DNA from: Octopus vulgaris | Lineage: Eukaryota | Direction of reading: 5' to 3' | Assembly: GCA_951406725.2 (NCBI GenBank) | Contig: OX597819.1 | Span: forward strand, 42,036,001 to 42,100,000 | DNA length: 64,000 nt | Part shown: positions 1 through 64,000 of the stretch, piece by piece | How the letters are laid out: every line of letters begins with the position of its first letter | Position numbering within the stretch: the first letter of the stretch is position 1 | Translations under genes and position numbers: made by a program | Notes under the pieces: model-generated | Databases searched by the model: none | Told to the model about the DNA's origin: nothing | What the model saw: the letters and a program-made list of their open reading frames with translations, nothing else

Positions 1-440
1 AGAGCATTAGAAAGAGTTTCACCAGTACATGCTATTCTGTGATTTGACAGGAAGTTTATGATCTGAAAGATGGACAGAGCCCATATGCAGGTAGTTTAGT
101 TACTTGTGCATGCCAGAAACAGCTGAATGTTTTTCTGCCACCATGTGTAACAATAGTGTTTATGCCAAATTTCTCAAGGTTAAGAATCCAGTGTTGAAAA
201 AGCAAGTCTCCAGGTTTTATGGAATCCATTCTGGTTACCACTGAGATAGGAAGGAGATGGATTCAAGGTATCAGAGAAAGTGGTTGCTAATGGTTATTAC
301 CATCACTTTTGAGATGGTTAAAGTGGGAGAGATATTGAGGAGGCTTATTTTTAATATTTTTAAACTGAAGAATGACTGTACTAAATACTTTAATGAGAAA
401 ATCTTATTGAATATTTTGATACATCACTTGCTCATCTATC
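1..440 (-). mobile_element. Degraded non-LTR retrotransposon RT fragment (Jockey/CR1-group-like)
   Basis: Frameshifted minus-strand peptides ISKVM..., LSGNQNGF, GDLL, WHAQVTKLPAYGL and IINFLSNHRIA match RT domains 1-3 of LINEs. Confidence 0.6.
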
Positions 441-751
441 ACAAAAAAGGTTTCTAAAATATCACCCAAACCAAACATGTGCCATTGAAATTAAAATGGC
501 CTAATAAATATATGGATACAAAGAGAAATCAACAAGGAGATGAAAGATAAAGCATTAAAGGGGAACACTTCAGGATTGTCTATTTCCAGGCAAATTCCAA
601 TTCAGTATTTCAGATGTAACATCTTTGAAGACCCAACAGTCTCACACAATAAGGAATTTATTGTACATTTAACACTGTTTTTCTACTTCTCATAAGTAAA
701 AGTAACTCAAGTTTGTTAATGCCAATGGAAGAGAATACCAAGCCTAACATA

Positions 752-1530
752 CGAGGTGGTGTCAAAAGTTTTCTGGACTAGTTCTGTAGGGTGCCAACAG
801 ATGGCAGCATATGGTTGCATGTGCAGTGAGAGCTAGCAGCGACCTTCATGAGGTAGTGTGCCAAGTGACATCACTGCATTTACTTCACAAGCTGAGAAAT
901 TTGTGTTTCGTATTCACGTGTGTGGTAGTCTGCGATTTTGTCATAGACAAGAACAAAGAGCCAACGTGAAATTTTGCATTAAACTAGGGAAGTCTGCTAC
1001 AGAGCAGAGACACTGAGCATGCTTTGGTAAGCTTACAACAACGAGGCAATGGGTCACACACACAATGTTTCAAGTGACACAGAAGAACATCCCTGGAAGA
1101 CAATAAGTGATATGGGAAGAACTGTCACGAGTGTCACCCATGGAAATGTGGCATTGTGCATTGAGAATTTGTCCCCCAGGGCCAGACTGTCAATCGAGAG
1201 TTCTACTGCAACGTTTTGAAGCGTTTGAGGGAGGACATTTGGTGAAAACAACTGGATCTGTGGAGCATGAAGAATCCAATTCTTCATGACAACAATGCAC
1301 TCTGTCACTGAGCTTTCTTCACTTGTGAGTTTCTTGTCAAAAACAATATGGTATCACACCTGCTTGATTTGCCAGATTTACCACCTGCGGACCTTCAGCT
1401 CTTTCCCAATGTGAAAATGCAACTCAAAGGTTGCTGTTTTAACATCATTGTCAAGATCTGGCGTGAATTGCAGATGGTCCTTGACTTGCTTATGGAAAGC
1501 AACTTCCTGGCTGGATTCCAAAAGTGGTTG
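752..1530 (+). mobile_element. Decayed mariner transposon
   Basis: TA plus TIR-like CGAGGTGGTGTCAAAAGTT at 750. Fragmented peptides EQRANVKFCIKLGKSATE, EFVPQGQTVNREFYCNVLKRLRE, ILHDNNA and PDLPPADLQLFPNVKMQLKG (YSPDLAP-D-like motif). Confidence 0.9.
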
Positions 1531-3830
1531 TCAAACAGTGATAGAGGAGGGGGACAAACACAGACACAAAGACACACAAATAAATACATACATATATGAT
1601 GAGCTTCTTTCAGTTTCTACCTATCAAATCTACTCACATGGCTTTGGTTAGCCAGTGGTTATAGTAGAAGACACTTGCCTAAGGTGCCAAGCATTTAAAT
1701 TAATAGTGTCCATATGACCCTTGAAAGTCCATATAGAATTTTGTTGTTAAAATTTATGTGCAATAAATCGATTACTCTTCTACAATACACAAAATATAAA
1801 AAATTTTTTTATACATTTCCTAATAATGTTTAATTCTAAAAATTCAAGAGGATCTTATAAACATCGAATGACTGTGGAGATCCGCCTTGAGAAAGAAAAA
1901 TCAAAGGAGTCCAAAGGTAAAGAGTGGTTGAGAATCACAGGTTCAAATGATCGATGAAATTTTTTATTTTATATTTTGCTATGATTTTGTAGTGTAGCTG
2001 TGAGATGAAGAAGTTTACTTCCCAACTACATGGTATCTGGTTCAATCCCACAGCATAGTACCTAGGACAAGTGACTTCCTCTGCAGCCCTAGATTGAGCA
2101 AAGCTGTGTGAGTGAACTTGGAAGATGAAAACTGAAAGAAGACTGTCAGATATGTATGTGTGTGTATGTGTGTACATGTGACTGTGTGGTAAGAAGATTG
2201 CTTCCCAACCACATGGTTCTGGGTTCAGTTTCACTACATGGTACCTTGGGTAAGTGTCTGCTACTATAACCTCAGGCCAACCAAAGCCTTGTGAGTGGAT
2301 TTGGTAGGTGGAAACTGAAAGAAGCCTGTTTTATATATATGTATGTGTCTTTGTTTGTCTCCTTCTCACACACACATCATCACTTGACAACCGGTGGTGG
2401 TGTATTTACATTCCTGTAACTTAAATGTTTGCCATGAGAGACCAATAGAATAAGTACTTGGTTTAAAAAAAAAAGTTTTGGGGTTGATTTGTTTGACTAA
2501 AACCTTTCAAGACAGTGCTCCTGTATGGCTGCAGTCAAGTGATTGAATCAAGTAGAAGAATAAAAGAATATATATATATATATACCATCAGCATTTAACA
2601 TCTATGTTCCATGCTGGCATGAGTTGGACAGATGTATGGTTGTGTATGAGTGAGTTTGTATTTCCCTTTGTCTTCACGTGTGTTTGCTGGTTGTAGACAT
2701 AAGTCTCATTTATGGTATTGTTTTAAGTTCTCTGCATGACCACGTCCGAGCTGTTTGTTGTTCAACAGATTGAGAGATTATTAATCAACTTGGAAACAGG
2801 TGGGGGTGGAGGCATCAGTAAGGGCTGTAGGAAATTCTGCCCCATGCAAGCATAGAAAAGTAGACATGATGATGATGATATTTTTAATATTGTCTTTGCT
2901 ATTAAGGCGGTGAGCTGGTAGAAACGTTAGCACACTGGGTGAAATGCTTAGCAGTATTCGTCTGTCTTTATGTTCTGAGTTCAAATTCTGCTGAGGTCGA
3001 CTTTACCTTTCATCTTTTTGAGGTTGATAAATTAAGTACCAGTTATGTACTGGGGTCGATCTAATTGACTGACCCCTCCCCACAAACAGAAAAAAAATTT
3101 GGGGCCTTGTGCCTAGAGTAGAAAAGAATATTGTCTTTGATAGTTTGTTGTGAATATTAACGATGATTGTGTAGTTAAGAATGGTTTCAGATTTAGTCCC
3201 ATTGCTTGGCACCTTGGGCAAGTGTTTTCTGCTATAGCTCCACATCAACCTTGTGAATGGATTTCGAAGATGGAAACCAAAAGAAATCCCTAATATATAT
3301 ATATATTCTTTTATTCTTTTACTTATTTCAGTCATCTGACTGAGGCCATGCTGGAGCACCACTTTAGGTTTTAGTCAAATAAATTGACCCCAGGACTTAC
3401 TCTTTGTAAGCCCAGTACTTATTCTATCAGTCTCTTTTGCCGATCCACTAACCTACAGGGACATAAATATACCAACATAGGGTTGTCAAGTGACAGCGGG
3501 GGGGGGGGGGACAAACAAAGACGCACATACATAAATGCATGTGTGTATATACATACATTTGTGTGTTTGTCCCTCCACCATCACTTGATCACTTAACCAT
3601 ATATATATATATATATATTACACACACACATATATATACATATATTACACACACATATATATACAATGGACTTCTTTTCAGCTTCCATCAATCAAATCCA
3701 CTCATAAGGCTTTGGTTAGCCTGAGGCTATAATAGAAGGCATTTGCCCAAGGTGCTATGCAGTGGGACTGAACTCAGAACAATGTGGTTAGGAAGCAAGC
3801 TTCTTATCCCACAGCCATGCCTGCACCTAT
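1530..3830. mobile_element. Cluster of nested tRNA-derived SINE fragments
   Basis: Repeated segments similar to the full SINE copies at 41493-41866 and 30068-30297, on both strands, separated by TA/CA microsatellites. Confidence 0.8.
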
Positions 3831-5249
3831 ATATATATATATATATATATGACGTGTGTTTGTGTGATCTTGTCTTGATATCATGCACTGATTGTAAACA
3901 AATGGTCCCTATCATACAAGTAGTGTTGTTCATTTGCAATCCTCGATGAAAACAACTCTGGCCACTTTGCTGTTTATGATAAAACCAACCTAGAGGAAAT
4001 ATTACTTTGTTTGGAAGTAGGTAAGAGTTGATGACAGGTAGAGTATTCAGCCATAGATAAATCCATCTTAATATTCATCTACTGCAAACATGGAAAAGTA
4101 GATGTTAAAATGAAGACAATGACAATATATATACTAACTGCTTTGTGTATTTTGGAAAAATGCCATAATCAAAAGATAATATTCATTGTCCTAAAAATTG
4201 GATACACTATAATAGTAATGCTCTTCGATTGCTTGGGCTGATCTGAGTGGCTAGCAGTATAATATGGCACAGCAATAGATCAGCTACCCTGATCTATTGT
4301 TGTCAGTTTAAAATGCTGTGGTAGTTATCCAATGAACTGATGTTGATGGGTTTAATAAATACAGTAAATGAGCAAAGATTCTTGTGAAAAGGTGAGAGGG
4401 AAAGGTAAAAAGAGAGGGAATGACACACATTAAGAAGCCCAACTGACTTCAGTTAGCTGGTTTTTATTTAATGCTAAAAGGACTTTTGTATTACCCTATA
4501 TAAATATACATAGAAACCTAACTTTAGTAATCACACTGCTATAAATTCTTTTCTATATTTAAACTATTGCTTGTGGTTATTCATTAGCAGTATTTACAGT
4601 TTGAGCAGGCATAAAGTTGCTAGTTTGAAACATCAGCATTAGCAGACAAACCGATTCATTCCTACATGAAGAGACACAAAGACAGTTTGAAGAACTACTG
4701 ATCTAACTACATATCTATTTATAACAACCAACAAAAGGGTGGACATAAACTGAGTATAAAAGCACAGTGAGCAGTCTGTTGAAGGTAACTTGTATTTGAG
4801 GGGGACCAAGGAGACATGAGAAGTAATAAGAAACGAGAAAAGGGCACCACAAACAAAATGAAACATGACCAAAATGAATGGATGTAGGCTGTTCTGCAGA
4901 CATGTTCAATCCATGCTTGAAAAAACAGAAGCTAAAATAATAATGATGAAGAGAATAACAAACAACCTTAAATTAGAAAATACAGAGTGCTCAAAAACGA
5001 ATTATAAAATCTAGATGACAACATCCTCAATCACAAGAACACAGTTCAATATCGAAGTTAATTTCATGTAGATAAGAATAACATCTTTCGTTCTTTTTAC
5101 AGGCATTTTTTAAGATTTCACAACAAGGTCCAGTTCTTGTTGAGATAAGGTAGTATGTATTATACCAGCAAGTTCCTGATAGGGCTTCCCATGCTGGACA
5201 GGTCAAAGGACAGAGGTCAGACAATAAGGACTGCCTTTTCCCAGAGGTA

Positions 5250-5509
5250 AAAATGGGTTTGCAACACTCTTAGGGCCAACACTCTTACCTAGAAAAAAAA
5301 GCAAAGTTACAAAAGCATTGATGACAATTAAAGACCAACAAAACCTAGGAGAGGAAAACCTTTCCTTCGGGAAACATATGACTAAAGCAGAGCTGAAAAA
5401 ACAGGGATCCAACTGGAGACAAGCAAAAATGACAGCCCACAGTTGAGAACAGTGGAAAAAAGTCATCAATGGCCTATGCTCTATAGTTAGCAAAAGGATT
5501 AAGTAAGTA
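5250..5509 (+). mobile_element. Old RTE-type LINE 3' remnant
   Basis: Degenerate C-terminal peptide ...EQWKKVINGLCS followed by a (TAAG)n tail. Confidence 0.55.
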
Positions 5510-8338
5510 TAGGTTAGATGAGTGTATTACTGAGGCATCCTTTTAAAGCCAGATGTCCTTCCTATTGCTAAACCTTATCTGCAAGCACAAAGCTAATGGG
5601 AGATTTGTTGACAAGGGAAATGGTAACAATGTCACTGCTTGTGGCTCAGATTTTTGGTGAAGGACAAATATAAACAAACACAGAGACACACACACATGGT
5701 ATTCTTTCAGTTTCAGTCTATCAAATCTATTCATAAACAATAAAGCAATCTAGGATAATAGTAGAAGACATTTGTCCAAGGTACCATAGAGTGGGACTGA
5801 ACTCAAAACAACGTGGACAGGAAGTGAACTTCTTAACCACAGCCCTCCTGTGCACTGCAAATCTTTTATTAATTGACTTCACAACAGAATTGCACTGCCA
5901 TGTCTTGAGTACTTCAACAAATTAAGTTTACTCATAGATATTTGATAAACTTAACGCAATAATTTGGAACGGTTAGTACATAATAATAAACAGTAAAGCA
6001 ATCTCAAAGTAAGACGTGCATTACAAACAAATTATGGAAAAATGATATTACATAATAAATTAGAAAGATAGTCAATTTGTTTTAATACCATGGTTGTTTC
6101 ATAGCTACAAATGTCAAGATTTGTAACCGAACAAGTTTGTCAAACAAACATGATTATTTTAACTTATAGGATGGTCACGGCATAATTGAATATATTGATT
6201 TCTTACACAGACACACGACTAACAATCAGTGTTTAGTTGTGGAGTTACATATTGTCTCAAGTCAGTGCTTGGTTACATGTTGCTATTCAGAATATTATTA
6301 AGTATACAATTAAAGTTTGTATGCGTTTTTGATCTTATTGTGCTCTTTAAAAGATGCCAAACATGTTTGCAGTATCCAAGCACTACAAAATTTCATCCAT
6401 AATAAAAATCTTTTGTAGGTCTTCTCTTTTCCAAGTACATGAATCCTTCAGCCACCATTCTGCTGCTGATGCACTCATATTTAGATATGCAATGTGCTAA
6501 TATGAAGGCTTTTCCTTGTATTGATTCCAAGGGAATTCTCTTTTCAAATATTGTGTATATCCTATTTTTGGAATAAGCACACATCCTTACATCATGTAAA
6601 GAGCAATCAAAAGAATCAGTACAGGAAGAGCATCTGGCCACAAAACAGTCTCAGAAAACCTATCCAACCCAAGCTAACAAAGAAGTTCAAATGTGAAATG
6701 ATGATGATGATCTAAAAATAATTTTGTATGTCAAGATCTTTGTTGCAGTTTTTTCTGAGGAACCTATTGAGCATGTATATGATTTTATTGCATTCTCTTA
6801 GAGAAGTTCTAAGTCAAAACTCAGATTGTGAGTGATAAGGGTCACCAAAATATTTATATTGGCTATCTTTCTGGAAGCATATTGAGTCAGTATTGAAAAT
6901 CATGTTGTAGCAGGTCAACAGTTACCTTTACACATTTGGAGCCATAGAATTTCATCTGCAATGTATCAATCCAAATCTTTAATAACAATAGATTTTTACA
7001 GTAAGAAATCTATGTTAGTGTTTATACATCAAAGTATCAACTGCAAACTTAATGAGATAATTACTTTAGGTAACTCATGTATGACAGGAACAGTGAAAAT
7101 ACCTCCAGCAAAGAACCCTGTAGTACTCCCGATAGTATAGTTGTTACTACTGATTTGCAAACTATTTGTAGCACTACTTTTTAATCAAAACTCTATCCAT
7201 TCTAGGTCTTAATGTTCAATATGTAGTATTTACATTCATATACTAATTCACTAAAAATATATTTTTCATAGGATTTTGCAAAATCTAGTTCAATCACAAC
7301 CATACCGATCTCTATTTTTTTGTCCTAGCTTTCTGCCAGGTCTTGTACTGTTGATAGAGGGTAGGATTCACAGCTGTTGCACTCCTAAGTCATTCTGACA
7401 TTCATTGATCATTTTAATAATATCTAAATGGAACAAGCAGTTTGTGCCATTTGGATGTCATTGAAATGATCAATGACTGTCAGATAGTTGCTGATGTTGC
7501 TTGAGACTCTGTTTTAGAGAAGACAGGTGTAACTGATATTTGGTTTATAGTTTAGTGCGTAAGATTTAGAAGCTTTTTCGTTAATAGGCATGACATTGGA
7601 TTGTATGCCAATCTAAAGAAACATATAGTGTCCAGTGAATGCTGTGTTGTGTCTGGTATTTGCTCATTCATTTGTATTTGTTTTCCCATGATGGCATGGG
7701 TTGGACAAGGACATACTTGAGGCAGCATTTTATAGCCAGATGTCTTTCCTGTCAGCAACCCTTCCTTATTTTTCAAGTAAAGGATATTTTATTCTATTGG
7801 GCTCTGAAAGTGAAGATGAGGAATGACAACTTTCACATATATGTGCATTCACGATTGGGTTCCATACAGTTTCCATTTACCAATTCCATTCACAAGGCAT
7901 CAGTCAACTCCAGGCTATAGAAGACCCTTGCTCAAAGTGTTATGCAGTGAGATGGAACCCAAAACTTTACAAAGTAACTCTGAATCCACGCAAAATATAA
8001 CTGTGCTATTACACTAGATGCAATATTATTGACTAGGTGGGTAGTTAGTATGGTCACTGGGCTAAGATTATTAGGTAGGCTTAGGATTCCTCATGTATCC
8101 ACTTACATGAGGTCAAAAACTAGTGATTCTTCCCAATCATTAGGTTAAGTGAGGGAGTTTGCCATCATAATAAGTATCTAGTGATACTAAATCATAGATC
8201 ATCATCATCGTTTAACGTTCACTCTCAATGCTGGCATGGGTTGGACAGTTTGACATGTAGCTGGCTAGCAGGGAGCAGTCCAGACTCCAACTGTCTGTTG
8301 TGGCATGGTTTCTATGGTTGGAAGTGTTTCATCATGTA

Positions 8339-8555
8339 CAAGAGAGTGCTGAAAAGTTCTTGGCTTTAAGGATATTGCGAAAGGCTTGGTTGGAGGCCCA
8401 ATCTTTCGAGTTCTTTTACAAGGTTTAGAAAAACTGAAGGACTGCTGCAATAAGTATATGAATCTGAGAGGGGAATATGTTGAATACAATCATAATTAAT
8501 TGATCCTTCTATATTTTCTTTTACCCAAAGCCAGGAGCTTTCCAGCATCCCCTTG
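8339..8555. mobile_element. Mariner-derived MITE
   Basis: Imperfect ~29-bp TIRs CAAGAGAGTGCTGAAAAGTTCTTGGCTTT / AAAGCCAGGAGCTTTCCAGCATCCCCTTG, with TA on both sides. Confidence 0.8.
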
Positions 8556-9570
8556 TACTAGAAACTCTTTTACTTTTGCAGTGTATTTGTATAAGGAGGT
8601 AGGAATACCATTTCAAGCTTTCAAAATATTTGTTGATCATTAAAATCTTCAATCACCTTTTTTTTCTTTTTGCATAAATTGTTTTGTATTTTTAGCTTTA
8701 CAGTCTGGGTGTGTGTTGGACCTAAAGGTTTTAAACAGAGCCTCTTTTTTTATGTTTTGGATATTTAGGACTTTTAGTAACAATTTTCAATTTTAGTAGA
8801 AATGCACATCAAAATGATGCTGAGAAGTGAATTTTTCAATTTTTGTCCAAATGCAATAGCATCTGGTCCTGGAACATACTACGTAGGTTTCTTGGAAATC
8901 TACAAGTTCTAAGTTTACTTGTTGAATTTCCTTTCTGACTAGATGTTTTGTCTGTTAGTGGATGAATGTTTGGACATTCTGGCCAATGGGATTCATTCAT
9001 TTGTTTGTTGTCTTAATGTCCATTTTTCTAGGCTACCATGGATTGGACAGTGGCTTGTTTAAGAAGAATTTACAGTAAGATGTTCTTCCTGGCACCAACC
9101 CTTGCCTGTTTTCCAAGTAAGAGAATTTTTTATTCCACAGATCTTTGAAAGTGCAAGCTGATCAATCATAATGTCAACAAGAGATGTAAATATCATACTA
9201 TTTCTCTTGAGTGCAAGACATTCTACTGACAAATGAAGCTGTGGGATATCAACATTCACACACACCCATACACACAGTGGGTTCCCTAAAAGTTTCTGCA
9301 CAATGGGACTGAACTCAAAACCACATAGTTCAAAGTGAACTTTTTAACCACAACCTATTCAATATGAAAAGAAATGACTTCATGATAAGAAAAAATCATT
9401 TTCTGTTTCCAGTATTGTTGATGTGCTATCCAAGATGGTGTTACAATTAAGTTGAGTAGGCCTCCGCTTTGTCATGGGTAGGGAATTTTACTAATCCATT
9501 GAAAGAGATTTCCTTTGATCAGAACCAGAAAATCTGTATTTAAGATGTATATTCTGGGCATTTGAGACAG

Positions 9571-10900
9571 TCATCATCATCTAATGTCTGCTTTCCATGC
9601 TGGCATGGGTTAGACACTTTGACTGGAACTGACAAGCCAGGGAGCTGTACCAGGATCCAGTCTGACTTTGGCTTGGTTTCTACAGTTGGATGCCCTTTCT
9701 AATGCCCACCACTCTGAAAGAATAGCAGGTGCCATTTATGTGTCATTGGCACAGGTGCCTTTTACATGTCACTGGCACTGATGCTTTTATGTGTCACCAA
9801 CACAGATGCTGTTACGTGTCACTGGCACTAGCCACAATTACGATTTCACTTAGCTTGACAAGTCTTCTCAAGCACAGCAAATCACCAAAAGTCATGATCA
9901 CCTGTCACAGCCTCCGTGAGACTCCACATTTAAAGATCATGCTTCATTACTTTGTCCCAAGTCTTCCAGAGTCTACCTTTTCCACAAGTTCCTCCACAGA
10001 GATCAGCACTTTTTTATGCAGTTATCCTCATCCATACACATCACATGACCATACCAGCAGAGTTGTATCTCTTATACCTAATTTTTCTTTCAAGATGCTT
10101 ACACTCTGTCGTACATGCACATTGACATTGCACATCTAGCAAAGCAAATTAGGTTCATTCTTCAAGACTTTGCATGAACTCTGCAGCCACAGCCTATGTT
10201 TCACTGCTGTGTAGCATGGCTGTTTGCATACAGGCATCATACAATCTGCTCTTCACTCTGAGGGAGAGACACTTTGTTGCTAACAAAGGTAGAAGCTCTC
10301 TGAACTTTTCCCAGCCTATTCTTATTCTAGCAGCTTATTCTCAGAGCATCCACTTCCACCAATGACTTGGTCACCTAGATAAAGGAAGCTATCAACTACT
10401 AGGTATCCCACCTGGCATTTGATAGTCTATTTTCTGTATATTTCTAATGTTTGTTGTACCAATGCATCTGCCACACACACAAAATATTTTCCCTGTTAAT
10501 CTTCCACTGATACTGCTGCACCTCTTATGTGTCCATAGCTTGGACCAGGTACACCTTATGGAGTTTCTACATATGCCTTTTCTACATATTGAGTATCAAG
10601 AATCATATCAAGAATCTCTGCAAGATTAGAGGGAGACGTGATTTTTGTTTGTCAGCCTACCCGAAGGGATTAGAAATTTTTCAGCTTTCCTATTTACTAA
10701 GACTTTGGTTTTTGCTAAATTAACTCTGAAACCCTTTGATTTCAGAGCTTTCTTCCACTCCTGAAATCTTTTCTCCAGTTCTGGTAGTGATTCAGCTGTA
10801 AGAAGAAAGTCATCAGCATAGAGGAGTCCCAGGAGCAGCTTGACTTATATTCCTTTATTAATGCCTGAAGGATTATGATGAACAAGAGGGGGCTGACAAA
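9571..10900 (-). mobile_element. Old 5'-truncated RTE LINE
   Basis: Colinear similarity to the RTE at 44701-46350: (CAT)n tail, 3' UTR and RT region including the LLYADD-coding segment near 10810-10825. Confidence 0.9.
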
Positions 10901-10945
10901 CAAAAATCACGTCTCCCTCTAATCTTGCAGAGATTCTTGATATGA
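10603..10945. repeat. Perfect 55-bp inverted repeat with 233-bp spacer
   Basis: 10603-10657 is the exact reverse complement of 10891-10945. Confidence 0.95.
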
Positions 10946-12571
10946 CATTGATTTGAGGATCTATATGAGCATACAGTCTTAAGGTATTGCCCATCAATAC
11001 TTACAGTTACATCTATAAGTTTGTACTCTGGTATGTTCATTTGTGACTTTGATGTATTGCTTATTTATACAAATCAATAACATTCCTCTGCTCTGAAGAC
11101 AGATTTCTAATAATGAGTAAAATTTTGGAAAAATTATCCAAGTTATTGACATTGAGGTGTACTTTGGGGTACAATTATTAAATATCTATGCAGCTTAATT
11201 AGTGATTGTAAGATGTGTGTTTATTACACATACCATTTAAGTTTACAATTGCAGGTGGTGTGAGGCTAAGCCATCTACAACAGCAAATAGTGTGTGACTC
11301 TAATTCTCATCTTCTGATATTAAATGAGGATTAAGGTCGCAGCTTCTTTCTGTTTAGAAGTCCCTTTACTAGCACGATTGTATCGAACAGCATATTACTG
11401 GTACGTATTTTATCGATCCAGGGTGATGGTGGAATTTACCGCTTGAAAGGTTTGAACTCTGAACGGAAAAAGATTAAGTAAATATTGCAACGCTTATCAG
11501 GTTTCAGGCACACCCTACGTTCTACCTACAACTATCATTAATTGCTACAATTTCAAAAGAAAAACATAGAATTATTACATCATTCATATGGAGAAGAAAA
11601 AAACACACAAAAGAAAGTAAATAATGAATTGAAACTAATGCACATTTATTACCGAAAACATAATGTGCTAGATTCGTTTAAATTCCGAATAAAATTGACC
11701 CCAAAGTTTAAAGTTAGACCCCATGAGTCTGTGGATTTTCTATAATCCAACCAGCTGATTGACCTAATTAAAAATAAAAGTATATCTCTAAATGTGAATC
11801 CAGTTAACATTTTTTTTTGTTCCATTCAGCATATGCCACGACATCAATTTAACAGCCGATCTAACCTAACCAGTGATTAAAAACGAAGACACAGAAGACA
11901 ACAAATTTGTTACATCTTATAGGAAATATCCATTTACAAAAACGATCAAGCGAAAAATAGGTGAAATTGTTATACGATACTGACACACAGGAAATTGTGT
12001 GGCGTAATTTAGGTCTACAACAAAGTTGACATCAACTTTTCCTCCTGTTTAAGCACCCGTGATGTTACTTTTCGTATACACATTATTTTAATCGTTTATT
12101 TTTCTCACCGTTCTTCCAGTCACAGCCATTTCACATACATGTCTACCTCATTGCAAATATTTTCGGTATAAACCAATAATAGCTTGATGCCCAATTCGCC
12201 CCAAAAGGCTATTATTATAGAGTTATCTAAATGTATTATAATAACAAACATGGCCATCTAACAGAATATGGATTCTTTCACAAAGCTATTTTTGTTGAAC
12301 TTATATATATATAATAATATTAATGAAAAAAAAAGCTCAGCAAAAATGAGTAAGTAGCACAATGAACCTAGAAGATGATCATCCATCGTAGCCCGACAAG
12401 ATGACATAACAACTGACACCTATCAAAAATAATTAAAACAGCTTACGAAACCTTTATTTTAATTGACATTTATTAAATGAGTAGACTATTTGAGAAGCTA
12501 AAATGGAATTTTTAGTTTTAAAATAGATGACTTTAAACAGTACGTACATAATAAAGTGTGTTGAATATATT

Positions 12572-12623
<52 letters not shown>

Positions 12624-12913
12624 TACATATTCACTAAGCGGTAGGTCCAGTAATGTTTGCCGAGAAAGTATTTTCGTACACTGGGTTACATTTCAGGCAA
12701 AAAAAGAAGTATATCACACCAAACAACGAGCAACACAATCAAGACGGTTTAATTATAAATGTAACAATAGTTTAGACATTATATGAGAGTCTAAAAAGAA
12801 GAAAGATTCATACGCATTAACTGTTGTCTCCAAATATTCAATCAACTGAGTTACACCATTAACCTTTTACATTTCATCACAAGACTTAGACAAAATTAAA
12901 TTAGTAATGTTAC

Positions 12914-13046
12914 CTCTAGCTTTCACAGATGGATATAGTTTCTCTGCTTTGTTTAAAAATTTTAACGCTTTTTCCTTTTCGCCATCAGCTATATGTTTTT
13001 CGGCTATCGAAATACACCGTTCACTCTCATCCTTATTGCCCTCCAT
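12914..13046 (-). CDS. DNAJB12: DnaJ homolog subfamily B member 12/14, first coding exon (133 nt)
   Basis: MEGNKDESERCISIAEKHIADGEKEKALKFLNKAEKLYPSVKAR closely matches the DNAJB12/14 N-terminus (MESNKDEAERCI...). It ends at a phase-1 donor G|GTAAC. No downstream exon was recognised in the window. Confidence 0.92.
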
Positions 13047-13059
13047 CTTGACTGTATAG

Positions 13060-13130
13060 CCTTCGACGGGAAGTGAAACTCCACAGTAACGCAAGTTTTG
13101 ATTGGCTTCGATGACACACTACGTCATTAC
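13060..13130 (-). promoter_or_regulatory. Probable DNAJB12 proximal promoter/5' UTR
   Basis: CpG-enriched segment just upstream of the ATG with an ETS-like GGAAGT, a CCAAT box (ATTGG) and a CRE-like TACGTCA. Confidence 0.45.
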
Positions 13131-13184
13131 CTTATCTGATGGCCGACAATATCATCGTCTGTACTTGATATGATGATATTTATC

Positions 13185-13220
13185 ATATAAATATAAATAC
13201 ATATATACATACATGTACAT

Positions 13221-13314
<94 letters not shown>

Positions 13315-13482
13315 TACAGGGAAAGACTACCTCTAAGAGAGAGAACTCAATACAAACAGAATAAGAATTGTTATTGTGTGGATGTTGGAAAGTTCATGAG
13401 TTTACAGTCAAGTGACAAGTAATTTCATCCTGAAAGGAAACCCCCCCCTCTCTCTCTCACACACACACATTGTGTGTGTGTA

Positions 13483-13530
<48 letters not shown>

Positions 13531-13640
13531 AACACATTTATATATATACATACATATATATGTATGTATGTAGTATGTATGTATGTATGTATGTATGTAT
13601 GTATGTATGTATGTATGTATGTATGTATGTATGTATGCAT
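13185..13640. repeat. Compound microsatellites (TA)n, (CT)n, (CA)n, (TATG)n
   Basis: Directly visible. Confidence 0.95.
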
Positions 13641-13898
13641 GTATATGTGGCTGTGTGGTAAGAAGCTTGCTTTTCAACTACATATTTTGGGGTTCAGTCT
13701 CACTACATGGCACCTTGGGTAAATGACTTCTATTATAGCTTCAGGCTGACCAAACTTAGCACTTTGATAAAAAGAGACTGCTAGAATAAGTACCAAGCTT
13801 TAAAAAAATAAGTACTGAGGTCAATACATTTGACAAAAAATCTTTCAAGACGATGCCCCAGGATGGTCACAGTCGAATGACTGAAAGAAGTTAAAGAT

Positions 13899-13967
<69 letters not shown>

Positions 13968-14113
13968 GGTTAAGTAATTGAGATTCTAGTGAATTCTAAA
14001 GAATTCACATGAATATGGTCCTTAACTAGGATGCACCGGATATCTATATGGTGTTAACCATACGACAAGTGGGGTGATTATAAATAGGAAAAAGCAACAA
14101 GAATGGATTAAAA

Positions 14114-14200
14114 TCTCGGTACGATCGTTTCGTACGAGGACATCTTTAATAAGCTACAAAAATGCAGTGAATACAGATGGCTCGTACTCATCAGCCGAAA
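14114..14200 (-). ncRNA. Type I hammerhead ribozyme motif
   Basis: TTTCGG-CTGATGA-GTACGAG...CTCGTAC-GAAA-CGATCG-TA-CCGAGA: complete core, stem I, stem II and palindromic stem III. Confidence 0.85.
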
Positions 14201-14269
14201 AAATATCAGAGAATTCCCAAACATCAAAAACATCAAAAGGGGTAGATGTTTGGGAATTCTCTGATATTT

Positions 14270-14357
14270 TTTCGGCTGACGAGTACGAGCCATCTGTATT
14301 CACTGCATTTTTTGTAGCTTATTAAAGATGTCCTCGTACGAAACGATCGTACCGAGA
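14270..14357 (+). ncRNA. Type I hammerhead ribozyme motif
   Basis: TTTCGG-CTGACGA(14276-82)-GTACGAG...CTCGTAC-GAAA(14340-43)-CGATCG-TA-CCGAGA. Predicted cleavage after GUA at 14349-14351. Confidence 0.85.
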
Positions 14358-14384
14358 TTTTAATCCATTCTTGTTGCTTTTTTC

Positions 14385-14424
<40 letters not shown>

Positions 14425-14431
<7 letters not shown>

Positions 14432-15505
14432 GCTCCTACCCCTACGGGCGACAACGGGTCTCTCACTCAGAGTGAAAGGTAGATTGTATGATGCATGTGT
14501 GCGAACTGCCTTGCTTCACGGTAGTGAAACATGGGCCGTGACTGCAGAGGACATGCGTAGACTTGAAAGAAATGAAGCTAGCATGATCCACTGGATCTCT
14601 AATGTCAGTGTGAATGCACGACAGAGTGTAAGCACCCTGAGAGAAATGCTGGACATAAGAAGCATCAGATGTGGTATGCAAGAGCGACGCCTGCGATGGT
14701 ATGGTCATGTACTGCGGATGGATGAGGAGAGATGTGTGAAGAAGTGCCGCTCCCAAACAGTTGAAGGAATCAGGGGGAGAGGTAGACCCAGGAAGACATG
14801 GGATGAGGTAGTCAAGCATGACCTCAGAGCGTTGGGCCTCAGTGAGGCAATGGCGAAGGACCGAGATCTCTGGAGATGTGCTGTGACTGCAAAGACCCGG
14901 GATGCTTCCGGCACCAGTTCCGCATAGCCCCTGCGCATTCAAAGTACCTTGGGTCCCAGAACATCTCGCTGTGCTTGAGGAGACCTGTTGAGTCAAGTGC
15001 ATGTACATGAACATCGAAACAAATGGAAATAGTAGTTGTGATACCTGTGCCGGTGGCACATAAAAAGCACCATCCGAACGTGGCCGATGCCAGTGCCGCC
15101 TCGACTGGCTTCTGTGCCGGTGGCACATAAAAAGCACCATCCAAACGTGGCCAATGCCAGCGCCGCCTCGACTGGCTTCTGTGCCGGTGGCACATAAAAA
15201 GCACCATCCGAACGTGGCCGATGCCAGCGCCGCCTTGGCTGGCTTCCGTGCCGGTGGCACGTTAAAAGCACCAACCGATCGTGGCCGATGCCAGACCCCA
15301 GCCTGGCACCTGTGCAGGTGGCATGTAAAAGGCACCCACTACACTCGCGGAGTGGTTGGCGTTAGGAAGGGCATCCAGCCATAGAAACACTGCCAGATCA
15401 GACTGGAGCCTGGTGCTGCCCCTGGCTTCCCAGACCCCGGTCGAACCGTCCAACCCGTGCTAGTGCGGAAAACGGACGTTAAACGATGATGATGATGATG
15501 ATGAT
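14425..15505 (+). mobile_element. 5'-truncated RTE LINE
   Basis: ORF 14472-14927 (HGSETWA, RRLRWYGHV, RGRGRPRKTW, DRDLWR), a 3' UTR with ~66-bp tandem repeats and a (GAT)n tail. It begins at the end of a (TA)n tract. Confidence 0.95.
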
Positions 15506-16517
15506 ATTAACCCATAAAGCACTGGGATTTGCACTTACATAGCATGGACTGCTGAGCATATTTTATGAAAATGAGACTACCATGCACACATAAAAAACAA
15601 AAAATAGTTAAAATATCTTCTTAGTATAATATAACGGTGGCAAGTTTTACATCATCTGAAAAGTCATTAGTTGAACTATTTGTCCTCTTGCATTCTGGGA
15701 GGTATCAGAGCATTTGAATGACATTAGACCCCAATAAACACCCATAAATTAAATGTGTCTATCTGGGCCACGATTGTGGCCTGTTGACCTGTGCTTGATG
15801 GCCATGATTGTGGCCTGTTGTGCTTTATGTGTTAATAGTTGGGCATAGATATTTATAAAAATGTAACAGAATATGTCTTTAAAATAGTTGAACAGTTCCT
15901 TTCCTAAATACGAATTGTGTAACAGAAATTGCATCATATGTAATTGTCTCTTTTTTCATTGCTACTCAATACATGACTGTCCAATGTATAAATGAATGAC
16001 CATAGGATTACACCTAGAAAGTTCTCCACCAAGGCACAAGTCCAGGCAAGGTCGTTTACTGAAGACCAGCAATCGCCCATACATACCAGCCTCCCCTCTC
16101 CATGCCATCAACATTGCCCAAGGGAAAGGCAAATGTCTATACAGCTTGGTACCAGTAATATTGTAACTCATTTCTACAGCTGAGTCAACTGGAGCAACAT
16201 GAAATAAAGTGTCTTGCTCAAGAACACAACACAGCCTGATCCAGGAATTGAACTCACTACCTCATGACTGTGAGCTGAACACTCTAACCATTGGAGTATA
16301 CACCTTCACTGTCTAATTATGTATCTGTGGTATTGGTTCTCTGGACATTCCTTCTGTGAACTTTTGTTTTTATTTCAGATGACCATCTGATTTAGTATAA
16401 AAATTTGCTTCTGAGGTGATGAGAGAATTCTCTTGATTAGTTATGATACTATATCAGAGGATCTCTCTCTCTCTCTCTCTCTCTCAAATAAAATTTCTTC
16501 TTAAGGTCAGAAATTTT

Positions 16518-16939
16518 GGATCTTTTCGGTTTGACCGGCAGTTTTTTAAAATAATTTCCATGTAACTAAACACTTTTAAACTTCGTATACTGGTAGAATG
16601 AGTTTATAAAACATCTTTTTCTCTTGGTTTTATTGAGAAAATTCTATAGTTTGTATATATTTGTTGTTGTTTTTCTTCAATTTCGGCAATTTCAACCAAT
16701 CAATGATGTCAATTGAGGTGAAAACATTCTGTGTTGTATGAATATGTCCCTCGTTTAAGAAACAGATTGGGTTTATTTACATTGGAGAAGAAAAAAAGAT
16801 ATCCTTCCTCCCACCCCTAACCCAAACCCTAACCCTAAAACAGATTGAAATGCAATAGATCGATACTAGGGTCATAATTATGGGTGACAATTTCATATGA
16901 CACCGCTAGAAAAAACTGCCATTCAAACCGTAAAGATCC
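16518..16939. mobile_element. MITE with GGATCTTTTCGGTTTG TIRs and internal CCCTAA repeats
   Basis: ~28-bp TIRs; a second copy lies at 22945-23356. Confidence 0.9.
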
Positions 16940-17452
16940 AAAAGCCTTCTGTTTGTTGTCTGTTATAGCTTTCTTTAAATTTCAGCTCTTACTGATATTA
17001 ACAATGCAAAGAAGACTTTAAATTTATTTCTATTCTTAAGCATACGTCAAGGACGTCTTATTTCATGGGCACACTGGGCAGTTTTCCTTGGGCCTCACTG
17101 GTCTGAGGCCAAATTCCATCTTATGTATGTTGTGGCTTATAGGGCCCAGTACATTCATTTTCCTGGAGGCCTGTGATGCTGCAAAAGTGGCTCCGGTATA
17201 GGTATAGCTGTGCAGTTAAGAAGTTCATTTAGTACCCATTTGGTCTTGAACTCAGTCCTACTGCATGGCACCTTAGACAAGTGTCTTCTACTATAGCCCT
17301 GGGCTGACCAATGCATTGTGAGTGAGTTTGGTAGGCAGAAATCATGTGGAAGTCTGTCTTTCATACATATATATATATGTATATTCATCTATCTATCTGT
17401 ATGTATGTACATATGTGTGCGTGTGTGTCTTTATGTTTACCTCCACCACTAC

Positions 17453-17846
17453 CATCATCATCATCATTGTTCGACAATGGAATTTACCATGCTACGCCAG
17501 ACTTCACGGTCCATCATAGCATTACGGAGGTCCTGTTGCTGGATGCCTGTATCCCTGGAGATTACATCAGGGTAGGAGAGTGTGCGCCCTCTGGTGTTGC
17601 AAGTAGATGGCTTCCAGAGGAGAAGAGTAGAAATTGCCTCGTTTTCAGCTCTACAACAATGTCCAGCAAACTGAACTCTTCTACCTTTCACAAGAGATGA
17701 TACAGGTGGTAGTTTCCCATATATTTGCATTTTGGTTGGATGACACTTCCACGAGAGATTTTGAGCTCTCATATGGAGGCGAGTGTAGGTTCCATCCAAC
17801 CGCCTCTCAAGCTTCTTTGATAACGTCCAGGTTTCTGAGACATTCA
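17453..17846 (-). mobile_element. 3' end of a second RTE-clade LINE family, inserted in a SINE
   Basis: SETWTLSKKLERRLDG, RRVQFAGHC and MMDREVWR followed by an (ATG)n tail. SINE halves lie on both sides. Confidence 0.85.
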
Positions 17847-18947
17847 GTGTTGGTTTGTTTACATCCTTGTAACTTAGTGGTTCAGCAAAAGAGACTGATA
17901 GAATAAGTACCAGTTTCAAAATAAGTACTGGGTGGATTTGTTCGACTAAACCCTTTGAGGCAGTCCTCCAGTATGTCTGCAGCCCTACAACTGAAACAAG
18001 AAAAAGGTAAAAAACATTCTAGAATATCTTAAGAGGAATATTAAATCAGCTGGTATTGTTTATATTTATTTTTTTAATATTTTACTTGCTGCTTTGGAGA
18101 AAGAGGCAGGGTGCAAGGCTTTCATAGGTGCTCTGTGACCATTGAGACTGCTGCTATTTAGCCATATTAGTTAACATCTGCAAGGAAAATACAAGCAGGG
18201 AAGGAGTTCCAATGGGGGGAGGGGGGCAATGCTCAGCGACAGAAGGACTTGGAGGAGAAGTGGTTAGTGTGAGGCTCTGGGACAGTGGTGGATATAACAA
18301 AGGTGACGAGAGGGGAAGGGACACGTGAGTGGATACAGAATGAGGCTAGCAAGCACTGAAGAGCAGACGGGCCATTATAGTGTTAATGGAAATCTTGGAA
18401 GGATGAAAGGAAAAGTTAACTTTGACAGGATTTCAACTGACTCTGTAAAAGGCCATCACTAAATACTTCAAGATTTAGTCTGATTCCCTACTGATTTAAT
18501 GTTTTCACTGCCCTAAAGCAATTTAGTCAGGAAAATTGTTGAATTTATAGTTGTTAAGGTAATATTTTCCCCTTTATTTTTCTTTAATGAAAAGAATTGT
18601 AGACCTGGAGCAGAGGAGACTGATCATTAATGAGGTCATAAATGCAAATGAAAGATTTTTGACAAATCTAGCTAATTGACTGAATTACCAAATGATTAAT
18701 CAAACAATTGATTAGTTAATTGGTTAAATTTAATGAATTAACAAATAATTATCTTTTCAACTATAGGGATAAGATTTGAAATTTTGGGGGAGGGGAGCTT
18801 GTTGACTACATCATCCCCAGTAATTGATTGATACTATTTTATCAACTCGGTAAAGTTGACCTTGGTAGAATTTGAGCTCAGAATGTAAAACCAAAAGAAA
18901 TGCTGCTAAGCAATTTGTCCAGTATGCTAAGAATTCTATCAGCTCAC

Positions 18948-19385
18948 TGTAGTGGCGCCTGGTTCCAGACACCATTTTGGGAATTTCATCCACGCATGCG
19001 CAAAGATTGTGTCTTCCAGAAGGCCTGCCGGAAGTCCCTTATGCGCATGCGCAGTTATCAGCAGCAGCTAGGTTTTACCACTATTCTCTCTCTTTTTGCT
19101 CCTGCTGCCATCAGAGCTAGACGCAACCAGACAAGCTCTGTGTGAAGGTGAACACGACTTAGGCGAACCTGTGAAGAATGCCTTCACAATTGTGATTTAA
19201 ACCGACTCTGCTGTTTCCACCCCCAAGGTGTCCAGGCTACCGATGTCCAGAGATGAAATGCTTATTTTGGCGAAAATAAATTATTATTGTTATTTGTTCG
19301 GAGATTTGTGTTCCCACTGTTTTCCTTTCTACAACTAAGCAAGGAAATGTGAGGCACCCAACCAGTGCCAACCTCACATCCTACA
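18948..19385 (+). mobile_element. Probable solo LTR
   Basis: TGTAG...CTACA termini, 438 bp, more GC- and CpG-rich than the flanks, internal AATAAA near 19275. No TSD was found. Confidence 0.55.
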
Positions 19386-19747
19386 AGGGAAATGAAATAC
19401 AGCCAGTGTGTGTTTATCAGTATAATGACCTTCACAACTTACGACAAAATTTGTTTCACTACTTGAGTTCATATCAAGAGCCTTGAAAACCATATACAAA
19501 ATTGAAAGTTTCTTTTATATCTATAGCACAAAATATGATAAACCAGATGGTAGTTTTCTCATTTGCCTTTTTAAAAGAAGTTAACTTTATATTTTATCTC
19601 TTGTCTGAGGGACAATAAAATAATAATCAGTCAAGTACTGCAATTGATGAAATCAACTATTCCTTCCTCCAAAAATCTAAGTCATCTCAGACCTAAGAAT
19701 ATGCTTTTAGGCCCTTTCTAACACCAGCTACTTAACAAAGTATACTA

Positions 19748-21100
19748 CAGTGTTTCCCAATTGAATTCATCCCTTTCTCAAATGAATTCATCCTTTTCTC
19801 AAATGAATTCGTCTCTTTGCTATCAAAGCTAATTTGGATCTTAAATAGTTAAAAATTACACACCTATAAGTTTAAACAAACATAAGTGAAAATAAACAAA
19901 AAACTAAACTTAAAACAGTTTAAATTTATTTTAAAACACTTGTAATCATAAATATTTCACAAAACCTTCATATTCAATGCTTGTGGGATGAAAAATGTTT
20001 GATGTTGATCATATCTTGCACAATTTACAGCAGATATTGAATCCATTGTAAGATACATTGCTGTTTTAAAAATATTCATTCTATGGATCATCATGGGCAA
20101 ATTTTCTGATCTGTTGTAGAGATAATTTTTATGAGTCTGTAGATACTGCTTCACAAAAGATTTCAATTCATTGAACATTTCCTCAACAGGTTTAAATATT
20201 GGGGAATAAGGAAGTAGATATTTAAACCGTATGTTGTGGCACAAGATCAATTTCATTGGCACATTTATGGATGTGCACATTGTCCATAATAAATATGACA
20301 GGACCTGATGTAGTCAACAGTGATCTTTGGTGAACATTGATGTAAAAAACTGTTAGATTCAGAAGTTGTGATCTTCTTAAATGGTTCGAATTGGATAAGA
20401 CCTGACGTATCCATAACGGCAATAACGTTTAAGTTTGCCTCTTTAGTAGAAGAGTGATTGGTAATTGCTTGACCTCCATGGTAAGCTCTGCCCATTGACC
20501 TTCAAAATAAAATAGATTGTAAAAATATTTCATAAACAAAAATTTTATATAAGTATTTAGCAAATATAATAATCATTTGTCTTGAAATCCAAATGTTGTA
20601 ATTTGTTTCATCAATATATACACAATGAATGGCCAATCCATTATCTTGAAACCATTTTGCGTAATAACATTGCTTCTTTTTTTGTGTTTTCATTATTTTG
20701 TTCTTGATGGGGAATCATTAATTTTTTCAGAGTGTATCCAAAGCTGTCAAGATAGCAATCAATAGTTGATAATGAAACAGTCAAATCAAATTTCTCTTCT
20801 AAAAGTTCTCTCATTCTTTTCAAAGTTAAAGTTGGGTCCTCATTAATTGATTCTTGTAAAAATTGTTGATGATTTTCCTTGATTTTTTACTGTTGGTGCC
20901 CATGTTTTTTTTCTTTGGAGAATAATCTTTCTGTACAATTGCCTTGACTGTGCTGAAGTTAATATCAAGGGAGCAGGACAATTTCAAATTTTCACTGTTT
21001 CTGGAAGCAGACAATATTCTTTTTTTTTTATTCTGCTTGGATAATTATGTTTTAAATCAGACTTTAATACTAAAGGGATGAATTCAATCAGGAAATACAG
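19748..21100 (-). mobile_element. Full-length but decayed IS630-Tc1-mariner DNA transposon
   Basis: 29-bp imperfect TIRs CAGTGTTTCCCAATTGAATTCATCCCTTT with TA on both sides. Fragmented transposase with an HTH region (LTVSLSTIDCYL), YIDET, IMDNVHIH and LPYSPIFKPVEE. Confidence 0.92.
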
Positions 21101-22453
21101 TAGGTGCATTTTCATGACACCAGCATTAGTGAGGTCGCCAATCAATTTGCATGGCAAAATAAAGAAAGGAAAAGAAAAAAGCCTCTGAGTCTGAGTGGGA
21201 GTGTATTTGAAAAATTGATTTTGGAATTAAATTCATTGAAGGGATTCAGGCAATTGTCCAAAGTGTTCAATACTTAGATCTGATTTCATATTGATAAGTA
21301 GATCTTACTCTGAACAAGCTGTTGATGTGTTTGGGGTAAATCTGTCTAATACCTATTCCTGACAGTTTGGTTGTAAGCATGGCCATGCTTAATGGTTGTA
21401 AGTGTGACCATAATGGCTGTAAGCATGGCCACATGGTCAAGAAATTTGTTTTGCAATCACTTAGTACTGGGTTTGATCTCACACCATATCACCTTGAACA
21501 TCAGTGTTTTGTCACAATCTTGGTCCAACCCAAGTCCTGTGAGTGAAATTTGAGAAGATGGAAAATGTATGGAAGCTTATCAGACTGTACCTCATTCTTT
21601 GAGTGGTAGAACTAATCAGTCATCCAGTTTAAAGCTAACACTTGTACCTTAGGTACATCATCATCATCATCATTTAAACTCCTTGCTTCCATGAGTGAGA
21701 TGGACTTTGTTGAGGCAGATTTTCTATTACTGGATGCACTTCCTGTTACCAACCTTCACCTGTTTCCGAGCAAGGTAATATTTTCTCATGTGTATGTGGG
21801 ATGGAGGGATGAGGTGGGGTGTACAAGTGTTTACACTCTGTGCTTCTCTGAAAAATTACTGAGCCACAGACAGAGACATTTGCTAGTATTTCCCTTGCAA
21901 CAAAGCATCCACAATATCAGCATCTTCAAAGATGAAAATTCCTTTATTTGAAGTACAGGTAATAGTTAGCAACAGGAAAGACATCTAGTTACAGAAAAAA
22001 AAGAAAAAAAAAAACAATGCCTCAGTATTATGTACTCATCTAACCCATGAAAGCATTGAAACAAAAATGATTGAACAAATGAAAAAAACCAATGCCAAGC
22101 ATGAAAAAAAAGAGTTCAAAATCAATTACTCTGGAGAAAACAGACAGCTTGAAACATTTTGAGGTTAGTGGTGCAATGTTTTCTAATCAATGTTGAAGGC
22201 TTCATTCAAGCTGAAAGAAGAGTTGAACCAGATAATTTCTTTTTTCTGAATCAGTTGTTCTATAGGTCTGATATGTATTTTAATTTCTCTCTAAATCCAG
22301 TTACTTTTTTCTTTTTTTTTTTTCTTTCTTTTCAAAGAATTATTGTAAAAGTTTAAGATCTGATCAATATATTTTTGTTGGGAGATGCATAGATGTATCA
22401 TATATTTTCCTGCTAAATACATTCTCAATGATTATGGATGGGACATAAGAATT

Positions 22454-22492
<39 letters not shown>

Positions 22493-22944
22493 GCCTTATT
22501 TAACTTACTGTGAGAATATTTAATTATAGTAGAATGGCTAACTGTAACCTGATACACAAAAATAATAGGATTAATGGGACATCTACGAATTAGTCCAAAC
22601 CATCAACTTAATATAGCTGCTGACACTAAGTATCATATACTTCACAAAACACTAATGTAACTATCAAAACACCCTATCTGAAGATGTATCGGAAAGTATT
22701 ATATTAGATTTGCTATGAATCTAAAGCTGTTATACTTAGCTCATGTAGTCCAAGAATAAAAGCAAAGGATATACCACAAGCTTATACTAATACATCTTCA
22801 ACTTGAAGCAGAACAGTATTGATTGCTGATCAATAATTTTGTAACTGAAACTATAGCCACTATTTGATCTGCAGAGAAAAAAAGGAAAGAAAACAAGCTC
22901 CCCAAAAAACATGAGGCTTGTAGTCTCATTGTTTTACAGGCTCT

Positions 22945-23356
22945 GGATCTTTTCGGTTTGAACGGCAGTTTTTTAAAATAATTTCCACGTAACTAAACAC
23001 TTTTAAACTTCGTATACTGGTAGAATGTATTTATAAAACATCTTTTTCTCTTGGCTTTATTGAGAAAATTCTGTAGTTTGTAAGATATTTGTTGTTGTTT
23101 TTCTTCAATTTCGGCAATTTCAACCAATCAATGACGTCTACTGAGGTGAAAACATTCTGTGCCGTATGAATATGTCCCTCGTTTAAGAAACAGATTGGGT
23201 TTATTTACATTGGAGAAGAAAAAAAAGATACCCTTCCCCCCACCCCTAACCCTAAAACAGATTGAAATGCAATAGATCGATACTAGGGTCATAATTATGG
23301 GTGACAATTTCATATGACACCGCTAGAAAAAACTGCCGTTCAAACAGAAAAGATCC
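22945..23356. mobile_element. MITE, second copy of the GGATC-TIR family
   Basis: TIRs as at 16518. Flanks CAGGCTCT and CAGGCTCC form an 8-bp TSD with one mismatch. Confidence 0.9.
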
Positions 23357-24594
23357 CAGGCTCCTTGCTTCTTATATGAAATATTAATTTTTTTTTATTT
23401 TGAAAACCATCATCATCATGCTTGTGCCTGCTTTCAATGTTGGGTGGGTTGGACAGATCATCATAATCCAAGTTAGCAAGTGAGGGACACTACCCTCGCA
23501 GACAGGTTACAAGACTGCACCCTGTTTGTGTTTCACTTTTGGTTTGATTTCTACTGCTGAATGCCTTCCTCTCACTACTAACCACCTTACAGAGTGTATT
23601 GGGTGCATGTTATCATGGCATTAGTATACTAGTACTAGAGAAGTTGTCATATCTTACACATGACAAGACTAAAGAGCCTTATTGATGCAACATTTCCTCT
23701 TCTCATTCACCAACCACATTACACAGTGTACTGTGTGTATTTTATGAATAAATTGGAAAGGATTGTTGCCTTGAGCACTGCAAAAGTAAAGATTTATCAC
23801 TACTCTAAGATGTGTACTGTCACTCAGGTGAATAAGAAAGAAAGAGAGGGAAGGGAGAGAGAGAGGAGGGGATAGAGAGAGTGAGAGGAGGAGATAGAGA
23901 GAGAGAGAAAGAGAGAGCACCAGCAGATGAAGCAGAATGGGTGAGAGATAAAACTAATCATCATCACCATCACCATCATCATCATTTCGTGTCTGTTTTC
24001 TATACTGGTATGGGTTAAACAGTTTGACTGAAGCTGGTAAGCCAGGGAGCAGGACCAGGCTCTAGTCTGTTTTGGCTTGGTTTCTATGGTTGGATGCCCT
24101 TCCTAACGCCAACCACTCTATAGAGTGTCTTTTATGTGTTATCAGCACAGGTGAATAATACAATGTATAATTCTTTCTCTTATAGGCAATAGGTCTGAAA
24201 TTTAGGGTAAGAGTTAGTTGATTACACTGACCCTAGTACATGACTGGTACTTTATTTTATTGATTCTGAAAAGATGAAAGGCAAAGTTAACCCCAACAAG
24301 ATTTGAACTCAGATTATAAAGATCCAGAAAAGCACTCTGTCCAATGTACCAATGACTGTACTAGTTTGCCACCTTAATACAATGTATAATAAAAAGAAAT
24401 TAAAGCAATTTATTTTAATACCAAAGTTGTCTCAATACATATTGATATATGTTGTGTGGGAATATGAGCAGCAAGCACATTGATTTTCAAAAATGGATTA
24501 AAGTTCTGAATTTGCAGAATACTTTCTATTTTGTTGCACATCTCATCACTTTGACTGGAAATGGCTCTGCTAAATTATTTCCAACAAAACTTTT

Positions 24595-24954
24595 TTAACC
24601 CTTTAGCATTTAAACTGACCATATCCAGTCAAAATATTCTATCTGTTTTATGTCCAAACTGGTCAAATGTGGCCTCTCACCTCAACCCCACAATATTCAA
24701 AAAATTAACAGGTACCTCATTAAAATCTCATAGCTACAAGATAATGTATGGTTAATTCAAAACAATATAGTATAAAGTCACCTCAGCCACTACTACAACC
24801 TTACTCAGTTAAGAGGGATCCCCCTCCTTGCTACTTACTTGGCAATCTTACTGGTGTTGTGTCATGAATAGAGCACCCAGTACACTCTGTAAGGTGGTTG
24901 GTGTTAGGAAGTGTGTCAAGCCATAAGACAATAAGGTGAATGCTAAAGAGTTAA
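24595..24954. mobile_element. piggyBac-like MITE (TTAA target) with internal insertion
   Basis: TTAACCCTTTAGCATT...AATGCTAAAGAGTTAA; a related copy lies at 52398-52619. Confidence 0.75.
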
Positions 24955-25689
24955 AGTTCATTCAATTATACAAATCTGTCCTAGTTTAGATGAGGTATAT
25001 CAGAAGTGATGAAAGCATCCCAAGAAAAGCTTTTACCACTTCTTCCCATGTCTTGGTTCCTCCACTCATATCAGCACCACTAACTATAGCCATCTCTACA
25101 TACCTCTAACTTCCATCTCTGTCCCTGTATTTCTCTCTCTCTCTCCCACTCCACATATCATCTCCTTATTTTGCTAGCTACAATTTTATTATACAGCTGC
25201 TTTCTACCCTTCTTGTACTGTCATTTATCACCTCCTCCTTTCTGAGCTATTTCTTTTACCTTCTCCCCAATACTAATACTTATCATTGACCACACCTCCA
25301 CCCTAGCACATAATTCCCTATACTAACCTCTACCTCTATCTCTAAACACTGGTCACTCTCCTCTCACACTCCAATGAAATTTCCACCCCTCCCGATTTTC
25401 AGTCTGTATTCTCATTCTGCAGTACCTTGAGAGTATACTCTGATATCTTGTCATCAACATTTCAATCTTCTTTCCAGCCACTCTCACTCACTCATGTACA
25501 CTGCAAGATAGCTATGTATCTCTTCTATAGCAAGACATCTGCGCTTATCTGTCTATTATACCTTAGCTTCTCACCACCTGGCATAAAGTCACATCAGCCA
25601 CTACCACAACCCTACTCAGTTAAGAGGGATCCTTCTCCTTGCAACTTACTTGGTAATCTTACTGGTGTGGTGTCATGAATATATATAGT

Positions 25690-25917
25690 TCTTTACAACC
25701 CACAAGGGGCTAAACACAGAGGGGACAAACAAGGACAGACAAAGGGATTAAGTCGATTACATTGGCCCCAGTGCGAAACTGGTACTTAATTTACCGACCC
25801 TGAAAGGATGAAAGGCAAAGTCGACCTCGGCGGAATTTGAACTCGGAACGTAACGACAGACGAAATACAGCTACGCATTTCGCCCGGCATGCTAATGTTT
25901 CTGCCAGCTCGCCGCCT
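25690..25917 (-). mobile_element. tRNA-derived SINE (family B)
   Basis: Head GGCGGCGAGCTGGCAGAA with B-box-like GAGTTCAAATTCC; a close copy lies at 30068-30297. Confidence 0.9.
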
Positions 25918-26241
25918 TGATGAATATAGCATCCAGTGGTGTCATGAATATAGCATCCAGTACACTCTGTAAGGCGGTTGGTGTTAGGAAGCGTATCAAG
26001 CCATATGAAACCATGCCAAAGCAAATAATGGAGCTTCATGTAGTTTTTTGGTTTGTTGGATTCTGTCAAATCGTCCACTCCATGCAAACATAGAAGACAG
26101 ATGCTAAATGATGATGATGATGATGTATGAATGTGCACATGTATATGTCATGTGTGTGCATATATGTGTGTGTCTGTGTGCGTTTGTATGCACATGCATG
26201 TGCACAAGCACATGTGTGTTGTCATGATTTGAAATATTACT

Positions 26242-26520
26242 GTTCTATATTTAAGAGATGAAGAATTATGTACATTATTTACATTCGACGGATATTTGTC
26301 CTCATCTTGTTTGTTGTTAACACAACGTTTCGGCTGATATACCCTCCAGCCTTCTTCGGGTGTCTTGGGGAAATTTTGAACCTGGGTTCTCATTCCTAAG
26401 GTATTCTTCGATGCTATTATTATTATTATTATTGTTGTTGTTGTTCAGGTCGCTGCTTGGAATCGAACTCGGAATCCTGGGGTTAGTAGCCCATGCTCGT
26501 AACCACTAAGCAATATGCCC
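26242..26520 (-). mobile_element. tRNA-headed SINE-like element carrying a minimal hammerhead motif
   Basis: A box TTGCTTAGTGG (26503-13), B box GTTCGATTCC (26459-68), (AAC/AAT)n linker and hammerhead-like 26319-26364. The body is repeated at 60774-60930. Confidence 0.75.
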
Positions 26521-26817
26521 GTGGGCAATTATGGAGTGCCCACTACACCATATGCCCGTGGGCAATTATGAAAAATTACTGTTAGAAACCCTCTGAGGAA
26601 AAAAAAAATTGGAATTTCTTCCCAAAGCAAAGAAATTAAAAAATTAAAAAAGTAAAAATATATTTAAAACATTTTGAAGAAAGAAAATCAATTTCAAAAT
26701 CATAAAAATATTATATAAAATTATATAAAATATATAAATAGCGGTGGTGCCCCAGCATGGCCGCAGCCTTCGGCCTAAAACATTTTTAAGGATTTAAGGA
26801 GATATAAGTTCATTGAA

Positions 26818-27091
26818 TTATTTTGAATCTTCTAATGAAGTAAGAATTTTGTTGTAAAGAGGTACTTTGTTTTTGTATCCATTGTCAGGTATTGATTTTA
26901 AAAATTCAACATAGTCACTTGGTAAACCGTTTGCCAAGGCTCCTCGCACTATAATATCCTTATACTGGGGAGATGGTTTTCCAAAGTCTTTTTTCAACAG
27001 TAGGTATGTACGGCATTCATATATCACATCGTTGGGATCTTTAACTTTGATGTCAGTAGCATGGTAGATATTTCTGTCAACTCCTTCTTGT
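26818..27091 (-). CDS. GGCT: Gamma-glutamylcyclotransferase, last coding exon
   Basis: Acceptor ttttttcag. Encodes QEGVDRNIY...ECRTYLL...KPSPQYKDIIVRGALANGLPSDYVEFLKSIPDNGY...TAA; the catalytic Glu in QEGV is retained. Confidence 0.95.
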
Positions 27092-28365
27092 CTGAAAAAA
27101 ATAAAGGATCATAAGATATGTGGGAATCTATTGGTTTCAAATTTTGGCACAAGGCCAGCAGTGCTGCAGGAAGTGGGTGGGGCAGGTTGATTAAATTGAC
27201 TCCAGTGCTCATCTGGTACTCATTAGATCAACACAGAAAAGCTGAAAGGCAAAGTCAACCTTGGCAGAATTTGAATTTGAACTCTGAAAATGTCGATGGA
27301 CAAAATGTTATTAAGTATTTTGGCCAGTGTGCTAACAATTCTGCCAGCTTCCCACCTTTCAAATATTCACACAAAACCAGCAATTCTAGGGATGGGGCTA
27401 AGCTGGTTACATCGACTCCAGTGTTCAACTGGTACTTGCTTATCAACCTCAGGAGGATGAAAGGCAAAGCTAACCTCAACAGAATTTGAACTCAGAACAT
27501 AACGATGGATGAAATGCCACTAAGCATCTTGCCTAGTCTGGTATGCTAACAATTCTGCTAGCTCACTGTCCTAATATGTTGGAATATATTGAAAATGCAA
27601 CATTATCAGATAAACCAAGAATTAAGTATTTATTAGGGTACAGGTTTGGGCATGGCTGTGAGTTTAAGAACTTTGCTTCCCAACCACATGGTTTGAGGTT
27701 CAGTTCCACTGCATGGCACCTTAGGCAAATGATAACTGAAATAAGTCTGTTGCATATATATATATATATGCATGTGGTAAGAAGCTTGCTTCCCAACAAC
27801 ATGGTTCCAGGTTCAGTACCACTGTGTGGAACCTTGAGCAAGTGGCCTTTACTATAGCTTTGGGTTGACCAAAGACTTGTGAGTGGATTTGGTAGACGCA
27901 TATCGTATAGGTGTGTGTGTGTTTTTTTGTCTGTTTGTCCCCACCACCATCACTTGACAACCAATGCTGGTGTGTTTATGTCCATATAACTTAGTGGTTC
28001 AGCAAAAGAAACCCAAAGGAATAGGCTTACAAAGACTAATTCCTGCAGTCGATTTGTTCGACTAAATCCCCTAAAGGTGGTGCTCCAGCATGGCTGCAAA
28101 TAAATGACTGAAATAAGTAACAAAATAAAAGAATAAAAGAATATGTGCATGTTTGTGTTTCCTTGTTTTGACTGCATGAGATAGTTGTAAATGAGTGTCA
28201 CTGTCATACAAGCAGTGTAATTTGTTTCTATTCTCCTGTGAAAACATGTCCGATCAAGGTGAAGGTTGGCAACAAGAAGGGTATCTAGCAGTAGAAATTT
28301 GTTGCAAAAGGCTTGTGCATAAACTAAATAGCAGTTAATTAGTTAATTAAACTGATGATGCTTAC

Positions 28366-28499
28366 TTGTCTAATGAGTCCCTTTCTGAAATGCTCATTTC
28401 ATAAACAACTCCCCATACAACATCACCTTTTGATTCAACAATTGTGGCTACATGGCCACACCAACGAGAAGACTGATATGCAAATTTTAATTGGTAATT
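28366..28499 (-). CDS. GGCT: Gamma-glutamylcyclotransferase, middle exon (134 nt)
   Basis: AG/GT bounded. NYQLKFAYQSSRWCGHVATIVESKGDVVWGVVYEMSISERDSLD; the phase-2 end joins the next exon in frame. Confidence 0.95.
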
Positions 28500-28926
28500 C
28501 TTGGAATAGAAAGAAAAAAGAAAGCAATACATAAACTTATAATAAAAATTAAGAAAGATTTGAAAAAATTCAAAATTTAAAATATTTCAGCAAGATAAAA
28601 TACAAAACTGTTATGTATATAACACATGCATACACACATATGCATTGTTTGTATACATGTACACACACACACACACATATATATATATTTATATATATAC
28701 ATAGATATATTCAAATATAGATGATTTCAAATTTTGGCACAAAACCAGTAAGTTAAAAGGGGAAAGGGTTAAGTACTTAGGGTTGATCACATTGGCCCTA
28801 ATACTTGAGCAGTAGTTTATTTTATAGCCCTATCAAAATGCAAAGTTGATTTTAGTGGAATTTCAACTCGGAACATAAAAAGCTGAAACAAATATTACAA
28901 AGCATTAGCACTGCCATATATATATA

Positions 28927-29468
28927 TGGTGGCTGCCCCTTCATTATCGAGTATGGCTATTGCACGAAGCTTAATCAATGTTGTTATCATGCAATGCCTG
29001 TGCAAGAAGATTTTTTTTTAAAGTGAGGAAAGGCTGTGCACTGAGTCAATCCCACTCACTAAGCAACAGCAGCCATAATATGAAAAGAAGAACAAGTCAA
29101 CATCATCGGTAACCACTGAGCCACAGGTTTTATGTCGGAATTATCCCAGTTACCTGAGTTACCTTCTCCTAGAAGGATGCCCTAACAAAGGCTGGGAGTC
29201 CTTCACTCCCAATGGTTTAACCTCGCGATCGGGTATTCAGTCCGATTATTTCTATGTCCCCGTGCATGATACAGCCTTAAAACATTTATTGGATGGCCAT
29301 TGTCTCTTAAGAGTTCCTCCGCCCTTTGACAGGTTTTGTTTTTCATCCCACAGGGTGTCCAATAAACACCCTCCTCACCAAGCAAGCTTGGTGGGGTTGC
29401 CGGTTTAGTCGCTAACGACTCGACCATGCAACAGGTTGTACTGGGTTACATGTTACCAGTAGCACTCG
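28927..29468. mobile_element. Probable LINE-associated repeat (5' UTR-like) between (TA)n runs
   Basis: GC-richer block bounded by TA repeats. Its terminal ~90 bp recur inverted at 29677-29780. Confidence 0.45.
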
Positions 29469-30067
29469 AATATATATATATATATATATATTCTTTTACT
29501 TGTTTCAGTCATGTGACTGCAGCCATGCACAGGTACTGCTGGCATATTTTATGGATAATGGCCAATCATGGACTTCTTTGGTCATGGGTGGACAGCCATC
29601 ATCATCGTGTGTGTGTGTGTGTATACATATATAAGGTGAGCCAACAAATATGTATGGTCACTTGTGAGATCTCTCATGAGTGTTACTGGTAACATGGAAT
29701 CAAGTACAACTTGCTGCATGGTTGGGCCGTTGGTGACTAAACTGGCTACCCCACTAGGCTTGCCTGGTAAGGAGGACTGTTAGAAACTCAGCAGGACTAA
29801 AAACAGGACCTGTCAAAAAGATAGATGAACCTAGTGTAGATTCAGTAACTACTAAGCAGAAATTCTGGATTTGTGTCCAAAGTGCTGGAACACCACTGGA
29901 AGTGAGGCACCATTTAGCTTTTGTCTTTAGGAGTGGGTCACTTTGATATAAAAACAGATATGCAGGGAATGACATCAAACATTTTGGAGATCTTTTGGTT
30001 GCACTTAGAATCATGGCACTCCCACATTCCTGAGCCTGCAACCTGTAATGGCACTGAGTATCTTATT

Positions 30068-30297
30068 TCTTTACTGCCCACAAGGGGCTACACACAGAGG
30101 GGACAAACAAGGGCAGACAAACGGATTAAGTCAATTACATCGACCCCCAGTGCGTAACTGGTACTTATTTAATCGACCCCGAAAGGATGAAAGGCAAAAT
30201 TGACCTCAGCGGAATTTGAACTCAGAATGTAATGGCAGACAAAATACAGCTAAGCATTTTGCCCGGCGTGCTAACATTTCTGCCAGCTCGCCGCCTT
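30068..30297 (-). mobile_element. tRNA-derived SINE (family B)
   Basis: Close copy of 25690-25917. Confidence 0.9.
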
Positions 30298-31380
30298 AGT
30301 ATCTTGTCCTGGCTTCTCTCTGGATCATGTCAGTAGGATGGAGAGGATTCTGTGAGATGCTGTGCAAGCTGCCTTATTGCACTTAAAATTTTAGGGCGAG
30401 CAATCACTGGCAAGGAGATTATCTGATGGCCAGGAAAGAAGGCGAGCATTGTGGTGAGCATGGAAGCTGTGGATGCGTGAAGCCAATACTGGTGCAGGAA
30501 CCTAATGCACAGGTATTGCTGGCATTTTTTATGGACACTGGCCAGTCATGGTCTTACTTGATCACAAGTGGACAGCCATCATCATCGTGTGTATGTGTGT
30601 GTGTGTGCGTGTATGCATGCATGTGTATATATATGTGAGAAAACACATAGCTTTGTGGCTAGCCAACTGCAACTAGGTTCTTAATCATAAAGAAATGGGT
30701 TTGACTCTCTATTTAGGATGAACATTGTGAATTTGACCAAATCATTTTATAGATACATACATACAACAATATAATTACATATGTGCTGTTGGTGATTTCT
30801 TTCCCTTTCTCCTTTCTGATGAAGAGCTATGTTTGAAATGTCAAAAACTCTCTCTTTTTACTGAGTGTCAAACTAATACACTCCTTGTGCATGTACTCTT
30901 GTGGTTTGTTATTATTAATTTTATTGTTCATTTATTTGATTTGACTATATACATACATGCATGCATGCATGCACACATACACACACACAGTTCTACAATT
31001 TCTTGCTGAACAGCCTGCACAAATGATCTGTTTATAGTGATTAAATGTATGTGCTGTACATTAGTTCATGCCCTCCATCAAATCATTGTTGCTTGAACAG
31101 GTGCACAGTGAACCACATGTCAGGAGTTGAAGTGATCACAGAGAAACAGGAGAAAAGGTAATTTACTGAAGAACACAATATACCACCTGGTCCAGGAACT
31201 GAAACCATGATCTCATGAATGTAAGTGCAACAATCTAACCACTGGTCCACTCATCTGTATAGAGACATACATTTGAAGATCCATATCATTTTCAGCATTC
31301 TCATTTCTATTAATGTTTGTAATCAGAATTGAGGTCTTTGACTTAATTTTACAAAATTACACTTACATCATAAGTCATAC

Positions 31381-31608
31381 TTAACCCTTTCGTTACTGTA
31401 TTTATTTTGAAATGCTCTGTATTTCTTTCAATTACTTTAACTATTAAAAAGAATTTAGTAAAATAACTTGGTTATCATTAAGCTAGTGTTATGAACATAA
31501 ATTGCGACTAAGGTTTGGTGGAATATTTTTATTCAAAACTTATGGAAACAAGACATTTGTACTCAGAGCCAGAGCTGGTTTCAGCCAGGTTGGTAATGAA
31601 AGGGTTAA
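31381..31608. mobile_element. piggyBac-like MITE
   Basis: TTAACCCTTTCGTTAC...GTAATGAAAGGGTTAA. Copies lie at 44447, 57849 and 58073. Confidence 0.9.
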
Positions 31609-31898
31609 CAGGAATTATCTATTGTTAGAAAATTTCTATAAGGGATGAAACAAGCAAAGTAACTAGTTAGAAAATTGCTATATAAGATGAAAGCAGTAAT
31701 TATACTGGTAAGTAACGTTTATCACCACATCAATATGGCTGTTCCATAGGAATCAATGCTTCTTTTAGTCTTTTTATGCTTCAGCCCAAAGACTGTGGCC
31801 ATGTTAGAGCACCACCAATGTAATCACCTTTAAAAATAGTTTAGATATGGTTAAATAATTAAACAAAGGAAAAATGAAAATGAATATATTTCCTTTAC

Positions 31899-32003
31899 CT
31901 CCAATTTAGCAACTGCTTTAAAGACAGCTGTTTTATTGTTGATGCCAAGGCGTTCTTTCAGAAGGTTGCTTGCAAAAGCAAAGTACAAGAATTTGTCAGT
32001 CAT
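31899..32003 (-). CDS. GGCT: Gamma-glutamylcyclotransferase, first recognisable coding exon
   Basis: MTDKFLYFAFASNLLKERLGINNKTAVFKAVAKLE matches the YFAYGSNL motif region. Phase-0 donor GAG|GTAAAG; acceptor 17 nt upstream of the ATG. Confidence 0.93.
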
Positions 32004-33127
32004 TTCAAAAGTTTGGTCGTCTTTTAAAACAAATATGAAATTAAAAGATAAATAAATAAATATGAAGCACTTTGTTTAAAGACACAAAAATATGAGTTAC
32101 TAACAAAATACATTTCAATGTGTTTTGATATGAAGTTAAAAATTACAAATCAAGGTTAAGAGAAATTATCCAAGAATGGTGAAGGTGCATGGCCCAGTGA
32201 TTAAGATGTTTGACTACTGATCATTAGGTTGAGGGTTCAATTCCAGAACCAGGCAACATGTTCTGTCTTTGAGCAAAAGCAATGTTTCGCATTGCTCCAG
32301 CCATCTCAGCTGTAATGAGTAATAGCTTGGTGCTGGTGCAGCTCTCTTTTCCTTCAGCTGTTATATCCTGGATAATCAGCTGAGTCAAGGACGAGGTGCC
32401 TGAGTGGGTGTCTGTGTTTGCTCATGACTACCTAGGTACCTAGAGCAATTAGTGAAAGCATGGTACATGTTACCATATCATATTGCTCATGAGTGATGCT
32501 TAGCTATACTGAACTTGTACACAAGTATAATATGTGCACACAAAAAAAAAAAAAAATAGTAGTTAAGTTAGGATCATCATACATAATGTAGTGAGAGAAA
32601 AATTTAATAACTGGTAATATTTCTAATTCAAGCTGTCTTTGAAAAGTCTAGGTGAAAATACTAGACATATTATTAGACCTCCTCAGCAAAATATAACTTT
32701 CTCTGTGTTTGCCAGGTTAGTATAAGGGAATCACTCTGATGATGTACAAAAGGTACGCAAGTAATCATCAAAAATTAATTAAAAGAATAAGGGAATTTAC
32801 ACACACACACACAAACAATGATAAAGTTAGGATTAATAAACTCAATGTAGTAAAACAAATAATTCTAATTAAACAACAACAACAGCGATGATGATGATGA
32901 TGAAAATGATAATAATAACAATCCACAAGACCTGAAATTTTCTGGGAGGCAGATGGCCAATTACATCGATCCCAGTGTTTCACTGGTACTTAATTTATCA
33001 ACTCGAAAGAATGAAAGGCAAAGTTGACCTCAGTGGAATTTGAACTCAGAATGAAAAGACGGATGAAATGATGCTAAGCATGTTGCCTGGTGTGCTAATG
33101 ATTCTGCAGTCTTGCTACCTTCTTCTT

Positions 33128-33203
33128 GATGATGATGATGATGATGATGAGGTTGATGATGATGATGATGTTGATGATGATGATGGTGATGATGATGATG
33201 ATA
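33128..33203. repeat. (GAT)n microsatellite between SINE fragments
   Basis: Directly visible. Confidence 0.95.
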
Positions 33204-34689
33204 ATCCTTTCTTCTATAGGCACAAGGCCTCAAATTTGTGGGGAGGGGGCAAGTCCATCACATTGACCGCAGTACTTGACTGGTACTTAATTTATAGACC
33301 CCAAAAGGATGAAAGGCAAAGTCAACCTTGGCAGAATTTGAACTCAGAATGTAAAGACAGGTGAAACACCACTAAGCATTTTGCCCAGCATGCTAATGAT
33401 TCTGTCAGCTCAATGCTTTGATAATGATAATAATAATAATCCTTTCTAATATAAGCACAAGGCCTGAAATTTTGGGGGAGGGGACTAATTGATTACACTG
33501 ACCCCAGTGTTTCACTGGTACTTAATTTATCAGCCTCGAAGGATGAAAGGCAAAGTCGACCTTAGCAGAATTTGAACTCAGACTGCATTTACATATATTT
33601 AGAAATTCAAGTTGTTCTAAGAAAACCACAATTGTATGCAAAAAGTGTTATTATTCCTGTTTATTGAGAATCTCCACACCATTTCTTAGCACTCTTTAAT
33701 CCCAAGCAAAACAATTCAATTTATTTTGACCTTTGCACTGCATGTCCAAACCCCAATTTGAGCATGTTAAACCAGACCAATGAATAGCAACTAATGTCAA
33801 AGACTACATGGCTATCAGAAAATGAATATAGTTTAATATAAGGTATTTAGCTGTTATCTGTAATTTCTTCTCAATTTGCTAATGCCAACAGTTCACTAAA
33901 AGTTATACTGTGTAGTCCTGTAATCTTTATACATAATACACACACACACACAAAGAGGCATATACATTACATTTTCATGCAAAGGAAGGATTGGCTAACA
34001 CAATCTATAAGTAGAACAATATGGAGGAAGTTTCTACAATTCAACATGTAACGTTTGTCACTGTTATGATCCAAATTCTAGGAATGAAGCTTTGTGCTCT
34101 TGTTAGAAACTAACTTGTTTCTTCTTGAAAGAATTTTGATGAAAAAAAAAAGTACATATATACATGCATACATCTAAACACATGTGTGTGTGCATGTATG
34201 TATGTATGTATCTGGTACTATATCATGTGGAAAGAGCAATGTATGTCTACTAAATGTGACTTGCAATGTAGAAGCCATCACTTATAATGGAGTGATACCT
34301 TCATAGAGGCTTGTGAACAATGCATAGGCATAATTGAAGCAAAGTTCATATAAAGATTCTACAACCATACTTCATCTTTCAGACATCATTCAGTGGATTG
34401 CAGCAAAATTAGTTGATTACATTCTTCCAATTATAATATCAAATTCATGATTATTGCAAGAACAAAGTTTAATCAGAATAGAATTAAACAACATTTTTAA
34501 TTCGCACTGCAGAAAAATGCCTCGTTTTTATAAATCTATATAATCTCTATGATATTTAGGGTATACCAGATCTTTTGAGTATACCAGATGAAAAATTTTT
34601 GAAAGTGTAAACATATTGAGAAGCATCCATTTTGTATGGCTAACTTTCTCCAAACAAATGAACATATGCATTTATATATATTCTAAAGA

Positions 34690-35008
34690 CTCCGCCGGTT
34701 ACGACGACGAGGGTCCCAGCTGATACGATCAACGGAACAGCTTGCTCGTGAAATTAACGTGCAAATGGCTGAGCATTCCACAGACATGTGTACCCTTAAC
34801 GTAGTTCTCGGGGATAATCAGCGTGACACAGAGAGTGACAAGGCCGACCCTTTGAAATACAAGTACAACTCATTTTTGCCAGCTGAGTGGACTGGAGCAA
34901 CGTGAAATAAAGTGTCTTGCTCAAGGACACAACGCGTCGCCGGGAATCGAACTCACAACCTTACGATCATGAGCCGAATGCCCTAACCACTAAGCCACGC
35001 GCCCTCAC
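34690..35008 (-). mobile_element. tRNA-derived SINE (family C), probably young
   Basis: A box TGGCTTAGTGG, B box GTTCGATTCC and central TGTGTCCTTGAGCAAGACACTT; CpGs are retained. Older relatives lie near 16000-16305 and 32180-32320. Confidence 0.85.
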
Positions 35009-35664
35009 CTTTATATATATATATATATATATAAATGCATGTATGTATATGCACCTTATTCTCCATTCTTTTTTTCCTTTGCTTTCATGTTTCCTCCTCC
35101 CCCTTTTTCTGTTCTTGGTGCTTTTATTTTTCACAATTCTTTACTCTTCTATAACTCTTTCTTTACGTCTGTTATTTATTCCAATCCGTTTTGAAATTTA
35201 ATTGTACTATTAAGGGGAAATAACTAATCTCAATCATGTAAGAGTTTTGTTTCCTACACAAAATTCTTAATTTAAATTTTTTCAGTATCGCCTTAGAAAA
35301 GTCGAGGCGTACAGAAACTGTGATCTGACGAATGTTCCTTGACAAAAAGCCAAGGTAATCATGATGGATAAGCTGTAGTCCGTATAAATGTATATAAATA
35401 TTTTTGTATTGAGTACTATAGTTGTTTCATTCTGCAGTTAAGCCTTGTTTATACACACACACGCAATGATATAGCTGTCTAGTTAAGAAGTTTGTATTGA
35501 AACAGTATTCATTCTCACAGTATGCAAGTGTCTTCAGCTATGGTCTCAGATAGATCAATGCTCTATGAGTGAATGTGGTAGACCGCGAGTAAGGTCGTTT
35601 GATAATACCCATAAGCTCTGTGGGTCTCGCTTTGAAATCCAACAGGATCAATTAGAGACAGTTA

Positions 35665-36180
35665 CTTTTGACAGGGCATGATAGGCGTGCTTGAGGACTT
35701 ATATAATAATGAAATTATTGTATACAGTGCTCAGGTGCACCACAGCTTGTCAGAAAGTGCGTATAAAGTATATGCAGTAATGTACAAATGTCTGGAAAGC
35801 GAACAGTGTATGAGTCAGGTACATGCTTGCGTGTGTATGGAGGGGAGAAAATCAGATGTAGTGTTGGCGAATCTCAGAAAGCATGGAAGTTTTTGAAGGA
35901 TGCAGTGCTCCGACAACTAACAACTGATGCCGGCAGTTTGTTCCATGCTTCAGCAACTCTCAGCGTGAAAAAACGTTTCCTAAAGTCATGGGAGCTGTGC
36001 TGTTTTCTGACTTTGTAAATATGTCCACGGGTGTTAGACGGGTGGAGTTTGAAAAGGTGCTCAGAGTTATTGTTTGTAAGATGGTTGATAATTTTATGGG
36101 TGTCTGCCAAGTCAGCTGCCAGACGTCGGAGTTTCAATGTGTCCATGCAAAGGGAAGTAAGGCATTCAGAATATGGCAAA
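35665..36180 (-). mobile_element. CR1-type LINE 3' fragment
   Basis: LKLRRL...HKII...NTRGHIYK...RKRFFTLRVAEAWNKLP...ASFK is the typical CR1 ORF2 C-terminus. Confidence 0.9.
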
Positions 36181-39100
36181 TGCCTGATGGAGGGTATTTA
36201 CTGTCACGACTGTCTCAAGAATAAGTGAGCGAAGATGAGATGAAATGAAATCTAGTCATGCAATCGACAGTTTTCCCCTCTCTCAAAATTTGCAATACGG
36301 TGTATGTATGGAATAAATCAATAATTTCTCAAAAAAAAAGTTTTTCATGTGACTAATTAAGATACTCTAACAGCAGGTTGACAGCTGTTTTTCCATTTTA
36401 CATCATATCCATAACTGACAGAAAGCTGTCAATTTAAAAATAGAGAGACGACAAAGTAATAAAGATACTTATAACAGCAGGCTGACATATTTTCCCCCAT
36501 GAGTAATTACTTTACTAATAACGTAACTATCCTTATAATTAAGCAGTTAATGTGTCTGACTAACATCATTGGCTGTTTCAAATTTAAAGTAGTCTCCCTT
36601 TACTACTAAACTTCCGACTCTGTAATTCTATTAAGTAAACAGAAAAGTTGGTCTCGTTCATGTCTTCTTTCTAATTAATATCTCTCAATTTCAATGCATT
36701 CTTTATATATGCTGGGATAAAAGGAAAGAAACTAACAATGGTTGTCAAGAGATGGGGAGAAGGACAAACACAGACACAATGAGATACATATACATGCATA
36801 CGACAGACTTTCATACAATTTCCATCAACCAAATTCACTCACAAAGCATTGCTCAGCCTGGGGCTGTAGTAGAAGATACTTGCCTAAGGTGCTACGCAAT
36901 GGGACTGAACTCGAAATCATGCGTTTGCAAAGCAAGCTTCACATGCTTGCTTGCACTTCCAAATAATTTATTGTAACAAGAACAAAAAAAAACAATAAAT
37001 AATAAATAAAATTTAAAAAAAGCAAATTTCAACCCTTATTTTTCTTTTTTATATCTTAAAAATGTATAATTTGTCAATTTGCATCATGGTAAATCAAGCC
37101 CACTCAATTAAAACACCCGTGGTGTCCCAAGCATGTACTTAAATTGTTTGATGGTTAATCTAAGTCTACTTGGAATCCCAAATAAATAAGCATAGGAATA
37201 ACTGGTCTTACTAGGAGCATTCTACTTTTCAATAATTGCTAGAATCATTAGGAGAAATTTATTGTTAGATTTAGTGGAGCTGGATAAGTTCCACTAAAAG
37301 CTATCTCGTTGGGACAGTGTGACCAATGCTATACCTCCTAATTACTATTTTCATCTTTTATTGTGCACTATTATATTGAGGTCACTTATCTGTTGAGTGT
37401 TTGAAAAAAATTCTTTTGCTGTATGTAAACAAGTTGTTCTTCAGTTATTAATTTATGTTATTGATCAAATTGTTCTTGAACTAATATAACTCACATTTTG
37501 TTCTGAAATATGTGTTTGAATCGATATAATTAATTTAGTTCACTAATTTCTGGTTTTGCCAATATAAATGTAACACAAACATGCATACACATCATGTGAT
37601 AATTATGCAGGCATTTTCACTCCATTATCTTTAAACACGCTTATATAAAAATAGAGGAAAGCTTTCAAATTTGAATGTAAAAGAATATGTAATACTATTA
37701 CTTTCATACACATGCATATGGTTGGCGCAATTCAAAAGACAGCTTACATAGAAATGTGGCTGGCTCAAGATTTTGCAATTTATATATCTACAAAAAAGGG
37801 AAGAAGCTTTCTTAATTTGTAAGATGGGGAGCTGGCAGAATTGTTAGCATACTGGGCTTAGTGGCATTTCTTCCTTACCAAATGAAAGAACCTCTCAAAA
37901 TTTGTGCACATGCACACACACACACATACTCTCAGAATTTTCAATGCATTCAAACCTCAGGTCTATTATGAGCTTACAGGATCATTCAGCCAGAGCTTAT
38001 CCTGGTTTCTGTAGTGTAAAGTGGTTGAAAGTACTCTCAAACACCTCTTTTTCTTCAAATGACATGCCAGCTTTTCATTTCCAAAGAGAATCCATAATTT
38101 GGCTTGTGCATGTGTAAAATCATGCTTAACTTTTTCAATTTTCAAATGGAAAATTATTTTGAAGTTTTGAAAAATGCTTGGCAGAATCTTAATGATTGAT
38201 TTTTCAAAGATGTAAAACTTAAAATTTTGAAAACGTGTAAAAAATAAATAAAAATTAAAAAAAGGAAAATTTAAGGAAGAGGAAATTTTAGAAATTTAAA
38301 ATTTTGAAAAGAAATTTTTTTTATGTATAATCTTATACATTAAAAATATAAATATGAAGAAAGTATTGGACAAACAAAAATGTAATGACTAGTTTATATG
38401 GTGTTGATCAGAACTTTTGATTAATAAGAAATTATCATCACATTATCACCATTCACTAAAACAGGTTTTCTAGCCTTGAAATGAAGCCAACATTTTGTAT
38501 TATTATACTTAAAAATGTTCTCACCTTTGCTTTTTAATCATAGAAAGAAGATAAAATATGTGATGTATTCCTGGTGGTAAGCTATTATATGAATCATCAG
38601 CACAGTATAGCCAAAGGCAAATAAATTAAGCTAAATCAAACATTTTACAAAATTAGAAAATTCTTATAGAAAGTATCTTACAGTTTAAAAGCATTCATGT
38701 TTTTTTTTCTGTCTCAAAAGTTTAAGAACATGACTTAAGTGATCTAAAGAATGTATAAACCATATATTTTGATTGACTGTAGTAAATACAATGCAGCAAG
38801 TTTAATTTTTTTGTTAACTGAATTTCCTGTTTTTGGTTTTTGTTGACACTTATTCTCTTTCATACATCATTTCCTCAACATAAATCATTCTCCCACTTAC
38901 CAATAACCAACATGTAGGGACCTACCTAGTACCATTTTAAGGCACAGTCAAACTGGGCAATAACCCAGGGACCTCACAACTCTAGGGGGCCACTGTATGT
39001 TGTGGCTTACTAGCAATAAATTAACACTACAGGACCCAGTGCATTGTTTTACTTGGAAGCCTATAAGGTTGTTAAGACAGTCTTGTATCAATTACTCTTC

Positions 39101-40703
39101 ATTACTACCTTCATTGTCTCCCTGTCTCTTACTCATGTAATCTTGCCATTACTCTTCCTTTATTCACCCTCTCATTCACGTTGCCTTGAGTGAATGGCAA
39201 GTGTATTGAAGAGGGCACACATCGGTGACAAGGTAACTTCTCTTGTGATGGTACCATGATAAAATGCATTCATTGAACTTTGCATAGTGGTTGGTGTTAG
39301 GAAGAGCATTTAGCCATTGAAACTATGCCAAAAATGGAAAGTACAAGTTTGTGTAAAAGGGCAGCCCCTGGCTCATGCAAAAGTGCAGTCATTCCAGACA
39401 AGAGCTGTCTTGAAGTATTATGATCCATCCAACCCATATCAGTATGGAAATTGGACGCAAAATAAAAGTGACTGACTAAACTTAATTTGTAGGGTGATCT
39501 TGCACATCATGCTGGAAGTACACTACTCAATTTTTGTTGATCAAATTCATTTTTTCCTTCTTATTGAGGATACGGTAAAAGTATCTATGTTTGCAACAGC
39601 CAAGTCTACGACATAATCATTTAGTAAATTAACAAAACTGAGAGTATGAGTACTAGTGAACAGTGTTGATAATACAAGTTCAAATCCTCTGATGTCTCTC
39701 ATATAACTACGTAATATGGTTCACCAACATTATCCAAGTGGCACGATAAAACTATCTTTCAGATGGAATCGGCAAGCATATTTTATGCACATCTATTGTT
39801 TATTGTTGAAACGTAAATACCAAGAGAATAGAAAACAAAATAAGTATCAAGAAGTTTATAAATATAAAAGATATCAAATTAACAAATTTTGTGAATAAGA
39901 AAGAAAAAAGAAATACATATCGTACACTGAACCCTCACATGTAAGCAAAAATATTCATACGCTTACAGCGTGTTTATGAAACTATTAATTATACCAATGG
40001 GTGGGGCTAGAATATTTGATCTACAAAAGTTAATAGTATGTTTGTCGTGCTGTATTTACCATGAACACCCGAGCTGAAATTCTGCTGAGGTCAATTTTGC
40101 ATGCAATCGTTCATAGTTGATAAAGTACTAATATTTTAAATAATAATATATAGACATGAAGATAGAAGACCAGATATACTTTATTGGTAACTGCTTAGTT
40201 AAGGGATATTAAAAAAGTAAATAAAAATTAAGGGAGAGATAACTAGTAAAGGGACATAAGTCAACATAAATACTGGGTATTATTTACTTCGGAATTGATC
40301 AGAATGGCATGTGGAAACTGAAATCCTCAATCATGACTCAATCTTAGAATATCACCCAATTAGCTGAATCCCGAGACAAAATTCTTCAGTGGTTGGCATG
40401 GCATCGATTAATTATAAATTTATACACGTGCGAAAATTGTAATTTGCCATGTTACCATACTACAGTATAATTTTTATTTACTTTTTTAATATCCCTAAAC
40501 TGAACAATTACCTACTTTATTACGTTCAAGACTCTTTAACTATGTCTTGTTTTCCCTTAAACATATTACCTAATGTTATTCTCGATCTCACCTAAACCTC
40601 AAGCCGGTTATCAATATATTATTACCTACAAAGAAGCCGGCCCCGAACCCCTTGGAAATGTTTGAATGATTATAGTACCGCCAACAAAATATCACATTTG
40701 AAG

Positions 40704-42305
40704 GGCCGCAGTCAAATGAGTGAAACAAATAAAAGAATACCGTTTTAAATCACTGAAGATATAGAAGTAATCCTGTAGAAGAGAGTCGGAAATTATGTAG
40801 TCGCTGGCGCCTATAATTTCTTTGAATTTGTGTTTTAAATATAAGAGATTACGATTCTGTAAATATGTACTAGAAGTTAGCAACTGTAAATAAGTTTATA
40901 TTCCGAGGTCGAGGATAATAGAAATTACGGGAACAATTGAAAGTAAATCCGCGAAAAACTTGAATGTAATTCCGCGGAAAATAAACTGATATAAATTCTA
41001 CGAATCTACTATCATACTTCCTATCTTCACACGACTGCGTCGTCTTAATTTCCTGTCAGCCTTCTATAACTTTATCTTTTCTTATCTGAGTCTCTGAACT
41101 GTGGCCATACAGGGGCACCGCCTCCAAAAGTTTTTAGACGAAAAAAATCGACTCCTGTAATTATTTCTCCCCCTTTTTGTGTGTGTGTGTGTGTTTTTTT
41201 AACACCGGTGTAGCTTCGGATCGGAACATCCACTTAAGTTGTATTTTCTCCGTTTTTGATGGAGATTTTCCCAATTTTGTTTTCACCACGGCCTTCAAAA
41301 TGATGGGAGCAAATTTTTTTATGAAAAAATTTTGGAAAATTTTTTATCTTTTTAACCACCACCCACCTCCACCCCTCTAGACCGATTTTGGCTCGGGTTT
41401 TCTTTTTTTCTTTTTTCCTCTACACACCTAAAAACAATGGGAGTAGCCTTTTCGGTAAAAAGGATAGAAAAAACTTTGAAAATATTTTCATAGGCGCAGG
41501 AGTGGCTGTGTGGTAAGTAGCTTGCTTACCAACCACATGGTTCCGGGTTCAGTCACACTGCGTGGCATCTTGGACAAGTGTCTTCTGCTATAGCTCCGGG
41601 CCGACCAATGCCTTGTGAGTGGATTTGGTTGACGGAAACTGAAAGAAGCTCGTCGTATATATGTGTGTGTTTGTCCCCCTAGCATTGCTTGACGACCGAT
41701 GCTGGTGTGTTTACGTCCCCGTCACGTAGCGGTTCGGCAAAAGAGACCGATAGATAAGTACTGGGCTTACAAAGAATAAGTCCCGGGGTCGATTTGCTCG
41801 ACTAGAAGCGGTGCTCCAGTATGGCCGCAGTCAAATGACTGAAACAAGTAAAAGAGTAAAGAGAGTGTACTAAAAAGTTTGTGATTTAACGTAGATTTAG
41901 CTTTTGTTTCTAGCACATCCCTTGACCACATGGTACTTTCCTTACATGTATTGATGTTTTCAATATTTTTCTCCCCGTTAACACATTTTGTTTAGTCCAA
42001 ACAGTAACCCATTACTAGGATTTAATCAACAACAAAAAAATCTTGTAATTTAAATTTTTAAAGCGAGTCTCTGGGTGGTGGGTGCGCGCGTGTAAGTAAG
42101 AAAAATATACTATTACAATAAATTATCTTTTACGGTGCTCCAACATGGCCGCGGTCAAATGACTGAAACAAATAAAAGAATACCGTTTTAACTCACTGAA
42201 GATATAGAAGTAATCCTGTAGAAGAGAGTCGGAAATTATGTAGTCGCTGGCGCCTATAATTTCTTTGAATTTGTGTTTTAAATATAAGAGATTACGATTC
42301 TGTAA
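40704..42305 (+). repeat. ~159-bp direct duplication (40704-40862 and 42147-42305)
   Basis: Near-identical sequence and identical spurious ORF peptides. Confidence 0.95.
41493..41866 (+). mobile_element. Full-length tRNA-derived SINE (family A)
   Basis: A box TGGCTGTGTGG, B-box-like GGTTCAGTC, internal TA/TG repeat and tail GGTGCTCCAG(C/T)ATGGCCGCAG...(GTAAAAGA)n. Confidence 0.92.
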
Positions 42306-42593
42306 CAGCAAAAAATAAATCTTTTTTCCCACAACCACATGGTTCCTGGTTCCGTCCCACTGTTTGGAACATTGGGCAAGTTCCTTGTGAATGGATTTAG
42401 TAGGCAGAAACTGGAAGCCCATGTCATATAAAGATATAATGTGTATACATACATACACATATATATATGGATGTTATTGATGATGTCGAGTGGAAGCAGG
42501 GTGCTGCAGTTCCGCAGGGTCTGTACAAGAGCCGCTACTAGTGGAGGGGTTGGGGGAGACTGCTTGTCATAATTTCCTAGTCACCCTTCACCA

Positions 42594-42640
<47 letters not shown>

Positions 42641-42989
42641 GTATTTTGTTTTTGGATTTGGTTTGCAAGATTCTTTATGTGAGTTCGTGTGTTGAAGCAT
42701 ATTCTGTTGTGTCTGGGGAGAGTCATTTTGTTTTTGTGCTTTATAATTTAACACACACACACACATATATATATATAATAATTATTATTTGAGGAAATAT
42801 TAATCCTAACTTACAGGGAAAAATTCAATTTAGAAATACTAAATTAAATTTCACACAATATATTTATATATATATATATATAACAAAATTAGAAAAAAAC
42901 CACCTTTTATCAATTCAAAATGAACAATTAAATTACACCATCTAGAAAATTACATATAATAGAAATATTAAAATAACGATAATATTTAA

Positions 42990-44078
42990 AAAAAAATTTT
43001 ATTTAGTTTCAGCTCACAAGCTGTGGCCATGCTGGAGCACTGCCATTTGGTGTTGCTACATGATTTTACTTCATGAATACGTTTTAGCAAATGCCATCTG
43101 GTGCATGAGAGAGTTCGATGCAGCTGCCCTCATCTGCACCTCCTGCCGTGAAGTTGGTTCATCTGGGACACCTGACAAGAAGAGATCCAGTTTCATTTTA
43201 AAGACATCTGCATCCACCCCATGCAGGTCTCTTAGGTTCTTCGGGAGGATATTGAAGAGCTGTGGGCCTCGGAAGCCCAGGCTATCACAGTATCTTGTCC
43301 TACATCTTGATGGCAAATTTGGAGTCCTTGGCACTATGCAGTGGTGCCCAGTTCTTGCATTTGTGTAACTCTCGATGCCAAAGTTTGGGACAAGTCCTTC
43401 TAGGATCTTCCAGATGTATATTATGGCATATCTTTCTCGCCTACGCTCCAAGGAATAGAGTCTCAATCTCTTGAGTCTTTCCCAATAGCTTATATGCTGC
43501 ACAGAGGCTATCTTCTTCGTGTAGCTTCGTTGGATCGCCTCAAGTTTTGTGATTAACTTGACACTGGATGGTGACCATAGCTGAGAGCAATAGTCAAAGT
43601 GGCTTAGGACAAGTGTCCGCCAGAGGACCATCATGGTTTCCTGGTCTCTTGTTCTAAAGGTTCTAAGAATCCATCCGGTCAGCCGCCTACATTTCATTGC
43701 CAATTTAGCAACATGCACATGAAAGGTTGCATCATCACTCATGTAAATACCCAGGTCTCGCACTGATTGTGCCTCTGGGATTGCAATCCCTCCAGGTCCA
43801 GTGTATTTATTGGGTATTGCATTTAGTTTTGCATGCTGATAGTATAAAGCTTGAAACTTTTCAGCATTGAACTGCATGCTATTCTTTTCAGCCCACTTGT
43901 ATATTTTGTCCAGCTCACATTGCAGGTGCTTAGTGTCTTCAGGGTTCTGTATTGCCCGTGAAACTTTTGTATCATCTGCATAACTTGTGATCGTGGCTCT
44001 CTGCATGGCTGAGGGCATGTCTGAGAGGGCCATTATAAACAGTGCCTTGCGGAACACTGCTCACTATTTGCGTGTTAA
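42990..44078 (-). mobile_element. 5'-truncated CR1/L2-group LINE with uninterrupted RT C-terminal ORF
   Basis: ORF 43071-44057 contains YADDTK, MQFNAEK, VRDLGI, DYCSQLWSP and LYSLERRR. Confidence 0.93.
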
Positions 44079-44446
44079 TATACCGATGATTAAATAAATT
44101 GCAAAAAATAATAAAAACGTATATGTGTGTGTGTGTGTACTTATATATATTCTTTTACTTGTTTCAGTCATCTGACTGCAGCCATGCTGGAGCACCACCT
44201 TTAGTCGAGCAAATAGACTTCAGAACTTATTCTTTGTATGCCTAGTACTTATTCTATTGGTCTCTTTTGCTGAACCATTAAGTTACAGGGACATAAACAC
44301 TCCAGTATCGGTTGTCAAATATATGCGTTTTTATTATTTTTTTGCAATTTACTTAATCATCAGTATATTATTGTTATTTTAATTTTAATATTTCTATTAT
44401 ATGTAATTTTCTAGATGGTGTAATTTAATTGTTCATTTTGGGTTGT

Positions 44447-44675
44447 TTAACCCTTTTGTTACTGTATTTATTTTGAGATGCTCTGTGTTTCTTTCAATTA
44501 CTTTAAATATAACAAATACTTTAGTAAAATAACTTTGTTATCATTAAGCTAGTGTGAGGAACATAAATTGTGACTAATGTTTGGTGGAAGATTTTAATTC
44601 AAAACTTATGGAAACAAGACATTTGTACTACAGAGCCAGAGCCGGTTTCAGCCAGGTTGGTAATGAAAGGGTTAA
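44447..44675. mobile_element. piggyBac-like MITE
   Basis: TTAACCCTTT...AAAGGGTTAA, same family as 31381. Confidence 0.9.
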
Positions 44676-44700
44676 AGGTGTTTTTTTTCTAATATATATA

Positions 44701-47700
44701 TCATCATCATCATCATCATCATCGTTTAGCGTCCGTTTTCCATGCTAGCATGGGTTGGACGGTTCTACTGGGGTCTGTGAAGCCAGAAGGCTTCATCAGG
44801 CCCAGTCAAATCTGGCAGTGTTTCTACGGCTGGATGCCCTTCCTAACGCCAACCACTCCGTGAGTGTAGTGGGTGCTTTTTACGTGCCACCCGCACTGGT
44901 GCCAGACAGAGCTGGCAAACGGCCATGAACGGATGGTGCTTTTTATGTGCCACCGGCACGAGGGCCAGGCGAGGCTGGCAACGGACACGAAACGGGGCGG
45001 TGCTGGCAACGGTCGCGAAACGGAAAGTTCTCTTACATGCCCCCGGCACTGGTAACACATCTTCAATTTCCATTGATCGATTTCCATTGATCGATTTCGA
45101 TTCTGATCCTCACTTGCCTCAACGGGTCTTCACAAGTAGAGTTTCGACATGCCACCGGCACTGGTAACACATCCGCAATTTCCATTGATCGATTTCGATT
45201 CTGATCCTCACTTGCCTCAACACGTCTTCACAAGTAGAGTTTTGTGTCCCAAGAAGGGAAGGTATGCATACGTAGGCTGGCTCCATCCCATGTAGAAGGC
45301 CACGGGTTATGGACTCACTTGTCCTGCCGGGTCTTCTCGCGCACAGCACACTTCCAGAGGTCTCGGTCTCTAGTCATTTCCTCAGTGAGACCTAAAGTTC
45401 GAAGGTCGTGCTTCACCACCTCGTCCCAGGTTTTCCTGGGTCTGCCTCTTCCACAGGTTCCCTCAACCGCTAGGGTGTGGCACTTTTTCACACAACTATC
45501 TTCATCCATTCTCGCCACATGACCATACCAGCGCAAACGTCTCTCTTGCACACCACAACTGATGCTTCTTAGGTCCAGCTTTTCTCTCAAGGTACTTACA
45601 CTCTGCCGAGTGTGAGTACCGGCATTACACATCCATCGGAGCATACTGGCTTCATTTCTAGCGAGCTTACGCATATCCTCAGCAGTCACGGCCCATGTTT
45701 CACTGCCATGTAGCATGGCTGTTCGTACACACACATCATACAGTCTGCCTTTCACTCTGTGCGAGAGGCCTTTTGTCACCAGCAGAGGTAAGAGCTCTCT
45801 GAACTTTGCCCAAGCTATTCTTACTCTAGCAGTTACACTTTCAGCACACCCGCCCCCGCTGCTGACTTGGTCACCTAGGTAACGGAAACTATCAACTATT
45901 TCTAGTTTTTCTCCCTGGAAAGTGACGGAAGTTGGTCTCAGAGTATTTTCAGTGTTTATTGTTCCTGAGCATCTGCCACATACAAAAACCATCTTCCTAG
46001 TTAGCCTTCCTTTGACATTGCTGCATCTCTTATGTGTCCATAGCTTACACTTGGTGCATCTTATAGAGTTTCTACCTACACCTTTTCTACAGATCGAGCA
46101 GGGCCATCTACCTGAAGGTGTTTGTGATTTGTCTACCTTCCTACTGATTACGACTTTGGTTTTAGCTAGATTGACTCTGAGGCCCTTCAATTCTAATCCT
46201 TGTTTCCACACCTGAAACTTCTCCTCCAGTTCTGATAGCGACTCAGCAATTAGAGCAAGGTCATCAGCATAGAGGAGCTCCCAAGGGCATCCTGTCTTGA
46301 ATTCCTCCGTTATTGCCTGGAGGACTATGATAAATAGGAGGGGGCTGAGTACTGAGCCTTGGTGGACCCCTACCTCTACCCGGAATTCTTCACTGTACTC
46401 ATTTCCAACCCTCACCCTACTAGCAGCGTCCCTATACATGGCCCGCACAGCTCTCACTAACCATTCATCTATCCCTAGTTTCCTCATTGCCCACCAGATA
46501 AGGGATCGGGGGACCCTGTCGAAGGCTTTCTCCATGTCAACAAAAGCCAGGTACAGGGGCTTATCTTTGGCTAGGTATTTCTCCTGCAGCTGCCTTACCA
46601 GGAATATAGCATCAGTAGTACTTTTCCCTGGCACAAACCCAAACTGCATCTCATCTAAACTAACTAACTCTCTCTAATTAGTTGGGCTATGACCCTCTCC
46701 GTAACCTTCATCACCTGATCCAACAGCTTGATACCTCTGTAGTTATTTGTATCTAGGGCATCACCTTTACCTTTGTAGCAGTTGACTATTATACTGCTAC
46801 ACCAGTCATTGGGTATGACCCCTTTGTGTATCACCTGATTAACTATACGGGTGACTAGGCTATAGCCGACACTACCAGACATTTTGAGCATCTCTGCAGT
46901 GATTCCTGATGGGCCTGGGGCTTTCCCTGTCTTCATGCTTCTAATTGCCTTAGCTACCACGGAACTATCAACTCGGATAGCTGGTCCCTCTGTTGGGTCA
47001 ACATTCGGCAGACTCTCTTTATCCCATTCATTTTCTTCATTCAGCAACCTTTCATAGTGGCATCTCCAAACCTCTCTCTTTGCATCCTCATTTAGCGCAA
47101 GTGAACCATCTTCCATGCGAACACACTTCTCTCCTACCACATCACGATTCTCTCTCACACACTGTCTTGCAACACGAAACACCTCCAGTCTTTGGTCCTC
47201 ACGGCGCAGAACATTGGCAAATTTTTTCTTATCTGCTTCCCCTCTGGCTAAATAAACCTGTCTCCTAGCTTCTCTTTTGGCAGTCTGATACAATTCCCTG
47301 CTACCCCCATTTTTCCAGACCTTCCAAGCCTGTCTCTTTTCTCTAATAGCCCTGTCTACAATATTGTTCCACCACCACGTTATTCTAGGTCGAGAGGGGA
47401 CTTTGCACCAGCCACAGATCTGGTCAGTGGCTCTCAGCAGGTTGTCCCTTAGAAACGTCCAGCTGTCTTCTACCCCCTGTGATGCTCTATCCCCTTCTAC
47501 TTCGTCAGAGGCTTCAAGTAATATGTCCCTAAATCTCTGTCCATTTGCAGGATCTTTAAGCTTCCAGATCCTTCTTCTCCATATTTGTCGTCTTCTGGTT
47601 GTCCTCCTAGTCCTGATCCTAAAGTCACTAACTACCAGTTTATGTTGTTGGGTACATTCTTCACCTGGGAAGGTTTTGGCATTTATAAGCAGCCATCTCT

Positions 47701-48298
47701 CCCTTTGCCTTGCAAGGATGTAGTCAATTTGGCTGGTATGTTGGCCCGATTGGTAAGTGACTAGGTGGCTGGTAGGTTTCCTGAAGTTAGTGTTGCAAAT
47801 CATAAGATTATTTGCATCGCAGAACTCCAACAGCCTGGTTCCCTCCTCGTTGCAGGAGCCATAGCCATAGCCTCCATGTACGCCATGGAAGCCCCCAGCA
47901 TTGAAGTCACCAGCCACAAAGATAAGGTCTCTGTCGTTCGTCAACGAGGTAGTCTGCAGTAGAGTGTCATAGAATCGGTCTTTCTGTCCATCGGGTAGCC
48001 CCGACTGAGGAGCATAGGCTGATATAATAGTTGCTAAACTATGATGAAGCACTAATCTAATCTTAAGTATTCTGTCACATACTCTGATTACCTCAATTAC
48101 TTTATCTACCCATTTCTCAGCGATAAGTATACCCACGCCACCAACCCCGTCAGTGTTCCCTGCCCAGAAAATCTTGTACCTGCGTTCCTTGCCTGTGAGG
48201 AACCTAGCTGATCCTCCTCTCCACCTTATTTCTTGCATGCAACATATATCCACACATCTCCGTTCAAGCATCTCGACTATCTCACCAGACCTACCTTT
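44701..48298 (-). mobile_element. Near-complete RTE-clade LINE (APE endonuclease + RT)
   Basis: ORF 46664-48271 (QEIRW, SAYAPQ, AGDFN, SQIDYIL, NYRGIKLL) and ORF 45315-46649 (QFGF, DMEKAFD, GVHQGSVLSP, LYADD). 3' UTR repeats and a (GAT)n tail; TA repeats on both flanks. Confidence 0.97.
45315..48271 (-). pseudogene. RTE endonuclease-reverse transcriptase ORF broken by one frameshift
   Basis: An extra 4-nt unit in AAACTAACTAACTC near 46657-46668 separates two long open frames. Confidence 0.85.
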
Positions 48299-48517
48299 AT
48301 ATATATATATATATATATATATGTACTTCTAATATAGGATGATGAAAATGATGATAAAATTTTTTCAAAAAACATTTCATCAAGTGGCCAGCATATTAAA
48401 GTAAACAATTACAAATAAGGGCAAAATAAAAAAATTTCTATTCAGGGTACTTATGACTTTTGATTCTGCTTTTTTCCCATGGGTGCTTGTAAGCATTTCA
48501 TTTATTTCTTATCATAT

Positions 48518-48576
48518 TCTCTGCTGATGAGTGGAAAAATTCATTGGGTTAATCCCGAAATCATTCAATACGGGGA
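48518..48576 (+). ncRNA. Degenerate type I hammerhead motif
   Basis: TCTCTG-CTGATGA-GTGGA...TCCC-GAAA-TCATTCAA-TA-CGGGGA; stem III is weak. Confidence 0.5.
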
Positions 48577-48726
48577 TAATGAATTTTAAAAAAAATTCTG
48601 TTAGCTTGCTTTCCTCAAGTCAACATGATGTGTATTTATAGTGATGCATATTGTATGTGGTTATTGATGAGTTAAAATCTATTTCTCAGCATATTGGCAT
48701 AGAAATTTTGTTTTCCCTTATTTATA

Positions 48727-48761
<35 letters not shown>

Positions 48762-49058
48762 TTTACTTAAAAGCAGCAGAAATGTAACAAAAGCTGTTAC
48801 TTGGAGTTTCACATTCCCATTCGTTGGACAGTTTTTGAGTACTCTTTTTTTCCACCTTGTTTCACATTTATGTGCTTACTCTGGTATATATATATATAAA
48901 TTTATAAATAAGATTAAGATTGATATTGGCCAGCATGGAAATAAAAACCTTTCAAAGGTAATAATTATTCAAAATTATAATTTAATGTGGCTTTAGAGTC
49001 AGGTTTTAACTGCTATTTTCAGCGTGGTAGTATCTTTCAGATACCCTAAATTATAATT

Positions 49059-49101
<43 letters not shown>

Positions 49102-49359
49102 CAATAATAGAAATGGTAAGACAACAAAAGAATGAAAGAGACCTCGATATCATGTAAAAAGAGGAATTTATCTGTAAATATAATATGTGACAATTATTCA
49201 GTAGCTTTGAGTTTTATCAGGGCTATCGAATAACTGTCACATATTACAATTACAGATATGTATGTATGTGAAATTCAAATTATGATAAATGTAAACAAAC
49301 TAATGTTTGTTTTTAGAAGCGTTGAAATGTATTGTAGGATACAGATAAGGTCATAATAT

Positions 49360-49624
49360 ATTTTCAGACACAGAAACACTGATAGAACAGGAGGAACAGG
49401 ATAAACTATTGATGTAAAACAGAAAAAATTGTCAGCAACCAGCCATGAGACTCAAACTCATGGCTAGTTGTAGACAGCCAGCCATAAGTTGTCAGCAACT
49501 AAACTGCCACTGACAACACAATTGAGTTTGAGTCTCATGGTTGATTGCTGACAAATATTTTCCACTTTATATTGGTATTTTATCCAGTTTCTGCTGTTTT
49601 ATCAGCATTTCTGTGTTTGAAAAT
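49360..49624. mobile_element. Foldback MITE with ~100-bp imperfect arms
   Basis: TTTCAGACACAGAAA...CCATGAGACTCAAACTCA is mirrored by TGAGTTTGAGTCTCATGG...TTTCTGTGTTTGAAA. Confidence 0.8.
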
Positions 49625-49639
49625 AGATTATTACTTTTT

Positions 49640-50220
49640 CATCATCATTGTTTAACATCCGTTTTCCATGCTGGCATGGGTTGGACAGTTCGACTGGGAA
49701 GCCAGGAGGCTGCACCAAGCTCCAGTCTGATCTGGCAGTGTTTCTACAGCTGGATGCCCTTTCTAACGCCAACCACACCTTGAGTGTAGTGGGTACTTTT
49801 TACATGCCACCGGCACAAGCCAGTCAAGGCGGCGCTGGCATTGGCCATATTTGGATGGTGCTTGTTACGTACCACCAGCACAGGGATCACAACTACAATT
49901 TCCATTTGATCTTGATGTTGATGTACTTGACTCAACAGGTCTCCTCAATCACAGCATGTCACCCTACGATCCAAGGTACTTTTGAGTGGGCTGGACAGGT
50001 TATGCGACACTGGTGTAGGTTACAGCTGTGAACTCACTTTATTTGCCTGGTCTCTGCAGTCACAGCATATCTTCAGAAGTCTCGGTCCTTTGTCATTGCC
50101 TCTGTGAAGCCCAATGTTTGAACATCATGCTTCACCACCTCATCCCATGTCTTCCTCTACTCTGGATTCCTTCAACTGTTTGGGAGTGGCACTTCTTCCC
50201 ACAGCTCTCCTCATCCATCT
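49640..50220 (-). mobile_element. RTE LINE 3' fragment
   Basis: Reverse complement resembles 14715-15500. Confidence 0.9.
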
Positions 50221-50399
50221 GTATCTTATATAGACATGTACATCTAATTTTATAAGGTCAAGGAACTAAAATCCCTTAAGGGATGCGAGGATCTCCTAGT
50301 TCTCTGGTTTATACCAGTGTTCGGTGAAAACCAAGTATATTAGTTTATCGCCGAAACATGTAGGTAATTAAAAAGACTTTACGAATGAGAAAAAGAATA

Positions 50400-52250
50400 A
50401 AATGGATAAAATTGATTAACAGGTGTTATTTATTTAAAAACATTCAAATTCATACAGAGAAATTCCAGCCTACAGCTGTTTCCACACCAATCAATTCAAT
50501 TACAGAAATAAAATCAAAATTTCCATATTTGAAACCAGTTAAATAGGTATTTCCTCAGGGAAAATTTCAAAAGGAAGTCACATTTCTACGTGAAGATCAA
50601 CTTACAACAAACTCAGATGTATGTGTTTTTTCTTGAATGCAAGCATTCCTTAGGAAAACGTTATTAGCATATATATATATATAAATAAACACATTCAACA
50701 TATTTGTGCTCGTACAAATATGATACACAATAGTTCATTGATGGTGTTAGAGAATGATGGATAAAAACAAATGAATGGGGGAGAACATTATAGATAAAGT
50801 ATGAAGGAGAAGGTAGCTAAATACATCAAGTAATTGAGTATATGTTTGTTAACAATACTGAAGATTAGTAAAATATATTATATCAAATTCCATTTAATTT
50901 CATCTAAAATAGTTACGTCATCAATATTTGCGTAAATATACGGTCAGTACTTATTACGAAAACATAATCAGAACTTACATATTACCAGATACTACATATA
51001 GAAAATCTACATTGTAACCAAATGCACCAAAACTGCCACTATTTTAAGATAATATTCTATATTTAATAGGTTACTATAGGAATTTTAACCAAATATTTTA
51101 GAGAAGTATGTTTAATGGAATTTACAGTAAAATCAATAAACAATGCCACTTATATTAGATTTAACTTATTTCTACAATATTTAATTAGTTTTTATACTTA
51201 TTTAGTATATGAAACCCCAAAAACTGCATTATACCAGAAATATTAATCTATTTAAAAATATAAGCAATTATCAATAATTACTATAATCCTAATGATAGTT
51301 CCTAAATGTCCATTTAGATGCATGCACACAAGAAAATCCCATTTCTATACTAGCATATAAGAGAAGTCTTTTAGAAAATAATATCAAATAGAGCTCTTCT
51401 AACAAAGAAAGCAGAAAGAGTTTCCTATAATTTCCCACTCCACAAAAGAACATTTATTCTTGTCCTTTAAATCCCAAATAAATTTACTAAGGCTGTTTCT
51501 GTTATTAAAGATGTAAATATGGTTAGGAATAAGTGTTTTCCTTATTACTCATATTATTACTCTGTTTCCTATCATTACCAATTAGATATTTATTGTTCGT
51601 AGTTTTATTTACATTCAAAAGGTTGGGATAGGATTTTACTAGAGTAGTTTCCCTTTGTACATTAGATATCGATTGGTAATAATGCTACATCGTTTACAAT
51701 TGATACAATTGTTATAAAAATAACATAATAATTTTCTTTTTGTCAGTGAACAGGTCGCGGATTTTAGCGACGAAAATATTTTGACAAATTAAACTTAAAT
51801 GTTGAAGTGAATCGAACGGCTTTTGTGTGTTTCTTTAAATGGCTTACAAACACCTTCCACGCTGCAATTGTTTTCGTTCCAGCCCACGATCTCAGATCAA
51901 ATCACTTGCTATGCGAATACATCTCCGTAATAATTTTCCTTCATTAATCGAAAACATAATCTGATATAAATTATTAAAGACAAAATGACCAATTCTAAAA
52001 AGCCTCGGGATAATAATATCATAACATATTTTCTTTTGTAAAATGTTTGGAAAAAAGTTTGTATAAAGTACCAACCAAATTATCCTTAATTTGTTTAGCA
52101 AATGGAACAATAAATCAAGCAGTTTCATTCTTATCAGAAGATTTGTATCAGTTTCATTCTTATCAGTGTTATAACCTCTACATTTTCGACTATTATTGGA
52201 TATATGAGGTGTTTGCTTTTTAATCGTTTTATTCCTAGTCCCGATAGTAC
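50400..52250 (-). mobile_element. Decayed Penelope-like element (3' part)
   Basis: FIVPFAKQIKDNLVGTLYKLFSKHFTKEN (52028-52114) resembles the post-RT linker. NSLSKFIWDLKDKNKCSFVEWEIIG (51423-51497), CFLC and CVH resemble a PLE GIY-YIG C-terminal region. A hammerhead motif lies downstream. Confidence 0.65.
50469..50560 (-). ncRNA. Hammerhead motif in the presumed Penelope pseudo-LTR
   Basis: CC-CTGAGGA-AATACC...GGTGTG-GAAA-CAGCTG-TA-GG, with palindromic stem III and a short stem I. Confidence 0.6.
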
Positions 52251-52397
52251 GAAAAATATTAAAAGATTATAATACATCTTCGGATAAGAATGAAAGCCAT
52301 TCAGTTTTATATTTGAACTTAAGTGGGAAAAGCTGGGATGTGAATTATATATGGGGCAAGGTTAAAACAATGAAGGGAAAATGATTTGTACAAAGAT

Positions 52398-52619
52398 TTA
52401 ACCGTTTAGCATTTAAACTAGCTATATCTGGCCAGAATACTGTTTTATGTTCAAACTGGCTAGATTCAGCTTCTCACACCTACCCTAAAATATTATTCTA
52501 CACATAAACAACCACATCAATGAAATCTCAAAGCTACAAAGTGACACATGATGAATTAAAAACAATGTGAATAAAACAAAAACATATATGACAAAGAAAC
52601 CTGAATTCTAAAGGATTAA
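52398..52619. mobile_element. piggyBac-like MITE
   Basis: TTAA-bounded; similar to 24595-24954. Confidence 0.7.
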
Positions 52620-52871
52620 GACTAAATCAAGGATGTAACTCATACATGAGTAAGTTGTCATTTTTTCCATGCTTGCATGGGTTTGGAAGGAATTTATTGT
52701 GGCAGATTTTCTACAACCAGATGCCCTCCCTGTCACCAGCCCTCACCAGTGTTTCCAAGTGAGGTAATATTTCCCCCAATGAGTAAATACATTTCCACAG
52801 AATGCTGGCTTCAAATTTTGGTACAAGACCAACAAGCTCAACTGCACGGAACCTTAGGCAGATGTCTTATA

Positions 52872-53352
52872 CAGGTACCGAACTTCTTATCCAGCAACCA
52901 TGGGACCGGATGTGGTCTGTATTTCTAGACACAGGCTAAATATCTACCAAAAATATAAAATAAACAACGGAAAGTAAAGCACACAAAATTGTATAACATA
53001 TACAAATTAATACATTTCTAAAGCAGAGTCTGATCTTTAAGGCACTTAAAATTCTTAAAACTCTTAAGATATATATAGAATACTGGAGCACATATAATAT
53101 ATAGGATGAAAAATAAACAACGAAAAGTAAAGAACATTAATTAAGACCACTACCTATGAGAGGAGGGCATCCACTCAGCAGCAGTCACAGAGGAACTGGT
53201 GTCATGTGACGCATATGCCATGGAAACCAAAACAAAGTGGCCATGCGGCAAACTACTACACCTTGCCAAATTCTAAGCTAGCCAGTTTCAAAAATAGCTG
53301 GATTTCTGGGGATTTCAGATTTCTGGATTCTGGATAAGAGGTTTGGTACCTG
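52872..53352. mobile_element. Tc1/pogo-type MITE nested in a SINE
   Basis: TIRs CAGGTACCGAACTTCTTATCCAG / CTGGATAAGAGGTTTGGTACCTG with TA on both sides. The family A SINE continues across it. Confidence 0.85.
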
Positions 53353-53431
53353 TAAAATAGCCCTGGGCCAACCAAAACCTTGAGAATGGGCTTGATAGAT
53401 GGAAACTGGAAAAGAAGCCCATCATGTGTGC

Positions 53432-53462
<31 letters not shown>

Positions 53463-54112
53463 TGTGTGTGTGTGTTTGTCCTCCACCACCACCTGACTAC
53501 CAGTATTGGTGTGTTTATGTCCCTGTAACTTAGTGGCTCGGAAAAACAGACCAACAGAATATGTACCAGGCTTTCTTTTACACTTTTACTTTTTTCAGTC
53601 ATTTGACTGCGGCCATGCTGGAGCACCACCTTTAGTCAAACAAATCGACCCCAGGACTTATTCTTAGTAAGCCTAGTATTTATACTGCCGGTCTCTTTTG
53701 CTGAACATCCATTTTCTATGTTGGCATGAGTTGGACGGTTTGATCAGAACTGGTAAGGCAGAGGGCTGCGCCAAACTCTATTGTCTGTTTTGACATGATT
53801 TCCACAGCTGGATGTCCTTCCTAATGCCAATCAGTCTACAGAGTGTACTGGGTGCTTTTTATGTGGCACCAGCACCATTGAGATCACAATATAACTTGCC
53901 AGACAAAGACCCCTCAACTAGAAAATGAGAATAGTATTGAAGGGGCTGGCTTAGTATCAGTTGATGAGAGGCTAAAAGAATAAGAGAGGGACAGAGAGAG
54001 AGCTAGCTTGCTGGAGAAGGGATACAAGGATATCCCAGTTGGAGGAAGAAGAAAGGAGTGAAAGAGAGACTGAGAGAGAAAGATAGAGATAGGGAGCATG
54101 AGAGAGTTGGTG

Positions 54113-54303
54113 GTGGATATGTGTCAGGACACACCCCCTAGGTAGAGCAGAGGGTGAAGATAGGTGAAACGGTGCTCAGAGATGATAATTATGGAGAGGA
54201 CTGACTGTAGTGGATATGTGTCAGGACACACCCCCAAGGTAGAGCAGAGAGTGAAGATAGGTGAAACGGTGCTCAGAGATGATAATTATGGAGAAGACTG
54301 ACT
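54113..54303. repeat. Tandem duplication, 97-bp period, 2 copies
   Basis: GTGGATATGTGTCAGGACACACCCC...GACTGACT occurs twice. Confidence 0.95.
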
Positions 54304-54352
54304 CATATAGCAAAAAAAAAAAAATGAACCAAGATTTTGTAACATCGATGTG

Positions 54353-54609
54353 TCATGCTTTTAAATTCATACCAAGTTCACTGGTAACAAATGTTCTCAT
54401 GATGTTTATCAGTTCCTTATGGACACTTGGATGGGACTGCACATTACGTAAGAGATTGGGACCAAATTGAATAGCTGCATTCACTAACGCATGTTTAACT
54501 TTTGAGCATAATAACTCCTTTTTTTCTTCTGACATTTCACAAATGATCTGAGAAACAGGTTTAAAATTCTTGGCCATTCCTGATGCTGCTAATCCACCAA
54601 CTGCACCAC
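54353..54609 (-). CDS. C19orf12: C19orf12 (Nazo-like) homolog, last exon
   Basis: Acceptor tttttttag. GAVGGLAASGMAKNFKPVSQIICEM...FVTSELGMNLKA* matches [26 protein letters not shown]...YVTKEL. Confidence 0.92.
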
Positions 54610-54944
54610 CTAAAAAAAATATACATACAAATACAATTATTTTACAGAAGACTTTCATTAAATATCAGACATTTTTTTTTTAACAACTGAACTCTAATGA
54701 TTTGTTGACATCTGGTATTTCATTATGCAACCAAAATATACTATAAAGTACATTAAATGTTTTTATAAGTCAACACCACGTCCTACTGTGTTAGCAGTGC
54801 ATTTTACATTATTTTGCTAAGGTTATTTCTGTGGGTATTCTATAGAAATTTTAGCTAGCGCCGATTTTTGCTACATTTCATATCGAGACATCAGATGTAG
54901 ATACACAATTAGATCAAAGCCTACTTTTGGCATTATACATTACC

Positions 54945-55368
54945 CGAGCACATCTGAGCATGATCGTTGCCAGGGCCACGGGTTGGCTCCTGTGCCGGTG
55001 GCACATGAAAAGCACCATTCGAGTGTGATCATTGCCAGTGTTGCCTTACCGGCACATGTGTTGGTGGCATGTGAAAAACAACATTCGAGTGTGGTCATTG
55101 CCAGTGCTGATGGACTGGCTCCCGTGCAGGTAGCACGTAAAAACCCCTTTTGAGCGTGGTCGTTGCCAGAACCGCCTGACTGGCCCTTATGCCAGTGGCA
55201 TGTAAAAGCACTCATTACACTCTCGGAGTGGTTGGTGTTAGGAAGGGCATCCAGCTGTAGAAACTTTGCGAGATCAGATCAAGCCTGGTGCAGCCTATAG
55301 CTCATCAGTCCTCAGTCAAACCGTCCAACCCATGCCAGCATGGAAAGTGGACGTATGATGATGATGAT
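54945..55368 (+). mobile_element. RTE 3' UTR fragment (similar pieces at 56660-56978 +, 58765-59175 -, 61570-61770 +)
   Basis: GCCGGTGGCAC...AAAAGCACC tandem units, GGTTGGYGTTAGGAAGGGCATCCAGC and a (GAT)n tail. Confidence 0.9.
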
Positions 55369-55735
55369 CTCATTGTTTGTTTACATTTGATGTCACAATA
55401 TGAAAGGTTGCAGCAAAAAAGTCAATGCTGGTTATAATTTCTGTAGAGATAACCATAACAAAATAACTGAACTCTATTTTCAATTCATTTCAAGATTTCA
55501 TTAATAATCAAAATTAAATGGAGAACTAAATTATGGCAAGGAGAGTCTAGCAAAAAAAAAAAAAATAGGAAGGATAAAACCAGAGATTTTGTTTTTGTGT
55601 GTGATTCAAATTTCGTTTGTCTGTTGGTCAGCAATGCATTGTGGGTAGCGAAACTGGGTGTCCTGAACTTAATACTCAGGCATATGCTATGAACACAGGC
55701 CATATTGAATTACTAAATATTACAATACATATAGA

Positions 55736-56104
55736 ACAAGAGTACTCAGTAAGCGAACCTCCGCTAAGGCAACATCAATGCCCTCTCAATGATTAGACAG
55801 AGATGATTTTTAAAATGAGAATATCTGAAATAAACTCGACTGCTCTTACAAGCAGGAATACTAAAAATGAACCCAACGACTCTCAAAAATTAAGTGAAAA
55901 AAACAGGAAAAATAAGCCAGAATCCTTGGTCAGTACTGGATCGATCCTAAAACCTGATAAGTTCATGCCAGTCATGAGGCCAAACATCCATGAAAGTTTC
56001 TTCCAAATCCATCTAGTGGTTCTTGAGATATCTTTTCCACAGACAAACAAACAAACAAAACACAACTGAAAACAATACCTCCACTTTCGCTAAGGTGGAG
56101 GTAT
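55736..56104 (-). mobile_element. Non-autonomous Helentron-associated (DINE-1/HINE-like) element
   Basis: Terminal hairpin TACCTCCAC...GTGGAGGTA, adjacent (GTTT)n microsatellite, matching subterminal ACCTCCGCTAAGG and a small palindrome GAGTACTC at the other end. Confidence 0.6.
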
Positions 56105-57819
56105 AGGTGTTAATTAACTTCTAAACTGAATAGTTTTACCAGTTACGAGTCACAAAGCAAACATAGGAGAAATAAAGATGAACACAAGTGTTTTGTTTTG
56201 TTTTTTAATCGAGACTGTGTTATCAGCATTAGCTGATATCATTCTGACAAAAAGAAAATTTGGAAGGTCATAGAAGTGATAGAGAGATAGGTCTTAATGT
56301 GTGACACAAGTGTTAATATCTTATACTTTAAACTTGTCTCGAGTATAACATTAAACTGCATTCAGTGGTGAGGCTCCAGCTTGGGAGTTCTGGAGTTGTT
56401 GAGTGCAGGGAGTCACCATTTAATTACAATTAATCCTGGTCCATTCTGATCCAGAACACTAAGTACCTACCAGGGTCCCATCTATTTTTGAGAGTGATCG
56501 GGTTCATTTTTAGTATTCATGTTTGTGAGAGCAGTCAAGTTTATTTCAGATATTTTTATTTTAAAAATCATCTCTGGCTAATCGTTGAGAAGACGTTGGT
56601 GTTGCCTTGGTGTAGGTTTGCAATCTGTGAGTCCTCTTGTTCTATATCTACTGTAATTTTCGTCACCTTACTGGCACTTGTGCTGGTGGCACATGAGAAA
56701 AACATTCAAGTGAGGTCGTTGCCAGTGCCGCTGGACTGGCTCCTGTGCAGGTGGCACATAAAAAGCATCTTTTGAGCATGGCCGTTGCCAGTACCACTTG
56801 ACTGGCCATCGTGCTGGTGGCACGTAAAAGCACCCACTACACTCTCGGGGTGGTTGGTGTGGAAACTCTGCCAGATCAGATTGGTGTCTCGTGCAGCCAT
56901 CTGGTTCACCAGACCTCAGTCAAATCGTCCAACCCATGCCAGCATGGAAAGCAGACGTTAAACGATGATGATGATGATTGTAATTCAGTATAGCCTGTAT
57001 TCATAGCATATGTCTGAATATTATGTTCAGGACACCCTGTTTTACTACCCACAATGCATTTGAATCACACACTAAGGGTACATTGAACTCCTTAGATACA
57101 GTGAAAGCAATTAATGTAGGAGATGGAAAACTCTGAAATGAATACCTTTTTCTAACATGCCCTAATCCAGATTGGAAGGGTATGGCTGATGAAAAACTAA
57201 TATGCGTTATGTCCAATAAAAATAGATTCATAACTACGGAGGCAACTATCTCATGGCAGTGCATGTTCTGCCACAAGCAGAGATAACAGGAAATGTCAAT
57301 GACTTGGAACATTATACATTCTGTAAATGACTTGGAACAATATACATTATGTCATAGGGGTCTCTTATCTTTAAACTGAAACTATGCAACAAATTTGTAT
57401 GATAGCAAGTAGATTACAAGAGTTGGAGGGTGAAAATTATAACTAAATCATGTTAAAGGGCTAGAGTTTGGCCCTTCCATTTGTTGCCCCACCAGACCCC
57501 ACAGAAAACATATTGCCTACAGCAGACCTAAAAGTCCTGTATCTCCAGTAGTTTCTTTTTCATAATGTCAGGAATTATCACATGCTGTATTATTCCAATA
57601 TAATCTATTCTGGCTTATAGCTTACAAGATGAAAAGTGCCATCCAAGACAGACTGCCCCTAGCACCCTCCCTCTCCCAGGGTCAATGAAATAAGTACCAG
57701 TTGAGCACTGGAGTTGCTTTTGTGGCTATAATACAAAGGAATAAGTGAGGATTAATAACTTGGGTAATATTTGAACCTGAGGATTTTTAGTAGTACTAAA
57801 GGGGTAAATATAAAACACC

Positions 57820-58301
57820 TTAACCCTTTTGTTACCCTATTATATATTTTAACCCTTTTGCTACCCTATTTCTGTTGAGCTGCTCTGTGTTTCTTTCAAT
57901 TAATTTTAAATATAACAAAGAATTTAGTAAAATAACTTAGTTATCATTCAGCTAGTGTGGAAGATTTTTAATTCAGAACTTTTGAAAACAAGACATTTGT
58001 ACTACAGAGCCAGAAGTGGTTTCAGCCAGGTTGGTATCGAAAGGGTTAAGAATTGTTTCTCTATTATATATTTTAACCCTTTCATTACTGTATTTCTGTT
58101 GAGATGCTCTTTGTTTCTTTCACTTAATTTTAAATATAACATAGAATTTAGTAAAATAACTTTGTTATCATTCAGCTAGCTTCAGAAACATAAATTGTGA
58201 CTAAAGTTTGGTGGAAGATTTTAATTCTAAACTTATGAAAACAAGACATTTGTACTCAGAGCCAGAAGCAGTTTCAGTCAGGTTGGTATCAAAAGGGTTA
58301 A
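57820..58301. mobile_element. Two tandem piggyBac-like MITEs plus a partial end
   Basis: TTAA-bounded copies at 57849-58049 and 58073-58301. Confidence 0.9.
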
Positions 58302-58347
58302 TTAAATCTATTAATTTCTCAGAAATAATATGATATTTACAACTTAC

Positions 58348-58509
58348 CAATAGCAAGTCCAGGGGGTCCAAGGAACAGACCTCCAACAAATGCTGTGATT
58401 CCAGTTAATGCAGCACCCTTCATGCTTTCATTGATAGTAACAAAAATCTCTTTATCATTGGATAGAATACACAGTAAGTCTAAAATCTCTCGATTTTTAA
58501 GTATTGAAG
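58348..58509 (-). CDS. C19orf12: C19orf12 homolog, internal exon (162 nt, phase 1/1)
   Basis: SILKNREILDLLCILS...SMKGAALTGITAFVGGLFLGPPGLAIG glycine-zipper region, bounded by ttttag and GTAAGT. Confidence 0.92.
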
Positions 58510-59535
58510 CTAAAAGAAAATGAAAAACCAAAGAAACAATAAAATATGTTGTGAAATACAAAAAATAATAATGACAAGACATTACATAACATGCTTATAT
58601 TTTGCAATTGACATAAAACTCATGTTCACATTAAACAAAACATCAGCTGTGGTTCACAGTTGACATAATATAAAGATGGGTCACCGATGATGATGTTTCA
58701 TTTCTTAAACTACCTCCATTTATTCTTGTTTACCATGATACCTTCAGAGAGAAGGATTTTCAACATCGTCATCATCATCATAGTTAAATGTCTGCTTTCC
58801 ATGCTGACATAGGTTGGATGGTTTGACTGAGGACTGGCAAGCCAGTTGGCTGCACCAGGTTCCAATCTCATCTGGCAAGGTTTCTACTGCTGGATGCCCT
58901 TCCTAATGCCAACCACTCTGAGTGTATTGGGTGCTTTATATGTGCCACTGACATGAGGGCTAGTCAGATGGCACTGGCATCAACCACACTTCAATGGTGC
59001 CTTTTACATGCCACCAGCATGGGAGCCAATCAGGTGGCACTGGTAATGACCATGCTTGAATGATACTTTTTACATGCCACCAGCATGGGAGTCAGTCAGG
59101 TGACACTGGTAATGACTACACTCAAATAGTGCTTTTTACGTGCCACCAGCATGGAAGCCAGTCAGGCGGCACTGGCTATTCATTTCCATCTATTATCTCC
59201 ACCCATAATTTCTGGGAGAGTGATGGCAGTAGACTCTTCATGCACTTCTTCCATGGGTTCCTATCAGAAGCAACCCTCAGTAAACCTCCCAGCTGGATTT
59301 CCATGTATGACCAACTGAGTCTAGGGATATTACCTACTTCTTTACTACCCACAAGGGGCTAAACATAGAGGGGACAAACAAGGACAGACAAATGGATTAA
59401 GTCGATTATATTGACCCCAGTACATAACTGGTACTTATTTAATTTTCAGAATCTGATCAAAGGTTGTTCAATTAGAAAAGATAAGAGGAAACTTTTCAAA
59501 TATAAATAAAGTAAAAGTAAACAAAAATAAACATA

Positions 59536-59706
59536 GGTGTAGGAGTGGCTGTGTGGTAAGTAGCTTACTTATCAACCACATGGTTCCGGGTTCAGTCCCA
59601 CTGCATGGCACCATGGGCAAGTGTCTTCTACTATAGCCTCAGGCCAACCAAAGCCTTGTGAGTGGATTTGGTAGACGGAAACTGAAAGAAGCCTGTCGTA
59701 CATATG

Positions 59707-59743
<37 letters not shown>

Positions 59744-59950
59744 ATGTTTGTGTGTCTGTGTTTGTCCCTCCAACTTCGCTTGACAACTGATGTTGGTGTG
59801 TTTATGTCCCCATAACTTAGTAGTTTGGCAAAAGAGACCGATAGAATAAGTACTAAGCTTACAAAGAATAAGTCCTGGGGTCGATTTGCTCGACTAAAGG
59901 TGGTGCTCCAGCATGGCCACAGTCAAATGACTGAAACAAGTAAAAGAGTA
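59536..59950 (+). mobile_element. Full-length tRNA-derived SINE (family A)
   Basis: Copy of 41493-41866. Confidence 0.92.
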
Positions 59951-60134
59951 TTATTTCCCATTTTACTCTTAGTTTTCTTCCATTTTGAAAAATAAAAATT
60001 TATTTTATTGTTTATTATTGTTTACATTTCGGATTATATAAGGAGGCACCAAAATTTTTGTGTGCTTAGGGCCTCTATGGGTCATAACCCAGCTCTGGGT
60101 ACACTGCTGTAGCAGTATTCTTTTATTCTTTCCC

Positions 60135-60772
60135 ACTGAGGTTGACTTTACCTTTCAGGGGTTGATAAATTAAGTACCAGTTGCATACTGGGGTCGATCA
60201 AATCAACTGGCCTCCTCCCCCAAAACTTCAGGCTTTGTGCCTAGAGTAGACAAGAAACATTAGCACACTGGGCGAAATGCTTAGCACTATTTCATCTGTC
60301 TTTACGTTCCGAGTTCAAATTCCACCAAGGTCAACTTTGCCTTTCATCCTTTCGAGTTTAATAAAGTAAGTACCAGTTGCATACTGAGATCGCTCTAATT
60401 GACAGACCTCTCCCCCAAAATTTCGGGTCTTGTGCCTAGAGTAGAAAAGAAACATTAGCACACTGGGTGAAATGCTTTTGTCTTTATGTTCCATGTTCAA
60501 ATTCCGCCGAGGTCGACTTTGCATTTCATCCTTCCGGGATCAATAAATTTAGTACCAGTTGCATACTGGGGTTGATCGGGCCTTGTGCCTAGAATAGAAA
60601 AGAAACATTAGCACGTTGGGTGAAATGCTTAGCAGTATTTCGTCTGTCATTACGTTCTGAGTTCAAATCCCGCTGAGGTCAACTTTGCTTTTCATCCTTT
60701 TGGAGTTGATAAATCAAGTACCAGTTACACACTGGGGTCGATTGAATCAACTGGCCCCTCCCCCGAAATTTC
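60135..60772 (+). repeat. Head-to-tail array of about four SINE-derived units
   Basis: GTGCCTAGAGTAGAAAAGAAACATTAGCAC junctions recur at about 60240, 60435 and 60590. Confidence 0.85.
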
Positions 60773-60773
60773 A

Positions 60774-60930
60774 AAAATACCTTAGGAATGAGAACCCAGG
60801 TTTGAAATTTCCCTAGGACACCTGAAGAAGGCTGAAGAGTATATCAGCTTAAACGTTAACAACAAACAAGATGAGGACAAATATCCATCAAATGTAAATA
60901 ATGTATAATTCTTCGTCTCTCAAATATAGA
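60774..60930 (+). mobile_element. Headless copy of the hammerhead-bearing element at 26242-26520
   Basis: ATACCTTAGGAATGAGAACCCAGG...GACAC-CTGAAGA-AGGCTG...; same 3' end AAATATAGAA. Confidence 0.85.
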
Positions 60931-62002
60931 AATGTATACAAAATGTGTTGTCATCATTTCTGATTATCTAACAGAATGGGAGGGAATTAAAACTAACTCT
61001 ATTTGAAGTGCTGTATTATAGTATTAGTTCATTCAATTTCCTATAAGAATATATATAGTTTTATATATGTAAAATAATTTATTTATTTTTTATAATATTT
61101 TTTGAAAAACAACTGCATGTGAAAAGGGCTCTGTATTCTTGGCACTGAATCTCCAAATAAAGCCTTGTCTCCAAAGTGTTAACTATTGATTTGTCAATAT
61201 CTAATCAAACTGAAGCTTTCATTGTATTGGAATAAAATTTAAAAGCTCTGAAAAGACATTTAATGTTAATCAGGATATAAGTTATATGAAAATGCAACAG
61301 TTCTATTGAAGGAAACTTATACCAGAAAGATTATTGATCTGTTTCTAGCAAATCAGTGACATGATCAAACTGGATGACATCCAATTTTCTGTTTTTTTTA
61401 ATTCTGGCATAAATGGAATGTTATCGAATTTTTATGTTTACATATTCTTGAAACAGTTGTTTTTTATAAAATGGATGCTCTTCTTCATGTTAACCAACCT
61501 GTTATGAAATAAGGGTAAAATCTGTTTGTTTGTTATGCTTATAAGGGTAAAACCTGTTTGTTTGTTATGTGCGGGTGGCACGTAAAAAGCACCCACTACA
61601 CTCACGGAGTGGTTGGCGTTAGGAAGGGCATCCAGCCGTAGAAACACTGCCAGATCTGACTGGGCCTGATGAAGCCTTCTGGCTTCACAGACCCCAGTTG
61701 AACCGTCCAACCCATGCTAGCATGGAAAACGGACGCTAAACGATGATGATGATGATCATCATCATCATCATTGCGGTATGAGATGTCCTTTACTATAGTT
61801 GACTATAGAAAGATTATTTTAGGTAAAATGTTATATGTTTTAATCTAAATGTATTAGTATTAGACCCTAGCAGGGTCTAATACTAATACCTTGTAAAATT
61901 TAATTTAATTTGGTGGAGCTGTTTGAGAATGAATAGGGAACAGACAGACAAAGAATTTTATATAAAGAGAAATTAATTCACTTTCACTTTATTTTTATAT
62001 TA

Positions 62003-62503
62003 CATTGATCCCTCGTTTATCGCAGTAGATTGGTTCCGAGACCGGCCACGATAACTGAATTTCCACAAAGTAGGGACATCATATTTACAGTATTTATTTA
62101 ACGTGTATTTGGACTTTTAAAACCCGCCCCGTACTGTTAACAACCCACCCATTACAGTAATCTATTAATAACAAGGACAACTGTTAAGCAATAACACTTT
62201 AGATTAAAAAAAAAATAAAGATTGTTACTGTTACACAGGCCAGATTATAAAACAGAAAGCTGTGATTCGTCGTCTCTCTCCATTGCACCAATCACAGCCC
62301 ATCTTAAGTTCAAATACCCCTGTATATGCTTTTTCGCTATTTTACACTTGTTTTGTTGTTCCTAGACCAGGAAATAATATTTATTATTAATATCTTAATG
62401 GATTTAATGAAAAATTTTAGGTGTTCATAAATATATATATTTTAAAAATCCGTGATGTCGTGAATCTGCGATAGTTGAACTGCGAAGTAGTGAGGGATCA
62501 CTG
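62003..62503. mobile_element. Tigger/pogo-like MITE
   Basis: TA-CATTGATCCCTCG ... TGAGGGATCACTG-TA. Confidence 0.8.
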
Positions 62504-63423
62504 TATACCTAAGCAACTAATTAGCAATATAATGAGCAATAACATAGACTTCACAAAAGTCAACAGGCATTTCCTTTTCTTCTTTTTTAGTTTATCCTAA
62601 GTTACCCCTCGAAATTTAAGAATTTGGTGGAACAAATTAAGAACAAAAGAGAGTAATGAATATTTAGGAACAAACAAAAATAGGGCATTATTCGAATAAG
62701 GAAGATGGGATAATTTAGAACAAACTTAAAGAGGATATTGGGGGTGATTTGGGACAAACTAGGAAAGCAATCATTTAGAAAATATAAATTGAGTACCCAA
62801 AAGGGCCATACCCACCCTGCCCCATTTTGTTTATCTAAATATCTTATTTATTTACCTTCCAAGGGCTTTTTAGTGTTTTAATTACCCCTCAAAATTTGAG
62901 AATATGGGGGAGGGGGGATAAAATAGCGTGCTTCGATCAGATCTCCGTCAAAACTTGTTTATAATCCTAGACATGAAAATCTTCCAGAGAAGATAACATA
63001 AACTGCCCTTGTCAATACACAGCATTGTTTGGGTGCCCTGTTCGCTTAGAATGCAAGAATTAACTACAAGAAGTCCTTCGTTAAAAAATCGTGCGGGTGA
63101 AAAGATCAATGGGGTGGGGATGAAATTTCCGAGGCTTCCACTTGACCCCATCCCGTTTTCTGGACTATAAAAAGGGTTTTGTAGCATATTAGGGGTCACC
63201 AGAATTCATTCAACGGAAAAAAAAATTTCCAATGATTCCGGAAAAAATTTCCAATGATCCCCACTACTTTTTTTCCGAACAAAAATAAGGAGTTTATAGA
63301 ATATTAGGAGGTCAGGGTACTTGATTTTAACTCAAAAAATTCGAGTTTTTTTTTAGTGAAAATCATGCAGGTGAAAGGATCAAAATTTACCGTGGAAACT
63401 ATCCTTCCCTCAAAAAGTAAAAG

Positions 63424-63700
63424 GGTACTACTTAAGAAGAGTAGTGCCGGTGCGCGCACTCGCGCTAGCTAGTCGTTTCTACAACGACTACCTAGCAAAG
63501 TAAATAAAACACAAAATAAATATTTTTTTTACACAAAATAATTTTTTAAAAACAAAATAAAACACAAAAACACAAAGTAAATAATTTTTCTAAACAAAGT
63601 AAACAAAATGCAAAAACACAAAGTAAGGACCGACGAGTCACGACTTGCTAGCGCGGATGCGCGACTACGCTTACCGGGACCACTCTTTTTAAGAAGTACC
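63424..63700. mobile_element. MITE with GGTACT TIRs and a perfect 9-bp TSD
   Basis: ~55-bp imperfect TIRs. AAGTAAAAG occurs at 63415-63423 and 63701-63709. Confidence 0.9.
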
Positions 63701-64000
63701 AAGTAAAAGAACATGTTCTCTAGTAGGAACGATCTATGTGTGCGCCTTCTTAGATTTTTGTGTCTTTTCCGTTTGCGTTGTGAGAAAATTGCTGCTCCCA
63801 TTTAAGAGAGTCGAAGTTGTGAATTTATTGTTTGTACCAACTGCTTTGAACAGTGCCCGTTGTGAAACGGTGATTTTCGCCCTACGGGGCAGAAAATTTT
63901 GTATTATTTGAAATTTGCTACCTTTGAGGTGATGGAGTTCGACTTAACGTCGAAGGACGATTTTCCCGTGATGGGAAAAGGTGAAACCATGGAAAACCCA

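What the first reader, a model, noticed from the sequence alone, without database searches (positions are those of the whole stretch)
14085..14387. Palindrome holding two intact, outward-facing hammerhead ribozymes 1 kb upstream of DNAJB12
Seen: each arm has stem I (TTTCGG/CCGAGA), CUGANGA, a long stem II (GTACGAG/CTCGTAC), GAAA, palindromic CGATCG and a GUA site. The only substitution between arms is at the freely variable N of CUGANGA. Established: type I hammerheads with short palindromic stem III are typical of Penelope-like pseudo-LTRs and animal retrozymes and cleave as dimers. Inference: this is a young non-autonomous PLE-derived unit. A transcript from either direction carries one ribozyme plus its antisense, so it could self-cleave or fold into ~140 bp of dsRNA, possibly limiting read-through into the DNAJB12 promoter.
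Basis: partly seen in the sequence, partly recalled or inferred. Interest (0 to 1): 0.75.

Follow-up and report, generated by a model that had tools for sequence, protein, structure and literature searches.

The report
Head-to-head Penelope retrotransposon stub in octopus
This palindrome is two cut-off ends of a young jumping gene joined back to back inside a TA repeat; each end carries that element's hammerhead ribozyme motif, many similar stubs lie across the genome, and it likely has no role for the neighbouring DNAJB12 gene.

Summary
The palindrome and both hammerhead motifs are real, but the insertion spans 13967-14387, not 14085-14387: the left arm carries a further ~118-nt "tail". It is a 5'-truncated, head-to-head copy of a young Penelope-like retrotransposon (Hydra-clade motifs; intact 1072-aa RT/GIY-YIG ORFs in the genome) inserted in (TA)n. 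A 25-mer of the ribozyme has 352 exact genomic hits, 54 of the first 100 in outward-facing pairs; this locus's central junction is unique, so it does not spread as a unit. Ribozyme stems covary across subfamilies and fold best as dimers, but in a read-through transcript the hairpin wins by ~120 kcal/mol, so self-cleavage here is unlikely. Nothing supports control of DNAJB12 (ATG 13046, 921 bp away). The informative by-product: in 70 of 72 head-to-head pairs from two subfamilies one arm ends ~36 nt and the other ~155 nt past the cleavage site, and arms share a haplotype (314 of 322 sites), pointing to priming on both target strands. Inverted ends with a one-sided tail are known; the scan noted a similar stub elsewhere in this genome.

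The parts
13902..13966 (.). (TA)n target microsatellite, left side
   Evidence: sequence
13967..14084 (-). ~118-nt 'tail' of the left arm: copy of the parent's pLTR-to-ORF junction, ending at the long (L) end, 55 nt before the parent's ATG
   Evidence: 97% match to 5' UTR of full-length copies L045/L046; end class shared by about half of all arms
14085..14247 (-). left arm: 5'-truncated pLTR end, including a 9-nt duplication at 14221-14238
14114..14200 (-). type I hammerhead motif (CUGAUGA), predicted cut 14120/14119
14245..14247 (.). inversion junction, 3-nt microhomology; unique in the genome
   Evidence: sequence against parent; one hit genome-wide with up to 1 mismatch
14245..14387 (+). 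right arm: 5'-truncated pLTR end stopping at the short (S) end, 36 nt past the cut site
   Evidence: 100% identical over 143 nt to at least 38 other places
14270..14357 (+). type I hammerhead motif (CUGACGA), predicted cut 14351/14352
14388..14425 (.). (TA)n target microsatellite, right side
   Evidence: sequence
12915..13046 (-). first coding exon of DNAJB12 (neighbour, not part of the element)

Best explanation
The 421-bp insert is a 5'-truncated, head-to-head copy of the end of a young Penelope-like retrotransposon with Hydra-clade motifs, sitting in a (TA)n repeat, and it likely arose when the element's enzyme primed reverse transcription from both strands of the target. Shown: both arms are the element's terminal repeat with its hammerhead; one arm stops at the short end (+36), the other at the long end (+153); the junction is a unique 3-nt microhomology. 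Inferred: the GIY-YIG domain nicks both strands of (TA)n, each 3' end starts cDNA at a different internal site of the element RNA (both sites carry short UA motifs that could pair with the target), both cDNAs stop early and are joined by microhomology. The ribozymes are passengers whose selection acts in the parent element; if this locus is read through, the RNA would fold into a ~140-bp hairpin that buries the ribozyme, so dsRNA rather than cleavage is the predicted product.
For: Family: 1035 first-look candidates, 40 scored, nearly all 100% identical; 352 exact 25-mer hits, control 0. Parent: open 1090/1091-codon frames with hammerheads 209 nt upstream of the ATG and ~1.3 kb downstream of the stop. 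Hydra motifs RWR (RWK in the sister subfamily), DKT, CxCx5C, CxxC, CxH, no CCHH (against PMC8557442 section 11). Orientation: 27 of 27 close pairs among 100 listed hits face outward. End rule: 34 of 36 pairs and 36 of 36 in a sister subfamily are one short plus one long. All 72 ends of the first set and 70 of 72 of the second abut (TA)5 or more. Arms agree at 314 of 322 polymorphic sites against 210 expected; one locus (L005) joins two different haplotypes. The longer arm is the L arm in 16, the S arm in 12, equal in 6 of 34, against a simple fold-back of one tail-bearing cDNA. A related enzyme cuts and extends both strands and starts at two internal sites that bound the tail (PMC11167929). 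Folding: dimer optimum is the active double hammerhead, -60.4 against -54.4 kcal/mol for two monomers; forcing the ribozyme in the full palindrome costs ~120 kcal/mol.
Against: No biochemistry and no RNA data for this locus. Two pairs break the rule (L036 long/long, L046 short/short). Pfam gave no RT or GIY-YIG hit for the parent protein at E<=0.01 and the PDB search was blank; RT identity rests on motifs and a 24% alignment (E 1e-5) to a Pfam-positive PLE ORF. Hydra placement is by motifs, with no tree. In vitro the anole enzyme showed no strand preference of start site and no target homology, so the strict pairing is not explained by published data. Same-haplotype arms could also come from conversion between arms after insertion.
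Confidence: 0.88

Rival explanations
1. Same element, different route: the palindrome is made by fold-back self-priming of one cDNA or of an antisense template (as proposed for rotifer Penelope elements), or from two read-through RNAs of a source locus that already has one short and one long end.
For: Arms share haplotype; 6 of 34 pairs have near-equal arms, one a perfect palindrome (L012); proposed in PMC3846280 (passages); 23 of 36 short ends in the sister subfamily share one non-templated junction, which could be inherited from source loci.
Against: The tail-less arm is the longer one in 12 of 34 pairs, by up to 1 kb, which a copy of a tail-bearing first strand cannot give; L005 joins two haplotypes; the shared junction occurs on two sequence variants.
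Confidence: 0.25
2. The palindrome has been co-opted to regulate DNAJB12, by cleaving or by silencing read-through RNA near its promoter.
For: It lies 921 bp upstream of the ATG; both cores are intact; a transcript would form long dsRNA.
Against: Near-identical to hundreds of copies, so too young to show selection; 24 of 34 pairs also keep enough of both arms to span the ribozyme; the one substitution is a CpG transition; ribozyme fold is buried in the hairpin; the site is flanked by other repeats and the nearest upstream same-strand exon found is 12.4 kb away.
Confidence: 0.05
3. It is a self-amplifying non-autonomous unit (retrozyme or MITE-like palindrome).
For: Short, non-coding, inverted ends, hammerheads; retrozymes derive from PLE repeats (bioRxiv 10.64898/2026.07.22.740005, abstract and first part).
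Against: The junction occurs once; the other pairs have different spacings, 58-6595 nt; no direct tandem units among 100 listed hits.
Confidence: 0.03
4. The palindrome at this locus is an assembly artefact (fold-back chimera).
For: All small differences fall in the left arm and two are homopolymer gaps; no read test was obtained (raw runs did not cover the region).
Against: The arms are asymmetric in exactly the family-wide way (one short, one long end), end in different unique flanks, and a chimera would mirror flank as well.
Confidence: 0.04

Closest known systems
Hydra-clade Penelope-like elements (Craig et al. 2021, PMC8557442; includes Hydra-1_Obim from Octopus bimaculoides)
   Same: RT then C-terminal GIY-YIG-type domain, RWK/RWR, DKT, CxCx5C linker, CxxC and CxH, no CCHH, hammerhead near the 3' end, (TA)n targets; a 5'-truncated inverted copy is listed for Penelope-13_HM.
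   Different: Unit ~4.7 kb and ORF 1072 aa with two Asn-rich inserts, against <3 kb and ~710 aa in relatives; ribozyme has a 57-60 nt stem-loop II and differs in sequence from the Hydra-1_oBim motif printed in File S2; tail ~118 nt against 30-40 bp.
Inverted pLTR insertions with a one-sided tail (PMC8557442 Fig. 2 legend; PMC3846280; tail explained by two RT start sites in PMC11167929)
   Same: Head-to-head arrangement, tail on one end only, AT-rich target.
   Different: Here counted: 70 of 72 pairs one short/one long, arms from one haplotype, and both ends at short UA motifs, whereas the anole enzyme's start sites were reported as non-homologous to the target. I found no such count in searches of the held library.
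PLE hammerheads (Cervera and de la Pena 2014, PMC4209133)
   Same: Type I, long helix II, G10.1-C11.1, palindromic helix III, dimer fold; they already noted dual motifs 100-700 bp apart on opposite strands.
   Different: No unpaired nucleotide between A9 and G10.1; stem I of 6 bp; 8-nt palindrome.
Animal non-LTR retrozymes
   Same: Non-coding, PLE-derived, type I hammerhead.
   Different: Retrozymes are direct tandem repeats; this is an inverted, single-junction insertion.

Membership tests
Type I hammerhead ribozyme | Core CUGANGA / GAAA / UH with G10.1-C11.1 | tested here: met
   Invariant in 15 of 15 aligned variants except N7 and C11.1-to-U wobble
Type I hammerhead ribozyme | Three stems with covariation | tested here: met
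   93.8% of cells paired, 6 pairs with changes on both sides (2 in stem I, 1 in stem III); slid controls 25-52%; sequences are related, so few independent events
Type I hammerhead ribozyme | Match to an Rfam hammerhead model | tested here: not met
   No hit at E<=1; the long loop II and short stem III probably fall outside the models (inference)
Type I hammerhead ribozyme | Self-cleavage | not testable with these tools
   Only folding: monomer stem III probability 0.001, dimer optimum is the active fold; none of 30 ORF-start copies begins at the cut site
Endonuclease-positive Penelope-like element | Single ORF with RT and GIY-YIG endonuclease in the parent | tested here: met
   Open frame with YRDD and IIY..YVG motifs; RT aligns to a Pfam RVT_1/GIY-YIG-positive ORF; no direct Pfam hit
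Endonuclease-positive Penelope-like element | pLTRs with hammerhead, partial tandem and inverted copies, optional tail | tested here: met
Hydra clade | RWK, DKT, CxCx5C linker, CxxC and CxH, no CCHH | tested here: met
   RWR at 56 (RWK in 3 of 5 aligned ORFs), DKT 143, CNCRIKSKC 951, CQLC 1048, CIH 1079
Hydra clade | Insertion into (TA)n | tested here: met
   72 of 72 and 70 of 72 ends
Hydra clade | Placement in the Hydra clade of an RT tree | not tested
   No named Hydra reference proteins were fetched
Non-LTR retrozyme | Direct tandem repeats each with a hammerhead | tested here: not met
   Inverted arrangement; 0 direct close pairs among 100 listed hits
Self-amplifying palindromic unit (MITE-like) | Many copies of the same whole unit | tested here: not met
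   Junction found once

The most novel reading that the evidence does not exclude
These octopus insertions record an obligatory asymmetric twin-priming step of Penelope-like elements: a dimeric enzyme primes one target strand at the short site and the other at the long site, ~120 nt apart, using short UA-to-(TA)n pairing and sometimes a telomerase-like two-base realignment, on RNA that the hammerhead has not cut. This would explain inverted pLTRs and the one-sided tail in one mechanism and can be tested with the intact ORFs.
Probability: 0.45. Interest if true: 0.6.

Novelty: new member of a known kind. Interest (0 to 1): 0.3.

Why it matters
As a locus it matters little: it is one of many retrotransposon stubs, and the result warns against reading such double-ribozyme palindromes as RNA switches. 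As a family it offers a clean, young set of insertions for an open question, how Penelope-like elements make inverted ends and tails: the 70-of-72 short/long rule, shared haplotypes and long tail give sharp predictions for an in vitro system like the one built for the anole element. It also implies many potential long dsRNA hairpins in this genome.

Tried and rejected
Rfam scan: no hammerhead hit; miRNA hits are hairpin artefacts below gathering score. Laying public runs: three raw DNA runs gave 2, 1 and 0 reads even on high-copy repeats, so no test; contigs of run X1 hold the family but no listed piece spans the locus. The presence of this junction in other individuals, and any transcription, remain untested. 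PDB and Pfam searches of the parent protein were blank. A footprint of ribozyme cleavage was sought as 5' ends at the cut site: 0 of 30 ORF-start copies (30 of 40 listed matches examined, some are overlapping views of one locus). Selection on N7 rejected (CpG transition, n=1). Search by sequence in earlier findings returned an unrelated bacterial hairpin, not used. Rows left out of the pair count: L015 (nested three-ribozyme structure) and duplicate views of the same locus; a four-ribozyme unit in the sister subfamily was counted once by its outer ends. No structure or complex prediction was run.

Full report
Observation. The window holds an inverted repeat with arms at 14089-14225 and 14245-14382. 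Each arm reads, outward, as a type I hammerhead: 6-bp stem I, CUGA(C/U)GA, 7-bp stem II closing a 43-nt insert with further helices, GAA, the 8-nt palindrome ACGAUCGU, and a GUA site (predicted cuts 14351/14352 on + and 14120/14119 on -). A descriptor scan of both strands of the 64-kb window found only these two. Rfam gave no hammerhead match at E<=1. The insert is longer than stated: the left arm continues to 13967, and both ends abut (TA)n. The neighbour is DNAJB12: a 44-aa exon starting at 13046 (-) is identical to Octopus records, which also indicates an octopus genome (inference).

Family and parent. The right arm gave 1035 first-look candidates in the genome; 40 were scored and nearly all were 100% identical over 143 nt. 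A 25-mer of the ribozyme has 352 exact hits against 0 for the control. Upstream of longer copies lies ~1.3 kb of 3' UTR and an ORF; searching with its end found open frames of 1090 and 1091 codons. In these, one ribozyme lies 209 nt before the ATG and, in L046, another 4.7 kb further on. The left-arm extension matches the stretch between the 5' ribozyme and the ATG: it is the PLE 'tail'. The protein has YRDD, IIY..YVG, RWR (RWK in the sister subfamily), DKT, CxCx5C, CxxC and CxH and no CCHH, the features given for the Hydra clade in PMC8557442 (sections 3 and 11, passages, and part 2 of 59 of the supplement read), which lists one Octopus family with a different ribozyme. Pfam and PDB were blank for this protein; it aligns weakly to a Pfam-positive PLE ORF and at 35-42% to 28 unnamed proteins of 630-770 aa, one of which was compared in full and has the same layout without the Asn-rich inserts. 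No tree was built, and the other 58 parts of that supplement, which may hold consensus sequences, were not read.

Is the ribozyme real? Across 15 variants from related subfamilies the core is kept and 93.8% of cells pair, with both-sided changes in stem I (two pairs), stem III and the stem II extension; slid controls reach 25-52%. The variants are related, so this is a handful of events. In folding, a monomer does not form stem III (probability 0.001), whereas two copies fold optimally into the active double hammerhead (-60.4 against -54.4 kcal/mol). That fits PLE hammerheads, which cleave weakly and as dimers, and for which opposite-strand pairs 100-700 bp apart were already noted (PMC4209133, parts 1-2 of 4 read). 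So selection on the ribozyme acts in the element lineage. None of 30 ORF-start copies begins at the cut site, in line with the finding that cleavage is not needed for insertion in vitro (PMC11167929, parts 1-2 of 4 and passages).

How the palindrome arose. Of the first 100 listed exact hits, 54 lie in 27 close pairs, all outward-facing, none direct or inward. I examined those 27 plus 9 other pairs met earlier, leaving out one nested locus (L015): 34 of 36 have one arm ending at +31 to +42 and the other at +152 to +161 after the cut site (binomial p 1e-8 against independent choice). In a sister subfamily (1032 exact hits) all 36 head-to-head units among the first 100 hits follow the rule, at the same two positions. 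All 72 ends of the first set and 70 of 72 of the second abut (TA)5 or more. Arms of one locus differ at 0.6% of sites against 2.1% between loci and agree at 314 of 322 polymorphic sites against 210 expected, with one locus joining two haplotypes. The longer arm is the tail-bearing one in 16, the tail-less one in 12, equal in 6 of 34, which argues against simple fold-back of one tail-bearing cDNA. Both end sites sit at short UA motifs in the element RNA that could pair with a (TA)n primer (inference). Together with the published result that a PLE enzyme cuts and extends both target strands and starts at two internal sites bounding the tail, the likeliest route is priming from both nicks, one at each site, with early termination and microhomology joining. 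The steps are inferred, not shown. Self-priming on an antisense template, proposed in PMC3846280 (passages), remains a rival.

What the locus does. Its junction occurs once in 2.8 Gb, so it is a dead-end product, not a spreading unit, and it lacks the direct tandem units of retrozymes (bioRxiv 10.64898/2026.07.22.740005, part 1 of 5 read). In a transcript from either side the antisense arm comes first; the hairpin folds at -274 kcal/mol and forcing the ribozyme costs about 120 kcal/mol. dsRNA is therefore the predicted product, if the site is transcribed at all, which I could not test (one search gave no coverage). Of 34 pairs, 24 keep both arms long enough to span the ribozyme, so two intact ribozymes need no special explanation. 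The nearest upstream same-strand exon found ends 12.4 kb away. Nothing points to control of DNAJB12.

Novelty. The kind is known: Hydra-type PLE, pLTR hammerhead, inverted 5'-truncated copy, tail on one end, (TA)n target. The scan itself noted a similar stub elsewhere in this genome (e1-9549524), seen after my reading was formed. What I did not find in five literature searches (open-access library only, older subscription papers on Penelope structure are not held) is a count of the short/long rule, the haplotype sharing, a tail of ~120 nt, or UA pairing at both starts. These make the family a useful test bed for PLE insertion, but the locus itself is ordinary. Interest 0.3; new member of a known kind.

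Noticed in passing
L115-L151 (sister subfamily, short ends): 23 of 36 short ends carry a non-templated G two bases past the usual end, as a two-base repeat would give; 5 stop at the usual end and 4 follow the template. Could be telomerase-like realignment at the start of reverse transcription or inheritance from source loci.
   Followed up: partly
L046 (G000:C9:84175500-84184500) and L045: Intact 1072-aa ORFs with two Asn-rich inserts (27% N over residues 500-930) absent from ~710-aa relatives; similar inserts were described in rotifer Penelope elements.
   Followed up: partly
G000 genome-wide: A sister subfamily about 75% identical in DNA and 69% in protein has 1032 exact hits for a 26-mer of its ribozyme, with several long ORFs.
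   Followed up: partly
L087 and L089: Two ORF-start copies begin exactly at the long-end site right after (TA)n, as a unit-length copy of a circular or tandem template might.
   Followed up: no
P0066: An annotated Octopus sinensis ankyrin/RING protein begins with ~200 aa 66% identical to the N-terminus of the element's protein: gene-model chimera or real exonisation.
   Followed up: partly
L005 (G000:C9:111260150-111263292): The two arms carry different family haplotypes (7 of 23 shared polymorphic sites differ), suggesting two templates in one insertion.
   Followed up: partly
L034:7418-9397, L036:8447-9899, L053:5112-5241: Other Penelope-like families with their own hammerheads or ORFs lie next to copies of this one; their stem III palindromes differ but stay palindromic.
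   Followed up: no
window 14426-15510: 5'-truncated LINE end with three 67-bp tandem units and a (GAT)n tail directly right of the insertion; a longer copy with endonuclease, RT and PHD matches lies at 45315-48328 (-). The label RTE-like is recalled.
   Followed up: no
window 26818-27108 (-); 54353-54664 and 58337-58594 (-); 19957-20886 (-): Last exon of an AIG2-like (gamma-glutamylcyclotransferase-type, name recalled) gene; exons of a C19orf12-like gene; remains of a Tc1/mariner-type transposase.
   Followed up: no
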